In this document: positions 1 to 64,000 of the stretch, piece after piece
How positions within the stretch are numbered: the first letter of the stretch is position 1
Layout of the letters: the number at the start of each line of letters is the position of its first letter
Origin: Planctomycetota bacterium
GTDB lineage: Bacteria > Planctomycetota > JAJSAM01 > JAJVHW01
Reading direction: 5' to 3'
Assembly: GCA_965248445.1 (NCBI GenBank)
Contig: CBDFJG010000003.1
Span: 1,152,001-1,216,000 of the forward strand
Length of the DNA stretch: 64,000 bases
Translations under genes and position numbers: made by a program
The notes under the pieces: model-generated
Database searches by the model: none
The model's input: the letters and a program-made list of their open reading frames with translations, nothing else
Told to the model about the DNA's origin: nothing

Positions 1-2
1 AC

Positions 3-2777
3 CTCGATCTGCCCTACGACAAGCTGACCGTCGTCACGGGTGTCTCGGGGAGCGGCAAGTCGTCGCTCGTCTTCGACACGCTCTACGCCGAGGGACAGCG
101 ACGCTACGTCGAGACGTTCTCGGCGTACGCGCGCCAGTTCCTTGAACGGCTGCCTCGGCCGCAGGCCGAACGGATCGACGGGCTGCCGCCCGCGGTCGCC
201 GTCGAACAGCGCAACCCCGTGCGCACGTCGCGCTCGACGGTCGGGACCATGACCGAGCTGACCGATCACCTGAAGCTGCTCTTCGCCCGCGCGGCGACAC
301 TGTTCTGCCCGAACTGCGAGCAGGAGGTCCGAGCGCAGTCCCACGCGGACGTGGCGGATCGCATCGCGTCGCTGCCCGAGGGCACGCGCGTGACCATCGC
401 GTTTCCGCTGCCGCCGGCCGGCAATCTGCCATGGCCCGATCAGGTCGCCGCGCTGAGAGCCGCCGGGCTGACGCGTGTGATCAGCGGGAAGAACGCGCGC
501 CCCGTGGACGTCACGACGCTCGCCAAGCGGCCGCGCGCCAAGGCGCATGTCGTCGTCGACCGCGTCGTTGCGGGCAAGACCAAGCGAAGCCGGATCCTCG
601 ACTCGGCCGAGCAGGCGTTGCGGCTCGGCAAGGGACGCGCGGGCGCGCACCCGGAGAAGGGACGGGCACTCGCGTTCTCGAACGAGCGGCACTGCGCCAA
701 GTGCGACATCCACTTCGAGGAGCCGCGCCCGAACCTCTTCTCGTTCAACTCGCCGCTCGGCGCCTGCGAGACATGCCGTGGTTTCGGGCGGACGATCGAC
801 ATGGACCCGCGCGCCGTCATTCCCGACCCGGAACTGACGCTCGAAAAGGGCGCCGTGCGGCCGTGGACGACGCCGCGCACGCGCTCCGAACGCACCGCGC
901 TGCGCGAGTGGGCCGAGGAGAAGGGCATCCCGATGGACGTGCCGTGGGCGGAACTGCGCGCGAAGCACCAGGACTGGATACTCGAGGGAGACGCGCAGTT
1001 CTTCGGCGTACGCGGGTGGATGAGGTGGCTCGAACGCAAGGCGTACAAGCTGCGCGTGCGCGTGATTCTGGCTCGGTACCGGCGCTACATCACCTGCAGT
1101 GAGTGCGAGGGTGCAAGGCGACGCCCCGCGGCGCTCGACTGGCTGCTCGGCGGCCGGAACATCCACGAGTGGGAAACGCTGCCCGTCGGCGAGGCGCTCG
1201 ACACGATCGAGGCGCTCGAACTCTCCTCCGCGGCGGCGGCGGTCAGCGAAGTCGTGCTCGACGGCGTGTGTTCGCGACTGCGCTACTTGTCGGAAGTCGG
1301 CCTCGGCTACCTGACGCTCGACCGGGCAACGCGCACGCTCTCCGGCGGCGAGTTCCAGCGCGTGCACCTGGCGACCGCCCTCGGCGCAGCGCTGGTGAAC
1401 ACGCTGTACGTGCTGGACGAACCGTCGGTCGGACTGCATCCGCGCGACACAGACCGGCTCCTGGCGATCCTGCACCGGCTGCGCGACCGCGGAAACACGC
1501 TCGTGGTCGTCGAGCATGACCCGGACACGATCCGAGCGGCGGACCACGTCGTGGATCTCGGACCCGGTGCGGGCGAGCACGGCGGGCAGGTCGTGTTCGA
1601 GGGTTCGCTGAAGCAGCTCATGCGATCGAAGTCGTCACTGACTGCGCGCTTCCTGAGGGGGGACGAGCACGCGCTGCCGGGCGGGGACCGCGAGAGAAGA
1701 AGCGCAACCGGCGAGCTGATCCTCGAGGGAGCACGCGGCAACAACCTGCAGGACCTCAACATCACGATCCCGCTCGGCTGCGTGACCGCGATCGTCGGCG
1801 TATCGGGTTCGGGGAAGAGCACGCTCGTGAGCGACACGCTCTACGCGGCGCTGCGTGAGGCGACCGGCGAGAGCGGTCCCGAGCCGCTCCCCTTCGACGC
1901 GCTGGACGGCGAGGACCGGGTCGGACGCGTGCTGCTCGTCGATCAGTCCCCCATCGGGCGCACACCGCGGAGCAACCCGGCGACCTACTCCGGCGCGATG
2001 CTCCGCATCCGCACGCTGCTGTCGCGCACAGACACCGCGCGCAAGCTGCGCCTCTCCGCCAAGAGGTTCTCGTTCAACGACCGCCGCGGACGCTGCGCCG
2101 CGTGCGAGGGCGCGGGCGTCGAGGTCATGGAGATGCAGTTCCTCGCCGACGTCGCCATCCCTTGCGAGGAGTGCGGCGGCCGGCGCTTCAAGCAGGAGGT
2201 GCTGCTCGTCAAGTACCACGGCAAGGACGTCAACGACCTCCTCGATCTGCCCGTCGCCGAGGCGATCGCGTTCCTCGATCCGGAACGCGCGCGCACCGAC
2301 CTCGGCGCGGACGCGGGTCGCGCGGCAGCGAAGGCCGTGCAGGCGCTGCAGCCGCTCGTGGACGTCGGTCTCGGGTACCTGCGCATCGGGCAGCCGGCGA
2401 CCACGCTCTCGGGCGGCGAAGCCCAGCGACTCAAGCTCGCGTCGCACCTGGCCATGGCGACGACTCGGCGCGGAGGCCGCGGGAGGCGGGCGTTCCTGAT
2501 CCTGGACGAGCCGACGACGGGACTCCACCTCGCTGATGTGCGCGCGCTCATCGCGTGTCTCGACCGGCTGGCGGATGCAGGCCACACTGTGGTCGTCGTC
2601 GAACACCACCTATCCGTCGTGGCGGCGGCAGACCACGTGATCGAGCTCGGCCCAGGAGGGGGCGCGGATGGCGGCCGCATCGTGGCGACCGGAACGCCCG
2701 AGGACCTCGCGAAGAAGAGAGGCTCCCCGACGGCGCCGTACCTGAAGGCCGTGCTCGCCGCGGAGATGACGCCGTGA
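3..2777 (+). CDS. uvrA: Excinuclease ABC subunit A (UvrA), module 1; 5' end lies outside the window
   Basis: Frame is open from position 3: TGVSGSGKSSLVFDTLYAEGQRRYVE (Walker A), CPNC/CAKC/CETC zinc fingers, LSGGEFQR, LDEPSVGLHPRD, and a second NBD (GVSGSGKS, LSGGEAQR, LDEPTTGLH). Confidence 0.93.
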   Translation, partial: LDLPYDKLTVVTGVSGSGKSSLVFDTLYAEGQRRYVETFSAYARQFLERLPRPQAERIDGLPPAVAVEQRNPVRTSRSTVGTMTELTDHLKLLFARAATLFCPNCEQEVRAQSHADVADRIASLPEGTRVTIAFPLPPAGNLPWPDQVAALRAAGLTRVISGKNARPVDVTTLAKRPRAKAHVVVDRVVAGKTKRSRILDSAEQALRLGKGRAGAHPEKGRALAFSNERHCAKCDIHFEEPRPNLFSFNSPLGACETCRGFGRTIDMDPRAVIPDPELTLEKGAVRPWTTPRTRSERTALREWAEEKGIPMDVPWAELRAKHQDWILEGDAQFFGVRGWMRWLERKAYKLRVRVILARYRRYITCSECEGARRRPAALDWLLGGRNIHEWETLPVGEALDTIEALELSSAAAAVSEVVLDGVCSRLRYLSEVGLGYLTLDRATRTLSGGEFQRVHLATALGAALVNTLYVLDEPSVGLHPRDTDRLLAILHRLRDRGNTLVVVEHDPDTIRAADHVVDLGPGAGEHGGQVVFEGSLKQLMRSKSSLTARFLRGDEHALPGGDRERRSATGELILEGARGNNLQDLNITIPLGCVTAIVGVSGSGKSTLVSDTLYAALREATGESGPEPLPFDALDGEDRVGRVLLVDQSPIGRTPRSNPATYSGAMLRIRTLLSRTDTARKLRLSAKRFSFNDRRGRCAACEGAGVEVMEMQFLADVAIPCEECGGRRFKQEVLLVKYHGKDVNDLLDLPVAEAIAFLDPERARTDLGADAGRAAAKAVQALQPLVDVGLGYLRIGQPATTLSGGEAQRLKLASHLAMATTRRGGRGRRAFLILDEPTTGLHLADVRALIACLDRLADAGHTVVVVEHHLSVVAAADHVIELGPGGGADGGRIVATGTPEDLAKKRGSPTAPYLKAVLAAEMTP

Positions 2778-5275
2778 GCCGCCTGACCGAGATCGTCGTC
2801 CGTGGCGCACGCGAGCACAACCTGCGCGGTGTCGACGTGCGCGTGCCCCACGGCACGTTCACGGTGATCAGCGGCGTCTCCGGCAGCGGCAAGACGTCGC
2901 TCGCCCGCGACACGATTCACGCAGAGGGCCGGCGGCGGTATCTCGAGTCGCTGTCTGCGTTCGCGCGACAGTTTGTCGAGAGGGTGCCACGTCCGGATGT
3001 CGAGGAGATCGCGGGCCTCCCCCCCACCGTCGCGATCGATCAGCGCACCACGCGCGGGGGCGCCCGGGCCACGGTCGCCTCGATGTCCGACGTGCTCGAC
3101 TACCTGCGCCTGCTGTGGGCGCGGCTCGGCACGCGGCACTGCGAGCGATGCGGCGAACCAGTCACCGCCACATCGCGTGAGCGTATCCGCAAGGAGGTCG
3201 CCCGGCTCGGCGGCCGCAAGAAGCGCGTGCATCTGCTCGCCCCGATGGTGCGGCGCCGCAAGGGCTTCCACACCGACGTGTTCCGGCGTCTCGCGCGGCT
3301 GGGGATCGAGCGCGTCCGCGTGGACGGAGAAGGGCAGGAGGTCGACGCGACAACACGGCTCTCGCGCTATCACGAGCATTCGATCGAAGCGGTCGTCGCG
3401 ACGGCGCGCACCACCACGGCCCATCGCGACGAGCTTGACGCCGGCATCGAGCGGGCACTCGACATCGGCAAGGGGACGCTGCTCGCGGCTGCTGCGGATG
3501 ATCTGGCCGACGCCGTGCTGTTCTCGGCCGTGTCGGCCTGCGCGGAGTGCGGGATCGCGTACCGCTCGCTCGAACCGGGCGACCTGTCGTGGAGCTTGAA
3601 GCGCGGCCAGTGCGGCCGCTGCCGCGGACGGGGTACCGAGGAGACGGACGGCGACGGCGAGCCCGCCCCGTGCAAGCGATGCGACGGCGCGCGGCTCGGC
3701 AAGGCATCGCGGGGTGTGCGCTACCACGGCCTCGGCCTGCACGAGTTCCTGGCGCACACGATCACCGACGCGCGGGCTTGGCTCCTCGCGATCGACCCCG
3801 CCTCCGAACGCGAATCGGTCGTGCTGACCCCGGTGCGGGACGAGGTCGCGGCGCGACTGGCGTTCGTGGCGGACGTCGGGTTGTCCTATCTGTCGCTCGA
3901 CCGCGGGGCGCGCACGCTGTCGGGTGGCGAGTCGCAACGCGTGCGGCTTGCGTCCCAACTGGGAACCGGCCTGCGCGGTGTCTGCTACGTGCTGGATGAA
4001 CCGACGATCGGGCTCCACCCGGTGGACACGACACGGCTCCTCGGCACGCTGACGTCTCTGGCGGACGGCGGCGCAACGCTGCTGGTCGTCGAGCACGACG
4101 AGGACACGATCCGCGCAGCGGATCTGGTCATCGACCTCGGCCCGGGCGCCGGCGTCCACGGCGGCCGAATCGCAGCCGTCGGCTCCCCCGCCGACCTCGC
4201 CAGGCGCCGGGCGGGAGTCACTGGCGAATGGCTCGCGCGCGCCGCCGAGAAGAGCGAACCGCGCAAGTGCCGCGACACGAGCGGCCCGGCGATCCGCCTG
4301 AAGGATGTGACGGCACGGAACCTCCGCGGCATCGACGTTGCGTTCCCCGTCGGTGCGCTGACGTGCGTCACGGGAGTCTCAGGCAGCGGTAAGAGCACGC
4401 TCGTGCGTCACGTGCTGCTGCCGGTACTGCTGCGGAAGCTCGACCGCAAGGGTCCGGCACCCGGCGCGCACCGCTCCTCGTCCGTTCCGCCGGACGTGCA
4501 GGCCGTCGTGGAGGTCGACCAGAGTCCGATCGGGAAGACGTCGCGGAGTGTCCCGGCCACGTACACCAAACTGATGGACCCGCTGCGCAAGCTGTTCGCC
4601 GAGACGATCGAGGCGCGCGCGCGTGGGTTCACCGCGTCACGCTTCTCGTTCAACTCGGGTCCGGGGCGGTGCCCTGAATGCCAGGGCCGCGGCGCGATCA
4701 AGATGGAGATGAGCTTCCTCCCGGACGTGCGTGTGGAGTGCGATCAGTGCGGCGGGGCGCGCTACGACGAGGAGACCCTCGCCGTCACGATCGCCGGCCA
4801 CTCCATCGCCGAAGCGCTCGACATGCCGATCGCGCAAGCGCGTCCCATCTTCTCGGCGTTCCCCAAGATCGCGCGCGTGCTCGACGTGCTGGACGACGTC
4901 GGACTCGGTTACCTGCGGCTCGGCCAGCCGTCTCCCACGCTCTCCGGCGGCGAAGCGCAACGCGTGAAACTCGCAACGGAGATGGCGCGCCGCAGAAAGG
5001 GCGGCCGCGTGTACCTGCTCGACGAACCGACCACCGGATTACACGCGCAGGACGTCGACCGCCTGATCGCCGTGCTGCATGATCTCGTGGAACTCGGCAA
5101 CACAGTGGTCGTGATCGAGCACCAAATGGACGTGATCGCAGCCGCGGATCACGTCATCGACCTGGGCCCCGGCGGCGGCGCCGCGGGCGGCGGTCTGGTC
5201 GCCTCGGGTACGCCCGAGCAGGTCGCCCGCGTCAAGCGTTCCGCCACCGGTCGGTGCCTGGCAGCCCGCGTCTAG
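2774..5275 (+). CDS. uvrA: Excinuclease ABC subunit A (UvrA), module 2
   Basis: GTG start overlaps the previous TGA (GTGA). Begins IVVRGAREHNLRGVDV...GVSGSGKTSLARDTIHAEGRRRYLES and has two complete ABC NBDs. The ORF-track start at 2555 is too far upstream. Confidence 0.92.
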   Translation: MSRLTEIVVRGAREHNLRGVDVRVPHGTFTVISGVSGSGKTSLARDTIHAEGRRRYLESLSAFARQFVERVPRPDVEEIAGLPPTVAIDQRTTRGGARATVASMSDVLDYLRLLWARLGTRHCERCGEPVTATSRERIRKEVARLGGRKKRVHLLAPMVRRRKGFHTDVFRRLARLGIERVRVDGEGQEVDATTRLSRYHEHSIEAVVATARTTTAHRDELDAGIERALDIGKGTLLAAAADDLADAVLFSAVSACAECGIAYRSLEPGDLSWSLKRGQCGRCRGRGTEETDGDGEPAPCKRCDGARLGKASRGVRYHGLGLHEFLAHTITDARAWLLAIDPASERESVVLTPVRDEVAARLAFVADVGLSYLSLDRGARTLSGGESQRVRLASQLGTGLRGVCYVLDEPTIGLHPVDTTRLLGTLTSLADGGATLLVVEHDEDTIRAADLVIDLGPGAGVHGGRIAAVGSPADLARRRAGVTGEWLARAAEKSEPRKCRDTSGPAIRLKDVTARNLRGIDVAFPVGALTCVTGVSGSGKSTLVRHVLLPVLLRKLDRKGPAPGAHRSSSVPPDVQAVVEVDQSPIGKTSRSVPATYTKLMDPLRKLFAETIEARARGFTASRFSFNSGPGRCPECQGRGAIKMEMSFLPDVRVECDQCGGARYDEETLAVTIAGHSIAEALDMPIAQARPIFSAFPKIARVLDVLDDVGLGYLRLGQPSPTLSGGEAQRVKLATEMARRRKGGRVYLLDEPTTGLHAQDVDRLIAVLHDLVELGNTVVVIEHQMDVIAAADHVIDLGPGGGAAGGGLVASGTPEQVARVKRSATGRCLAARV

Positions 5276-5898
5276 GGCTCGCGCACTGCATAGGTGACAT
5301 CGAGCAAGAGCCGCCCATCGACGACACTCAGTATGGCTGCGAAGTTCACTACGACAGCTCCACCGAAGTCGAGCCCGCCTGAGTGGGACGTGTGCGCAGC
5401 GTGGCGGTTCGGGCACAGCACGTCGCGGCCGAACGTGACGTTGCTGAAGCCGAACGGTATCGGTGGCGTGGCTTCGATGTCCAGGTTGTCGATCAGAAGC
5501 TCTTTCACCTGCGTGTCGCAATGACAGTCGTCGTCACTGCTGACGTCATCGTTTCCCGTGTCTCCGATCACCGTCACGCTCGTCACCGCGTTACCAGTGA
5601 GGGTGAGGTCGTGCCCATCGCCGTCGCCGGGGCAGAACCCCTCGACTTCGGAGCCCGCTTCGGGGAGCACCGTCGTCTCGGCCCGCGAGCTGGCGGTGGT
5701 CGTGAAGGGAGGAAGCGGGAGTGTCGTGCCCACCCGGAACCCGGTGACCGTGTGTCCGGTCGTAGTAAGAAGACCCCGCGACGTGAGGTGGTCGAGGACA
5801 TCGATCTGTTTGGTCATCACGATCGAAGTCGTTGTGCCGCAAGCGGTGAGCGCGGTCGCTACCGCGCCAATGAGTAGTAGCGCGAGAATCCTGTGCAT
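5272..5898 (-). CDS. Hypothetical lipoprotein
   Basis: 208-aa ORF with signal peptide and lipobox-like LTAC; GAGGGG RBS-like motif upstream. Confidence 0.65.
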   Translation of the reverse strand: MHRILALLLIGAVATALTACGTTTSIVMTKQIDVLDHLTSRGLLTTTGHTVTGFRVGTTLPLPPFTTTASSRAETTVLPEAGSEVEGFCPGDGDGHDLTLTGNAVTSVTVIGDTGNDDVSSDDDCHCDTQVKELLIDNLDIEATPPIPFGFSNVTFGRDVLCPNRHAAHTSHSGGLDFGGAVVVNFAAILSVVDGRLLLDVTYAVREP

Positions 5899-6117
5899 TT
5901 GAGCCCCTCTCTCTCAGACCGCCGAAAGTGACGGTCCACCGGGGATGCTACTGAGATCGCAGCTTCGAGGGCCCGCCTCGATCTGACTGGGCTGACCTTC
6001 GGGTCCCGTTCACGCCCGGGAAGGTAGCCTCGTGTGGTCCCGGGTTTGCGCTGGTGCCTGGCTGGAGACGGCCCGCAAGTGATGCGCTCGCCTCGCCGTC
6101 CCCGGGGACGGACAACC

Positions 6118-9100
6118 ATGACGCCCAACGAAGCCACTTCCGACGCCGTTGAGACCCCCGACGCAGGCTCGGAGGCCGCGTCCGGCGAGACTGCCGCGAA
6201 GCCACGCAAGAAGCGCCGCTGGGGGCGGAGGCTCGGGCTGGCTGCGCTGATCGGGGCCGGCGGCCTGGCCGCCCTGCCGGCGCTGCTGAGCACCGGGTGG
6301 GTGAACGGCGTGATCGGCGACTGGTTGGTGGAGAACGTGGACCGCCCGGTCGAGTTCGACACTCTCGACGTGTCGTGGCAGGACGGCATCACGATCACCA
6401 ACCTGCGCGTCCACGAAGAGGACCGCGCCGGCCCGCCGATGCTCACGGCACCGCTGGTCAAGATCGACGCCAAGCTCCTTCCGCTTCTGTACCGCGAGGT
6501 CAAGGTGACGCAATTCGTCATCCACGATCCGGTCATCCGCATCTCGAAGGAGGAAGACCGCTTCAACACCGAGGGCGCTCTCAAGCGCAAGAAGAAGCGG
6601 AAGAAGAAGCGCGACAAGGACGAAGTCGACGAACCCGACGAGGCGCTGGTTCTGCCGCGCATCAACGTCCCCGTAGAGGTGCGCAACGCCACCATCGTGT
6701 TCGTCAACGAGGAGGGCCGCGAAGCGCGCCAGGGGAACATCCAGCTGAACGGGCACCTCTCCACGCGCGACGGACCGTCCACCTTCGAGTTCTCCGCGTC
6801 CGACTCACCGACGAGCAGCATCTCGGCGAAGGGCACCGTCACGCTCTTCGACGCCGATGGAATGGAACTCGACGCGTTCGACCGCGAGGTGGACGCAACC
6901 GTCACGATCGAGAACGTCAACGCCGCGACGAACCGCGACATCCTCGCGCTGTTCCTCGGCGACTCCCCCGCCGCGGGAGTCGTCAACGGGAAGCTGACGG
7001 TGCGGACCCGCGGCTCCGACGCCGACGGCTACGTCGAACTCGTCGTGACCGGCATCGCAGTCGGCGATGCGGTCGGCGTCCGGGACACGACCGCGGAAGA
7101 CCTGCGCATCAAGGGCAGCTTCCACTACGCGCGCGACATCGTCCGCGTGAACAAGTTCGTCATCACCGGCGACGGCCTGGACGCGCGCTTGTCGGTCGAG
7201 GGCGACATGCAGTCGCTCGTCGGCGGGGGCTCGTTCCATGCGGACCTGGACCGCATGCGCAACGCCATGGCTGCGATGGGAATCGAGATCTCGGGGTTGG
7301 CGGGACAGGTCACGGGCAACCTCGACTTCTCCGACGGCGGGACCCGCGGCGTCGGCAGCCTTGTCGCGACCAACGTGTTCATTCCGAGCCCCGTCGAAGG
7401 ACGGCCGCCCGTCTCGCTCGACGGTTCCCGGATCGACTTCGTCATCTCTCCCCAGGAGGGCGGAGTGATGGTCGAGAACGCCCGGCTCACGATGCCGGCG
7501 TTCTCCGCCGATGCACGCGGCGTGATCGGGATCGGCAAGGACGGCGGACTCGACGTCACGACCAAGGCGGCCGGAGATCTGGAACTTGTGCTCGGGCGGC
7601 TCCGGGACCTCGGGCTCGCACCGAAGGACCTCGCGCTCGCCGGCAAGATCAACGCCGAGATCCGCACCGTGCGCGGCACCGACGGCGGCAAGCCGAGTGT
7701 GGTGATCGAACGCTTCGACGTGACCGGTGACGACGTCTCGATCCGCATCAAGGGCACGCGCTCGCCCGACGGACAGCTCGACTTCACGGCGAGCGGCCAG
7801 GGCGACATCCAAAAGCTCCTGGGTGCCGCGGCCAGGGGTTCCGACGCGAATCTCGCAGCCGTGCACGGGCGCTTCGACTTCGCCGCCCGCGCGAGCGGGA
7901 CCGACAAGGAACTGGACGTGCTCGTCGAGCGCCTGCACCTCGACGGCGACGTGCAGGTGGACGCCTCCGCGCGTCTGGCGCCCAACGGCGCGCTCTCGGG
8001 GTCGTTCGCGGCTGACGGGCAGGTCGATCGGCTCGTGTCGCTCCTGCGTCGCATGGGGCTGCTCGAGGCGAACCTCGTAGTCGGCGGAAAGCTGCACGCG
8101 AGCGCGACCATCGCCGGCACGCGCGAGAATCCGGAGATCCCCGATCTGACCATCAACCTCTTCGACGGCCCCATCACCGCGAGTATCCGCGGCAAGCGCG
8201 GCTCGGACGGTGCAATCGAGGCGACGGTCGACGCCACGTCGGGTGTGGACGATCTGCTCGACATTGCCCGGTCGCTCGGCAAATTCGAGTCGAGCTATCG
8301 CCCGGGCGGCACCGTCGAGCTGCGGGCCGTCATCGGCGGAACGGGCGACAAGACTGTCGTGCCGACCGCGCAGTTCCGCGTGACGGGGCCGCTCTCGGTC
8401 GAAGCGACCGGCTCTCTCGACGCGGCGGGTCACGTTCAGGCCAAGGCCACGATGAACGGCCGGCTGCAGCCGTTGCTGGCCGCAATCGCCGCGCAGCGCG
8501 AGACGAGCGACGTGCCGCACATCGAGGGCACCATCGACGGCGAACTCGTGGTGGACGGTCCTCGGGACGCCCTGACCTACCGGCTTTCGCGTCTCGACGT
8601 GCGCTCGGGCGCCGTTGCGCTGACGGGCACAGCGCTGCGCCGTCCGGACGGCGCCACCGAGGGCGAGGTCACCGCGAAGGGCTCGCTGACGGATCTGCTC
8701 GAGATCGCGCACGGCCTCGGCCATGCCGAGGAGTACCACGGCAGCGGCGTGCTCGACGCGCGCGTCGGCGCAACGACGCTCGACGGCAGCGACCGTCTGC
8801 GCGTGTCGGTCGCGGCGGCCCTCCAAGACATCGGCCTCCTCCGGTCCCCCGCGGACGGCAGCGAGCCCACCCGGTATCACACGAACCAACTGAGTCTCGA
8901 CGTCGCGCCGTTCACGATGGATCCGGGAACGAAGGAGCACGACCCGATCGCGGCGACGCTCCGCCTGGGAGACGCAACCGCGGAGTTGAAGATGCTCTCG
9001 GGCCTCGCGTCGTACGGCCCGCTCGACGCCACCGTGACCGGTTCCGGCGCGCTGCAGCCGATCCTCGACCTCGCGGCCTTCGTCACCGGCGGAACGCCGA

Positions 9101-10716
9101 CACAGGTCGGCGGGACGTTCGAGTTCGACGTCCGCGCCAGCGGCACGCGCGACGCCCCGCGCTACCAGGTGCCGAGTCTCCGGCTGGAGTCCGGTGGTCT
9201 CACGGCCCGCGTCACCGCGACGCTCCCGGACGAGAAGACCGCCGACGTGGACGCAAACGTCTCGGGCGAGGTGTCCCGTGCGCTCGCGATCGCCCAGGCA
9301 TTCGGCAAGGGGACCGAGCGGCAGGCAACCGGACGCTTCGAACTCGACGTGAATGCCAAGATGCGCGACGGCCTCGCCACCGCGTCCGTCGACGCGACCG
9401 CCACGGACCTCGTGGTCACGGATCCGACGGACCCCGATTCCAAGCCGACCCGCGAGCCGCGTCTCCACATCACGGCGAACGACATCCGCTACGACAAGGC
9501 ATCGGGGCGCATCGAGCCGTTCCGTCTGGTCGCAGAGGCGCTCGGCGCTCGCGTCGAGGGCACGTTCTCGTACGCGGAGGGCGCCATCCCCACGGGCGCG
9601 ACCGACCCGGCCGAGAACGTGTCGATCGACGGCACGGTGCTCGTCACGAGGGACTTCGCGGCCAACCACCCGGAGTTCTTCGATGAGATCCAACTCGAAC
9701 GCCTGGAGGGCCCCGTGCGCTTCAGTGGCGACATCTCCCGTGGCCGCGACGGCGCGGCCACGTGGAACGGTGCGCTCGACCTCCGCGCGACGCAGCTGAC
9801 CGCACCGCACGTGCGCGCGGACTGGCTGCAGCTCACCGGGACGGTCGGGAACGGAGCCGTCGAGATCACGAGACTCGAGGGTCTCGTCAACGACGGCACC
9901 GTGACGGGCACGGCGCACCTCGGACTGCTCGGCAAGCACCCCGAGCACCGCATCGACCTCGACGCGAAGGACGTGACCGTCGACGGTGCACTTGCACCGC
10001 TGCTCGCCCGCGCGTCGCCGCTCCTCGCCACGGGCGAAGAGGGAACGGTCAGCGGCAAGACGGGCATCGTTGCGCACCTGACGGCCAACGGCCTGAAGGG
10101 CAAGCGCATCAAGAAGACGGTCAACGGTAACGGGGTCCTGCGGCTGCGCGACGTGACCGTGCGCTCGTCCGGCTGGGTCGGCAAACTGCTCGACTTCACC
10201 GGTGCGGGGAACCTGCTCCAAATCGCAAACGCCGAGGTGCCGTTCACCGTCGAGAACGGGAAGGTCACCACCGATGACATCCCGATCGACGTGGTCGGAC
10301 TGCCGATGAAACTCGGCGGCACCGCGACAACGCAGGGCGACCTGGACTACCGCCTGAAGGTCAAGCCGAGCGGCGGTTCATCCGGGCTCACGAAGTACGG
10401 CGCGCTGTTCGACAAGGATGGCTACCTGCCGCTTCGACTCGAGGGCGACATCTCCGATCCGTCGCTCAAGCTGCCGAGCATCAAGGACATCCTGGGAGGC
10501 GGCGGCGGCGACGGCGACTCCGCCACCGACAAGGTGAAGGACATCTGGGACAAGCTCCGCGGCAAGGACGAGGAGAAAGACGGCGCGGGCGAAGAGCCCG
10601 TGGGCGAAGACGGCCTCACCGACGAGCAGCGGCGCAAGCGCCGAGAGCGCCGCAAGCGGAGGAAGAAGAAGGAACAGGAAGCGGAGAACGACGGCGTCCC
10701 TCCGCCGCCTCGTTAG
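6118..10716 (+). CDS. Large AsmA/TamB-like membrane-anchored beta-rich protein
   Basis: ~1532 aa with an N-terminal TM anchor (LGLAALIGAGGLAALPALLS), repetitive beta-strand segments and an AsmA-like C-terminus (LPLRLEGDISDPSL). Confidence 0.7.
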   Translation: MTPNEATSDAVETPDAGSEAASGETAAKPRKKRRWGRRLGLAALIGAGGLAALPALLSTGWVNGVIGDWLVENVDRPVEFDTLDVSWQDGITITNLRVHEEDRAGPPMLTAPLVKIDAKLLPLLYREVKVTQFVIHDPVIRISKEEDRFNTEGALKRKKKRKKKRDKDEVDEPDEALVLPRINVPVEVRNATIVFVNEEGREARQGNIQLNGHLSTRDGPSTFEFSASDSPTSSISAKGTVTLFDADGMELDAFDREVDATVTIENVNAATNRDILALFLGDSPAAGVVNGKLTVRTRGSDADGYVELVVTGIAVGDAVGVRDTTAEDLRIKGSFHYARDIVRVNKFVITGDGLDARLSVEGDMQSLVGGGSFHADLDRMRNAMAAMGIEISGLAGQVTGNLDFSDGGTRGVGSLVATNVFIPSPVEGRPPVSLDGSRIDFVISPQEGGVMVENARLTMPAFSADARGVIGIGKDGGLDVTTKAAGDLELVLGRLRDLGLAPKDLALAGKINAEIRTVRGTDGGKPSVVIERFDVTGDDVSIRIKGTRSPDGQLDFTASGQGDIQKLLGAAARGSDANLAAVHGRFDFAARASGTDKELDVLVERLHLDGDVQVDASARLAPNGALSGSFAADGQVDRLVSLLRRMGLLEANLVVGGKLHASATIAGTRENPEIPDLTINLFDGPITASIRGKRGSDGAIEATVDATSGVDDLLDIARSLGKFESSYRPGGTVELRAVIGGTGDKTVVPTAQFRVTGPLSVEATGSLDAAGHVQAKATMNGRLQPLLAAIAAQRETSDVPHIEGTIDGELVVDGPRDALTYRLSRLDVRSGAVALTGTALRRPDGATEGEVTAKGSLTDLLEIAHGLGHAEEYHGSGVLDARVGATTLDGSDRLRVSVAAALQDIGLLRSPADGSEPTRYHTNQLSLDVAPFTMDPGTKEHDPIAATLRLGDATAELKMLSGLASYGPLDATVTGSGALQPILDLAAFVTGGTPTQVGGTFEFDVRASGTRDAPRYQVPSLRLESGGLTARVTATLPDEKTADVDANVSGEVSRALAIAQAFGKGTERQATGRFELDVNAKMRDGLATASVDATATDLVVTDPTDPDSKPTREPRLHITANDIRYDKASGRIEPFRLVAEALGARVEGTFSYAEGAIPTGATDPAENVSIDGTVLVTRDFAANHPEFFDEIQLERLEGPVRFSGDISRGRDGAATWNGALDLRATQLTAPHVRADWLQLTGTVGNGAVEITRLEGLVNDGTVTGTAHLGLLGKHPEHRIDLDAKDVTVDGALAPLLARASPLLATGEEGTVSGKTGIVAHLTANGLKGKRIKKTVNGNGVLRLRDVTVRSSGWVGKLLDFTGAGNLLQIANAEVPFTVENGKVTTDDIPIDVVGLPMKLGGTATTQGDLDYRLKVKPSGGSSGLTKYGALFDKDGYLPLRLEGDISDPSLKLPSIKDILGGGGGDGDSATDKVKDIWDKLRGKDEEKDGAGEEPVGEDGLTDEQRRKRRERRKRRKKKEQEAENDGVPPPPR

Positions 10717-10730
10717 TCGCTCCCGCGCAG

Positions 10731-10752
10731 GGGCGGGGTTCTACCCCCGCCC
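10731..10752. terminator. GC-rich hairpin between convergent genes (terminator or REP-like)
   Basis: GGGCGGGG-ttctac-CCCCGCCC lies between the stops at 10716 (+) and 10762 (-); no U-tract. Confidence 0.45.
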
Positions 10753-10761
10753 GCGACCTGA

Positions 10762-13080
10762 CTAGCGCGGCGCCAGCAGCGACTCGCCCTCGTGCGCCTC
10801 GCGGGTCACGCCGAACAGATCCAGGATCGTCGGCGCCACGTCCAGCACCGTCGGCTGCGTGTCCGGAGCAAGCGGGAAGTTCGCGAACAGGACTCCCGGC
10901 ACGAGTGACGGATCGACCGAGCAGTGGTCGCCGCTCCAGCTCTGCGTGTTGTCGATAATCACGTCGGGATCGGTGTTCCCGAGGCAGGTCTGCCAGCTCA
11001 CGCGGTAGCCCCACTCGAACCCGACCACGAGATCCGGCGCCTCGTCGGCGCGATCCCCCTCGTACAGATCCTTGCCGAAGTACACGTCGCGCACGACCTT
11101 CGTGCCGTCCTCGTCCTTTAGCGCGAGCAGCTTGTCGCGGATGCGCACCAGCAGCGCATCCACGTCTTCCGGCGCCACGACGCCGTCCGGCTCGCGGCCG
11201 TCGAGGTTGAGGTAGATGTTGCCGAGCCCCATCGCGTAGGCGCGCGTCTTCTGCCAGTCCACGTCCTCGAAGAACTTCCCGCCGAAAAGGTCCCCCACGA
11301 CCTTGTTGCCGGCGCCGGCGCCGGGGACCGCAACCTGGAATCCCTGCGCGCGCAGGAAGTTGTTCAGGTTGACACCCCTGCGGAACGGCGCGAACCCGTG
11401 GTCGGACACGACGAGCACGCGGTTGTTCTCCAGGTGCTCGCCGACGATGCGGTCCATCTCTTGGTAGATGCGGTCGATCTCACCGGCGAACGCGGGCGAA
11501 GCGTCCGGATCGTGGACCGGGGACTTCGGGTCGATGTGCCGCCAGAAGGCGTGTTGCACGCGATCGGTCTCGCCGAACATCGCGAACACACAGGAGTACG
11601 CGTTCTTCGCGATCGTCGCGCGCAAGCGTTCCTCGCGACCGTCCATCAGCAGCCGGATGTGGGCGAGGAACGCGTGATCCGAGAGCACTCCGTCCTTGAC
11701 GGGATTCGTGAGCTCGGGCCACCCGAGCGACTCGAACGTGCCGGCATCCGCGGCGAGCGACTGGGCCAGTTCCGGAGGGCTGGAGATCCGCACGTTCGCG
11801 GGCAAAGGCCGGGCGGGGTCGAACTGCACGGGAGTCGCGAGCAGCGACGTGGTCTGCGACTCGGCGTCCCACGTGTAGAGGAACCGCACCGTCGCGGGCA
11901 GCTGCGCGCGCTCCGTCAGACTCGCCAGCGGAGTCAGGTCGAAGGTGACCGGGAGGAGAGCGCTCCATTGACCGGACCGGGCCGTCATCTCGCTGCCGTC
12001 GGGGAGCGCGAGAACGACTCCGCCGTCCCCGAGCCGCGCGCCCAGCGTGACGGTGAGCCGACCCTCGAGACGGATGAGCGCCTCTTCGGTCTCGCTGACG
12101 CGCTTGCGGGCCCTTCCCCACTCGAACGCGAGTTGGCGGCGGTACATCTCGGCGTCGGCGCGCTTGCGGATCTCATCGCGCTCCGCGGAGGTGAGCAGCG
12201 GGTCGGGCGGCCCGGCGAGCACGACGTCGAACGGCTTGTCCGAGTTCACGTAGTACGTGACGCCACCAGTTTCCGTGACGCCGGGCACCGTGAGGTCGTC
12301 GGTCCACAGCGCAAACGTGCCCCACGAGCCCTGCACGTCCGGAGTGCCGAGACCGGAGAGGCAGCAACCCTGCTCCATCCTGTCCGCCGGGAACGCCATC
12401 GGCGCCTCGAGTGCGGCACAGGCGATACCGGACCGGTCGAGCGTGGACCAGAACGGCTCGCCACCGCGCAGGTTCTTTGCCTTGATCACTTCTTGCGGCA
12501 CGAACTTCACGACCGCGAGGGCTGCGACTGCAAGCACTGCGGCCGGCAGCGTGATGAGCGCCTCCGCGCGCTTCTTGCGTCCCCACGACGAACCCATGCC
12601 GCGCAGCAGCAGGACGAGCAGGACTCCGAGCAGAGCGCCGAGGACGCCAGCGCCGAACACGAGTCCGCCTCGCGTCGCGGGTGTGAGGAACGGGGTGCGC
12701 TTCGCCTCCCCCACGCCGATCGAGATGCCCACGCCACCGCGCTTGGGATAGGTGCGCCGCAGGAAGTCGTAGATGCCGGTGCGCCCTGGATTGACGCCGG
12801 TCGTCATCGCGGCCCACGAGACGGGCGACTGCGCCGGGTTCGTCGTGGCGAGACGCCGGTACCCGCCCTCGTCGCGCAGCTTCGCGAGGTTCGGCAGCTT
12901 GCCCGCATCCATCAGGCGCTCGACCTCGCGAGCCGACGCGCCGTCGAACGCGAGGACGATCAGCGGAACGTCGGGAGGCGGCGCGTCGGCCTCAGCCGGC
13001 GGCGCGAACGCAATGAGCGCGGCGAGGAGGGCGAGCAGGCTGAAGCGGCGGAGCAATCTCACGGGATCAAGCCTACCCAT
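10762..13080 (-). CDS. Alkaline phosphatase superfamily / type I phosphodiesterase-nucleotide pyrophosphatase
   Basis: IVLAFDGA, SPVSWAAMTTGVNPGRTGIYDF, DRVQHAFW, VVSDHGF, WSGDH and DVAPTIL motifs; signal peptide plus two internal TM segments. Start codon uncertain. Confidence 0.85.
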   Translation of the reverse strand: MGRLDPVRLLRRFSLLALLAALIAFAPPAEADAPPPDVPLIVLAFDGASAREVERLMDAGKLPNLAKLRDEGGYRRLATTNPAQSPVSWAAMTTGVNPGRTGIYDFLRRTYPKRGGVGISIGVGEAKRTPFLTPATRGGLVFGAGVLGALLGVLLVLLLRGMGSSWGRKKRAEALITLPAAVLAVAALAVVKFVPQEVIKAKNLRGGEPFWSTLDRSGIACAALEAPMAFPADRMEQGCCLSGLGTPDVQGSWGTFALWTDDLTVPGVTETGGVTYYVNSDKPFDVVLAGPPDPLLTSAERDEIRKRADAEMYRRQLAFEWGRARKRVSETEEALIRLEGRLTVTLGARLGDGGVVLALPDGSEMTARSGQWSALLPVTFDLTPLASLTERAQLPATVRFLYTWDAESQTTSLLATPVQFDPARPLPANVRISSPPELAQSLAADAGTFESLGWPELTNPVKDGVLSDHAFLAHIRLLMDGREERLRATIAKNAYSCVFAMFGETDRVQHAFWRHIDPKSPVHDPDASPAFAGEIDRIYQEMDRIVGEHLENNRVLVVSDHGFAPFRRGVNLNNFLRAQGFQVAVPGAGAGNKVVGDLFGGKFFEDVDWQKTRAYAMGLGNIYLNLDGREPDGVVAPEDVDALLVRIRDKLLALKDEDGTKVVRDVYFGKDLYEGDRADEAPDLVVGFEWGYRVSWQTCLGNTDPDVIIDNTQSWSGDHCSVDPSLVPGVLFANFPLAPDTQPTVLDVAPTILDLFGVTREAHEGESLLAPR

Positions 13081-13200
13081 CGGTTCACGGACGTTCGATC
13101 ACGGAACGGTCTCGGCAGTGCCACGCAGGCCACTCGCACCTGCGAGCGAGGAGTGGCACGAGATCGCACAGCGATCGGAGTGCCTCCCCGCAGTGAGTCA

Positions 13201-13282
13201 CCTCCGTAGCGGTCGGAGACCGCGTAGGAGGGAAACACACTAGCCAGGAGCGGCATGGCGATCGCCTCGCGATCGTCATGAC
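13201..13282. repeat. Two-hairpin intergenic repeat, copy A (REP/MITE-like)
   Basis: CCTCCGTAGCGGTCGGAGACCGCGTAGGAGGGA, a 26-nt spacer, then GATCGCCTCGCGATCGTCATGAC; both blocks recur at 49798-49880. Confidence 0.75.
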
Positions 13283-13291
13283 GCGACGCAG

Positions 13292-14221
13292 CTAGTCTTT
13301 CTGGGCTTCCAGCCAACGCTCGGCGTCGAGCGCCGCCATGCAGCCCGATCCGGCGGCCGTGACGGCCTGGCGATAGACGTGGTCCTGGCAGTCGCCGCAC
13401 GCGAACACGCCCTCGACGTTGGTCTTGGCGCCCTTGCCGTACGTGACGAGGTAGTCGTTCTCGTCGGTCTCGAGTTGTCCTTCGAGGAACGCCGTCGTCG
13501 GCGTGTGGCCGATCGCGACGAAGAGACCGTCGAGAGGCAGCGGCCACGACTCACCGGTCTTGCGGTTCTTGATCGTCCCGCTCTCGAGCTTCGTCTCTCC
13601 GTTGGCCTGCGTGACCTCGGTGTTCCAGATGAACTCGATCTTCGGGTTGTCCATCGCGCGCTTCTGCATGATCTTGCTCGCGCGCAGTTCGTCGCGGCGG
13701 TGGATCACGTAGACCTTCGACGCGTAGCGCGTGAGGAACGTCGCCTCCTCCATCGCGCTGTCTCCGCCGCCGACGACAGCCAACACCTTCTCCTTGAAGA
13801 ACGCGCCATCACAGGTCGCGCACGTCGAGACGCCGCGCCCCATCAGCTCGCTCTCGCCGGGGATGCCGAGAAGTCGCGGGTTCGCGCCGGTCGCCACGAT
13901 GACCGTGTCCGCGCGATACTCGATGCCCTCGACCCAGACGCCGAACGGACGGCTGCTGAAATCGACCTTCTCGACGTCCTTGCTGACGATCTCGGTCCCG
14001 AAGCGCTCGGCCTGCGCCTTCGTCTCGTCCATCAGCTCGGGGCCCATGACCCCGTCGCGGAAGCCGGGGTAGTTCTCGACGTCGGTGGTGAGCATGAGCT
14101 GCCCGCCCCGCTGGTACCCCTCGAACATGAGCGGCTTCAGGTTCGCGCGGGCGGTATAGATCGCCGCTGTGAGGCCCGCCGGGCCCGATCCGATGATGAT
14201 CACCTCGCGGTGGTCGGCCAT
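13292..14221 (-). CDS. trxB: Thioredoxin-disulfide reductase
   Basis: MADHREVIIIGSGPAGLTAAIY, CATCD active site, GGGDSAMEEA, GVFACGD...YRQAVTAAGSG; GGAGG RBS upstream of ATG 14221. Confidence 0.96.
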   Translation of the reverse strand: MADHREVIIIGSGPAGLTAAIYTARANLKPLMFEGYQRGGQLMLTTDVENYPGFRDGVMGPELMDETKAQAERFGTEIVSKDVEKVDFSSRPFGVWVEGIEYRADTVIVATGANPRLLGIPGESELMGRGVSTCATCDGAFFKEKVLAVVGGGDSAMEEATFLTRYASKVYVIHRRDELRASKIMQKRAMDNPKIEFIWNTEVTQANGETKLESGTIKNRKTGESWPLPLDGLFVAIGHTPTTAFLEGQLETDENDYLVTYGKGAKTNVEGVFACGDCQDHVYRQAVTAAGSGCMAALDAERWLEAQKD

Positions 14222-14387
14222 TTCACGTCCTCCGTTCGTCGAAGCCGCGCAGTGTAGTCCCGAGCTGCCACCCGGCCTCGCGAAGCCGGTGCCGGGCGAG
14301 CCCGGCCCGCCCCGGTGTGGCAAGCGATCCAACCATGCGGGTCCGCATGCCATTCCCGGACCCGGCAGAGGAGGGTAGAAACGGGGG

Positions 14388-16760
14388 ATGCACCGACTCG
14401 CCGGCACCCTTCTCGCCAGTACCCTTCTCGGCAGTACCTTTCTCGCCTTGGCCGCGCTCCTTGCCGCCACGGCTCTGGCCGCCACGGAGGCGACGTTCGA
14501 CGACGGCCGCCAGAAGGACGAGATCACCGGTCTCTCGGCATCGGCGGCCGACGACGTGCGGATCGTGATCCCCGCGCGCCCGGGCATGACGCTCGACGTC
14601 ACGCTCACTCCCGACGGTGACAACCCCGCGTCCGGACTCGCGGCGCAGCTCGTCGATCCGGACGCCGTAGATCTCCTGATCACGGGCAGCGCGTTCGACA
14701 AGTCCAAGGTCGGCAAGGACGAGGTGCGGTGGAGGAAGGCGCCACTCACCCGTGCGGGGGACCACGTGCTCGTGATCGCCGTCGGCAGTCCGGGGGGCTG
14801 GCGGGTCAAGCTGGGCGGCAAGGGTGGTGGCGAGAACATCACCGAGACCTCGAACGAGGACCTCATCCCCGCGACGGAGGTCGAGCTGCCGTTCGCAGGT
14901 CTCGCCGGCGACACGGTGAAGTGGAAGGTCGTGCGCGTCGGCAAGAGCGGGCTCGACCCCGCCGTCGTCCGGATCGAGAGGCCGGACGGCAGCTTCCTTC
15001 CCGACGTGCCGATGGACGCCAAGGGCAGCGCGCTGCTCGACGCCGACGGCGAGCACTCGTTCGTGTTCACGAACGCGGGCATCGGCCCGGGCGCGTGGAA
15101 GGCCAAGCTCAAGCTCAAGAGGCGCAAGGACCGCAAGCGCAAGGGACACGTCTCCGCCGAGCAGACCGGACTCGTCCCCGTCGTCAAGAAAGTCGACCCC
15201 AAGAAGGGCGTGCACATCGACACCGCGCTCGCCCTGCTCCTGACCGGCACCGACTTCGAGCCCACAATGGACATCCGCCTCGTGCGCAACGGCCGCGACG
15301 ACATCATCGCCACGAACGTCGCCGTGCTCTCGGACACGGAGGCAACGTGCGTGATCGATCTCGACACGCGGAACGAAGAGGGCAACGGCAGATCGGTCGG
15401 CAAGTGGAAGGTCTCGGCCTGGAACCTGCCGCTCTACGGCGACGACCAGGACCCGACGACGCTGGACAAGACCAGCCCGCTGGTCAGCCAGAAGAAGAGC
15501 CTCCAGTCGGTCACGGCGGGCTCGGTCACGCTCCCCAAGGGTGTGCAGGACGACACGGAGTTGTGGGTCGTGCAGTTCAACGACGAGTTCCAGGCGGACC
15601 TCGACCGCATGGGGCTCGGGAGCGACGACGCGATCGTACGCATACTCAGCCGCGGCGTCGTCGAGGCGTACGTGATTGCGTACTTGCGGGACCTCTTCGG
15701 CGCCAACGAGACGAACGGTGCCGTCAAGGGCACCGTCGCCGTGCCGGTGAGCTTCGTAGTCGATCCCGTCAGCGCCATCGCCGGCGAAGCCGGACTTGAC
15801 TACAACGTGATCGACGTCGGCGGCAAGTGGGAGGACGGTGATCCTCAGGACGCCGCAGAGACACTGCCGTGGGGCTTCGCCGCGACGGACACTGGCAATG
15901 CGGCGCGGGAGGACCTGCAGGCGCTCGACGACGACGGCACGACGCGGCTCGGTCTGGGCGTGCGCACGCGCGTCCTGAACCCGAACGGCCCGAACGCGTC
16001 CCAGAGCTTGATCGCGGCCATGGCGCCGCTGCGCAACGTGCCTCTCACTGCGAACGACGAGCGCTACTTTCGGGCGACGTTCAACGGCAACAACTCAGCG
16101 CGGGTTGCGCGGTATGCAGCGATCGTCACACAACTCGAGCGGGCGGCACGGGAGATCGCGGCGATCATCGCTCACCATGTCGGCCGCGCGATGGGCCTGC
16201 CAACAGCGGGCACCGGTCCGATGGATGCACCGTCGACCTCCGGCAAGATGTGGACCGACCGCGACACGCTGTCGTTCGCGGGCGCGGATCTGACCACCCT
16301 CCGGAACAACGCCGTCGCCCACGCGCTGCCGGGCAAGTCGGGCAAGCTGAAGGTCATCTTCCTGCCTCTCCAGGACCAGCAGCCGGAGCTGCTTCCGAAC
16401 CTCACCACGGGATCGGCGTACTCGACCGACTGGGACTTCGTCGGAGGACGTTGCAACGCCAAGCCGGCGGATTACAGGATGCAATACACACCGGGCAGCC
16501 GGGTCCTGCCCCAGACCACACTCACGCACACGTCGCTCTCTGGCACCGTGCCGGTGTGCGCGGACGGCGGGAGCTGCGCCAACATCAGCGCCGTCATCTG
16601 TGGGGTATTCAGCTTCCAGCTTGCGATTACCGATACCGTCCGTGACGAGGTCACATTCATCTTTCACAGGCTTAAGGCGTTGCCTGACCTCGGTCAGCTG
16701 CCGGGTCCCCTGGTCCCGCAGGCAACGACTTGCCGCAATCAGGTACTCGCCGCACCATGA
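14388..16760 (+). CDS. Large secreted hypothetical protein
   Basis: 790 aa with signal peptide, beta-rich domains and a degenerate zincin-like segment IIAHHVGRAMGL. Confidence 0.7.
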   Translation: MHRLAGTLLASTLLGSTFLALAALLAATALAATEATFDDGRQKDEITGLSASAADDVRIVIPARPGMTLDVTLTPDGDNPASGLAAQLVDPDAVDLLITGSAFDKSKVGKDEVRWRKAPLTRAGDHVLVIAVGSPGGWRVKLGGKGGGENITETSNEDLIPATEVELPFAGLAGDTVKWKVVRVGKSGLDPAVVRIERPDGSFLPDVPMDAKGSALLDADGEHSFVFTNAGIGPGAWKAKLKLKRRKDRKRKGHVSAEQTGLVPVVKKVDPKKGVHIDTALALLLTGTDFEPTMDIRLVRNGRDDIIATNVAVLSDTEATCVIDLDTRNEEGNGRSVGKWKVSAWNLPLYGDDQDPTTLDKTSPLVSQKKSLQSVTAGSVTLPKGVQDDTELWVVQFNDEFQADLDRMGLGSDDAIVRILSRGVVEAYVIAYLRDLFGANETNGAVKGTVAVPVSFVVDPVSAIAGEAGLDYNVIDVGGKWEDGDPQDAAETLPWGFAATDTGNAAREDLQALDDDGTTRLGLGVRTRVLNPNGPNASQSLIAAMAPLRNVPLTANDERYFRATFNGNNSARVARYAAIVTQLERAAREIAAIIAHHVGRAMGLPTAGTGPMDAPSTSGKMWTDRDTLSFAGADLTTLRNNAVAHALPGKSGKLKVIFLPLQDQQPELLPNLTTGSAYSTDWDFVGGRCNAKPADYRMQYTPGSRVLPQTTLTHTSLSGTVPVCADGGSCANISAVICGVFSFQLAITDTVRDEVTFIFHRLKALPDLGQLPGPLVPQATTCRNQVLAAP

Positions 16761-17032
16761 TGAAGAAGCTCCTTCCCACGATCGCAGCCGTCGCGCTCAT
16801 CGCGCTTGCCGGCTGCTCCTCGATCGACTCCGAGATCAGCGCCCTACGCGCCGAGGAGGAAGACCTCATCCGCCACATCGAGGCGGTCAAGGAGGTCCGC
16901 AAGAAGAGCGTCCAGCTCCAGACTGCTCTCGAGCAGATGAAGCAGGACGACAGCTCCGCGAACGAACGCGCCGTCGAAGAGGCCCGCCAGGATCTCGAGG
17001 ACGCCAAGACGGCGGCCTCGCAGTACATCTAG
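16757..17032 (+). CDS. Small coiled-coil lipoprotein
   Basis: ATGA overlap with the upstream gene; MMKKLLPTIAAVALIALAGC lipobox followed by a heptad-like helix. Confidence 0.75.
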   Translation: MMKKLLPTIAAVALIALAGCSSIDSEISALRAEEEDLIRHIEAVKEVRKKSVQLQTALEQMKQDDSSANERAVEEARQDLEDAKTAASQYI

Positions 17033-17072
17033 ACGCACATCTAGCCGTACATCTGGACGCACACTTCTAGAC
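17023..17072. repeat. Degenerate 12-bp tandem repeat (4 units)
   Basis: GTACATCTAGAC / GCACATCTAGCC / GTACATCTGGAC / GCACACTTCTAGAC between convergent stop codons. Confidence 0.7.
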
Positions 17073-17077
17073 GCAGG

Positions 17078-18529
17078 TCAGTAGTTGCGCAGGACGTACG
17101 CGCGCCACTCCTCGTCGAGCTCTTCCGGCGTCTTGCCGAAGTGCTCGGCGAGCAGCGCGACCTGATCTGCCTTGAAGCTTGCGGCGGCGATGTAGGCCTG
17201 TGTCGCCTTCGGGGCCTTCTCGCGGAGCCAGAGAAGCACGCTCCACGACTTGACGGCCTGCTCGAGGTTCATGCGGCCGATCTCCAGCTCTACGAGCCCG
17301 CGCAGCGCGACGTCGTCGGAAGACCGCACCAGGTCGCGTGCCAGAAGACGCCACTTCGGGGACCCCGCCCAGCGCAGGCCGTTGTCGTCGTTGCCGTAAC
17401 GGGAAGAGGAGTCACCGATGCATCGTGCGTCCGCGTCGGGCACAACCAAGGCGGCCACATCCTGCGCGATGGCCTCGTAGACCCACGGAGCGCGCGAGGC
17501 GCCGAACGCACGACGCAAGAAGATGTGTGCCGTCTGGTGGGCAACGTAATCGCCCATGTCGTACATGTCGTCCCGGGCCCGGCGCTTACTCCCGTAGTAG
17601 CCATTCTTCGCGTTCCCGCGAAAGCCGTACGTGAGCCACTTCTCGAGGGACTGTCCGCGGTCGAGCTCGACGCGGAGCCACTCGTCCCAGAGGTGCTCCT
17701 GCATCAGGCAGAAGCGCATCGGGGCCGCGGAGACTTGCTCGCCCGCCGGATCTACGCCGACGTACTCCGCAGTACGCAGGTAGGCCAGCTCGCCCGCGCG
17801 CGCAACGTACGTACCCTCGTCGTGGTGACTGCTGGACACCAAGCGGATGTGCTCGGTCTCTTTCCCACGCAGCCGGACACCCAGCGTCGCCTCCCAGTCC
17901 TTCTCGCGCGCCGCGTTCTTCACTCCGCGCGCCGCCGTGTAGGCCTCGTGCAAGGCCGCGGGAACCCACAGCCCGTCGAGCGGCACGCGGCCGAGACGCA
18001 CGCGAGCGGTCGTCGAGTCGGCGTCCGCGGCGATCGCGCGGTGATACGCGCGATCCGCCTGGAGTGGGAAGCCTCGGCGCTCCGCCTCCGCCCCCACCTT
18101 CACGTACCGTTTCGCGAGATCCTCCTCCACCGGGCCGATGTACTTGCGCTCCCACGCGTTCACCCTCGCCCAGTACTCGTCCGAGCTCTCCCCGCGCCGA
18201 CGCGTGTTTTGGCGCTCGACGGCGGCGGCGAGCGCCTCGTTCAGCTTCCACTCGCCATCGACCTCGCGCCAGCCGAGGTGTGCACGCGCGCCCTTGTGAT
18301 CCGGGTTCCAAACGAGAATGCGGTCGCAAAGCGAAGCATGCTGCCGGGGGAGATCGTCGTCCCGCGCCCGCGTCGCTGCCTTCCAGAGCCCCTTCACGGC
18401 AGCCTTCGCGATCGCCTTCTGCCGCGTCTTGAAGAACTCTACGCCAGCGTCCCGCTCCGCCGCAACGGCCGGCACGGGCGCCACAGTCGTGAGCGCAAGC
18501 AGCCCGAGTACGAACACCGTCGCGCGCAT
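17078..18529 (-). CDS. Secreted hypothetical protein with peptidase-MA/DUF1570-like C-terminal region
   Basis: Signal peptide MRATVFVLGLLALTT after a GGAGG RBS; VAHQTAH...PWVYEAIA resembles HExxH...PWxxEGxA. Confidence 0.65.
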   Translation of the reverse strand: MRATVFVLGLLALTTVAPVPAVAAERDAGVEFFKTRQKAIAKAAVKGLWKAATRARDDDLPRQHASLCDRILVWNPDHKGARAHLGWREVDGEWKLNEALAAAVERQNTRRRGESSDEYWARVNAWERKYIGPVEEDLAKRYVKVGAEAERRGFPLQADRAYHRAIAADADSTTARVRLGRVPLDGLWVPAALHEAYTAARGVKNAAREKDWEATLGVRLRGKETEHIRLVSSSHHDEGTYVARAGELAYLRTAEYVGVDPAGEQVSAAPMRFCLMQEHLWDEWLRVELDRGQSLEKWLTYGFRGNAKNGYYGSKRRARDDMYDMGDYVAHQTAHIFLRRAFGASRAPWVYEAIAQDVAALVVPDADARCIGDSSSRYGNDDNGLRWAGSPKWRLLARDLVRSSDDVALRGLVELEIGRMNLEQAVKSWSVLLWLREKAPKATQAYIAAASFKADQVALLAEHFGKTPEELDEEWRAYVLRNY

Positions 18530-18581
18530 CGTCAGTCCTCCACCCGCCGCGACAGCATCGTATCGCTCCCGCTCCGCCCGC

Positions 18582-19103
18582 TCAGAGCTTACGCAGCAGG
18601 TAGATCTGGTCGATGTCGTGGTCTCCGTGCCGCAGGCTCCCGCGCTCGACGCCGTAGCGCTCGAAGTCGTGCTTCTCGAGCAGCTGCAGCGCGGCGTGAC
18701 TGGTCGAAGAGACCATGCACCGCACGTACGCGACACCGTCGCACGCGCGCACCTCGTCCAGGAGGGTCGCCACGAGAGCAGATCCGACGCCGCACCGGCG
18801 GTGCTCTTTCACCACGAAGAAGCTGCGGACGCTTCCCTTGTGCCGAACGGTCTGCTTCCCCTCGCGCCGGAAGCTGATCATCCCGCACAGCTCCGGCGCG
18901 AACGCGCCCACGACGAACAGTTCCGTACCGGCTGGACCCGGTCCCAGGAGTGCGGATCTCTGCGCGTCGGTGCCGGCTCGCCATGCGCGCACGCTCGCCG
19001 TGAAAGCGTCGGGGTGCTCGTCCAGCGCCCGCTGGCGCAGGGCACGGCACGCCGCGGCGTCGTCGAGAGTCAGACGCCGCACCAGGACGCCGTCGCGCGG
19101 CAC
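18582..19103 (-). CDS. GNAT family N-acetyltransferase
   Basis: VRRLTLDDAAACRALRQRALDEHPDAF; acetyl-CoA motif FVVKEHRRCGVGSALV. Confidence 0.85.
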   Translation of the reverse strand: MPRDGVLVRRLTLDDAAACRALRQRALDEHPDAFTASVRAWRAGTDAQRSALLGPGPAGTELFVVGAFAPELCGMISFRREGKQTVRHKGSVRSFFVVKEHRRCGVGSALVATLLDEVRACDGVAYVRCMVSSTSHAALQLLEKHDFERYGVERGSLRHGDHDIDQIYLLRKL

Positions 19104-19109
19104 CGGCCC

Positions 19110-20414
19110 CTACTCCGCCTGCGGGCCCTTGCTGGGCGCAGGCTTCTGGCAGCCGTACTTGCCGAGGTACTTCTTCTCCCCGGCGGCCAGCGCCTCGGCG
19201 AGCGACAACCGCGGGAGCCATACGGCGGAGTCGACCTTGAGGTCGGTTCCGACGAGGTTCAGGCCGAGGATGCGCCGGAGCACGTTCTCGCGTGTCATGT
19301 GCACCTTCACGTCCGTTTCGGCTGCGTTGCGATCGATGATGTTGCGGGAGGCGAACGCAGCCGACCACTCCTTGCTCACCGGCACGGAGATCTCGCCGGT
19401 CAGGCAGCCCTCCGCGTCGTCGATCAGGTCCGACTCGTCCTCAATGTCGTCGACGTCCATCTTCATGTTGAACTCGAGGTAGTCCGCAACGAGGTTGCCC
19501 GCGAACAGCGTGTTCGTCATCTCGAGGTCCTTGGACCGCTTCTCGTTGTCGATGCCGTAGTAGTCACTGCAACCGAGCACATTCCCATCGCCCGCGACGG
19601 TCGTGCTCGACTCGAGCTTCAGCGCGGAGCCGGCGATCGTGCCGAACGCGTCGTACTTCTCGGTGAAGAGCGACGTGTTGTTGTTGAACGTGAACTGCGG
19701 CACGTCGGCGCCGGTGAACGACGTGTGTAGCGCGAATCCGTAGCCGGTGTTGTTGATCGAGAGGTTGTTCTCGACCGTGCACTTGCTCTTCTGGTGTCCC
19801 CACACCGCGATCGCGCCGCCCGTGGGCGCCGTGTTCACGACGACGCAGTTGCGCACGACGATGTCGCCGAGCTTCCACGCGGCGACGGAGATCCCGCCCG
19901 ACTCGGGACTCGGCATCTTGCCGCTCGCGCCCTTCCGGATGATCTTGAGGTCCTTGTCCTCGACGTAGCGGTTGCGGTCGCCGTTGTCGACGATGATCCC
20001 GTCCACCACGATCTTGTGTGCGGCGTTCTGCCGCCACTTCGAGCAGTCGACCGAAAGCCGGATGCCGGTGTTGAAGTTCTCCGACGTGTTCGACCCGGAG
20101 AGGATTGTCTTGTGCGCGCCCCAGGGGTCGCGGGCCTTGAAGTCCTGGGAGTACCCGCCGTAGATCTCGACGGGCACGACGATCTGCGTCGTGCCGCTCT
20201 CACCGCGTCCGAGGTACACGCCCTCGGCGATGTGGACGCGATCGCCCGCTTCGATCTTCGTCACGATGTTGCCGAGGTCCTTGGCCGGCTTCTCGATCGT
20301 CCCCTTCTTGCCCTTGCCCGTCGCGACGGACACGTACCAGTCACGGGCGAGTGCCTCGTCCGCGAACACAAACGGCAGCGCGAACACGGCAGCAGCGAGC
20401 AGAAAACGACGCAT
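19110..20414 (-). CDS. Secreted right-handed parallel beta-helix protein (DUF1565-like N-terminus)
   Basis: Signal peptide; WYVSVATG..GTIEKP..GDRVHIAEGVY..IYGGYS; repeated xxNxxxxN beta-helix pattern. Confidence 0.75.
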   Translation of the reverse strand: MRRFLLAAAVFALPFVFADEALARDWYVSVATGKGKKGTIEKPAKDLGNIVTKIEAGDRVHIAEGVYLGRGESGTTQIVVPVEIYGGYSQDFKARDPWGAHKTILSGSNTSENFNTGIRLSVDCSKWRQNAAHKIVVDGIIVDNGDRNRYVEDKDLKIIRKGASGKMPSPESGGISVAAWKLGDIVVRNCVVVNTAPTGGAIAVWGHQKSKCTVENNLSINNTGYGFALHTSFTGADVPQFTFNNNTSLFTEKYDAFGTIAGSALKLESSTTVAGDGNVLGCSDYYGIDNEKRSKDLEMTNTLFAGNLVADYLEFNMKMDVDDIEDESDLIDDAEGCLTGEISVPVSKEWSAAFASRNIIDRNAAETDVKVHMTRENVLRRILGLNLVGTDLKVDSAVWLPRLSLAEALAAGEKKYLGKYGCQKPAPSKGPQAE

Positions 20415-20570
20415 CGGACACCTCCTCTTCGAGTACGCGGCCCACGGTACTGACCGCTGCGAAGCCCGGTCAAGCGCTCGCGGATTCGATGGGCCGGCGC
20501 AACGGTAGACTCGGCCCGGTCACTGATAGAGGTTCGGCGGGAGCCGTCGCTTCCGCGGGAGGGGGCTGCC

Positions 20571-22934
20571 ACGGACTCCGAGATCCTCCTGGCGTTGCTG
20601 ATCCTGCTCGCGGTCGCGGTCGGCGTGGGCATGCTCCGGATCCACGCGTCTCTCCACGGACTGAAGAAGGAGAACCGCCTCCTCTGGATCGAGTTGGGCC
20701 GACTCGCCAAGCGAATCCGGCAGGGTGGCGACCCCGCGCCCGTGGACGCACCCGCGTCCGTGGACACGGAGCCCGCGGTCCAGGAACTCACACCGGCTCC
20801 GCCGACACCCGAGCCGGCGACGGTCCCGCCACCGACACCCGAACCACCGGCGGTCCCGTCACCAACCCTCCCCGTGCCCGAGCAGCCCGCACCCCCTTTG
20901 GCGGCTCGACGGGGATCAGCGGTGGTCGCGCCGGCCGTGCCGCCGGAGCCACGCGAGCCCTCGCCGCGCGAGTCGCGGCCCGGGATCGAGGCGTTCGTCG
21001 GGGGACGTGTGCTGCTCGTCGTCGGGATCGTCGTCGTGCTCGCCGGACTCGGTTTCTTGCTGAAGCTCGCCATCGACCGCGGCTGGATCGGTCCCGAGGC
21101 GCGCATCGCGATCGGCGCGGTCGCGGGGGTCGCTGCCCTCTTCGGCGGCGACCGGATGCGCGGCCGCGGCTTCGACGTCTTCGGCCACGCCCTGATGGGC
21201 GGAGGTCTCGGCGCGTTGTACCTCTGCGTCTATTTCGCCACGGTCCGCTACGAGTTCCTGGGACTTCCGGCGGGCTATGCGGCGACGGCCGCGCTCACAG
21301 CCTTGGGGGTGCTGCTGGCGCTGCGACGCCGCGCGTTGCTGCTCGCGTATCTCGGGTTCCTCGGCGGTTTCCTGGCGCCGGGACTCCTCGGCTGGACCGA
21401 CGAATCGCTGCCGACGATGACAGCGTGGCTCGTCGTGCTGGATCTCGGCGTTGCCGCGGTGCTGTGCCGGCGTCGCTGGCCGGCGCTCGATCTCATGGCG
21501 CTCACAGCGAGCGTCGTCTGCTTCACGGTGTGGCACGTCCACTTCATGGTGCCGGATCGACTGACGACCGCGGTGGCGTGCCTCGGCCTGCTGACGGCTG
21601 CACTTCTCGTGGTGGCGCTCGTGCCGTCGCTGACGACGGCACGACGTGCAACCACCCGGCCAGAGAGCCTGCAGTCGGAAGTCAGGTTCACCTCGATCTT
21701 GACGGCTCTGCTCACCGGCGCGGCCGCCGCAGTCGGCGGTCACATCCTGCTCTTCCCGGAGCACCGCTACGCGTTCGGCGGCGGCCTGCTCCTGCTCGCC
21801 GGCGTGTACGCCCTCGCGGCCTGGCTGCGGTTTTGGCGCGAGGACCGCTCCGATCACGATGCCGAGGCGTTCACCGCGCTGGGGGTCGCGTCACTGGCAA
21901 CCGCCATCCCCGTCATCTTCTCCGGGCACGCGGTGGCGCCGGCGCTCTCGTTCGCCGGACTCGCCGCGTGCGTGATCGGCGCGCGCCGCAAGTTCGCGGT
22001 CTTCGGCGCGCTCGGCGCCGTGATGATCGTGCTGGCGGTCGGCGACTTGCTGTTCTACCGCATGCCCCCGCACGACACGCTCTTCACGCCGTTCCTGAAC
22101 GGCACGTTCTGGTCGTTCACATCCCCGTGCATCGCGGCTCTCCTCGCAGGCCTGGCGTTCCACGCGAACACTCACTGGAAGACCGAGGGGAACCTGCTGA
22201 TCGGCGCCGGGCTCTGGATGTACGTGCCCGTGTTGATCTTCGAGCTGTGGCAGTACATGGGCGAGGCGTACGGCGCCGTGGGCGAGCAGACGTACGGACC
22301 CGCAGCGGCGTGCGCCGCCGTGGCGTTCTACGCAGCCGGCATCGGCTGGATGGCGCGCAGCCGCCCGACGGCCGCGTTCGTCCTGCCGCTCGGTCCGCTT
22401 GTCGCAACCATGCTGATCGGCATCGGGATGATCGGCTTCTCACACGACCGGCCGTACGTGCGCTTCGCCAATCCGGTGTTCGTGTCTGCGGCAATCATCG
22501 CGGGTGCTCCGATGGTGATCGCATGCTTCACGAAGCCCATACCGCGGCGCATTCTCGTCATCTCCGGGCTCGCGTTTCTGTTGTTCGCGGTCACCGGGGA
22601 TCTTCTGTCCTGGGCCGAGGAAGCCCGCATCGGCACGCTGACCAGGGAGGAACTGGAGTTCCGCGCACAGGTCTGGGTGTCGATCGCGTGGGCGCTCTAC
22701 GGCGGCGGGCTCATCGCGCTGGGGTTCGTGCGGCGGCGGGCGTACCTGCGCTGGGCCGGACTCATCGTGTTCGGCATCACACTGGCCAAGGTCGTGCTGT
22801 TCGATATGGCCTCGCTCGACGTCGTCTACCGCATCGGTTCGTTCCTGGTCCTGGGAGTGCTGCTGGTCGGGGTGTCGTTCCTGTACCAGCGAGCCCGCAA
22901 GCAGGACGAGGCGACGGATCAACCGCCCAGGTAG
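20571..22934 (+). CDS. DUF2339 family polytopic membrane protein
   Basis: Pro-rich linker, then EAFVGGRVLLVVG...GWIGPEARIAIG; C-terminal KVVLFDMASLDVVYRIGSFLVLG. Start is ambiguous (ACG 20571 after a strong RBS, or TTG 20595). Confidence 0.85.
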   Translation, partial: TDSEILLALLILLAVAVGVGMLRIHASLHGLKKENRLLWIELGRLAKRIRQGGDPAPVDAPASVDTEPAVQELTPAPPTPEPATVPPPTPEPPAVPSPTLPVPEQPAPPLAARRGSAVVAPAVPPEPREPSPRESRPGIEAFVGGRVLLVVGIVVVLAGLGFLLKLAIDRGWIGPEARIAIGAVAGVAALFGGDRMRGRGFDVFGHALMGGGLGALYLCVYFATVRYEFLGLPAGYAATAALTALGVLLALRRRALLLAYLGFLGGFLAPGLLGWTDESLPTMTAWLVVLDLGVAAVLCRRRWPALDLMALTASVVCFTVWHVHFMVPDRLTTAVACLGLLTAALLVVALVPSLTTARRATTRPESLQSEVRFTSILTALLTGAAAAVGGHILLFPEHRYAFGGGLLLLAGVYALAAWLRFWREDRSDHDAEAFTALGVASLATAIPVIFSGHAVAPALSFAGLAACVIGARRKFAVFGALGAVMIVLAVGDLLFYRMPPHDTLFTPFLNGTFWSFTSPCIAALLAGLAFHANTHWKTEGNLLIGAGLWMYVPVLIFELWQYMGEAYGAVGEQTYGPAAACAAVAFYAAGIGWMARSRPTAAFVLPLGPLVATMLIGIGMIGFSHDRPYVRFANPVFVSAAIIAGAPMVIACFTKPIPRRILVISGLAFLLFAVTGDLLSWAEEARIGTLTREELEFRAQVWVSIAWALYGGGLIALGFVRRRAYLRWAGLIVFGITLAKVVLFDMASLDVVYRIGSFLVLGVLLVGVSFLYQRARKQDEATDQPPR

Positions 22935-23350
22935 CTGCGCAGCGGCTCCCAGTACTTGTGGTCCCAGCCGCTGTCGATGTGGTCGCAGGCGTCTTCCGGC
23001 ACGCCGTCTTGGTCGAGCGTCACGATCGTTCCATCATCGTCCTCGTACAGGTCGATACTCAGGGTCGAGAACACGCCCTCGGGCCAGTCGAATACGCGCC
23101 AGGACTGCACGATGCGGCCGCATGGCTGCAGGGCCGTACCCCCGCCCCACGGCGGTCCGTCCAGGACTGGTCGGAGTTCGAGGTTGCGGCCCAGGATGAA
23201 CGTGCCGAAGCAGACGAACTCTCCGCCGTCCGTCGCGTCGATCTGCGCGGGGGCTCTGGTCCACTCCGCGAACTGTGCTGCGTCGGTGAGCGCGCGATAC
23301 ACGCGTGCCGGCGGCGCGTCGAAGCGCCGTTGCTGGTGAATCTGCGACAT
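22919..23350 (-). CDS. SRPBCC/AHSA1 (activator of Hsp90 ATPase homolog 1-like) domain protein
   Basis: FDAPPARVYRALTD..WT, RIVQSWR..WPEG, GWDHKYWEPLRSYL. Confidence 0.85.
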   Translation of the reverse strand: MSQIHQQRRFDAPPARVYRALTDAAQFAEWTRAPAQIDATDGGEFVCFGTFILGRNLELRPVLDGPPWGGGTALQPCGRIVQSWRVFDWPEGVFSTLSIDLYEDDDGTIVTLDQDGVPEDACDHIDSGWDHKYWEPLRSYLGG

Positions 23351-23390
23351 CCGAGTCTCCCTTCGCGGTGTGAGAGTACGGGACCGCGCG

Positions 23391-24419
23391 TCAGGCGAGC
23401 GTCTGTTCGACGCTGCCCGCCCCGTCGGCGTAGCGCACGACGGCGCAAGCGCCCTGGATCAGCGTCATCTGGGGCGGGCGGTGTCCGATGTCCGCGTCGT
23501 ACACGACCGGGCACGGCAGATCGCCGAGCGCGGACGCGAGCGCATCGACGTACGAGTACGCCTCGCCCTCCTCGGCAGCGCTCCGTCCGATCAGGACGCC
23601 GGCGAGCCCGTCGAACCAGCCGGCGAGGCGCATTCCCCAGAGGGTGCGCGCCGTCTCGGGTGGGAGCAGTTCGCAGTTCTCGAAGAACAGGATCACTCCG
23701 TCGTCGTGATGCTCCCGGGTGAACGCCGGGAGGTCGCCATACGGCGAACCCGTCATGCGCCCGATCGTGTCCAGGCAGCCGCCGGCCAAGCGCCCGCCGA
23801 ATTGGACCGGACGCTCCGCGCCGAGGACACGCCACCGCGTCGGCTCGGTCATGTCGAACGTCGCGTCCGGGAACTCCTTGAAGTCCTTCCACGTGAGCTG
23901 CCACTTCTCCGAGGAGTGCTGCGTGAACGTGGTCCCCGCCGGCAGCGCCAGGGTCGGAAGCACGGCCGCGGAGAGCCGATCATCCTGGCCGGGTGCCAGG
24001 TCCATCAGGTTCAGGCCGTGCGCGCTCGCGGTGCCCGCGCGCATGAGTTGCGCGAGTCCGTAAGTGCTGAGATCCGAGAACCCGAGCAACCACGTCGGCC
24101 GCGCGGCAGAGATCGCGTCCCAGTCGAGGACCGGCAGGATCTCGACCAGGATCTCGCCGCCCCACGGCGGGAAGACGGCCGCGACGTCATCGCGCAGCAT
24201 GAGCTCCTGGAACTCGGCAGCGCGTTCCTCGCGCGGCGCGCTGACGTGGCGCTCGTTCGCTCGCAGGCAGCTCCCCTCGGTGACGTCGTACCCGCGCGCC
24301 CGCAGGTGCCCGATGACGAGGTCCAATCGCGCGTGCAACGGAGGCGCGACCCCCGCGGACGGCGCCGTCACTGCGATCGTGTCGCCCGGACGGAGCGGCG
24401 GCGGGAAGCGGATGCGCAT
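23391..24419 (-). CDS. S66 family LD-carboxypeptidase (MccF-like)
   Basis: PPPLRPGDTIAVTAPS, PWGG, GFSDLS nucleophile, ILFFE, DIGHRPPQ. Confidence 0.9.
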   Translation of the reverse strand: MRIRFPPPLRPGDTIAVTAPSAGVAPPLHARLDLVIGHLRARGYDVTEGSCLRANERHVSAPREERAAEFQELMLRDDVAAVFPPWGGEILVEILPVLDWDAISAARPTWLLGFSDLSTYGLAQLMRAGTASAHGLNLMDLAPGQDDRLSAAVLPTLALPAGTTFTQHSSEKWQLTWKDFKEFPDATFDMTEPTRWRVLGAERPVQFGGRLAGGCLDTIGRMTGSPYGDLPAFTREHHDDGVILFFENCELLPPETARTLWGMRLAGWFDGLAGVLIGRSAAEEGEAYSYVDALASALGDLPCPVVYDADIGHRPPQMTLIQGACAVVRYADGAGSVEQTLA

Positions 24420-25789
24420 TACACGCGGTCTGGTGGCGTGACCTTGGCGATCCAGCCGTCGAAGTCACCCTCGTAGCCGACGGCGTCCTGACGCCCGTGC
24501 ACCCTGTCGGCCAGCGCCGCCAGCTGTTCGGTGGTGAGCGGCTCCTTGCCTTCGACGTGCTGCTGCACGGCTTCCGCCGCCGCGGCGCCGGCGGACTCCG
24601 CGGCGACCATCACGCCGCCGGGTTCGTTCAGCTCCTTTTCACCGACGCCCAGATACTCGGCCAGCACGACGTCGCTGACCTTCTTCGCGTGACGACGGGA
24701 GATCGCGATGTTGCCCTGTCCGGTGACGACGTTGCCGACACCGAAAACCTCCGGCATGCCCTTGACCTTGCCGAGGTCCCAATCCTCGTAGTCGTAGAAG
24801 TCGCCGCTCATCGGCAGGCCCTCGATCGCGAGCGGAACGGATCCGATCGAACTGAACAGCTGCTTGGTCGGGATGACCTCTTCGGTTCCCTCGAGCTCGA
24901 TCACCTTGCGGCCCTCGGTGCGCGTGCCGATGACTTCGAGCCCCGACACCTGGCCGTTCTCGTCGAGCACGATCCGCTTCGGGAGCGTGTTCGGCCGGAA
25001 GTTGCAGAGGTACTTCGTCTGCGTGAGGTTCATCAGCTTCTCGCGCACGGCGCGCGTCTTCTCCTTCGAGACGTCGTCCGCACCCGGCTTGAACGACGCG
25101 AGCGGCATCTCCCGCGCGCTCCGCCGATAGACGAGCGTGCAGCCCTTGAGACCGAGGTCGTCGAGCGTCAGTTCGAGACCCGCGAGGATCTTGTTGACGC
25201 CCTTCTTCTCCAGGTGCACGACGTCGATCTCGTGTCCGCGCTCGCGCAGCTTCGCGGCCACTGTCTCGACCATCACGGCCTTGATCACGTCGATCGACGC
25301 GAGCCCGCCGCCGACGATCACCGCGTCGTCGATCGGCGCGAGCTCGGGGCCGTCGTAGCTCGTCTCCTCGTGGTGGTTGAACCAGTAGATGAACGGGTTC
25401 TGGTAGATCAGCCCGTTGTCCTCGGCCGCCTCCGCGTTCTCCGCCGCCAGCGGACGGTCGCGCCACGCACCGCACCCGAGCACGATCGCGCTGAAGCCCC
25501 AGTTGCGCAGGTCGGCGAACGAGACGTGCTCACCGATCGTCGTGTTCGGTACGTACGTGACGCCGTCGGTCTGGAGCTTGCCGCCGATGCGCGCGTACTC
25601 CTGCATGCGCTGGCGCGCGTGCCACCGCGGCAGCCCGTCTTCGATCTTCCCGAACGGCCGTGCGTTCTGCTCGAACACGACGACGAAGCAGCCGGCCTGG
25701 GCGAGAATCTCGGCCGCTTCGGCACCCGCGCAGGCACCCCCGATGACGGCGACCGCGTGGCGTGGCTGGTTCAGGTACGAAGCGTCCAT
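24419..25789 (-). CDS. FAD-dependent oxidoreductase (ferredoxin-NADP+ reductase / GltD-like)
   Basis: Two Rossmann motifs (VAVIGGACAG, VIVGGGLASIDV) and YRR. Confidence 0.75.
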   Translation of the reverse strand: MDASYLNQPRHAVAVIGGACAGAEAAEILAQAGCFVVVFEQNARPFGKIEDGLPRWHARQRMQEYARIGGKLQTDGVTYVPNTTIGEHVSFADLRNWGFSAIVLGCGAWRDRPLAAENAEAAEDNGLIYQNPFIYWFNHHEETSYDGPELAPIDDAVIVGGGLASIDVIKAVMVETVAAKLRERGHEIDVVHLEKKGVNKILAGLELTLDDLGLKGCTLVYRRSAREMPLASFKPGADDVSKEKTRAVREKLMNLTQTKYLCNFRPNTLPKRIVLDENGQVSGLEVIGTRTEGRKVIELEGTEEVIPTKQLFSSIGSVPLAIEGLPMSGDFYDYEDWDLGKVKGMPEVFGVGNVVTGQGNIAISRRHAKKVSDVVLAEYLGVGEKELNEPGGVMVAAESAGAAAAEAVQQHVEGKEPLTTEQLAALADRVHGRQDAVGYEGDFDGWIAKVTPPDRV

Positions 25790-25938
25790 GGCGGCTCTCC
25801 GGGGCTCTCCACCGGCTCCGCGCACCACTTCGGGCGATCCGCGTCGGCGAAGCCGGAGACGATACCGCAGGCTCGGATCGAGGCCGAAGAAGGGGGGGCC
25901 GGTCAACCTCCGGGCGTCCGCTGCCCGATGAGGAACCG

Positions 25939-27327
25939 ATGCCTCACGGTTCCGTGCTGCTGGTCGACGACGACGTGGACTTCACCTCCACGCTCGCTGC
26001 GGGGCTCACGTCCCACGGTCACCGGGTCGCCACGGCCGGGAGCCTCGCCGAGGCGATCGACAGCTTCGACCGGGACGCCCCCGACGTGGCGCTGCTCGAC
26101 CTCCGGCTGCCCGACGGTCACGGCCTCGAACTCCTCGAGGCCCTGCGTGCCCGTCGCGGCGACACGGAGTTCGTGATCCTGTCGGGCTACGGCACCGTCG
26201 GCGAGGCCGTCGAGGCCATCAAGCGCGGCGCGGTGGACTTCGTAGAGAAGCCGGTGCGGCTGGCGCACCTCGAGGCCGTCATCGGTCGCGCCCTCGCGGC
26301 GCAGCAGCTCAAGCGCCAGGTCGAGCGCCTGCGCGAAGACGTCGAGCGTCTGCAGGGCACGCGCGGCATCCTCGGTCAGTCCCCCGCCATCCGCCGCGTC
26401 ACCGCGACGATCAGCAAAGTCGCCGGTGCGCGTGACACGACCGTGCTGCTCGCCGGCGAGAGCGGCACCGGCAAGGAGCTGGCCGCCCGCGCCATCCACG
26501 ACGCGAGCCCCCGCAAGGACGGCCCGTTCGTCGCGGTCAACTGCGCGGCGCTGAGCTCGTCACTCCTCGAAAGCGAGCTGTTCGGCTACGACGAGGCGTC
26601 GTTCACCGGCGCGCAGGCCGGCGGCAAGGAAGGACTCTTCGAGGCGGCCGAGGGCGGCACGCTGTTCCTCGACGAAATCAGCGAGCTCGAGCCGCCGCTG
26701 CAGGCCAAGCTGCTGCGCGTGCTGCAGGAGCGGCGCGTGAGGCGCGTCGGCGGAGTGCACGACCGTCCGGTCGATATCCGCGTCGTCGCGAGCACGAACC
26801 GCGACCTGGAGAGTCAGGTTGCAGTCGGCGCATTCCGCCAGGACCTCTACTACCGTCTCCGCGTCGCGCCCATCCGCATGCCCGCATTGCGCGATCGCGG
26901 CAACGACGTCCTGTTGCTCGCCGAGCACTACGTGCGTCACTTCGCCGAGCAGATGGGCAAGCACGCAGACGGGCTGACCGACGCGGCGCGCACGGCGCTC
27001 CAGCGCCACGACTGGCCGGGCAACGTCCGCGAGCTTCGCAACATCATCGAGTACGCCGCAATCCTCTGCCCGGGCGGCAGCATCGACGTCGAGCACCTCA
27101 ATCTCCCGGCCGCCGTCGCATCGCCGCTCCTCGTGAACGGCGGCGAGGCGACTGCGGAGGCGTTCGTCCGCGCGCTGCCCGATCGCAAGCTGACGACGCT
27201 CGAGAAGGCCGCCATCGAGGCCGTGCTCGAGGACACGGGCGGCAACGTCGCCAAGACGGCGCGCGAGCTCGGCATCCACCGCCAGACGCTCTACAACAAG
27301 ATCAAGACGTACGGCATCCGCAAGTAG
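25939..27327 (+). CDS. Sigma-54-dependent response regulator (NtrC/Fis family)
   Basis: REC domain (VLLVDDD..LLDLRLPDGHG), AAA+ domain (GESGTGKE, ESELFG..ASFTGA, LFLDEI, WPGNVREL) and a C-terminal Fis HTH. Confidence 0.93.
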   Translation: MPHGSVLLVDDDVDFTSTLAAGLTSHGHRVATAGSLAEAIDSFDRDAPDVALLDLRLPDGHGLELLEALRARRGDTEFVILSGYGTVGEAVEAIKRGAVDFVEKPVRLAHLEAVIGRALAAQQLKRQVERLREDVERLQGTRGILGQSPAIRRVTATISKVAGARDTTVLLAGESGTGKELAARAIHDASPRKDGPFVAVNCAALSSSLLESELFGYDEASFTGAQAGGKEGLFEAAEGGTLFLDEISELEPPLQAKLLRVLQERRVRRVGGVHDRPVDIRVVASTNRDLESQVAVGAFRQDLYYRLRVAPIRMPALRDRGNDVLLLAEHYVRHFAEQMGKHADGLTDAARTALQRHDWPGNVRELRNIIEYAAILCPGGSIDVEHLNLPAAVASPLLVNGGEATAEAFVRALPDRKLTTLEKAAIEAVLEDTGGNVAKTARELGIHRQTLYNKIKTYGIRK

Positions 27328-27341
27328 CGGGCGTCGTCCTG

Positions 27342-27692
27342 TCAGCGGCCGGCGTCGAGCGCGTCCATCTGCGAGAGCACCCGCTCCACGTCGTCCATGA
27401 TCGCGGACGCCTCGGCGCGGGCCGCGCGGTCGTCCCGCAGCGCACCCATGTAGACGTTCTTCTGCGCGTCGGAGAGCTGGACGATCAACTCGTCCATGAC
27501 CTCGATGCGGCTGTCACGCGCCTCCGGGCTGCGCACGCTCTGGGAGGCGCGGGTCTGGGACTCGATCCTCGCCCAGGCGGACGCGATTCGGCGTTCGAGG
27601 CGTCCCACCGGCTTGGGTGCGCCCTTCACGCTCCCGCAGGCGGTCACCGCAAGCACCGACGCGAGTCCCAGCCCGAGAAGTGTCATCCGCAT
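27342..27692 (-). CDS. Small hypothetical lipoprotein
   Basis: MRMTLLGLGLASVLAVTAC lipobox-like sequence. Confidence 0.6.
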   Translation of the reverse strand: MRMTLLGLGLASVLAVTACGSVKGAPKPVGRLERRIASAWARIESQTRASQSVRSPEARDSRIEVMDELIVQLSDAQKNVYMGALRDDRAARAEASAIMDDVERVLSQMDALDAGR

Positions 27693-27747
27693 CGTCACGC
27701 TCTCCCTTCGCGCGGATCGTACCGCTCTTCCGGGGTAGGCTCCCGGG

Positions 27748-29283
27748 ATGAGCCACGACATCGACGTTCCCGCACTTCTCGGACGCTTGGGCATCGACGC
27801 TTCCGAGCCCAACCCCGGCCTCTACGACGGCTCGTTCGTGAAAGGCGCCGGCGGCGCGCTTGCGTCGCACTCCCCCGCCGACGGCGCGCCGCTGGCGACC
27901 GTGGCGATGGCGACGCGGGAGGACTACGAGCGCGCGGTCGTCACAGGCGTAGTCACGTTCGACCGCTGGCGCATGGCACCGGCGCCCGCCCGCGGCGATG
28001 TGCTACGACTGATCGCTGACGAACTCCGCGCTTCGAAGCAGGATCTCGGCACGCTCGTCTCGCTCGAGATGGGCAAGGTCCTCTCCGAGGGACTCGGCGA
28101 AGTGCAGGAGATGATCGACATCGCCGACTTCGGTGTCGGGCTCTCGCGCCAGCTGTACGGACTGACCATGCACAGCGAGCGGCCGCAGCACCGGATGTAC
28201 GAACAGTGGCACCCGCTCGGGACGGTCGGTGTCATCACCGCGTTCAACTTCCCGGTCGCCGTCTGGTCCTGGAACGCGTTCCTCGCGATGGTCTGCGGCG
28301 ACGTCGTGCTGTGGAAACCGTCCGAGAAGACACCGCTGACGGCGCTCGCCGTCTGCAACATCGTGGATCGCGTGCTCGACCGGACGGGCTGGCAGGGCAT
28401 CCTGAACTGCGTGATCGGCGACGTCGCCGAGGTCGGCGAGCCCATGCTCGACGATCCGCGTGTGCCACTCGTGTCCGCGACGGGCTCGTGCCGCATGGGC
28501 AAGATCGTCGGTCCGCGCGTCGCGGCGCGTCTCGGCCGTACGCTGCTCGAACTGGGCGGCAACAACGCCCTCACCGTGCTCGAGGACGCGGATCTCGGTG
28601 TCGCGCTCCGCGCCGTGGCGTTCGGCGCAGTCGGCACGGCGGGCCAGCGCTGCACGACGACGCGTCGCGTCCTCCTGCAGCGCGGCATCGCCGGCAAGTT
28701 CACCGAGAAGCTCGTCGCGGCCTACGGCTCGATCTCCATCGGCCACCCGCTCGACCCGGAGACGCTCTGCGGTCCGCTCATCGACGGCGACGCCGTCGCC
28801 ATGTACGAGCGCGCCGTGGCGAGGATCCGCGCGGACGGCGGAGAGATCCTGACCGGCGGCAACGTGCTCGAGCGCGCCGGGCACTACGTCGAGCCAGCGA
28901 TCGCGCGGGTCCCCAAGGACTTCGCGTTCGCGCAGGAAGAGACGTTCGCGCCGATCCTGTACCTGATGGAGGTCGACGATCTCGCGGACGCAATCACGGT
29001 CAACAACGCCGTCCCCCAGGGCCTGTCATCCGCCGTCTTCACCGACAGCATGAAGTCGGCCGAGAGGTTCCTCGCTCACAGCGGTTCGGACTGCGGCATC
29101 GCGAACGTGAACATCGGCACGTCCGGCGCCGAGATCGGCGGCGCATTCGGCGGCGAGAAGGACACGGGCGGCGGCCGCGAGGCCGGCAGCGACTCGTGGA
29201 AGGCCTACATGCGCCGCCAGACATGCACGATCAACTGGGGCGACGAACTGCCCCTCGCCCAGGGCGTGACGTTCGACATCTGA
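27748..29283 (+). CDS. Aldehyde dehydrogenase, ALDH7 / piperideine-6-carboxylate dehydrogenase type
   Basis: GEVQEMIDIADF.VGLSRQLYG, LELGGNNA, GTAGQRCTT, GTSGAEIGGAFGGEK.TGGGRE.GSD.WK.YMRRQT. Confidence 0.92.
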   Translation: MSHDIDVPALLGRLGIDASEPNPGLYDGSFVKGAGGALASHSPADGAPLATVAMATREDYERAVVTGVVTFDRWRMAPAPARGDVLRLIADELRASKQDLGTLVSLEMGKVLSEGLGEVQEMIDIADFGVGLSRQLYGLTMHSERPQHRMYEQWHPLGTVGVITAFNFPVAVWSWNAFLAMVCGDVVLWKPSEKTPLTALAVCNIVDRVLDRTGWQGILNCVIGDVAEVGEPMLDDPRVPLVSATGSCRMGKIVGPRVAARLGRTLLELGGNNALTVLEDADLGVALRAVAFGAVGTAGQRCTTTRRVLLQRGIAGKFTEKLVAAYGSISIGHPLDPETLCGPLIDGDAVAMYERAVARIRADGGEILTGGNVLERAGHYVEPAIARVPKDFAFAQEETFAPILYLMEVDDLADAITVNNAVPQGLSSAVFTDSMKSAERFLAHSGSDCGIANVNIGTSGAEIGGAFGGEKDTGGGREAGSDSWKAYMRRQTCTINWGDELPLAQGVTFDI

Positions 29284-29479
29284 CCGGCTCGGCGCTGAAT
29301 CGGCCGTCGTCGACGACTCGGCGTGGACTCCCGTCGACCCGGGCGGATACGATCGGAGCTACATTCGCCGCGGAGACAACGGGTAACTCACCTACTCCGC
29401 ATGAAGAGCATGCGATCCCGCACGCGAGCAGCGTGTGATCCGACGAGCCCCTTGTCACCGCCGCGCTCGGAGGCACACC

Positions 29480-31602
29480 ATGCAGGGATCTCAACTCCGT
29501 GGGTCACTCGACATGCGGGTCGTGGCGTCAGCAGCCGCGCTCGTCATCGCCGTCTGCGCAGGGGACGCGTGGTCGCAGGACTACGCGCTCAGCACCGCGG
29601 GGACGTCGCAGTTCACGGCTACGCCGAGTAACGCGACGTCCGTGAACGTCGGCGACGACACCCTGACCGAGCTCGCGCTGCCGTTCGAGTTCCCGTACTT
29701 CGGACAGGTCTTCCCGAACGTCCACATCGGCTCCAACGGGTATGTGCAGTTCATCCCCGCAGGGGCGACCGTGCCCACCCCGCCCGGCGTGAACGGCGGC
29801 GTGAACAACTGGGACAACGAGTCGTTCCCGTTCGCATCGGACCCGTTCTACGACGGCATCGTCGCGCCGCTCTGGGTCGATCTCAGCCCGAGCAGGCAAG
29901 GGTCGGTGAAGCACTTCACGACCGGCACCACTCCCAACCGGAAGTTCATCGTCGCGTGGGACAACGTGCCCTGCTACGGCGACGGCGGCGCTCCGGAGCG
30001 GGGCGCGTACTACTTCTAGGTCCACCTGTACGAGACAACCGGCCGGATCGTGTTCGCATACGACCACGCCGGCGGGATCTGGACCGACCTGGACTACAAC
30101 GGCCTCCCGAACGCGAACTCGTCCGGGGGCTTCTCCCACGGCATCGACGCGCCCGCCGCGGACACGCGGTACGTGGCGGTCAATGCGTCGAACAGCAACA
30201 GCGTGAAGCCGGCGACCGACTTTCAATTCGACCCGGTCGTCACGACGTACACCGGCCGCCTGCTGCTGGACGAGATCGTCTCGGACGCGACCGGCATCGG
30301 GAACAGCCAGAACACCGCGCAGCCCGCGGCTCCCGTACGTGTCGAGCTTCTGGACGGCGCCACCGTCGCGGCAACCAGTCTGACGGACGCGAGCGGCGCG
30401 TACTCGTTGAAGGGGCTTGCACTCGACAGCACAAAGACCGGACTCTTGCGGCTCGTGGCGCAGTCCGCTGCAGGCCGCGTTATCCAAACCGTCGGCGGCG
30501 CCCCACACGCGATCACGGTCAACGGCTCCGTCAGCTTCGCGGCGAGCGCGAATCTCGGGACGTTCACGGTCAGCGACGGCAACGACGCCAGCACACAGTT
30601 CCGCGGAGCGCTGCAGACGGCGATGGCCGCAGGAACCGCCTGGAACTGGGTGAGTACGCGCACCGCCACGGCCGTGGTGCCGATCGACCTCGTCTACGAC
30701 GTCTCCTCCGCGACCGCCTCGACGTACTCCCCTGCACAACTCCCGGCGACGCCACCGTCCGCGCGGATAGCCAGCGTGGCGAGCGGAAACAACGACGGCT
30801 TCGACGCTGCGGTCGTGATGAGCATCTGGGGTCACCACGTCATCGCGACGCTGACCGCCGCGCCGACACAGAGCGTGACACCGGGACCCGACGTCATCTC
30901 GACGACAGAGAACGCCTTCGCCGAGGCCTTCGGTACGTGGCTCTACACCGAGATCACGGGCGTCACCGCGCAGATCGACGGGATCAACGGCTCGACGGCG
31001 GCTTCGTTCGACATCGAGACGCCTCAGCTGGCCTCGCTCAAGGGTCCGGACGTGGCCGGCTGGGTCGCTGCGGCGCTGTGGGACCTTTCCGACGATTCAG
31101 CTTCCGAGAGCCACGACACGATCGACGGCACGGGCACCACCGACCATGAGCGCCCGTTCACGATCCTCGCCGCGATGGTCACCGAGCCGACGCCGAGTCA
31201 GTTCTTCACGGACTGGACCGCGCAGGCGTTCGACGGACGTGCGCTCGTGCGGAACTTCATTCACCACGGGCTATTCGGTGATGACGCCTGGGAGGCCAAC
31301 GATCTCGTCGGCGAGGCCGCAAACCTGGGATCGGTCGGCATCCGTCTCACCGGCCTGGTCCTCAATCCGAGCAACGAGGACTGGTACCGGGTCTCCCTGG
31401 GCGAGCCAGTCAACGGCCTGTTCGCGGACATGACCTTCAATCGGTTCGCAGAGCCTGCAACGGTGACCCTGCAGATCACGGACGCCGCTGGCATCGCCAT
31501 CGCGACCGGCGTACCCAACGGGGACATCGGTCCGATCGAAGCGGCCACCGGGCCGCTTCTCGCCGGTGACTATCACGTACGCGTCTCGCATGACGCCGGC
31601 CC
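29480..31602 (+). pseudogene. Large secreted protein, with an in-frame TAG and a 3' truncation by IS66
   Basis: ORFs 29435-30019 and 30050-31621 share a frame (YYF*VHLYE). Signal peptide, LPFEFPYFG..IGSNGYV domain; the C-terminal PPC-like segment is cut at 31603. Confidence 0.75.
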
Positions 31603-32190
31603 GTACCTGTTCAGCCCTTGATCTGACCGAGGATCCAGATTGTTCCGACGCGGGTCGATGAAGAGTGTGTGGGCACCGACGAGTTGCGCGAGCTGGTCGA
31701 GCGGATGTCGCGTCGGCTGAACGACGCGGAGGAGACGATCGCGTCGCAAGCGGAGGTGATCGAGCGTCAGGCAGCCCGCATCGACGAGCTCGAGAGCCGA
31801 TTGCGACGCGACTCCCGCACATCGTCGCGGCCGCCCTCGTCGGACCCGTCGTGGTCCAAGAGGCGGCGGCGGCGCAAGCCGCCGTCTGACAAGAAGCAGG
31901 GTGCGCAGTCGGGTCACGAGGGCACGACGCGCCAGCTCGTGGACGAGTCCGAGGTCGATGATGTCCAGGACCACCGTCCGCAGGAGTGCAGCTCCTGCGG
32001 TAGCGGCGCACTCATTGCGGTCGATCGTGCCCCCACGCGGCAGCAGGTCTTCGCGCTACCGCCGCGACTGGTCCACGTGACCGAGCACCGGCTGCACCGC
32101 GCTCGCTGCACAGGGTGTGGGATGACGTCCACGGGGCGTCTGCCCGATGGCGTCACCGCCAGTCCCTTCGGTCCACGGCTCACCGCACTG
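31603..32190 (+). mobile_element. IS66-family (single-ORF type) left fragment, interrupted by IS3
   Basis: Starts GTACCTGTTCAG, similar to GTAACCGTTCAC at 62874. ORF from 31669 has RDSRTSSRPPSSD, GAQSGHEG, CxxC..CxxC and FGPRLTAL, homologous to the 62941 ORF. Confidence 0.85.
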
Positions 32191-32245
32191 TGGAGTTCCC
32201 CCGGTTCGGTGGACACCCGACCACTGAGGTTGGGAGGATGTCCAG

Positions 32246-32560
32246 ATGCCCAGATCGAGACCACCGTACGACGAGGAGTACAAGCGCCAGATCGTCGAGT
32301 TGCACCGCGCCGGCCGGAGCGTGATGAGCCTGTGCCGCGAGTTCGAGCCGACGGAGATGACGATCCGCAAGTGGATCAAGCAGGCCGCGCTGGACGCCGG
32401 AGAGCGTGACGACGGCTTGACCACCGCGGAGCGCGATGAGCTGCGCAAGCTCAGACGAGATGTGCGCCGGCTGCGCGAGGAGCGCGACATCTTGAAAAAA
32501 GCCGCGGCCTGGTTCGCTCGGGAGACGCGCTCGATCCCAGAGAAGGGTTCGGGTTCGTGA
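32246..32560 (+). CDS. IS3 transposase OrfA
   Basis: YDEEYKRQIVEL HTH, ERDILKKAAAWFA; A6G slippery site at 32495-32501. Confidence 0.92.
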   Translation: MPRSRPPYDEEYKRQIVELHRAGRSVMSLCREFEPTEMTIRKWIKQAALDAGERDDGLTTAERDELRKLRRDVRRLREERDILKKAAAWFARETRSIPEKGSGS

Positions 32561-33414
32561 GCGATCACCAGGCAGAGCACGACGTGGCCACCATGTGTCG
32601 GGTCCTCGGCGTCTCGAGGAGCGGGTACTACGCATCGCGCGGCCGTGCGCCCTCGAAGAGAGATCGCGAGGACGCTGCCCTGACCGAGCGCGTCCGCGAG
32701 ATCCACGAGCGCTCTCGCCAGACGTACGGATCACCGCGCATCCATGCCGAGCTGCGCTACGAGGGCCTCCACATCGGTAGGAAGCGCGTCGAGCGCCTCA
32801 TGCGCCAGGCTGGGATCGAGGGCGTGAGCCGCCGCAAGAGAGCCAAGACCACGAAGCGCTCGCAGCGTCAGGCGCCGGCCGCCGACCTGGTCGATCGCGA
32901 CTTCACGGCCGACGCACCCGATCAGCTCTGGGTGGCCGACATCACGTACGTGCCGACCTGGACGGGGTTCCTGTACCTGGCGGTCGTCCTCGACGTCTGG
33001 AGCCGCCGGATCGTCGGCTGGTCCATGGCCACGACGCTCCACACCAAGATCGTGCTGGACGCACTCGAGATGGCCGTGCGCCAGCGCCAGCCCCTCGGAG
33101 TCGTCCACCACTCCGACCAGGGCTGCCAGTACACGTCGCTCGCCTTCGGGCGGCGCTGCAGAGAAGCGGGCGTCAGGCCGTCCATGGGATCGGTCGGAGA
33201 CGCCTACGACAACGCCATGTGCGAGAGCTTCTTCGCCACGCTCGAGACCGAGTTGATCGACCGCACCAGCTTTTCGACCAAGTCCGCAGCGCGGTTGGCG
33301 GTGTTCGACTTCATCGAGGGCTTCTACAATCCGCAGCGGCGACACTCCTCCATCGAGGACCTGTCGCCGATCGAGTTCGAGCGCAGATTCCGGCAGAGGG
33401 CCGGAGTTGCATAG
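32557..33414 (+). CDS. IS3 transposase OrfB (DDE); OrfAB probably made by -1 frameshift
   Basis: TYGSPRIHAEL, WVADITY, HHSDQGCQY, DNAMCESFF, FYNPQRRHS. Confidence 0.95.
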   Translation: MSDHQAEHDVATMCRVLGVSRSGYYASRGRAPSKRDREDAALTERVREIHERSRQTYGSPRIHAELRYEGLHIGRKRVERLMRQAGIEGVSRRKRAKTTKRSQRQAPAADLVDRDFTADAPDQLWVADITYVPTWTGFLYLAVVLDVWSRRIVGWSMATTLHTKIVLDALEMAVRQRQPLGVVHHSDQGCQYTSLAFGRRCREAGVRPSMGSVGDAYDNAMCESFFATLETELIDRTSFSTKSAARLAVFDFIEGFYNPQRRHSSIEDLSPIEFERRFRQRAGVA

Positions 33415-33447
33415 CCCCCGGGTGTCCACCGAACCGGGGGAACTCCA

Positions 33448-34127
33448 GTTCGAGTCGGACGCAAGCGCGTCGAGCGACTCATGCGCGAGGCGGGCATCGA
33501 GGGCGTGAGCCGGCGCAAGCGGACGAGGACGACGAAGCGGGCCAAGCGTCACGCACCCGCCGCCGATCTCGTCGACCGCGACTTCACGGCCCACGCCCCG
33601 GACGAGCTCTGGGTCGCGGACATCACGTACGTGCCGACCTGGTCGGGCTTCCTCTACCTCGCCGTCGTCCTCGACGTCTGGAGCCGGCGCATCGTCGGCT
33701 GGTCGATGGCGACGACCTTGCACACCAAGATCGTGCTGGACGCGCTGGAGATGGCCGTTCGTCAGCGTCAGCCCCTCGGCGTCGTGCACCACTCCGACCA
33801 GGGCTGTCAGTACACGTCACTCGCGTTCGGGAAGCGGTGTCGAGAGGCCGGCGTCCGGCCGTCCATGGGCAGCGTCGGCGACGCCTACGACAACGCCATG
33901 TGCGAGAGCTTCTTCGCCACGCTCGAGATGGAGCTCATCGATCGCACCAGCTTCCCGACGAAGTCCGCAGCACGCCTCGCTGTGTTCGACTTCATCGAGG
34001 GCTTCTACAATCCGCAGCGGCGACACTCCTCCATCGAGGACCTGTCGCCCATCGAGTTCGAGAGGCGGCGACGGCCGGAGGCCGCCGTGTCATAGTCCCC
34101 GGGTGTCCACCGAACCGGGGGAACTCC
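33448..34127 (+). mobile_element. 3' remnant of a second, closely related IS3; its terminal A is displaced to 36109 by the intron
   Basis: OrfB fragment (VGRKRVERLMREAG...EAAVS*) diverged from the first copy; right IR CGGGTGTCCACCGAACCGGGGGAACTCC lacks its final A. Confidence 0.92.
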
Positions 34128-36108
34128 GTGCGCCACGAAGGTGTCGATGTCCAGCAAGTGAGAGTCTTGTCCGTGAAACTGACGGTCCACCACGGTAGCT
34201 ACCCGGGCACGGTCGGTCGGCAACGATCGGCGGTGAAGCCCCGGGGACAGGGGGCCGCTTCTGGCGGTCCGGCAAACCCGCAGGCCGCAATGCGTGTGAA
34301 TCCTGAGCAGGCCCCGAAAGTGAAGTCGCAGACGCCGACCCGCCGGAGTTACGGGGAAGGCCGCAGCGCGTCCGGGAAGCGACCGTCAAGCGCACCGGGT
34401 GCGGTCCGCCGGGGTATGGGGAGCAGCATGCGGGGAAGGACATCGTCGCAACGTGGGAGGCCCGGTCGGGTGCGGGGTCGTTGCCCGCAGCGTCACATCT
34501 GGTGGCGGCCTGGCCGGGAGTCGGACGGGTGCGTAGTACCGCTGAAGCCGGGTAGTGCCGGTGGAGGGAAGGCGCCCTACGTCTGGGACGCTCTCGAAGC
34601 GGCCAAGGGTCGGGGATTGGCGTGAGCCTGGTAACCCCACCGAAGATCCGGCGGCTGCAGAGGAAGCTCTACGCGAAGGCGAAACAGGAGCCGGGCTTTC
34701 GCTTCTACCAGCTCTACGACAAGGTCCACCGGGAGGACATCTTGGCCCATGCGTACGCGCTCTGCCGCAGCAACGGTGGTGCGCCCGGCGTGGACGGGGT
34801 GGACTTCGCGGAGATCGAGTCAGCGGGGCTTGCGGAGTGGCTGTCGCGGCTCGGGGAGGAAGTGCGGAGCAAGAGATACAAGCCGGACCCGGTGCGCCGG
34901 GTCCTGATTCCGAAACCTGGTGGTGGCGAGCGCCCGCTTGGGATTCCGACCATTCGGGACCGAGTGGTGCAGACCGCTGCCAAGCTGATCCTGGAATCGA
35001 TCTTCGAGGCGGACTTCGAGGACTGTGCCTTCGGGTACCGTCCGAAGAGAAGCGCCCAGCAGGCGGTGAAGGCCGTGCACCGGGCCCTTTGTCAGGGCTA
35101 CACGGACGTGGTCGACGCCGACCTGTCGAAGTACTTCGACACGATCCCGCATCATGCACTGATGCATTCGGTGGCCCGCCGTGTGATGGACCGCCATATG
35201 CTGAAGCTCATCAAGGGCTGGCTGAAGGTGCCGGTCTGGGAGCGGGACGGCGACGGACGCACGCGGATGTCGGGCGGCAAGAAGAGTCGCTGCGGCACGC
35301 CGCAGGGCGGCGTCATCAGCCCCCTGCTCGCAAACGTGTACATGCACCGCTTCTTGCGGGCATGGCGCGAACGCGGCAAGGGCTACGCGTTTCGGGCGCA
35401 CATCGTCAACTACGCGGACGACTTCGTCATCCTGAGCCACGGCAACGCGGCAGAGGCTCTGGCGTGGACGCGCGGTGTGATGGGCGCCATCGGCCTTTCG
35501 CTGAACGAGACCAAGACTCGCCTGTGCAACGGTCGCACGGAGTGCTTCGACTTCTTGGGCTACACCTTCGGCCCGGCGCGCTACTGGAAGACCGGGAGCG
35601 CATACCTGGGAGCGATGCCGTCGAAGAAGGCGGTGGCGCGGCTGAAGCGCCGTGTCCACGAGGAACTGGGAAGAGGGATTGTCTCGCCGTGGGACGAGGT
35701 GCGTCTACGCCTGAACCGGGTCCTCCGGGGCTGGTCGGCGTACTTCAACTACGGCGCGCGCCGCAAGTCGTACCGAGCGATCGACAACTACGTCGAGAGC
35801 GCGGTGCGCGACTTTCTCCAGCGCCGCCACAAGGTGCCTGGACGGGGCATTCGGCGCTTCGGCGCGGCCACGATCTTCGGGCCGCTCGGCGTGCTGCGTC
35901 TGCGTGACGTGCAACTGGATGGACTGTGACAGCCAACGCGAGAACCCAGTCGGGAAGCCGGATGCGGGAGATCCGCACGTCCGGTTTGACGAGCGGGGGC
36001 GGAAGACGGAGCTACGACGGGACCTGAGGCACCGGCACCGTGGCGAAAGCCGCCGGCGAACTGCTACTCATCCCGATCTATGGCCACCGCGTCCGCCCTC
36101 GACTCCAC
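34128..36108 (+). ncRNA. Group II intron (IIB-like ribozyme, 1981 nt)
   Basis: 5' GTGCG at 34128; domain V AAGCCGGATGCGGGAGATCCGCACGTCCGGTTT (35955-35987, AGC triad); long domain VI; 3' end CTCGACTCCAC. EBS1 GGAGTT (34345-34350) is complementary to the 5' exon AACTCC. Confidence 0.93.
34622..35929 (+). CDS. ltrA: Group II intron reverse transcriptase/maturase (no HNH endonuclease domain)
   Basis: APGVDG, RPLGIPTIRDRVVQ, GTPQGGVISPLLAN, YADD, FDFLG, and X-domain LRGWSAYF; 435 aa. Confidence 0.96.
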   Translation: MSLVTPPKIRRLQRKLYAKAKQEPGFRFYQLYDKVHREDILAHAYALCRSNGGAPGVDGVDFAEIESAGLAEWLSRLGEEVRSKRYKPDPVRRVLIPKPGGGERPLGIPTIRDRVVQTAAKLILESIFEADFEDCAFGYRPKRSAQQAVKAVHRALCQGYTDVVDADLSKYFDTIPHHALMHSVARRVMDRHMLKLIKGWLKVPVWERDGDGRTRMSGGKKSRCGTPQGGVISPLLANVYMHRFLRAWRERGKGYAFRAHIVNYADDFVILSHGNAAEALAWTRGVMGAIGLSLNETKTRLCNGRTECFDFLGYTFGPARYWKTGSAYLGAMPSKKAVARLKRRVHEELGRGIVSPWDEVRLRLNRVLRGWSAYFNYGARRKSYRAIDNYVESAVRDFLQRRHKVPGRGIRRFGAATIFGPLGVLRLRDVQLDGL

Positions 36109-36138
36109 ACTGGTTCTGTACCGGCGAGGGCTCGCGCC

Positions 36139-37344
36139 TTACCAGTCGCTCCACGAGAAGCCGCGCGGCAGCATGTCCCGGAACAGCTGGTCCCGTTCGT
36201 CTCGCTGGCGCTTGCGCTGCTCGATCTCTTCGCGATCCTCCGCGGAGAGCTCGCCAAGACCGAGGCCACGGGCAACCCTTCCCGCGAGCGCAAGCGCAAG
36301 CGCATCTCCGTGATCCGGTGAGCGTCCGGTCCGGTCGCGGATGCGCTTCTTCGGCTCAAGCGCGACTCGGCCGTCGGACTTCATCTCATACTTCGGGGCA
36401 CAGAGGTCCGCTCGCAGGATGTCCTTCACATCGGGGTTGAGGTCGGCGAGAGCGGCTTTCTCACGAAGCCACGTGCGCAGATCCCACCAGAGCTCGGTGC
36501 GGCGATTGGCGAACGTCTCCTCGCCCTTGTAGCCAACCGCCTTGCTGCCGAAGTTGACGGCATTCACGCCCCAGCCGAGTTCGCGGAGACGATCCGTTAC
36601 TCCCCCGCCGACGCCGGTGTCGTCGATCGCGATCCGCCAGGCGTCCGGTATCCACATGCCGAGGTCGCGTGCAAGTGCCACAACGCGGCCGGCGGTGCGC
36701 ATCGTGTCTTGCCCCGACCACGACTCGACATGCGCAACGGCTCCACCGCGGACGACGTAGATCACGGTCTCGTCCGATCCGAAGCGAGCAACGTCCACAC
36801 CGATCGTCGGACGCTCTTCGCACTCCTCGGCCGCTGATCGCGCCAGGGCGCGCTCTACCTCTGCGATCGAGATCAGTGTGTCGATGGCCGTCTCGGGGAA
36901 CAGCCCCAGCACCTTGGTCTGGTAGATGACGCTCCCCTCGCCCCACCGCCGACGCATCTCGTCCACCCACTTCTGGGTCACGCCCCACGGCTGTTGCACA
37001 GCACCGGGCTGGAGGTTCGGGCAATCGAACGCGCTGATGCGCAGCACGCGCCAGTCGGGTGATCGACACACCCGTTCGAACTCTGTTCCGCTCGCGGGGT
37101 TGCCGATGGCGAGGACCTTGGCGTTCTCGGACGTAAGCAGAGAGTCCACCGCGGCCCACACTTCGCGTGCAATGCCACCGGCCTCGTCCAGGATCACGAG
37201 CAAGTGGCCGCTGTGGTAGCCGCTCATCCGCACGGCGCTCTCCTGCGCCTTATCGGGGCTGGTGGCAAACCCCGTCGCGAACCAGTCTGCCTCGATCTCC
37301 CAGTGCGTGAGGCTCGGCGTACCGAGACCGGGGTCGCCACCTAG
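36139..37344 (-). pseudogene. Phage terminase large subunit, N-terminally truncated
   Basis: Walker B LVILDEAGG, IGNP coupling motif, nuclease motifs IGVDVARFGSDETV and SPDHGDAL. Frame is open up to the CTAG at 37341-37344; Walker A is missing. Confidence 0.88.
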
Positions 37345-38820
37345 CAGCGTGTTGAAAAACCGCGTCCCGGCCGATTCTTAGAAGTAGGGGTCGGCCCGGG
37401 AGGACGGTCATGGCATTGGGTAGGCGTGGCGAGGAGCAACAGGGGGCGTTGTGGGTGGCTGCGGAGCGACTGAGGTCGCCGGGGCACCCGTTTTACGACG
37501 CGCTCAACCGCCTCCTGGCCGAGATCGACTTCGACCCGCGGATCGAGGAGTTGTGTGCGTCGTACTACGGCGAAGGCGGTCGCCCGAGCATCCCGCCCGG
37601 CGTGTACTACCGCATGCTGTTCGTGGGCTACTTCGAAGGTCTTGGTAGCCAGCGCGCGATCGAGTGGCGCTGCGCGGACAGCCTGTCGCTTCGCAGCTTC
37701 CTGGGGCTCTCGGCGAGCGATCGCGTGCCGGACCACTCCTCGCTCACGCGCATCCGGCAGCGTCTGGCGCTCGAGATCGACGAGGCGGTGCACCATATGG
37801 TGCTGGGACTGGCGGCGACCAAGGATCTGTTGGAGGGCAAGACGCTGGGGGTGGACGTGACGCTGATCGAGGCGTGCGCGGCGATGCGGCGCATCGTGCG
37901 TCGCGAGGACGGCAAGGACTGGAAGCAGTACGTGAAGGGGCTTGCCGAGCAGGATGGCGTGGAGATCCGGGACGACGAGGATCTGCGGCGCTACGACAAG
38001 AAGCGCCGCAAGAAACGGGTGAGCAACAAGGAGTGGGAGTCGCCGACGGACGAAGACGCGCGCATCGCCAAGATGAAGGACGGCCGCACGCGCCTGGCCT
38101 TCAAGGTCCAGCACGCCGTCGCCATGCAGAGCGGCATCGTGGTGGACGCCGCGGCGCACACGGCCGACACCGCGGACTCCGCCGCGATCGAGGAGGGTGT
38201 GCTCTGCGCGCAGGTGCATATGGACGAGGCCGACGCCGACGCGCAGGTCGCTGAGGTCGTGGCCGACAAGGGCTACCACAAGGCCGAGGTGCTGGCGGCC
38301 CTCACGGAGAGCGGACTGCGCACCTACGTGCCCGAGCGCAGCGACGCGCAGCGGCGGCGCTGGATGGACAAGCCGGCGAGTTGGAAGAGCGCGGTGTACG
38401 GGAACCGCCGGCGCGTGAAGGGCACCTACGGCAAGGCACTGCAGCGTCGCCGCGGCGAGATGGTCGAACGGAGCTTCGCGCACGCGTGTGACAGCGGAGG
38501 CATGCGTCGATCGACGTTACGCGGACTGCTGAACGTCCACCGACGAGTGCTCGTGCAGGCCGTCGCCATGAACCTCGGGACGATCCTGCGCTCGATGATC
38601 GGCGTGGGGACTCCCAAGCGGCTGGCGGAGGCGTCGAAGGGCCTTGCAGCGGTCGGATGCGGCGTCTCTCGAGCCCTTCGAGCCGCGGCGGCGGTGCTCC
38701 GTGCCGCGAAAGTGCGAGGCGGCCTCGGCGAGGTGTCCGCGACTTGGTCCCGGACCGGGCCGTCCCAACCGCGCCCATCGAGAGCACTCGCGGCGTGAGG
38801 GCCGCTTCTTCAACACGCTG
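37345..38820 (+). mobile_element. IS1182/IS5-like insertion sequence
   Basis: IRs CAGCGTGTTGAA ... TTCAACACGCTG; flanked by CTAG and CTAA. Confidence 0.85.
37410..38798 (+). CDS. Transposase (DUF772-type N-terminus plus DDE; IS1182-like)
   Basis: GRPSIPP, PDHSSLTRIRQR, TDEDAR, ADKGY, VERSFA. Confidence 0.9.
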   Translation: MALGRRGEEQQGALWVAAERLRSPGHPFYDALNRLLAEIDFDPRIEELCASYYGEGGRPSIPPGVYYRMLFVGYFEGLGSQRAIEWRCADSLSLRSFLGLSASDRVPDHSSLTRIRQRLALEIDEAVHHMVLGLAATKDLLEGKTLGVDVTLIEACAAMRRIVRREDGKDWKQYVKGLAEQDGVEIRDDEDLRRYDKKRRKKRVSNKEWESPTDEDARIAKMKDGRTRLAFKVQHAVAMQSGIVVDAAAHTADTADSAAIEEGVLCAQVHMDEADADAQVAEVVADKGYHKAEVLAALTESGLRTYVPERSDAQRRRWMDKPASWKSAVYGNRRRVKGTYGKALQRRRGEMVERSFAHACDSGGMRRSTLRGLLNVHRRVLVQAVAMNLGTILRSMIGVGTPKRLAEASKGLAAVGCGVSRALRAAAAVLRAAKVRGGLGEVSATWSRTGPSQPRPSRALAA

Positions 38821-38824
38821 CTAA

Positions 38825-40493
38825 CCCGAATCGTTCACCAGCCGGGAATCTGAGCGGGCCGTCGTCTGTCTAAGTGCTCGTACGCGCCAGTACTTGCACC
38901 GACAGGAGCGCCGGCCCGATGACGACAGACTGTAGCCCGCAGGGGACCCTCTTCGCGGGCATCTGTGGACGCACCGCGGTGACGCGCTTCGACGCGGGTA
39001 CCGTGACGAGCGACGGGGGCGTGCTGCTGCTCGAGCGGACCGATCGTCGCATCGATCTGCTCTCGCGGTTTGCGCGCTGCTTCCGCGATCACCGCGACCC
39101 GCGTCGGGTCGAGCACACGGTCGGCCAGATGCTGCGTCAGCGGGTCTTCGGGCTGTGCGCGGGCTACGAGGATCTGGTGGACCACGACCATGTCGGCAAG
39201 GACCCGCTGTTTGCCGCGGCGTGCGGCAAGCGCGAGGGTGCTCTGGCCACGCACCCGACGCTCTCGCGGCTCGAGACCACGCAGCTCGGCGCCACGGCAC
39301 AGACGCGCTACGCCAAGATCGAGATGGACCAGGAGCGCGTGGACAGCGTGCTCAGCGACGTCTTCTGCGAGGCCATGGGGCCGGAGGATCCGGGCCTGCT
39401 CGTGCTGGACCTGGACCACTCCGACGTGCGGCTGCACGGCCGGCAGGAGGGCCGCTTCTTCCACGGCTACTACGGGCACTACTGCTACCTGCCGCTGTAC
39501 GTCTTCTGCGGCGAGCACCTCTTGCTCGCTCGGCTCCAGACCGCTGACAGAGATCCCGCGCGCGGAGTCGTGGACGAGCTCCGTGCGCTGGTCTTACGTC
39601 TGCGGCGCCGCTGGCCCCGGGCCAAGGTGCTCGTGCGCGCAGACTCGGGCTTTTGCCGCGAGGAGCTGATGGCCTGGTGCGAGGCCGCCGGCCACTTCTA
39701 CCTGCTGGGCATGGCGCGCAATGAGCGCCTTGAGCGACACGTCGAAGACGCGCTCGATGAGGCCGCAGCCCGTGCCGTGCAGACCGGCCGAGCAGCCCGG
39801 GTCTTTCGCGACTTTGCCTGGACCACGCTGGGGAGCTGGAGCCAGAGGCGTCGCGTGGTCGCCAAGGCCGAGCACCTGCCGGGCGGCAAGCGCAATCCCC
39901 GCTTCGTGGTGACCAATCTGCCGCCTCGTAGCTGGAGCAGCAAGCGTCTCTACGAGCAGCTCTACTGCGCCCGGGGCGAGGCGGAGAATCGCATCAAGGA
40001 GCAGCAGCTCGAGCTCTTCGGCACCCGTCTGTCGGTGCACACGATGCAGGGCAACGCCGTGCGGATGGCCATGTCGGCCATGGCCTACGTCCTGACCTGT
40101 GCGCTGCGACGCATCGGTCTCGCCGGCACCGAGATGGCGCGTGCGCAAGCCGGCACGATCCGCCTGCGGCTGCTCAAGATCGGCGCGCTCGTGCGGATCA
40201 CGACGCGCCGGATCTGGGTCTCGATGTCCTCGTCGTGGCCCTGGCAGCACGTCTTCGAGCGCTGCGCGCAACGACTGCTGGCATCCCCGAAGCCGACCTG
40301 ACGTCCCGCCGCGCCGTCCGCCACACCACCGCCCGGCCTACGGTCTGCCCACACCGCAGAATCCGCGCCGTTTCGGCCGCTCACTCGCGTTGCCCTTGTG
40401 GCAACGACGACAGCATCCGCCCTCGCCTGGCCAAGATCTGACCCTGTGGACTCCGAAAGCACCGTCATCGCGATGTCTCGTGAACAGATGCGG
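38825..40493 (+). mobile_element. IS1380-family element, copy 1 (1669 bp)
   Basis: IRs CCCGAATCGTTCAC / GTGAACAGATGCGG; near-identical to the inverted copy at 55618-57286. Confidence 0.93.
38919..40301 (+). CDS. IS1380 family transposase
   Basis: FDAGTVTSDGG, GYED..DHD, LHGRQEG.FFHGYYGHYCYLPL, RADSGF, YCARGEAENRIKE. Confidence 0.95.
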   Translation: MTTDCSPQGTLFAGICGRTAVTRFDAGTVTSDGGVLLLERTDRRIDLLSRFARCFRDHRDPRRVEHTVGQMLRQRVFGLCAGYEDLVDHDHVGKDPLFAAACGKREGALATHPTLSRLETTQLGATAQTRYAKIEMDQERVDSVLSDVFCEAMGPEDPGLLVLDLDHSDVRLHGRQEGRFFHGYYGHYCYLPLYVFCGEHLLLARLQTADRDPARGVVDELRALVLRLRRRWPRAKVLVRADSGFCREELMAWCEAAGHFYLLGMARNERLERHVEDALDEAAARAVQTGRAARVFRDFAWTTLGSWSQRRRVVAKAEHLPGGKRNPRFVVTNLPPRSWSSKRLYEQLYCARGEAENRIKEQQLELFGTRLSVHTMQGNAVRMAMSAMAYVLTCALRRIGLAGTEMARAQAGTIRLRLLKIGALVRITTRRIWVSMSSSWPWQHVFERCAQRLLASPKPT

Positions 40494-40555
40494 CTAGCGG
40501 CGCGGATCGCACCGCCAGTCGCCTTTGCCTTCCGGTGGGCAAGTTGCCCCAAGCG

Positions 40556-41011
40556 TCAGACCGTCGGTGTCTCCGTCGTCGGAGTGGGCTCCTGAGCGGC
40601 CTTCTTCGGCGCGGCGCCCGCGCGCTTCGAAGCTTTTGGCTTCGCCGGCTTCGGATCCGTCACTCGAAACCACAGCATCCCGTTGATCGACTTGGCCCCC
40701 GTCACCTTGGCCGCCAGCGCGGAGAGGGAGCGGTACTCGCTGCCCTCCCAGCGGAAGCCCGCGTCCAGGACGACGACCCGGATCTCCCGCCCCTTGTCGG
40801 GCCGGATGAGCGTCGTTCCCGCCGCGGGGAGCCGCGGGTCGCGCGGCCGCTGGGGAGCGGGCTCCGTCGGCTCGGCGGCCGTCGGCTTGGCCGTCTTGCG
40901 CGTCGCCTTGGCAGTCTTCTTCGCCGTCGCCTTCTTGGCGCGAGTCGTCTTCGTGGCCTTTGTGGCCGGGGGCGCGGACCGGGTCCGCTTGCGCTGCGCG
41001 TGCTTGGTCAT
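40556..41011 (-). CDS. DUF2924 domain protein
   Basis: RDPRLPAAGTTLIR..GFRWEGSEYRSLSALAAKVTG..NGMLWF; GGAGG RBS. Confidence 0.8.
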   Translation of the reverse strand: MTKHAQRKRTRSAPPATKATKTTRAKKATAKKTAKATRKTAKPTAAEPTEPAPQRPRDPRLPAAGTTLIRPDKGREIRVVVLDAGFRWEGSEYRSLSALAAKVTGAKSINGMLWFRVTDPKPAKPKASKRAGAAPKKAAQEPTPTTETPTV

Positions 41012-41143
41012 GAAGCACCTCCTTGTCTGCGGACATTCGCTCGACTGCGCGCTCGATAGCGAGGTGTCGCCGCCCTGAAACACAGGAAACACAAAGGTTT
41101 CGAGGCGACGAGAACCGCCTTGACTTGGAAGCTGTGAGATGCC

Positions 41144-41325
41144 TCAAGCGACCGCTTCGACGGTCCAGATCTCGTCGTCCTGGCTGGTCCGGTAGAGGGA
41201 AGTCTGGGCGTCGAAGTCCCACCGCTCGTTGAGCAAGAAGACGCCCGCGACCTCGAGCCCACCCGCGGCACCCGTGTGCCCCGACAGAACACGCCGCAGC
41301 GCGAGCCCGAGCGCCGTTGCCTCGC
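41144..41325 (-). pseudogene. C-terminal fragment of a possible phage tail-completion (DUF3168-like) protein
   Basis: ATALGLALRRVLSGHTG..VAGVFLLNERWDFDAQTSLYRTSQD; recognised by eye only. Confidence 0.35.
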
Positions 41326-41549
41326 CCCGCGCGGAGTTTGTCGGCATCGAGCGCCAGATCCACGTCGATGCTGCCCACGTGCGGCTCCTCGGCGTCGGGC
41401 AGCAGCAGATCCGGCACCCAGCCACCGACCACCACGATGCTGTCGGTGAAGAAGGATCCGAGCACCTGGCCGAGATCGACCAGCACGCGGTGCGCCGCCT
41501 CGATCTGACGGTCGGAGTAGTCGTGCTGCGTGCGGGGCTCGGGCATCAT
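41326..41549 (-). pseudogene. Truncated nucleotidyltransferase (AbiEii-like toxin), N-terminal part only
   Basis: ATGA-coupled to the upstream antitoxin; IVVVGGWVP..HVGSIDVDLAL (GG...DxD NTase motif), then homology is lost after ~75 aa. Confidence 0.7.
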
Positions 41550-42694
41550 GCGGAACCGACCGCCTTCCACGCCCGTAGCAGGCGCTGCTCCAGAACCGCC
41601 TGCGCGGCTTCCTCGCCGCGCCCGCCGCAGTGGAGCAGGTCCACGTAGGTCTGCACGGGATCGGTGCAGCCGAGCGTCCGGTCGCCGACGTGGCCGTCCG
41701 CGTCGAACGAGAGGAACACGCCGGAGTCCTCGGGAACCAGCACGACGAGGTTCTCGCCGGAGTCGACCACCTTGGCCTGCGCATGCCGCTCCAGCGCACC
41801 CAGGTACTCGGACGCGACGTAGAGCCAGGTCTTGGGCTGGCGAACCTGGGGCGCCTGACGCTCGGCCGCAGAGAACGCCGCGAACACAGCCATCCCGCCG
41901 GCATCGAGGCCCGTGCGGTAGAGGGCTTCGTCGAGCTGAGATCGCTTGAGCAGCGTGAAGTAGGACCGGCGCTCGTGCTGGTCGAACCGGTACTCCTCGC
42001 TCCAGGCCCGGAGCAGCCCGGTGGCGTCACTGACGCGGACGCCGCTGACCTCGGCTTCGCTCACATAGCCCTCGTCCCGCAGGTGGCGGACGACCTTGTT
42101 CACGAGCCCAAGGCTGACGGGCCGATCACGCGAGACCTGCCAGCAGGTGCTGTCGCGCAGGTCGCGCTGGGTCCACGTGCGTCCGGCGTGGCCGGGACTG
42201 AGCAGGACGCGCAGAACACGCGCCGTCGCCGCGGTGCCGAGGTTCGCGCCGCGCTTGCGGGGTCGCCGGACGGGCTCGTTGCCACGGCGCTCGATGCGGA
42301 TCTGGCCCGGCACGTCAATCCAGCAGTTCCCGGCGAGGTCGAGCCAACTCCACCGCGCGCGGCGGCAGAGCTCGGCCATGCGCGGCGAGACGTGGGGCAG
42401 GGCGAGGAGCGGGACGGCATGGTGCGCCCACGCAGAGGACGAGCGCGCGGCCGACCACGAGAAGAAGGTGCTCGGGCGCATCTCGCTCTTGACCCAGACG
42501 TGGAGCGCCGCGCGGCTACCGGACTCCGAGGCGAGTTGGATCGTCGCGTCCGGCCCCTGGTCGTGCGGGCTCCCCGGGCTCGGGGTCTCCGTCAGCCACC
42601 CGATCTCGCCGAGGAGGGCCTGGAGACGGTCGAGCAGGGCCCGCTCCAGGGCGGGACCGCTACGGGGGGCGTTCACGGATTGCTGTCTGTTCAC
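41546..42694 (-). CDS. Type IV toxin-antitoxin AbiEi-like antitoxin / transcriptional regulator
   Basis: WLDLAGNC, wHTH VSLGLVNKVVRHLRDEGY, C-terminal DPVQTYVDLLHCGGRGEEAA. Confidence 0.75.
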   Translation of the reverse strand: MNRQQSVNAPRSGPALERALLDRLQALLGEIGWLTETPSPGSPHDQGPDATIQLASESGSRAALHVWVKSEMRPSTFFSWSAARSSSAWAHHAVPLLALPHVSPRMAELCRRARWSWLDLAGNCWIDVPGQIRIERRGNEPVRRPRKRGANLGTAATARVLRVLLSPGHAGRTWTQRDLRDSTCWQVSRDRPVSLGLVNKVVRHLRDEGYVSEAEVSGVRVSDATGLLRAWSEEYRFDQHERRSYFTLLKRSQLDEALYRTGLDAGGMAVFAAFSAAERQAPQVRQPKTWLYVASEYLGALERHAQAKVVDSGENLVVLVPEDSGVFLSFDADGHVGDRTLGCTDPVQTYVDLLHCGGRGEEAAQAVLEQRLLRAWKAVGSA

Positions 42695-42726
42695 GATGCC
42701 GTGAACATACCACTATCCGTGAACGC
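42669..42726. promoter_or_regulatory. Nested inverted repeats, probable antitoxin operator
   Basis: GCGTTCACGGAT (42669-80) / ATCCGTGAACGC (42715-26) enclose TGTTCACG (42688-95) / CGTGAACA (42700-07), over the antitoxin start. Confidence 0.6.
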
Positions 42727-42784
42727 GGCAAGCCGGAACTTGCTCCAGGAGGCTCGGCGAGCCTGACAGGCGACAGGCGCGCCG

Positions 42785-43198
42785 TCAGCCGACCACCCGA
42801 ACCCCACGGTACGCGTACGGTGAGGCCGGCCGATCCGGTAGCACCACGAGCCGGGAGAGCGCCATGACGGCCGCCACCACCCCGTCGATCCGGCGCGTCC
42901 CCTGCGCGGCGCCGCCGGGCTTGACCGGCTTGATGTTCCCGGCCGGGTCCGACGCCACCTCGCCGTTGGCCACGCACCAGCGCATGACCGGGTTGCCGTC
43001 GTGGCACAGGCGACCCGAGCGCACGAGCGTCTCGAAGAGCTTCGAGGGTCCTGAGAGCGAGGCGTAGCCCTGGCGGACCTCGACCATCTCGACGCCTGCT
43101 GCGACGAGCGAGCTGGCGAGGTGGGTCGCGTTCCAGGGGTCGTAGCCGATCTCGGCAAGGCCAGCAAACCGCGGGCGGATCTCCTCCATGATGACGCG
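42785..43198 (-). pseudogene. C-terminal nuclease fragment of a second phage terminase large subunit, in frame with IS3 OrfB
   Basis: IGYDPWNA, EVRQGYASLSGPSK, HDGNPVMRWCVAN, NIKPVK, RIDGVVAAVMAL. Confidence 0.85.
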
Positions 43199-44098
43199 GT
43201 GGGCCGCGTCGAGGACGACCGATCGGGCGGCGAGGGCAGCCTCGGCGCGGCCGTAGTGGACGGTCTCGGGCGTGAGCAGTCCGAGACCCAAGTGGCGATG
43301 CTCGCGGTTGTACCAGTCGAAGAAGGCGCGGCAGTGGGCGCGCGCATCCTGGATCGAGCCGAAGCGCGCGGGGAAGTCCGGCCGGTACTTCATGGTGCGG
43401 AACTGGCTCTCGCTGAAGGCGTTGTCGTTGGACGTGTGCGGCCGGCTGTGGGACTTGGTGACCCCGAGGTCCGCGAGCTTGAGCGCCAGCGTCTTGGAGA
43501 TCATCGGCGGCCCGCGATCGGCGTGCAGCGTCAGCTCACCGGCGCGGGTCCCCTGCTTGTCGCACGCGTGCGCGACGAGTTCCTTGGCCAGCGTGCCGCT
43601 CTCGCACGCAGCCAGCGTCCAGCCGACGACGCAGCGAGAGTAGATGTCGATCACGACGTAGAGGTAGTCGTACGTCCACTTCACCGGGCCCTTGAGCTTG
43701 GTGATGTCCCAGCTCCACACCTGGTTGGGCGCCGTCGCCAGCAGCTCGGGCTTGCTGTACGCCGGATGACGCAGTTGGTTGCGGCGCTCACGCACGGCGC
43801 CGGCGGCCGCGAGGATGCGATACATCGTGCGCGCCGAGCACAGGTAGCGCCCCTCGTCGAGCAGCGTGGCCCAGATCGTCCGCGGCGCGTGGTCCACGAA
43901 GCGCTCCTCGTTCAGGACGGCGAGCACCGCCAGGCGTTCTTGGGTCGAGAGCGCCCGCGGCGACGGCGGGCGCGGCTGCTGGGGCCGGGGGCACGCCCGT
44001 GCCGTCCGGCGCCGGTAGAGCGTGGCACGCGCCACGCCGAGCGCGCGGCAGGCCGGGGCGACGCCGACGCGTCCTCCCAGGTCCTCCGCCGCGCTCAC
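42785..44098 (-). CDS. Chimeric ORF: IS3 OrfB DDE transposase fused to a terminase C-terminus
   Basis: APNQVWSWDITKL, HADRG, NDNAFSESQFRTMKY, WYNREHRH, then terminase motifs after ...VLDAAH. Confidence 0.8.
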   Translation of the reverse strand: MSAAEDLGGRVGVAPACRALGVARATLYRRRTARACPRPQQPRPPSPRALSTQERLAVLAVLNEERFVDHAPRTIWATLLDEGRYLCSARTMYRILAAAGAVRERRNQLRHPAYSKPELLATAPNQVWSWDITKLKGPVKWTYDYLYVVIDIYSRCVVGWTLAACESGTLAKELVAHACDKQGTRAGELTLHADRGPPMISKTLALKLADLGVTKSHSRPHTSNDNAFSESQFRTMKYRPDFPARFGSIQDARAHCRAFFDWYNREHRHLGLGLLTPETVHYGRAEAALAARSVVLDAAHRVIMEEIRPRFAGLAEIGYDPWNATHLASSLVAAGVEMVEVRQGYASLSGPSKLFETLVRSGRLCHDGNPVMRWCVANGEVASDPAGNIKPVKPGGAAQGTRRIDGVVAAVMALSRLVVLPDRPASPYAYRGVRVVG

Positions 44099-44664
44099 GT
44101 GTCGCTCCCGCTCGTCTCGGGCATCTCGATGCCCAGCAGCCGTGAGACTTTTTTCTGCACGGCGAGGATCGTCTCAGCGGTCTCAAGCCGCTGGCGCAGC
44201 CGGACGTTCTCGCGCTCGAGCTGCGTCAGGCGCCGCTTGAGGGCGCGGGCCGGGTCGGGCCTGGGGCCGCGACGCTTGGGCGCGAGCGCGTCGAGTTGGC
44301 CCTGGTCGCGCGCACGCCGCCAGGCCACCAGGTGCGAAGAGTAGAGCCCCTCGCGGCGCAGCAGCGCCCCCACCTCACCGGGCTTCGTGCAGCTGTCGGC
44401 CTCGCCCAGGATGCGCAGCTTGTACGCCGCGCTGAAGCGCCTCCTGGTGGCGCGCGGCACGACCTCCGGGTCGGGGACGCCCCCCTCCTCGCCGTCGCGC
44501 GCGCCGGGGGAGCCCCCTGCGCCTCGTGAGGGCTCGCTCCGCTCGCCCTCCCTCGGCTCCGGGATCTCCACCGGCCCTGTGTTCCTCTTCTTCGTCATCG
44601 CTCAATCCTCCATCGCCCTGCACAGTAATCATCCGGGGGGCGGTGTCTCAGCGATGTTGGCACA
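43199..44664 (-). mobile_element. IS3-family element (third type), right end deleted
   Basis: orfA and orfB on the minus strand; probable left end TGTGCCAACATCGCTGAGACACC (exact tip uncertain); no right IR found. Confidence 0.82.
44095..44598 (-). CDS. IS3 transposase OrfA
   Basis: RRRFSAAYKLRIL..GALLRREGLYSSHL; QKK encoded by CAGAAAAAAG (A6G run). Confidence 0.88.
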   Translation of the reverse strand: MTKKRNTGPVEIPEPREGERSEPSRGAGGSPGARDGEEGGVPDPEVVPRATRRRFSAAYKLRILGEADSCTKPGEVGALLRREGLYSSHLVAWRRARDQGQLDALAPKRRGPRPDPARALKRRLTQLERENVRLRQRLETAETILAVQKKVSRLLGIEMPETSGSDT

Positions 44665-46063
44665 GAGGGCATCGGCTGCGAGCTGTGAGTCAAACCCAGA
44701 CCACAGGAGGCAGACCGATGACGCAGGAGATCGTGCGCGACGAGGGGACACTTGCCAAGGTGCTGGGGGGCCCGGAGGGGGACTTCTTGCGGGAGGCGCT
44801 CACGCGCTTCGTCCACGAGCTGATGGAGGCCGAGGCGACAGCCCGAGCCGGAGCGGAGCCGTACGAGCGCAGCGAGCTCAGGCGCGCGTACCGCAACGGA
44901 CACCGGGGACGGCAGTGGCTCACGCGGCTCGGTGAGATCGCGCTGCAGGTCCCCCGGCTGCGTGACGCCAGCTACTTCCCGAGCTTCCTCGAGGCGCGCA
45001 AGCGCGGCGAGCGGGCGCTGGTGTCGGTGGTCCAGGAGGCCTACGTGCTGGGGCTCAGCACGCGCAAGGTGGACGAGCTCGTCGAGGTGATGGGCGGCAC
45101 CGGCGTGTCCAAGAGCACCGTGAGCCGGCTCTGCAAGGAGCTCGACCAGGAGGCGGCCGCCTTCCGCGAGCGCCCGCTTGAGGGCGCGGTGCCCTACCTG
45201 TGGCTCGACGCCGTGTACGAGAAGGTCAGGGAAGGCGGCCACGTGATCTCGATGGCGGTCGTGCTGGCGATCGGCGTCGCCCAGGACGGCACGCGCAGCG
45301 TGATCGGCGTGGACGTGGGCCACACCGAGGACGAGGCCTTCTGGACGAGCTTCTTGCGCTCGCTGGTGCAGCGCGGCCTGGAAGGCGTGCAACTCGTCGT
45401 CAGTGACGCGCACGGAGGGCTGCGCAACGCGATCGGCAAGGTCCTCGTGGGCGCGACCTGGCAGCGCTGCCGCGTGCACACGATGCGCAACGTCCTGACC
45501 CACGTGCCCAAGCAGCAGCAGGCCATGGTGATGGCGGCCGTGAAGACGATCTTCGCCCAGCCGAGCCAGGAGCAGGCGCTCGCTCAGCTCGCGCAGATCG
45601 TCGAGACGCTCCGGAAGAAGTGCCCGAAGGCCGCCGACGTCCTCGAAGACGCGGCCGAGGACGTCTTGGCCTACATGGCCTTCCCGTCCGAGCACTGGCG
45701 CCAGATCCACTCGACCAACCCGCTCGAGCGCCAGAACAAGGAGATCCGGCGCCGGACCCGCGTCGTGGGCATCTTCCCCAACCGAGCGTCGCTGCTCCGA
45801 CTCGTCACGATGCTGATGGCCGAGCAGCACGACGAGTGGCAGGCCGCCGAGCGGGCCTACATGAGCAAGACCTCGATGGCCAAGGTAGTGGAGTCGCTCA
45901 CGCCGCCGCCGAGCTTGATGAAGGAGGTGGCCACCGGGGGACCGCGACCGCGTGGGGAGTCGGCTCCGGTCGGCCCTCCGGGCCTCCCTCCGCCGACTCC
46001 CCACGCACGATCACGAACCAACGACTCGCAGATCGAATCTCCACACTTGACGGGACACCAACC
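44665..46063 (+). mobile_element. IS256-family element; left IR not identified
   Basis: Transposase plus right-end-like sequence TCCACACTTGACGGGACACCAACC; 15-bp perfect hairpin 45950-45964 / 45992-46006. Confidence 0.82.
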
Positions 46064-47864
46064 GCCGGCCGGCGGAGAGACTCTGTGCACCGCGTGCGCA
46101 CCGCCGTCCGCAACGACCGACGCGGCGACGATGTCCCCCATCCGCCGCCAGGTCTTCATGGCGAAGTACACGGAGCTGCGCCAGAAGAGCGATGGAGATC
46201 CACGCAACGTGGAGCTGCGGCTCGACGCAGCGCGCGTTGCCGAGACTCTCGGCCTGACCCTGGAGGCGGTGGAACACCTTCGCGCCGCCATCGAGGAACA
46301 ACCGAATCACCTCGAGGCCGCCGCTCGCTACAAGGCGCTGCGCCGTCAGCTCGAGGCCGCGGAGATGCGCGACGCAGGCGAGTACGCACCGCCGCCGCGG
46401 CGCCCGCACCGCAACGATCCTCCGTTCTGGAACGACCTCGGCAGCGTGCTCGCGTATCCGCTGCGCGGCCGCGGGAAGATGGTCCTCGGTGCAGGCGCGA
46501 TCTTCTTCGGCCTCGCCGAACTCACGTCCTCGCTCAGCATCATCGGCGGCATCGTGATGCTGTTCATCTGGGGCTACGTCGTCGCATACCTGTTCGACGT
46601 CATCGGGTCGACGGGCGCGGGCAAGGACCAGCCACCGGAGCTCCCGGAGGTCGCGAGCTTCCTCGACAACATGCTGTTCCCGGGGCTGCAGTACGGCCTG
46701 ATGTCGGCGTTCGCGTTCCTGCCGTGCATCGTCGTCGTCGCACTCGGTGCGACCCTCGGGATCGGCGCGCTTCCGACGATGCTGATCGGTCTTCTCACGT
46801 TCGCGGGCGGCTGCGTCGCGTTTCCCATGTGCCTCATGGTCCGTGGGCTGATGCAGGACTGGCGGCCCGCGATCAACCCGGCAATCGTGTTCGGCGCGAT
46901 CGCCCGTGTGCTGCCGGACTACCTCGCCGCGTTCGTGGCGCTGGCCGTGATGTGGTCGGCCTACGTGCTGCTTCTCGCCGTCGCGATGGTCGTGGTCACG
47001 CTGGTGTTCGGCCCACCCACCGCCGACGCGGTCCTGACGATGGTGCCCATGCGGATACTCGGCTGGATCGTCATGACGTTCATCAGCTGGCCGATGCTGC
47101 TGTACTGCATCACGCTCGAGGGGCACATCCTCGGCCGGGTCTACCGCCAGGGCGCTACCCGTCTTGGGTGGTTCGTGCAGCGCGAGGGCAACTCGCGACC
47201 CGTCCCGAAGCCCGGCGCGATGCTCTGGATCGCGGCTCTCGGTGCGTGCCTCCTGTTCGGCGCCGTGGGCTTCGGAGCGATGACGCTGTACGAGCAGACC
47301 TCGGGACGCGGGTCGTTCTCGGCCCCGCGCTTTCCCGCGCCGCAAGGCGGCAAGCTGACCTACTACTGGGAGAGCACAGACGGTCCCGCTGGGCTCGTCA
47401 CGTACGAGTTCGAGCCCCAGGCCGACGGCACGGTCAAGGTCATCATCGAGACGCGCCGCCCGGAGGAGCCGCCCGAAGAGGCGTACCGCTCGCAGGTGGG
47501 CACCTTGAACACGACGACGGCGAAGTGGATCTCCGCCGAACCGGTGTTCGTCGGCGACGAGAGGCTCCCGATCGCTGCGGACATGGACGTGATGTTCTAC
47601 GGACCCCTCAAGGGCACCGTGGACAGCCCGTACGTCGCGGGCTGGAGCGTAAAGGAACGCATGACCTGGCAGGACCAGTGGGACGTGTACCGCGTCGTCG
47701 ACGACATGTCGGGCGACGTGTTCTACGACGCGCGCACCGGGATCCTCGTCGGCCGCCGCTGGAACGGCGTCGGCGTGCAGGTGCAGGAGTGGCTGGTTGA
47801 CTACGAGGGCATCCAGGGCCTCGGCGGATGCCCCGTGCCGAACCGCAACTTCCCGGATCGGTGA
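44718..47864 (+). CDS. IS256 transposase reading through, in frame, into a truncated host membrane protein (1048 aa)
   Basis: AGGAGG RBS; YRNG, VPRLR, YLWLDA, VVSDAHGGL, WQRCRVH, STNPLERQNKEIRRRT; no stop before 47864. Confidence 0.8.
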   Translation: MTQEIVRDEGTLAKVLGGPEGDFLREALTRFVHELMEAEATARAGAEPYERSELRRAYRNGHRGRQWLTRLGEIALQVPRLRDASYFPSFLEARKRGERALVSVVQEAYVLGLSTRKVDELVEVMGGTGVSKSTVSRLCKELDQEAAAFRERPLEGAVPYLWLDAVYEKVREGGHVISMAVVLAIGVAQDGTRSVIGVDVGHTEDEAFWTSFLRSLVQRGLEGVQLVVSDAHGGLRNAIGKVLVGATWQRCRVHTMRNVLTHVPKQQQAMVMAAVKTIFAQPSQEQALAQLAQIVETLRKKCPKAADVLEDAAEDVLAYMAFPSEHWRQIHSTNPLERQNKEIRRRTRVVGIFPNRASLLRLVTMLMAEQHDEWQAAERAYMSKTSMAKVVESLTPPPSLMKEVATGGPRPRGESAPVGPPGLPPPTPHARSRTNDSQIESPHLTGHQPPAGGETLCTACAPPSATTDAATMSPIRRQVFMAKYTELRQKSDGDPRNVELRLDAARVAETLGLTLEAVEHLRAAIEEQPNHLEAAARYKALRRQLEAAEMRDAGEYAPPPRRPHRNDPPFWNDLGSVLAYPLRGRGKMVLGAGAIFFGLAELTSSLSIIGGIVMLFIWGYVVAYLFDVIGSTGAGKDQPPELPEVASFLDNMLFPGLQYGLMSAFAFLPCIVVVALGATLGIGALPTMLIGLLTFAGGCVAFPMCLMVRGLMQDWRPAINPAIVFGAIARVLPDYLAAFVALAVMWSAYVLLLAVAMVVVTLVFGPPTADAVLTMVPMRILGWIVMTFISWPMLLYCITLEGHILGRVYRQGATRLGWFVQREGNSRPVPKPGAMLWIAALGACLLFGAVGFGAMTLYEQTSGRGSFSAPRFPAPQGGKLTYYWESTDGPAGLVTYEFEPQADGTVKVIIETRRPEEPPEEAYRSQVGTLNTTTAKWISAEPVFVGDERLPIAADMDVMFYGPLKGTVDSPYVAGWSVKERMTWQDQWDVYRVVDDMSGDVFYDARTGILVGRRWNGVGVQVQEWLVDYEGIQGLGGCPVPNRNFPDR
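46064..47864 (+). pseudogene. Host TPR-like plus multi-TM (DUF4013-like) protein, 5' end lost to IS256
   Basis: Residual half zinc finger LCTAC, helical repeat, several TM helices with PPELP, and a soluble C-terminal domain; could re-initiate at ATG 46131. Confidence 0.6.
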
Positions 47865-47893
47865 GCTAGCGCGCCGTCGGCTACATTCCGCGC

Positions 47894-48418
47894 ATGCCTT
47901 GCATGCACCGCATCCGGAACGCCTGGATCATGGACAACGCCCGCGTGCTGGGGGACGTCACGCTCGGTGACGACGTCAGCATCTGGTGCGGCGTCGCCAT
48001 CCGCGGCGACGTGGCGCCCGTCACGATCGGTGCCCGCACCAACGTGCAGGACAACGTCGTCGTGCACTGCGACTCGGGCGACGAGAACGTGATCGGCAGC
48101 GACGTGACGATCGGCCACGCCGCGCTCGTGCACGGCATCCGCGTCGGCAGCGGATCGCTGATCGGGATCGGAGCCCGTCTCCTGGCAGGGACCGTGATCG
48201 GTCAGGGCTGCCTCGTCGCCGCCGGAACGGTGGTGCCGCCGAGGCTGTACGTCCCCGACGGAATGGTCGTGATGGGAGTCCCGGGACGCGTGGTGCGCCC
48301 GGTCAGCGACGAGGAACGCGCTCACTTCCTCTACGCGGTGCAGAGCTACCTCGACCTCGCGCGACGGCACACCGAACGGCCCGACGATCCGAGCGTTCGA
48401 CAGTACGGAGCCGATTGA
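47894..48418 (+). CDS. Gamma carbonic anhydrase family protein
   Basis: GDVTLGDDVSIW..IRGD..IGARTNVQDNVVVH..VTIGHAALVHG hexapeptide repeats with His ligands. Confidence 0.92.
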   Translation: MPCMHRIRNAWIMDNARVLGDVTLGDDVSIWCGVAIRGDVAPVTIGARTNVQDNVVVHCDSGDENVIGSDVTIGHAALVHGIRVGSGSLIGIGARLLAGTVIGQGCLVAAGTVVPPRLYVPDGMVVMGVPGRVVRPVSDEERAHFLYAVQSYLDLARRHTERPDDPSVRQYGAD

Positions 48419-48423
48419 CCGGT

Positions 48424-48599
48424 AGCCGGCAGGACTCTCGCCCTGCCGGCCGGATTGCGAAGGGAGACGCTTCCACGCGCTGTACGGATCGAGCGGACCA
48501 GGGTTTGTGGTCCACGCGCAGTCCTGACTCTCCAACGCCGCGCGATCCCCTCATCGAGAGCTACTGGCCCCTCATTGATCGCTGCGGGCGTCCCCTCCC
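48424..48599 (-). ncRNA. Candidate structured ncRNA (6S RNA-like rod plus a GNRA-capped 3' hairpin)
   Basis: Folded by hand. Minus-strand stems GGGGACGC/GCGTCTCC, GATC..GAG.GGCCAG/CTGGTC..CTC.GATC and CGCGCGG/CTGCGCG with a central bubble, then GGCCGGCAGGGC-GAGA-GTCCTGCCGGCT. Confidence 0.5.
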
Positions 48600-48649
48600 G
48601 GAGACGTCTTCGATGCAGCCTGGAACGCGAATGCGCAGAAGCGGGTTCC

Positions 48650-49642
48650 CTAGGCGTCGCGGGATTTCAGCGGCGCCCCGAACACGTACGCGCGGTGAGG
48701 CGTCGTGCCCCGGAAGTCCTCTGGGATGGTCTGCGCTGTGATCTCGCGCATCGGCAGATCGGGCAATCCGCTCTCTGCGAGCTGGAAACCGCGGGCGTTG
48801 TTGCTGAACAGCAGCGTGCCGCCGGGCGCCAGGACGGCCGCGCAGGCGGCGAGCAGCGCTGGGTGGTCGCGGGCGACGGCGAACGTCGCCGCCATGGACT
48901 TCGACGCGGAGAAGGTGGGCGGATCGCAGACGATGAGGTCGAAGCTCTCCCCGCGCTCACGCGCGCCGGACAGGAACGCAAACGCCTCGCTCGCCACGAC
49001 GCGGTAGCGGTCCGGGTCGAGGAACCCGTTCCTCTCGAGGTTGCGGTCGGCCCACTCGCTGTACGTGTTGCTCATGTCCACGGATACGACCCGCTGCGCT
49101 CCGCCCGCCGCCGCGTGACAGGAGAACGTGCCCGTGTATGCAAACAGATTGAGCACGGTGCGCCCCTCGGACGCGCGCTGCACGAGCTGCCGCGTCGTCC
49201 GGTGATGCAGGAACAGACCTGTGTCCAGATAGTCCGAGAGGTTGACCTCGAACGAGAGATCCCCCTCGCGAACCTCCCGGACGTGCCGGCGTCCGCCGAG
49301 CCGCATGTACTGGCCCGCGCCGGGAACATCGCGTTGACGTCCCTTCTGCCGGCGCCGCCGCTTCACGAAGACATGCTCGTCGTCCAGTTCGAGCGCGTCG
49401 CGGACCGCGGAGACTGCGGACGTCAGCCAGGCCAGGTCCGCCGCCTGATCGTCGTCGCGCTTGCGATCGTAGGCCCACACCACCGCGTCCCCGTCGTACC
49501 ACTCGACAACGAGCGGCTGATCCGGCAAGTCGCGATCGTAGATGCGGAAACAGGGGATGCCCTGGCGTCGCGCCCACTTCGCCACGTGCTTGCGGCGCTT
49601 GCGCACACGGTTGGCAAGCATCTCGAAAGGGGAGCCGGACAT
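48650..49642 (-). CDS. Class I SAM-dependent rRNA methyltransferase (stand-alone RlmK-like half of RlmKL)
   Basis: MLANRVRK..KWARRQGIPCFRIYDRD, DYLDTGLFL, VLNLFAYTG, VDMSNTY, DPPTFSASK. Confidence 0.88.
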   Translation of the reverse strand: MSGSPFEMLANRVRKRRKHVAKWARRQGIPCFRIYDRDLPDQPLVVEWYDGDAVVWAYDRKRDDDQAADLAWLTSAVSAVRDALELDDEHVFVKRRRRQKGRQRDVPGAGQYMRLGGRRHVREVREGDLSFEVNLSDYLDTGLFLHHRTTRQLVQRASEGRTVLNLFAYTGTFSCHAAAGGAQRVVSVDMSNTYSEWADRNLERNGFLDPDRYRVVASEAFAFLSGARERGESFDLIVCDPPTFSASKSMAATFAVARDHPALLAACAAVLAPGGTLLFSNNARGFQLAESGLPDLPMREITAQTIPEDFRGTTPHRAYVFGAPLKSRDA

Positions 49643-49797
49643 GGCGACAGGGTGCCGCGCCGACGCAGGCAGACGGCCAAAAGACGCGGCCCGAAAGAGG
49701 ACGCGGGCGGGGCAGCACCCGCCTCGACAGCGAGCTCTCTGCCGAGATGCGAATCGCGAGGGCGCGACGGTTGCGTAGCAAGCGGCGTGACCGCAGC

Positions 49798-49880
49798 CCT
49801 CCGTAGCGGTCAGAGACCGCGTAGGAGGGAGACGTCGTCGTGGGCGCGTGGCGGGAGGATCGCCTCGCGATCCTCATGAC
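49798..49880. repeat. Two-hairpin intergenic repeat, copy B
   Basis: CCTCCGTAGCGGTCAGAGACCGCGTAGGAGGGA, a 27-nt spacer, then GATCGCCTCGCGATCCTCATGAC. Confidence 0.75.
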
Positions 49881-49885
49881 ACGCG

Positions 49886-51676
49886 TCAGCGACGCCCGTG
49901 CATCGCCAACTCCTCGCGGATCTGCTCGAAGAGGATGTCCTCGAGGTTGTTGCTCTTCACCTTGCCGGCCACGCCGTGCGAGGCGGCGCTGGCGGCGCTG
50001 CTGCCGTACTCGATGAAGATGAACTTGCCGCGCGTGTACTGGGCGATCTGGCGGAACACCAGCGTCCCGACGGCGTTCAGTCCGCTGGCCGCCACGCTGT
50101 GCACCTTGACGCCCTTCGCGACGGCCGCCTGCAGCGTCTCGCCGTACGGCGTGTCGCCCGCGTAGTCCATGTGCGGCTGCGCGTCGGCGATCAGGAACAC
50201 GACCTTCGCAGCGCCGGGCCGCCACTCGACGCCGGTCACCGCCTCGGCCAGCCCCTGGTTCAGAGACTCCGGTCCGTCGCCACCGCCAGCCGCGTCGACC
50301 TTGCGGAGCGCTTCGTCGAACGCCTCGACGTCGCTGGTGAACGGATGGCTCGCGGTCAGGTACTGGTCACCGATGTCGCGATACAAGACCGCGCTGTAGC
50401 GCAGGTCGAACTCGCGGTCGAGCGACCGGAGCTGCTGCGTCATCCGGAGCAGCGCCTGCTTGATGCTCGCGATCTCGTCGCTCATCGAGCCGGTCGTATC
50501 GATCAGGAGGCAGACGTCGAGCTGCAGGGGATCCGCAGCGCTCGGGGCGCCGTCGATCACCAGCTCGAATTCCTCGCCCGTGCCGTCCCAGACAGTGCGG
50601 GTACCGACCGGGGTGTCGTCGCCGGGCAGATACGCTTCTACGAGCAGCTCGCGCGGAGCGTCGCCGTCGTCCTCGTCGAACTCTGCCATGTGCGGATAGA
50701 ACGCGACGCGGCCGTCGCCGTAGGTCGTGCCGGTGAACACCACGCGGTCGGCGACCTCGTCCACGACGCTCACGATCGCGCCCGGCACGGGTGCGCCGGA
50801 CTCGTCCGTGACCGAGAGCCAGCAGCGCTCGCTCACGTCCATCTGGTGGAACAGCTCGCGAACGTCCTTCTTCTCCACCCACGTGCCGAGGAACTCGAGG
50901 TACGCCTCGTAGTCGTCGTTGTCGTCGGTGGCACCGGCCTTCAGGTCGCGCGCGGGCGGAGCGGAGGGAGCCGCACCACCGCCGCCGCCGGGGCGCCGCC
51001 TCATCACGACCGAGCTGTCGGCGCTGTCGCGCTCCTCGCCGTCGTCGCTGCCGGACTTGTCCTCGTCGTGCGAGCTCGCCACCTCCATCGCGAGAGCCTC
51101 GCGGTCGCGCAGCACGAGCACGTCGCCCCCTTCGCGCGGATCCGCCGCCGGACTGCGAGCAGGCGGCGGCACGTCGTCGCCGGACTCACCGCCGGCATCG
51201 CCCCCGCCGGTGGTCGGTCCTGAGGCGGGGTCGCTCGGTTCCCGGGAGTCGCCCGGGACCTCGCCGACAGGGCCGCGGAACGCGCCGCCGGCGCGGGGGG
51301 CGCCGCGCCCACCGCCGCGGCCGCCGAAGCTGCCCGCGGAGCCGCCGACCACACGGATCTCCGCTGTCGTGACCGGGGCGTCTTCGGTCAGCTCGTCCTT
51401 CTCGCCTTTGCTCGCCGCCTCGCGCCGCTTTGCACCGCCGTCGCCGGGTTGGAGCGTCCGCCGGACGCTCCATGGGCCGTCGACCAGTGCCTCGACCGTC
51501 CGTTCGCTCAGCACGGCCGCGAGATCGAGCTTCCCGACCTCCGTCTCCGCGACGCGGGGCACGAAGGGCTCAGGAGCCGGCGCGGGCGGCGGCGTGGGAG
51601 GCGTGCGGTCGGCGTCGGAGCAGCCGACGAGACCGGCCGCCAGCATGGCGGTGAGCGTGGGGATGACGAGGCGCAT
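49886..51676 (-). CDS. VWA domain-containing lipoprotein
   Basis: Lipobox LVGC; MIDAS motif LIDTTGSMS, YRD, GGGDGPES, IADAQPH. Confidence 0.88.
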   Translation of the reverse strand: MRLVIPTLTAMLAAGLVGCSDADRTPPTPPPAPAPEPFVPRVAETEVGKLDLAAVLSERTVEALVDGPWSVRRTLQPGDGGAKRREAASKGEKDELTEDAPVTTAEIRVVGGSAGSFGGRGGGRGAPRAGGAFRGPVGEVPGDSREPSDPASGPTTGGGDAGGESGDDVPPPARSPAADPREGGDVLVLRDREALAMEVASSHDEDKSGSDDGEERDSADSSVVMRRRPGGGGGAAPSAPPARDLKAGATDDNDDYEAYLEFLGTWVEKKDVRELFHQMDVSERCWLSVTDESGAPVPGAIVSVVDEVADRVVFTGTTYGDGRVAFYPHMAEFDEDDGDAPRELLVEAYLPGDDTPVGTRTVWDGTGEEFELVIDGAPSAADPLQLDVCLLIDTTGSMSDEIASIKQALLRMTQQLRSLDREFDLRYSAVLYRDIGDQYLTASHPFTSDVEAFDEALRKVDAAGGGDGPESLNQGLAEAVTGVEWRPGAAKVVFLIADAQPHMDYAGDTPYGETLQAAVAKGVKVHSVAASGLNAVGTLVFRQIAQYTRGKFIFIEYGSSAASAASHGVAGKVKSNNLEDILFEQIREELAMHGRR

Positions 51677-51853
51677 GGGAGTCTCCTGCCTGCGGCGCGG
51701 CCGGAAACGGCCTCCGCCTACTCCAGTGGACGCAAACGTACGAGGAGAGTTCCCGTTCGACTCTCCCCGTCTCCGGGACAAGTGGAGAGACAAATCGAAA
51801 GCCGGGCCCGCAGCGCATCTGCGGACCCGGCCAGAGCCGCGGAGCCGTTCCGA

Positions 51854-53395
51854 TCAGAGGATCGTCACGAGCTCCGTGAGCGCCGGAGATGCACCCAGCG
51901 CCCTGTAGTTCATGTCACGCAGGAACTCGGCCAGTGCCGGAACCTGCTCGCGATCGCCGATTTGTCCCAGGGCCACGACCGCGAGGGCGCGGGTGAGATC
52001 CGGGAACTTCTCGCCGTTCGCGATCTCGAGGAGCGGCGTCAGAGCGCGCGAGTCGCCGATGCGACCGAGCGCCAACGCCGTGCTGCCGAGAACGTACTGG
52101 CTCTCCTCGCGAGTGCGCAGGACGTCCACCAGCAACGGAACCGCGCGGGCCTCCCCCATCAGACCGACCGACATCGCGGCCCGCAGGCGGACCTCGCGGC
52201 TGCTGTCGTTCTGGAGGAGATCGAGCACGGGCTCACGTGCCGCGTCGTCACCGATCATGCCGAGTGCGAGCGCGATCTGTCCGCGCAAGCGCTCCGATCC
52301 GACGTCGAGCGACGCGAGGAGGTCGGGCGGTGCCAGCGGGTCCTGAGCCAGCCCGAGCGACACCGCGAATGCGCCCCGCATCTTGGGAGCGCTGCCCTCC
52401 GCGTCCGTCCACGCGTCGCGTAGCGGCATGCGAAGTTCCTCGTCCGCAACGGCGCGTCCGGCATCCCGGTCTCCGCGAGCCGCAAGGCCGAGGCCGAGCG
52501 CCGCGAACGGCCGCATGATGAACGCCTTCTGTCCGTCCTCGAGCTGCTCGCGCAGCGTCGTGCGGACACGAGCACGGAGCTTGGGACCGAGGTCGGCCTC
52601 GCCCACCAGGCGGCCGAGCGACACGACGGCGAACGCACGCATCGAGTCGTCGCCGCGCTTCTCCGCCGCGGACTGCAGCGCCGCGATGGTGCGCGCGCGC
52701 TCGTCGCGCTCCGCACCCTTCGCCAGGCCGGCCAGTGCGAGGGCCGCCGAGCGGCGCATGTTCAGGCTTGCGTCAGAACCGCGCTTCGCCTTCCCGACCA
52801 GCGCACGTACCGCGGAGATCACAGCATCGGGATCCTCCGCCGTGCCCGGGCGGCCGAGCCGTCCGAGCGCGTCCACGACGAACGAACGCGAACTCTTCGG
52901 GAGCTCCGCAGCGTCCTTGCGAACGCGGCCGGTCTCGAGAGCTGCGAGCAGCGGCACGACCGCCGAGTCGTCGTCCAGGTTGCCGAGCGCGAGCAGCGCC
53001 AAGGGCACCACGTCGGTCTCCGTCTCGTCGCCCGCGAGCAGATCGACGAGTGCCTCGCGGATCTGCGACCTCGCCGGACTGTCGAGCCGGCCCAGCAGGC
53101 CGAGCGAGACCGCAGCGAACGGACGCGCACGGGAGCCCTTGTGCCCCTTGTCGCCGGCGATGCCGACCAGCGCATCGATCACTTCCTCGGAGGGTGTGCC
53201 GAGCAGGCCGAGCGCGAGCGCCGCGGACTCCTCGACGATGACGTGCGCCTTGCCGTCCTCGTTCTTGGCGAGGCGGATCAGGTCGGGGGTGACGGTCTGG
53301 TCGCCGGCCTTGGCCAGGGCCAACGTCGCGGCCGACCGGACGTCGAAGTGCAGGTCCTCGTCTGCCAGGAGCTTGCGCAGAGCAGGCAACCACTC
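51854..53395 (-). pseudogene. HEAT-repeat protein, apparently 5'-truncated at the integrase junction
   Basis: Repeated VRxAAxLALG units. The ORF begins mid-repeat (TTG 53389) with an in-frame stop 6 codons upstream and no signal peptide. Confidence 0.7.
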
Positions 53396-53438
53396 CGACA
53401 GTTTTCAGGCTCGAATTGGGCTGAAATCGGAAAACAGG

Positions 53439-54536
53439 ATGGGTACCGTACCCATAGTGGGACGGCAGACCAGACGCGGGTGGGGCTCGATCAAGCGCCG
53501 GAACGGGCGGCTCTACGCCCGCTTCACGCACCCACTGACCGGCAAGCGGACGATGCGCCGGCTGCGCGCACACACGCTCCGCGCCGCCGAGTCCGAGATG
53601 ATCTCGCTCCGTCACGCGCTCGAGAACGAGGACGCGCCCCCGCCGGTCGAGATGACGCTGCTCGCGTGGACGCTCGACAGCTACCTGGCGATCCTGCGCT
53701 CCCGTCTCGCGGAGGGCTCGTGCGCCAGCGCCCGCGTCCACATCGCGCGGTTCTCGAACTGGCTGGCCGAGAACGGGGATCCACCGATGTCCCGCGTGAC
53801 CGCGGCTCACGCGCAGCAGTTCTGCGCGGACCTGGCCGCCGAGGAGCTGAAGCCCGGGTACATCCAGCGACTCGTGCGAACGCTGCGCGGCACGTGGCGC
53901 GACGCCATCACGCATCGGCTCGCGGACGTCAACCCGTTCGATGGCCTTGTCCTCAAGGCGCCCGACGAGACCGAGGTCCCGTGGGTCGATCCGGCCGACC
54001 TGCGCAAGCTCCTGTTGCACGCGACTGACTTCCAGCGCCCCATCCTCACGGTCATCGCGGGTACGGGCCTCCGCTCCGGCGAGGCGCGCGCCCTGTCGTG
54101 GGATGATGTCACGCTGACCGGACAGGACCCGAACGTGTATGTGAGGAGCGGGAAGACACCCGCAGCGCGTCGTCGCGTCCCGTTGACGGACGACGCGCTC
54201 GCGGCCTTGGTCGCGCTGCACGGGCGCGCTGAGTCGCCGGAAGGGGCCGTCTTCGCACCGCGGTCCCCGTACGGCATGCTGCGAGCGCTCGGCCACGCGT
54301 GCGCGGCTGCGAAGCACGTCCGGCTGACGGTTCACCAGCTCAGGCATGTGTACGCCTCTCATCTTGTGCAAGCTGGCTGTTCCTTGCCGACAGTAGCTCG
54401 GTTGCTCGGCCACGCGGACCACGGGGTGCTGGCCCTGCGTCTGTACGGTCGCTGGGCTCCTCAGGATGCTGAGCGTCTCGCGGTGAGGGATCTGGTGGCA
54501 TTTCGGAGAGCCACTCCAGAAACGCATCCCGGCTGA
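53439..54536 (+). CDS. Tyrosine recombinase / phage integrase
   Basis: Arm-type N-terminus GWGSIKRR, TGLRSGE, KT..RRVPL, HQLRH, LLGH, catalytic Y (LRLYG). Confidence 0.92.
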   Translation: MGTVPIVGRQTRRGWGSIKRRNGRLYARFTHPLTGKRTMRRLRAHTLRAAESEMISLRHALENEDAPPPVEMTLLAWTLDSYLAILRSRLAEGSCASARVHIARFSNWLAENGDPPMSRVTAAHAQQFCADLAAEELKPGYIQRLVRTLRGTWRDAITHRLADVNPFDGLVLKAPDETEVPWVDPADLRKLLLHATDFQRPILTVIAGTGLRSGEARALSWDDVTLTGQDPNVYVRSGKTPAARRRVPLTDDALAALVALHGRAESPEGAVFAPRSPYGMLRALGHACAAAKHVRLTVHQLRHVYASHLVQAGCSLPTVARLLGHADHGVLALRLYGRWAPQDAERLAVRDLVAFRRATPETHPG

Positions 54537-54681
54537 CGTAGACGTCCCCGTCGATGCGCTGGCCCGGGAAGTTGTGCGCGCGGCGCCACTCCAGGCGCAT
54601 CAGGGTGGCCTTCTTCAGGTTGACCAGCCTCTCGATCGCCGCGGCGTTCAGGATCTCCGGCAAGGTGTTAGTGAGGGTCAT
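54340..54681 (-). CDS. Excisionase-like winged-helix protein
   Basis: LPEILNAAAIERLVNLKKATL..FPGQRIDGDVYVSRDAFLEWL; ATGA-coupled to the upstream phage gene. Confidence 0.6.
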   Translation of the reverse strand: MTLTNTLPEILNAAAIERLVNLKKATLMRLEWRRAHNFPGQRIDGDVYVSRDAFLEWLSEMPPDPSPRDAQHPEEPSDRTDAGPAPRGPRGRATELLSARNSQLAQDERRTHA

Positions 54682-55046
54682 TCGGTCGCGCTCGTGCGGG
54701 AGAGGCGACGGAGCCACTCTGGGCTCTCGCGGTTCAGGGACCGCACTCGGATGCCCAGCCGCGTCGCATGCCGGACCTCGTTCGCGGTGCTCTCGCCGAT
54801 GTAGCCATCGACGTCCACCACGAGGATCTCGTCGGACATCGAGAGCTTGTCCAGGTGCAAGGCATCCATCTGCTCCGCTACGCCTTCCACCTCCGCCTGG
54901 TGCGACGATGCTGCGCCGTACCAATCCGGCAGCAGGTGGCACGAGAGCGCGATCTTGCCGGCCTTCTCCTCGTGCCACGCGGCGACCGCCATCACGTCGA
55001 TGAAGCGTGACGAGCCGCACAGGGTGACGATCGTGCGCCGGGTCAC
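54678..55046 (-). CDS. Phage protein, nucleoside 2-deoxyribosyltransferase-like fold
   Basis: IVTLCGSSRF..LHLDKLSMSDEILVVDVDGYIGESTANEV; GTGA-coupled to the upstream gene. Confidence 0.65.
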   Translation of the reverse strand: MTRRTIVTLCGSSRFIDVMAVAAWHEEKAGKIALSCHLLPDWYGAASSHQAEVEGVAEQMDALHLDKLSMSDEILVVDVDGYIGESTANEVRHATRLGIRVRSLNRESPEWLRRLSRTSATE

Positions 55047-55546
55047 GCCTTGCTCCCCTCCGCGGCGAGGCGCCGCTCCTCGAGCAGGTCGTACGTCGGC
55101 TTCATCGCCCCGGCGGCGGCCTTCACGAACTCGTGCAGCCCTGGGCTGTTCATAATCAGCTCCGGGTCGCTACTTGCCCAACGGGGGCCGTCCAACAGGT
55201 CCATCAGTGCAAGGGCGGTGAACTCGTGCCAGTACTCCGGGATGGGGCCGAGCGAGATGCCCGTGGGGACGTGGATGACGTGCTGCTGCCGGCTGAGCGG
55301 GTGCCATCCACATCCCGGTGGCCGGACGGTGAGAGCGCGGTCTCCGTCCATGTGCAGCGTGTGATCCTCCATGCAGCCAGTGCAGCCCCACAGCTCCTCG
55401 GGGACCGCGAGGAACCCCGAGTCCGACAGGTACGCGAACGCCTCCACTGACCCGCCCTCGAACGCGCGGGTGATGACGGCCTTCTTCCGCTCCTGGCGGT
55501 CACGGACGTCGTCCGGCGGGATGACCTTGAACTCGTGCTCGCTCAT
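55043..55546 (-). CDS. Hypothetical phage protein
   Basis: GGGGAG RBS; coupled to the downstream gene; contains CxxC and a HVPTG motif. Confidence 0.55.
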   Translation of the reverse strand: MSEHEFKVIPPDDVRDRQERKKAVITRAFEGGSVEAFAYLSDSGFLAVPEELWGCTGCMEDHTLHMDGDRALTVRPPGCGWHPLSRQQHVIHVPTGISLGPIPEYWHEFTALALMDLLDGPRWASSDPELIMNSPGLHEFVKAAAGAMKPTYDLLEERRLAAEGSKA

Positions 55547-55617
55547 CGTGTGCTCCCCTCGAGGCACGCGCTCCGAGGCGAGGCCGTGTTGCGGCAGCGC
55601 CATTTCTGCACCGCTAG

Positions 55618-57286
55618 CCGCATCTGTTCACGAGACGTCGCGATGACGGTGCTTTCGGAGTCCACAGGGTCAGATCTTGGCCAGGCGAGGGCGGATGCTG
55701 TCGTCGTTGCCACAAGGGCAACGCGAGTGAGCGGCCGAAACGGCGCGGATTCTGCGGTGTGGGCAGACCGTAGGCCGGGCGGTGGTGTGGCGGACGGCGC
55801 GGCGGGACGTCAGGTCGGCTTCGGGGATGCCAGCAGTCGTTGCGCGCAGCGCTCGAAGACGTGCTGCCAGGGCCACGACGAGGACATCGAGACCCAGATC
55901 CGGCGCGTCGTGATCCGCACGAGCGCGCCGATCTTGAGCAGCCGCAGGCGGATCGTGCCGGCTTGCGCACGCGCCATCTCGGTGCCGGCGAGACCGATGC
56001 GTCGCAGCGCACAGGTCAGGACGTAGGCCATGGCCGACATGGCCATCCGCACGGCGTTGCCCTGCATCGTGTGCACCGACAGACGGGTGCCGAAGAGCTC
56101 GAGCTGCTGCTCCTTGATGCGATTCTCCGCCTCGCCCCGGGCGCAGTAGAGCTGCTCGTAGAGACGCTTGCTGCTCCAGCTACGAGGCGGCAGATTGGTC
56201 ACCACGAAGCGGGGATTGCGCTTGCCGCCCGGCAGGTGCTCGGCCTTGGCGACCACGCGACGCCTCTGGCTCCAGCTCCCCAGCGTGGTCCAGGCAAAGT
56301 CGCGAAAGACCCGGGCTGCTCGGCCGGTCTGCACGGCACGGGCTGCGGCCTCATCGAGCGCGTCTTCGACGTGTCGCTCAAGGCGCTCATTGCGCGCCAT
56401 GCCCAGCAGGTAGAAGTGGCCGGCGGCCTCGCACCAGGCCATCAGCTCCTCGCGGCAAAAGCCCGAGTCTGCGCGCACGAGCACCTTGGCCCGGGGCCAG
56501 CGGCGCCGCAGACGTAAGACCAGCGCACGGAGCTCGTCCACGACTCCGCGCGCGGGATCTCTGTCAGCGGTCTGGAGCCGAGCGAGCAAGAGGTGCTCGC
56601 CGCAGAAGACGTACAGCGGCAGGTAGCAGTAGTGCCCGTAGTAGCCGTGGAAGAAGCGGCCCTCCTGCCGGCCGTGCAGCCGCACGTCGGAGTGGTCCAG
56701 GTCCAGCACGAGCAGGCCCGGATCCTCCGGCCCCATGGCCTCGCAGAAGACGTCGCTGAGCACGCTGTCCACGCGCTCCTGGTCCATCTCGATCTTGGCG
56801 TAGCGCGTCTGTGCCGTGGCGCCGAGCTGCGTGGTCTCGAGCCGCGAGAGCGTCGGGTGCGTGGCCAGAGCACCCTCGCGCTTGCCGCACGCCGCGGCAA
56901 ACAGCGGGTCCTTGCCGACATGGTCGTGGTCCACCAGATCCTCGTAGCCCGCGCACAGCCCGAAGACCCGCTGACGCAGCATCTGGCCGACCGTGTGCTC
57001 GACCCGACGCGGGTCCCGGTGGTCCCCGAAGCAGCGCGCAAACCGCGAGAGCAGATCGATGCGACGATCGGTCCGCTCGAGCAGCAGCACGCCCCCGTCG
57101 CTCGTCACGGTACCGGCGTCGAAGCGCGTCACCGCGGTGCGTCCACAGATGCCCGCGAAGAGGGTCCCCTGCGGGCTACAGTCTGTCGTCATCGGGCCGG
57201 CGCTCCTGTCGGTGCAAGTACTAGCGAGTACGAGCACTTAGACAGACGACGGCCCGCTCAGATTCCCGGCTGGTGAACGATTCGGG
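55618..57286 (-). mobile_element. IS1380-family element, copy 2 (1669 bp), with CTAG target duplication
   Basis: CTAG at 55614-55617 and 57287-57290; same IRs as copy 1. Confidence 0.95.
55810..57192 (-). CDS. IS1380 family transposase
   Basis: Nearly identical to 38919-40301. Confidence 0.95.
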   Translation of the reverse strand: MTTDCSPQGTLFAGICGRTAVTRFDAGTVTSDGGVLLLERTDRRIDLLSRFARCFGDHRDPRRVEHTVGQMLRQRVFGLCAGYEDLVDHDHVGKDPLFAAACGKREGALATHPTLSRLETTQLGATAQTRYAKIEMDQERVDSVLSDVFCEAMGPEDPGLLVLDLDHSDVRLHGRQEGRFFHGYYGHYCYLPLYVFCGEHLLLARLQTADRDPARGVVDELRALVLRLRRRWPRAKVLVRADSGFCREELMAWCEAAGHFYLLGMARNERLERHVEDALDEAAARAVQTGRAARVFRDFAWTTLGSWSQRRRVVAKAEHLPGGKRNPRFVVTNLPPRSWSSKRLYEQLYCARGEAENRIKEQQLELFGTRLSVHTMQGNAVRMAMSAMAYVLTCALRRIGLAGTEMARAQAGTIRLRLLKIGALVRITTRRIWVSMSSSWPWQHVFERCAQRLLASPKPT

Positions 57287-57744
57287 CTAGCCGGTCCGTC
57301 GCGACTCGTCTCTGTGGGTTGGCTGCGCCGACTGTTTCGGATTTCTTGGCGGGCGAGCCCGTCCAAGCCCGTTCACACGTGTAGCGGTGGACCTGCACCT
57401 GCGGTACGTCGCGAGCGGCTGTCGCGAAGGAGAGCATCTGGATGCCCGAGCCCAGCGTCTCCGCGTCTCCCGCCCCCACACGGGAACATGAACGGGAGAT
57501 GAACGAGCCCACTTGCGCAGCGCCGCCGCGGCGTGTAAGACCGTCAGCGGGGGCAGCGGGAGTGTGCGGCGCTAGCAGCGACGCGCGAGGAGAGCGATCA
57601 CGCTCGCTGCGGAGCTTCATGCCGCGAACACAGGTCACTCGCAGGCTCAATCTGACTCGGCGCCCAGCCTTGGGCCTCGGGCAGCTTCGCGCGTCGGCCC
57701 CAGCGGCGCGGATCACGCGCCGCCGTCCTGCTCGGGCGGCCCGC

Positions 57745-57996
57745 CCGCGCGTCGAGCACTGGCCGTCCCTATATACGTACCTCGGCTACTGTCTCGTGGA
57801 GCCAGCCCTGACCCTCGGGGAGCAGCTACGGCGCTGGCGGCGGGCGCAGGGCTTGTGCAGGAGCGCCGTCGCCCAACTGCTCGGCCTCGACGACTGCACC
57901 CTCTGGCGCCTCGAGGCCGGGATCACCGGAGAGCCCACGCGCAGAGTCCGTTCGACGGTGCAGTCCCTGCTCGCGCGGCCACTCCACAGGCAGTGA
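57745..57996 (+). pseudogene. XRE-family HTH remnant
   Basis: HWPSLYTYLGY..TLGEQLRRWRRAQGL..VAQLLGLDDCTLWRLEAG; no convincing start. Confidence 0.5.
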
Positions 57997-58131
57997 GCCA
58001 GCGAGTTGAAGCCTCCTCGCTCGGGGCTCAGCGCAACGTGGGCAGTTGGACTTCGATTCCGCGCGCCGCCAGCCCGGGAGAGCACTTGCTCCCGAAGCAA
58101 GAGCAGCCAGGCTCGCAGTCCTGTGTTCGCC

Positions 58132-58165
58132 GTCGCATGTGTCGCATACGTCGCATGTGTCGCAG
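58132..58165. repeat. 9-bp tandem repeat (about 4 units)
   Basis: GTCGCATGT GTCGCATAC GTCGCATGT GTCGCAG. Confidence 0.7.
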
Positions 58166-58637
58166 GAGACGACTGTAGTCCTGCAACTCTAGAGCAACTC
58201 TGTGCCGTGGACGGTACGCAGCAGCGACGGAGGCGACGACCTCAACGGCTGCCGCTCACCGGGGAGGTGGTCCGACACTGGTCACGGCTCGATGATCAAT
58301 CGCCGGTTCCGTCGCTTCCACTGTTCTCGAATGAACGGGAGCCACGCCGGGAGCCTCGCCAAGAGTAACGCCAAGACGCCCGCGGCTGCCGATACGAGCG
58401 CTACGATCGTGTCGGACGTTGCCTGCCTAACCTCGACACGCGCGCTCATGGCTCGCATCGCGACCACGCCCTCGCCGCCGACGGCTCTCTCGATCGGTGT
58501 CGCCCCGAACGTGCGAATCGGTATCGGTGTCCGCGTGGGCCTGTCCTCCAGCTGCACCTCGACGCGGTACGATCCGACACTCTACCACTGGCAGGATGAC
58601 GAATTCGTGCCGCACCTCGCCAGGCCACGACAGCCAT

Positions 58638-59063
58638 TCATGCACCAACGCCCGGTTCATGCACCAACGCCCCAGGACGCAGCGAATATGCCACGGCACC
58701 GAGCAACATCATTACCAAGGCGATGATGAGACGCCCCACATAGCCGACCTCAAGCCCGCCGGTACACCCACAAGTTGCGTTGATGCCACGCGTGGCAACG
58801 AGAAAGCCCTGAAAACAGAGGAACGCACCGCCCAGGCCAATGAGCAAGAGTGACCGGAAGCGCCCCAGCCACCCTGCAAGGAAGGCAGCCCCGAGGAGAA
58901 CCTCGACCACTCCCACTGCTGCGACAGCGGACGAAACCCACGGCCAGACTGGCTCAGCACCTGCACCGCCTGGAACGAGTTTCGAGCCTGCAAGAGCGAT
59001 GAGGGCGAGGCCACACGCAACATCCACCGGGCGCCGCGACAGTGACAGTGAACGACGGATCAA
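58638..59063 (-). CDS. MauE/DoxX family membrane protein
   Basis: TM helices, LAGSKL, VEVLLG, and a TCGCTGG (CGCxG) motif. Confidence 0.75.
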   Translation of the reverse strand: MIRRSLSLSRRPVDVACGLALIALAGSKLVPGGAGAEPVWPWVSSAVAAVGVVEVLLGAAFLAGWLGRFRSLLLIGLGGAFLCFQGFLVATRGINATCGCTGGLEVGYVGRLIIALVMMLLGAVAYSLRPGALVHEPGVGA

Positions 59064-60022
59064 CGCTCAGCCAGCCGCCACGCCGCCGCGCTTACACGTG
59101 CGAACGAGCGCCCAAACTGGTCGCACAACAGATCGAGTTCGTCGTCTACACCGCGCTCAAAGACGTAAACGCTGTCCCCGCGACCGATGACTCCGGAGAT
59201 CTCCTGGACATCGAGCCGTGTTGCGCGCCCGCTATCGACCGCGGACGTTGTTAGATCCCAGAGTCGGTAGAGATCGGACCAGTAGTCCTCCAGTTGCTGG
59301 TTCTTGAACGTGACCAGCTTGGCAAACGTCTCATCCGTGACGCGCTCGTATCCCGGCATCTCCCGCCGATGCGGGGCCGTGTATCCAAGATGCAAAGCAA
59401 CGTCGGCGGCCGCTTCACGGGGATCGAACGCAAGAATATCCGTTTGTTTGCCGACAGAGACTGCGAATTCGTCTCCCGCACGAAACAACAGAAATGAGAA
59501 ATCCCCGTTCCGGAGCGGACTCGAGAGCGCCCGATTGAGCTCGGAGATGCGAACTTGAACATCGTCTCCGGGCTCGGACATCAACACGGGATCAACTCCG
59601 ACGCCCCCACGCTTCCGATACTCACTCAGCGACAGGGACAACGGCCGTGTCGGCGTGGGATCTACAGACTTCCGAAACTCCGTCTCTAATCCGTACTCAA
59701 CGAACAGATTGTAGAGATCACGGTGGTGCTCGTCTCGTGGGCCTGCCGGCTGGCGGCCGGTTGCGCTCGGCTGCACCTCTGATGCCCCGCTACTGCCAAG
59801 CGCATCGGACTCCGCGCGCGAACGCGCCTCACGAATAGCAACTCGCACTCTCCGCAGATCTCTCAGTAGTGACTCGTCCGATCCGCTCCCATCGTGGCCA
59901 AGATCATCCGATCCGTGCTCGTGGACATCAATTCCCCCACTCAGCGCCGCGGCGGTTAGACGTCCCGACACTCCGAGCACAAAGGCAAGCACTGCTACAG
60001 CAATAATCGGTAGCGCCTTCAT
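59060..60022 (-). CDS. Hypothetical exported or membrane-anchored protein
   Basis: 320 aa with an N-terminal hydrophobic segment; overlaps the next gene. Confidence 0.55.
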   Translation of the reverse strand: MKALPIIAVAVLAFVLGVSGRLTAAALSGGIDVHEHGSDDLGHDGSGSDESLLRDLRRVRVAIREARSRAESDALGSSGASEVQPSATGRQPAGPRDEHHRDLYNLFVEYGLETEFRKSVDPTPTRPLSLSLSEYRKRGGVGVDPVLMSEPGDDVQVRISELNRALSSPLRNGDFSFLLFRAGDEFAVSVGKQTDILAFDPREAAADVALHLGYTAPHRREMPGYERVTDETFAKLVTFKNQQLEDYWSDLYRLWDLTTSAVDSGRATRLDVQEISGVIGRGDSVYVFERGVDDELDLLCDQFGRSFARVSAAAWRLAER

Positions 60023-60031
60023 CGTCGAGTG

Positions 60032-60988
60032 CTACCGACGATCCTCAAGTAGGGCTCGCGCCACGCCGATTGACTCCTGCCCAACTCGCGAACGGGCTTC
60101 GCGGAGTGCCTGAATCTCCGGACAGCTCTCTCGCATCATGAGATACGCGTCCTCCACACCGATCCGAAAGGCCACTACCGGGGACTGGCCCACGTCCGCC
60201 TCGGACAGCGTATCCAAACGCGCCACGATCTCGTTCACCAACTTCCGCTTCTCTACCTCGAACCGTTCGAATAGAGATACCAATTGAGCACGCTTCGTCG
60301 CGTCAGCATCGCGCCCGTGCGCGGCGTCCAGCTGCCGCGTGAACCACTCCGCTGACGTCTCCGGCGCGGCGTCAACCCAGAAGGCGCGCCCGACGACCGC
60401 GTGCGACGGCAGACTGAGACCGGAGACACGAAACTCGCGACTCTCCCAAGGTGGCGGCGCACGGCCTGCCGTGGCCGCCATCCCCCTGCGCAACATTGGC
60501 TTCATCTTCATCAACAGACTCGTTGCATGCCTGTAGGCTGCCTCGCGCGCGGGACCGCTGACGGGCATCGCGTACTCGCCCCACAGCGCGTGCTGCCGAA
60601 GAGGCACCTGCCCCGTCGCGCCGCGCACGTCCGCCGCCCCCGCCGCTGCTGGCATCCAAGCAGCGAGTGCTTCCGAAGCGGGCTTGTCCCCTTGCGGAGT
60701 TCCGACAGTGGTCGATCTCAAACCGGGATACCCGCGCGGAAGCACGCCCTTGCGCGGCATCGCGGAGCCCCCATCAACACCCGGGAGCTCGCTTGGCGAA
60801 TCGACGGCGGGCGCTTGAGGCGTTACGGCCTCCTCCATAGCGTCGCCGATGCCCTCCCCGACTCGAGCGATTGACGGCAGCATGAGATCACTGACACCGA
60901 CGCCAGTCACAACCGCCACAACGAACACCGCGACGATGGTTCGCCGCGAAGGACCGCGATCCGTAGAGGACGAAGCGGCTAGTTGCAC
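60032..60988 (-). CDS. Hypothetical membrane-anchored protein
   Basis: 318 aa with an N-terminal TM segment; overlaps the upstream gene. Confidence 0.55.
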   Translation of the reverse strand: MQLAASSSTDRGPSRRTIVAVFVVAVVTGVGVSDLMLPSIARVGEGIGDAMEEAVTPQAPAVDSPSELPGVDGGSAMPRKGVLPRGYPGLRSTTVGTPQGDKPASEALAAWMPAAAGAADVRGATGQVPLRQHALWGEYAMPVSGPAREAAYRHATSLLMKMKPMLRRGMAATAGRAPPPWESREFRVSGLSLPSHAVVGRAFWVDAAPETSAEWFTRQLDAAHGRDADATKRAQLVSLFERFEVEKRKLVNEIVARLDTLSEADVGQSPVVAFRIGVEDAYLMMRESCPEIQALREARSRVGQESIGVARALLEDRR

Positions 60989-61446
60989 TCACAGTCCTTC
61001 ATGAAGCCGCTGGGCTCGTACGGGTCAGGCTTGATCTCCGATGGCTCACACCCAGGGGTGGTGTTGCACGCAACAGTTCGACAGTCGAAGAACGTCCCGA
61101 GAACCGTGTGGGCCAATGTGCCCTGACATGGAAGGGTCCCGTTCTCGATGCTCCACGGATTGGAGATGGTCTGCGTCGTGCTGTCCCAGCATTGGCAGTA
61201 GTCGGTGCTCGACGACGGGAAGACAGCCGTGACCTTGATGCAGTGCGCGCCGACATCCGCACACTCCGTGTTGATGTTACAGACAAACACCCAGAGTGGG
61301 TTCCCCGCGCCGTCGGTGGTCGTGCCGTCCCAGAACATCGTTCCGTTGCACGGCGTAGACGCCGCCAAGAGGGGCGTTACGCAGACGACGTACGCAGAGA
61401 TCGCAACTGTCGCGAGGACGATCGCGCGAAGAGTTCGTGGCAGCAT
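60979..61446 (-). CDS. Small secreted cysteine-rich protein (12 Cys in the mature part)
   Basis: GGAGG RBS, ATG 61446, signal peptide ending ..PLLA; 155 aa ending KDCECN. Confidence 0.75.
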   Translation of the reverse strand: MLPRTLRAIVLATVAISAYVVCVTPLLAASTPCNGTMFWDGTTTDGAGNPLWVFVCNINTECADVGAHCIKVTAVFPSSSTDYCQCWDSTTQTISNPWSIENGTLPCQGTLAHTVLGTFFDCRTVACNTTPGCEPSEIKPDPYEPSGFMKDCECN

Positions 61447-61845
61447 TGGACAACCTCCGTGGGTCCCGGGTCTCAGGGCGTAGGCTCTTGGGAGAACGAT
61501 ACCACGCCGCGCGTGTATCGGGAGGGGCTCGTTTCCGCGGTAACGGTTCAGGCGAGCCCGCGGCCTCGATCTGAGGCCCACCCGGAAGTCCAGGCTCAGA
61601 CGACGGAGCAGCCACACGCTGCCATCAACCGAGGCCGCCCCCGTCACCCAGGAAGTCGCCGAGGAGAGGGATCGCGGGTCGCGCGCGTTCCCCACGAACA
61701 CCACACCTTGACGGCGCCTCTGCCGGGGCGCGAGACTGACATGGGCTGTGCGCGCGCCGAGTCGCGCACGCGTCACGCGTGCATGGCAACGACGTACCGG
61801 TCGGTAGCGTGCGGACAGCGCGTGCCGCTACGAGTGAGGAGGCAG

Positions 61846-62821
61846 ATGGTGCCAGAGATCACGGACGCGCCCCCCGCCAATGTGCAGCAAGACCTCGACG
61901 CGCTGAGCGCGCAGCTCGACGCCGAGATTCCGGAGAAACTGGCGGACAACGTCTTGATCGCGACGTGGAACATCCGCTCATTCTCGTCACTGACGCGGGA
62001 GTGGACGGCAGACTCCGACGACCGCCCGAAGCGCGACCTGCGCGGTCTGCTGGCAATCATCGAGATCCTCAGCCGGTTCGACGTGATCGCGATCCAAGAG
62101 ATCAAGGGCGATCTCCGCGCGCTGCGTGACACGGTCCGGTTCCTCGGCGACGACTGGGGATTCCTCATGACGGATGTCACGTTGGGAGACGAGGGCAACG
62201 ACGAGCGGCTGGCGTTCTTGTTCGATCGATCGCACGCGCGTCACGCCGTCCGGACTTGCGGCCGAACTCGTTGTTCCTCCCGACCGCCTGGATCGCATCG
62301 ACGAGAACGCGTTGCGGCAGCAGTTCGTGAGGACTCCATACGCAGTGAGCTTCCGTCGGGAAGACACGACATTCATCCTCGTAACCCTGCATGTGCTGTT
62401 CGGCGACGATGAGGACGATCGAGTGCCAGAACTCCAGGAGATCGCGGACTGGATGCGCGACTGGGCCGGCCGTTCGAATCGCTTCCACCACAACCTGTTT
62501 GTACTGGGCGACTTCAACATCGATCGTCAGGACAGCCCGCTGTTCGATGCGTTCGCGTCAACAGGGCTGACCGTGCCTGACGAACTGATCGACCTGCCAC
62601 GGACCATCTTCGATGACCCGGGCGACTCGGATGACGACAACTTCTACGATCAGATCGCGTGGTTCGAGACCGGGACAAGGGCGCTGGTTGACTTGGAGCT
62701 GCTCAGCGGCGGGAACTTCGACTTCCAGCCATTCGTGTACACCGACGAGAACCTAACGCGCGGATCAACGTCATTCAGGATCTCGGACCACTTCCCGCTG
62801 TGGGTGGAGTTCGGGTTGTAG
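61846..62821 (+). pseudogene. Endonuclease/exonuclease/phosphatase family protein, frameshifted
   Basis: IATWNIR, IAIQEI and ERLAFLFD in one frame; LGDFN, YDQI and ISDHFPLW in another; 4-bp duplication at 62223-62231. Confidence 0.88.
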
Positions 62822-62873
62822 GCGGCTGTCTTGAGAACCGCGAGCTCGCTCGTCCGGCGAGGCGACGTCACGC

Positions 62874-64000
62874 GTAACCGTTCACCCCTTCGTCGCGAGC
62901 CAGGATCCAGATCGTTCGGCCATCGGTCGATCAAGATGTTGTGGGCGAGCGGCAGGACGAGGATCTGCGGGCGATGGTCGAGGGCCTTCTGGCCTGGATC
63001 GAGGAGCTGGAGCGTCGCGAAGCGAAGCATCTGCGCCGCATCGACGAGCTCGAGTCGCGTCTGAAGCGTGACTCCCGCAACAGCTCGAGGCCTCCGTCGT
63101 CGGACCCGGCGTGGCCCAAGCGCCGTCGCGGCCGAAGGCCGCGTAGCGGTCGCCAGCAGGGCGGACAGCCGGGCCATGAGGGCACGGCGCGCGAGCTGGT
63201 GGATCCGTCCAACGTCGATGAGACCAAGGACCACCGTCCCGACCTCTGCGACGCGTGCGGACACGACGATCTCGAGCAGGGCATCGGCGATCCGTACCGG
63301 CACCAGGTGACGGTGCTCCCGCGCGTGCTCGTCACGGTGCGGGAGCACCGGCTGCACAAGGCGCGGTGCCGGCGCTGTCGTGCGGTCACGACGGCGGTCC
63401 TGCCCGATGGCGTGCCGACCGGGGCCTTCGGTCCGCGGCTGACCACACTTGCCGGCGCGCTGCGCGGCGTGTACCGCGTGAGCGTGCGGGAGACGCAGCG
63501 GCTGCTCGGTGAGATCTTCGGTGTGAAGATGTCGCTGGGCAAGATCAGCGACTGTGAGCGTCGGCTCAGTGACGCTCTGCACTCGTCGTACCTCGAAGCC
63601 CTCGGGGCAGTCCGCACGTCGCTGCGAGCCAACGTGGACGAGACGTCGTGGAAGGAACGGGGCCGGGTGTGCTGGCTGTGGGCGGCGGAGAGCGAGCACG
63701 CCACAGCCTTCGGGATCGATCGCCGCCGCAGTGCCAAGGCGAAAGGGCGGCTGATCGGGCGGCGCTTCGGTGGCACGGTGATCAGCGACCGGATGGGTGC
63801 CTACGAGTCACACCCACTTGCCCGCCGCCAGCTCTGCTGGGCGCACATCGAGCGCGCCTTCCGTGCGCTGGCCGAAGGCCCGCGAGAACATCGCCGCTTC
63901 GGCAACAAGGGCGTCATGATCGCGCAGTCGGTCATGCGCAGCTACCGGCTCTTCGGTGAGCACGGCGACCGTGACCGGCTGCAAGGCGAAGCCGCTGTGC
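62874..64000 (+). mobile_element. IS66-family element (single ORF); transposase from 62941 runs off the window
   Basis: GTAACCGTTCAC left end; RDSRNSSRPPSSD, CxxC, FGPRL, NVDETSW, ISDR..AY, QLCWAH. Confidence 0.9.

Follow-up and report, generated by a model that had tools for sequence, protein, structure and literature searches.

Does a group II intron that separates the last base of an insertion sequence (IS) from the rest of its inverted repeat recognise the end of that element as its own target, or has it landed there by accident? This question is raised by a locus within a window of 64,000 nucleotides, the whole stretch of DNA analysed, from a Planctomycetota bacterium (contig CBDFJG010000003.1). 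The reading preferred in this work, to which a probability of about 60% is given, is that an intact group II intron with IIB-type recognition and without endonuclease domain occupies its own cognate site at the tip of an IS3-family element. All positions are window coordinates.

The intron and the interrupted IS3 end

A complete IS3-family element of 1257 bp, free of introns and bounded by TGGAGTT and AACTCCA, is located at 32191-33447 (+ strand). Its assignment is based on the presence of orfA (32246-32560, +) with the HTH domain HTH_Tnp_1, orfB (32557-33414, +) with the DDE domain rve and a NF033516 score of 353.5 bits (cut-off 160), an A6G slippery run AAAAAAG read directly at 32495-32501 (+), and 5'-TG...CA-3' ends. 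The left end of this element breaks the frame of an IS66-family transposase gene, of which an N-terminal fragment is found (31669-32190, +; Pfam DUF6444 and zf-IS66). A 3-bp target duplication was not seen around 32191-33447 (flanks ..CTG and GTT..), and the region is rearranged. The intron-free right end GAACTCCA at 33440-33447 and the mirror sequence TGGAGTT at 32191-32197 had been pointed out previously as two unoccupied targets within the window, and direct reading of the right end up to 33447 and of the mirror sequence agreed with this.

An older IS3-family copy (33455-34127, +) is truncated on its 5' side, where the left end is missing; it aligns with positions 585-1257 of the complete element at 86% identity and retains a truncated orfB (33481-34095, +; rve). 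Its right inverted repeat constitutes the 5' exon of the intron. Read directly, the letters run ...CCGGGGGAACTCC up to 34127, followed by the intron at 34128-36108 and then by A36109. The genome contains ten full-length IS3 copies, 98-100% identical and all intron-free. Every IS3 copy ends in ...AACTCCA followed by variable DNA, and therefore A36109 is the last base of the IS. The ends of the copies in the genome also bear out the view that each IS3 copy offers two target sites. Both direct reading and covariation place the intron within the terminal CA of the IS3 right inverted repeat, with the C on its 5' side and the A on its 3' side, where the earlier note had located it.

The intron has 1,981 nt (+ strand) and was delimited by direct reading, Rfam, the family motif and RNAalifold. 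It begins with GTGCG at 34128, in accordance with the 5' GUGYG of group II introns, and its conserved 3' end CTCGACTCCAC finishes at 36108. A domain I segment (34152-34295, +) matched the domain I/IV sequence-and-structure profile RF02003 (group-II-D1D4-4) with 81.6 bits, for a gathering score of 49. Domain V (35955-35987, +; RF00029 alignment and RNAalifold) is a hairpin with the AGC triad at its start and a 2-nt bulge, and 13 of its 13 pairs are preserved in the 19 sequences folded with RNAalifold, several of them with compensatory changes. In the same set, domain VI (35991-36105, +) shows a long internal insertion and ends with the unpaired A36102 in the basal helix, three pairs, three free bases and the splice site; compensatory changes were found in 12 of 26 pairs. 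A36102 is the seventh base from the 3' end, in the range of 7-8 nt from the splice site in which an unpaired A is expected, and it is the presumed branch point in the modelled fold. With RF00029 (Intron_gpII) the whole intron reached 37.5 bits; the unusual length of domain VI keeps it below the gathering score of 40. The motif CTCGACTCYAC terminates the intron across the whole family, and the boundaries of the window intron coincide with those published for Ni.ha.I1. The limits 34128 and 36108 that had been proposed from the letters are thus upheld by the family 3' motif, Ni.ha.I1, the domain VI fold and the end of a second copy described below. No contig joining 34127 to 36109 was present among the contigs from four sequencing runs of one sample, a result that is uninformative on splicing or on intron-less alleles.

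The intron-encoded protein (34622-35929, +; 435 aa; Pfam and TIGR04416) consists of reverse transcriptase (RT) and maturase (X) domains. Matches were obtained to RVT_1 (5.4e-36), GIIM (6.1e-11) and TIGR04416 (359.9 bits, cut-off 300), and NYADDF, including the YADD motif, is present in the translation. The D/En (HNH) region was absent after domain X: Pfam gave only RVT_1 and GIIM, and only about 28 aa remain between the GIIM match and the C-terminus, as expected from the previous description of the intron as En-minus. Judged from the presence of YADD, the AGC triad, the unpaired A36102, the open 435-aa frame and both splice-site motifs, the intron is intact. This is the only intron-encoded protein gene in the genome.

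The protein shows 64.0% identity over 428 aa to that of Ni.ha.I1 (CP000320 75444-77354), an intron listed as 'g3, Bacterial F' (Toro and Martinez-Abarca 2013, Table S2, PMC3552965). Members of class F/g3 cluster with Ni.ha.I1, Ni.ha.I2 and D.a.I1 in trees of the RT and X domains (Toro and Martinez-Abarca 2013), and the window protein appears closest to this group, judged by its identity to the Ni.ha.I1 protein. The C-terminal motif of class D, LX3AX3PXLF[V/A]HW, is absent, and there is no HW in the whole translation. In a quick protein tree the window protein was grouped with L003, L121, L187 and L192 (SH-aLRT 90); the rows L047, L020 and L005-L010 of this tree, with faulty frames and very long branches, are to be disregarded.

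Pairing of the guide sequences with the IS3 tip

The last six bases of the 5' exon, AACTCC (34122-34127, +), constitute IBS1, as revealed by direct reading and by pairing with EBS1. The complementary EBS1, GGAGTT (34345-34350, +), is located in the loop of the hairpin CCCG.../...CGGG, and all six pairs are Watson-Crick. This assignment, already made in the earlier note, stood when the relatives were considered, since at least five of the six EBS1-IBS1 pairs (G-U allowed) are formed in 42 of 44 distinct intron/site combinations, the window included, in which 23 different EBS1 loop sequences are represented. The insertion-site calls for the two remaining loci, L135 and L060, with two and three of six bases paired, are probably wrong or ectopic, and in L135 the intron 5' end was found within its supposed exon. 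A covariation of EBS1 with different IS tips had also been proposed as a check, and the comparison made here covers relatives that target other elements.

The first base of the 3' exon (A36109, +; direct reading and EBS3 covariation), with which the right end of the IS3 copy closes, is IBS3, and it pairs with the covarying EBS3 base T34417 (+). Among 43 distinct sites, 34 EBS3-IBS3 pairs are Watson-Crick, three are G-U and six are mismatched, and all four pair types occur; in 1000 shufflings of the pairings, the Watson-Crick count averaged 14.8 and never exceeded 24. EBS3 had been placed before at T34415, two nucleotides away, a position that was rejected because it is nearly invariant among the relatives and shows no covariation. 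Pairing of an EBS3 in domain I with the first 3'-exon base corresponds to IIB-type recognition.

A candidate EBS2, AACCCG (34275-34280, +), was obtained by complement search in the loop GCAA-ACCCGCA-GGCC. Four of its six bases can pair with the candidate IBS2 CGGGGG, at -12 to -7 (34116-34121, +). Complement search and shuffle test across the family gave no significant signal for EBS2 (family mean 2.70; shuffled mean 2.47, maximum 2.82).

Relatives and published introns in transposable elements

The nearest relatives of the window intron are inserted 17 nt inside the tip of IS1380-family elements or of miniature elements derived from them, within the terminal inverted repeats. IS1380 transposases (NF033539, 305-355 bits, cut-off 180) were found in the 3' flank of L003, L042, L180 and L195. 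The 5'-exon motif recurs downstream in inverted orientation, at a distance of 1641 nt in L003, 1606 nt in L180 and 1622 nt in L195, of 149 nt in L192 and 98 nt in L027, and of 178-228 nt in five of nine 3' flanks from G003, a genome with many intron copies in IS1380-type miniature elements. In G002 and G003, genomes of the same family, 16 of the 17 distinct 5' junctions show the motif TA[AG]CCCG..TCA, preceded by unrelated DNA. These findings make residence in transposon ends characteristic of the clade. The literature searched contained no publication on these relatives (L003, L180, L195, L042, L192, L027 and the G003 copies).

These introns share with the window intron the same RNA ends and the recognition of a transposon end, and they encode the closest proteins found, with a best identity of 77% (L003) in a search of one genome per species. 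Their target CTAGCCCGGATnnTCA/C, 17 nt inside the tip, is unlike the IS3 tip, and their guides are TGAACG, TGAGAA or TGAATG as EBS1 and G as EBS3. In addition, they read from the tip inward, whereas the window intron reads outward, with one nucleotide of the IS in its 3' exon. The likeness between the distal 5'-exon motifs, CTAACCCG versus CGAACCGG at -17 to -10, is modest and was tested post hoc: an equal score was reached at 29 of 1331 non-tip AACTCC[AG] sites on -17 to -10 and at 149 of 1331 on -17 to -7. Termini of the kind used by the relatives are also available in the window, in an intron-free IS1380-family element of 1681 bp (38820-40500, +) with the termini CTAACCCGAATCGTTCA/C and CTAGCCGCATCTGTTCA/C, and sequence comparison revealed a second, intron-free copy of it with 99.5% identity (55611-57291, -). 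The genome yielded 85 IS1380 transposase matches.

Among introns already described, Ni.ha.I1 (Nitrobacter hamburgensis X14 plasmid 1) shares its ends (5' GTGCGCC, 3' CTCGACTCTAC) and the homologous positions of EBS1 and EBS3 with the window intron, and both lie within transposable-element DNA. Its locus is tabulated as 'Transposase, IS4' (Toro and Martinez-Abarca 2013, Table S2, PMC3552965). However, Ni.ha.I1 is inserted within the coding sequence of a transposase (5' exon ...GGCAAGA, 3' exon AAATCG...) rather than at an IS tip, and its EBS1 is TTTTGC.

The closest functional parallel is RmInt2 of Sinorhizobium meliloti GR4, a class D intron without endonuclease domain which targets both inverted repeats of ISRm17 (PMC4615759). 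The concept of an intron homing into IS ends is thus already in print there, together with the argument that each IS offers two targets, since a homing site in a terminal repeat is found twice per IS, on opposite strands; no new category is opened by the present case. A role of such introns in limiting the proliferation of ISs has also been put forward by its authors (PMC4615759; PMC5894124). RmInt2 resembles the window intron in the lack of an endonuclease domain and in a homing site located in the IS terminal inverted repeat, as well as in a U-A pair for EBS3-IBS3, and it tolerates a partial EBS2-IBS2 match of four pairs (PMC4615759; PMC5894124). Differences concern the protein, which carries the class D motif in RmInt2 and lacks it in the window intron, nearest to g3 / class F; the evidence, which comprises seven copies and experimental mobility for RmInt2, compared with one full copy and one fragment known from sequence; and the target, minimally -16 to +7 for RmInt2. 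With an insertion one base short of the IS end, the target of the window intron takes no more than +1 of its 3' side from the IS. The element invaded is of the IS3 family here and ISRm17 in RmInt2. RmInt1 in ISRm2011-2 likewise is dedicated to an IS and lacks the endonuclease domain, and it depends on priming at the replication fork, but it is a class D intron inserted inside the transposase gene rather than in the terminal repeat (PMC4615759; PMC5894124).

In relation to RmInt2, the differing aspects are the intron class, apparently the IS family, an insertion one base from the tip and an apparent switch from IS1380 to IS3 ends. The sole characterised example is thereby extended to a different intron class, with relatives on IS1380-family elements and miniatures and the window intron on an IS3 tip, and to a target almost wholly within the 5' exon.

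Occupancy of the IS3 tips and alternative explanations

Only one of the 24 exact tips CCGGGGGAACTCC in the genome is occupied. The 23 free tips sit on IS copies 98-100% identical to one another, and the occupied copy is the divergent (86%), 5'-truncated one. A pattern like that of RmInt2, with multiple independent insertions in the repeats of a single IS and at both of its ends, was not found in this genome. The proposal that the intron is specialised on IS ends is consequently maintained in part: the EBS1 match of 6/6, the fit of EBS3 and the relatives in IS1380 repeats agree with it, and the occupancy of 1/24 does not.

No other full intron copy exists in this genome. The second copy is a 250-nt 3' fragment at another locus, with one base different and a different 3' flank, and its identity to the window intron stops at the intron 3' end, within 3 nt. 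Its 5' exon has been lost, and the fragment abuts an IS66 transposase fragment. The sole base difference in the contigs from the four sequencing runs, 35938 G>A, is the variant of this second copy. Another copy with EBS1 GGAGTT was not found in the one-genome-per-species set, the metagenome contigs or the phylum genomes searched, so that the specific parasitism claimed in the earlier note received no backing from further copies. None of the 80 loci kept out of 582 from metagenome contigs searched with the protein exceeded 72% identity. The exact junction pattern was found in none of 401 genomes of the phylum other than that of the window; matches with two mismatches were as frequent as those of a reversed control, and no intron or IS3 sequence was present in the 19 examined of 38.

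The alternative that survives best, although unlikely, is that the intron once homed into IS3 tips and is now immobile or nearly so, the tips being free because the present IS3 copies multiplied afterwards. The divergence and truncation of the occupied copy, next to ten nearly identical intron-free full copies, and the single intron-encoded protein gene fit such a history. In contrast, the ORF, YADD, domain V, the unpaired A and both splice-site motifs are intact, and the single difference in 250 bases of the second fragment argues for a recent copying event.

Still less probable is an ectopic hit, in which the natural homing site would be another AACTCC/A sequence, perhaps in another replicon or host, and the IS3 tip would fit its seven bases by chance. 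The low tip occupancy is compatible with this, as are the 402 AACTCCA sites in the genome, the pairing of only four of six bases by the candidate EBS2, the absence of the exact junction from the other phylum genomes searched and the loss of the 5' exon of the second copy. However, only 23 of the 402 sites are free IS3 tips, so that a random AACTCC/A site would be a tip about 6% of the time, and yet the sole full copy stands in one. Moreover, the closest relatives are specialised on the terminal repeats of ISs, and the IS3 tip is among the 2-3% of AACTCC sites that most resemble their distal motif at -17 to -10. It is very improbable that the intron ends at 36077 and that its removal does not restore the IS end, an option derived from the sub-threshold RF00029 alignment of domain VI and the 3' end, as this alignment requires a 40-nt insertion and is contradicted by the family motif, Ni.ha.I1, the domain VI basal helix, the EBS3 covariation and the second copy.

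Under the preferred reading of a cognate IS3-tip site, the lineage would derive from introns targeting IS1380 repeats, and the move to the IS3 tip would have taken place through EBS1 and EBS3 changes, possibly aided by the similar distal 5'-exon motif. For the insertion, the intron RNA would have reverse-spliced into a single strand of the DNA, with cDNA synthesis presumably primed by the nascent strand at the replication fork, because the intron lacks an endonuclease. Such an insertion would cost no host gene. It would also part the inverted repeat from its terminal A, so that this end is probably disabled for transposase cleavage and the IS end with the intron for transposition. The intron does not seem to spread efficiently in this genome at present: it may be weakly active, its arrival may predate the current burst of IS3 copies, or the tip may not suffice as a target if, for instance, certain bases are required at +2 and +3. 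In both copies the intron is followed by ACT, and only one of the 23 free tips has ACT at the corresponding place; a requirement for CT at +2/+3 is a lead, with n = 2 and a chance agreement of 1 in 16.

Introns homing into IS ends, without host cost and potentially immobilising the IS, are candidates for a natural control of IS load, and they might be adapted as scaffolds for gene targeting, their targets being short and defined by RNA. The window intron and its relatives, which differ in EBS1/EBS3 and whose targets are known, also form a natural series in which the course of retargeting could be examined. A broader and tentative proposal, considered doubtful on balance, is that a branch of g3 / class F introns consists of obligate hyper-parasites of transposon termini (IS1380 repeats, miniatures, REP-like palindromes near RAYT-like genes and the IS3 tip), which would switch transposon families by EBS1/EBS3 only, while the protein reads a similar distal motif, and would brake IS spread through their separation of the two terminal bases. 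If so, this genome would be the counter-example, its 85 IS1380 transposase matches and 23 free IS3 tips facing one retargeted intron, as if the ISs had got away from it. By GC skew, which is weak (about 0.01-0.02) in a rearranged region, both intron copies are located on the would-be lagging strand, a placement opposite to the strand bias reported for RmInt1 and RmInt2.

Locus and boundaries of the intron

The segment from 31.6 to 36.2 kb of the window consists of mobile elements piled together. An IS66-family transposase fragment (31669-32190) is interrupted by a complete IS3-family element of 1257 bp (32191-33447) that encodes orfA (HTH_Tnp_1) and orfB (rve; NF033516 score 353.5 bits), has the ends TGGAGTT...AACTCCA and contains a slippery run AAAAAAG at 32495-32501. 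Directly after it lies an older IS3-family copy, 86% identical to the complete element, whose 5' half has been lost (about 33455-34127). This old copy has the right inverted repeat ...CCGGGGGAACTCC, whose last base is 34127; next come 1,981 nt running from GTGCG to CTCGACTCCAC (34128-36108), then A36109 and unrelated DNA. Because all other IS3 copies in the genome end in ...AACTCCA before variable sequence, the IS ends with A36109, and the terminal CA of the right end is split by the insert between C and A. The complete copy lacks a target-site duplication (flanks ..CTG and GTT.., 32187-32193 and 33445-33451) and abuts the truncated older one, which points to deletion or recombination between IS copies and not to a simple insertion.

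The insert 34128-36108 is a group II intron with these boundaries. The Rfam model group-II-D1D4-4 matches it at 34152-34295 (81.6 bits, gathering score 49), domain V is located at 35955-35987, and the ORF at 34622-35929 carries YADD and scores 359.9 bits with the NCBI group II reverse transcriptase/maturase model (cut-off 300). RVT_1 and GIIM were the only domains found in this ORF, which bears out the description of an intron without an endonuclease domain. The 5' end was compared across 78 loci (one genome per species), 80 metagenome loci kept of 582 and copies found in two same-family genomes. The 3' motif ...CTCGACTCYAC is common to the family, as 76 different sequences spanning domain V and the 3' end contain it, and the same convention recovers the published boundaries of Ni.ha.I1 (CP000320, 75444-77354). 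An RNAalifold analysis of 19 sequences having the long form of domain VI yielded domain V and the basal domain VI helix with 26 pairs, 12 of them with compensatory changes; the single unpaired base of domain VI corresponds to A36102, with three pairs and then three free bases after it. The general model Intron_gpII (RF00029, match 35953-36077) would place the 3' end at 36077, 31 nt away, with 37.5 bits against a gathering score of 40; this low score and the misplaced end are both due to some 70 nt inserted in domain VI, a feature common to part of the intron family.

The assignment of the intron to class g3 is based on similarity, and is provisional in that sense: its protein shares 64.0% identity with the protein encoded in Ni.ha.I1, an intron on plasmid 1 of Nitrobacter hamburgensis that is listed as 'g3, Bacterial F' in Table S2 of Toro and Martinez-Abarca 2013 (PMC3552965). 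The C-terminal motif of class D, as quoted in PMC4615759, was not found in the translation of the intron protein.

Guide pairings and transposon-end targets

The last six exon bases pair with a loop flanked by CNCC and GGGGAAG, about 213-222 nt from the 5' end of the intron. Pairing extends over at least 5 of the 6 positions in 42 of 44 distinct intron/site combinations (G-U allowed), across which the loop takes 23 different sequences. In the window the loop is GGAGTT (34345-34350), paired at 6/6 positions with AACTCC, as proposed for EBS1 in the earlier note. The EBS3 proposed there, T34415, is nearly invariant among relatives; the base that covaries with the first 3'-exon base lies two positions on, after GGGGTA, and is T34417, opposite A36109. 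With this shift, the observation that the intron splits the IS3 tip was confirmed. The EBS3 position is Watson-Crick paired at 34 of 43 distinct sites (G-C 19, T-A 9, A-T 5, C-G 1), G-U paired at 3 and mismatched at 6, while in 1000 shufflings the average was 14.8 and the highest value 24. A candidate EBS2, AACCCG (34275-34280), pairs at 4/6 positions with CGGGGG (-12 to -7), and across the family EBS2 pairing averaged 2.70, no better than shuffled pairings (mean 2.47, maximum 2.82).

The intron's own 3' end, GACTCC/A at 36101-36107, resembles the target two bases ahead of the real 3' splice site, and is able to pair with its own EBS1 (one G-U) and EBS3. At the 5' junction AACTCC/G, a U-G pair at EBS3 could allow re-invasion. 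Head-to-tail RmInt2 copies of this kind are on record in PMC4615759; the intron described here has no tandem copy.

Judging from flanking sequences, transposon termini are the habitual home of this intron clade. Related introns with 72-79% nucleotide identity occupy many loci in two genomes of the same family (G002 and G003), where TA[AG]CCCG[GC]ATC[AG]TTCA directly precedes the intron in 16 of 17 distinct 5' junctions; beyond the motif, the upstream DNA is unrelated. The same 17-nt motif stands ahead of relatives from several phyla. An IS1380-family transposase gene (NF033539, 305-355 bits, cut-off 180) is present in the 3' flanks of L003, the locus of the closest relative, and of the loci L042, L180 and L195, and the motif recurs inverted 1641, 1606 and 1622 nt past the intron in L003, L180 and L195, respectively, and in a weak form about 1593 nt past it in L042. 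The inverted motif and the transposase together mark the 17 nt as the outermost bases of an IS1380 terminal repeat, and place these introns 17 nt inside an IS1380 tip. The partner repeat is just 98-228 nt away in L192, L027 and 5 of 9 3' flanks from G003, sites that are miniature derivatives of IS1380 elements and lack a transposase. The G003 loci L116-L120 and L096 share about 46 nt of 3' exon (CGAGGACGCCACGCCTGGCGGTCCCGAG...), with the partner repeat 178-228 nt downstream; the introns of G003 have spread into a family of miniature inverted-repeat elements akin to IS1380 ends. In a quick protein tree, of which several rows with bad frames are to be disregarded, the window protein groups with L003, L121, L187 and L192 (SH-aLRT 90), and the IS1380-type motif is scattered across the entire tree. 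Of the clade's targets, the IS1380 repeat is probably the older.

In the host genome, 85 matches to the IS1380 transposase model exceed the NCBIfam cut-off, most of them near-identical; one 1681-bp IS1380-family element has been massively expanded, and two of its copies, 38820-40500 (+) and 55611-57291 (-), fall within the window. The intron's relatives target termini of the type seen in these two copies (CTAACCCGAATCGTTCA/C and CTAGCCGCATCTGTTCA/C), and none of the IS1380 elements behind the 85 matches contains an intron. EBS1/EBS3 are GGAGTT/T in the window intron and TGAACG/G in L003, and the resident intron is unable to pair with IS1380 ends and pairs with the IS3 tip. The distal 5' exons of the IS3 and IS1380 targets are alike at 6 of 8 positions (-17 to -10: CTAACCCG vs CGAACCGG). 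When scored with a weight matrix built from 16 relatives' targets, this stretch was equalled in score by 29 of 1331 other AACTCC[AG] sites, and by 149 of 1331 with -9 to -7 added, a modest, after-the-fact hint that a protein contact with the distal exon may have been kept while the RNA guides changed.

Occupancy of IS3 tips and proposed mobility

The exact tip CCGGGGGAACTCC occurs 24 times in the genome, on ten full IS3 copies (98-100% identical to each other) and on partial ones, and the intron occupies only one, that of the old, truncated copy. Free IS3 tips account for 23 of the 402 AACTCCA sites, so that about 6% of seven-base matches picked at random would be expected in a tip. For IS-end specificity the sites of the relatives weigh more than this chance, since their IS1380 and miniature-element locations indicate that the transposon-end habit belongs to the clade. 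The proposal that the intron specifically parasitises IS ends is partly supported: the cognate site and the clade habit argue for it, whereas for specific, active parasitism of IS3 ends the evidence is one occupied site in 24.

The genome contains one gene for the intron-encoded protein and a second partial copy of the intron, a 250-nt 3' fragment with one base different (L002, C3:487033-487282, - strand). Within the region G000:C3:485533-488782 this fragment is joined at its 5' side to the C-terminal portion of a transposase gene of the IS66 family, which lies on the opposite strand, so that the 5' exon of this intron copy is lost. A Mutator-family transposase lies beyond the IS66 fragment, and the N-terminal part of an IS66 transposase is found in the window just upstream of the IS3 pair. 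The 3' exon of the fragment starts with ACT, as in the window, and CT follows only 1 of 23 free IS3 tips, which might hint (n = 2) at a requirement beyond the tip, CT after the terminal A. No relatives closer than 77% protein identity were found with one genome per species, nor closer than 72% among the 80 metagenome loci kept of 582, and the IS-tip/intron junction had no match in other genomes among 401 sampled from the phylum.

The sequence shows the pairing scheme, the lack of an endonuclease domain and the intact catalytic core and ORF. The steps of the proposed mechanism are inferred from RmInt1 and RmInt2, introns without this domain, as described in PMC4615759 and PMC5894124. A lariat-protein particle would reverse-splice into the top strand between C34127 and A36109, and the nascent strand at the replication fork would prime cDNA synthesis. 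The insertion point is 32 nt past the transposase stop codon, so no protein depends on splicing. The repeat with the intron would end in ...CTCC-G instead of ...CTCC-A, the true terminal A being 1,981 nt away, and this displacement should block cleavage and strand transfer at that IS end. By GC skew both intron copies are on the presumed lagging strand, opposite to the bias published for RmInt1/RmInt2; as the skew is weak and the loci are rearranged, this counts for little.

The central idea of an endonuclease-less intron using IS inverted repeats, with two sites per IS, is not new, as RmInt2 already embodies it in print. According to PMC4615759 and PMC5894124, RmInt2 is present in seven copies, every one of them in a left or right inverted repeat of ISRm17; each IS offers this endonuclease-less intron two sites, one facing the favourable strand, and mobility and target rules were tested by experiment. 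The intron described here differs from RmInt2 in its ORF class; also new are the targets (an IS3 tip, and IS1380 elements together with miniature forms derived from them), the insertion one base from the tip, with IBS3 as the sole 3'-exon contribution, and an apparent retargeting between IS families. In the literature searched, nothing on the present clade was found under group II introns with IS1380, or under terminal inverted repeats with homing sites.

Other sub-lineages of the family

A sister sub-lineage with EBS1 ACGGTG (L005-L014, L020, L053 and L054, from two alphaproteobacterial MAGs) has many loci after ...GTCACCGT, and several sites are one arm of a short palindromic pair (ACGGTGACAGTGCATTC ... 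AAATGCACTGTCACCGT). In L012 and L013 the sites adjoin a Y1/RAYT-like transposase ORF (REP_Tyr_transpos 70.2 bits, cut-off 80), and this sub-lineage looks like one that homes into REP-type repeats. The 3' exon right after the intron in L007 (about 4436-4530) and L008 (about 4436-4560) consists of short tandem variants of ...CCGTAAT..., e.g. AATAGTAATAACCCGTAATAACCACGTAATAACCGTAATAACG, suggestive of a reiterated target junction.

Introns with EBS1 TTCATT (L026, L029, L137, L138 and L135) are located at ...GATTGAATGA[AG]/, on the border of ABC_sub_bind (PF04392) genes. The ABC_sub_bind ORF stops at the 5' exon and, in L138, another one starts in the 3' exon. EBS3 is mismatched to the 3' exon in this sub-lineage (3/3 sites).
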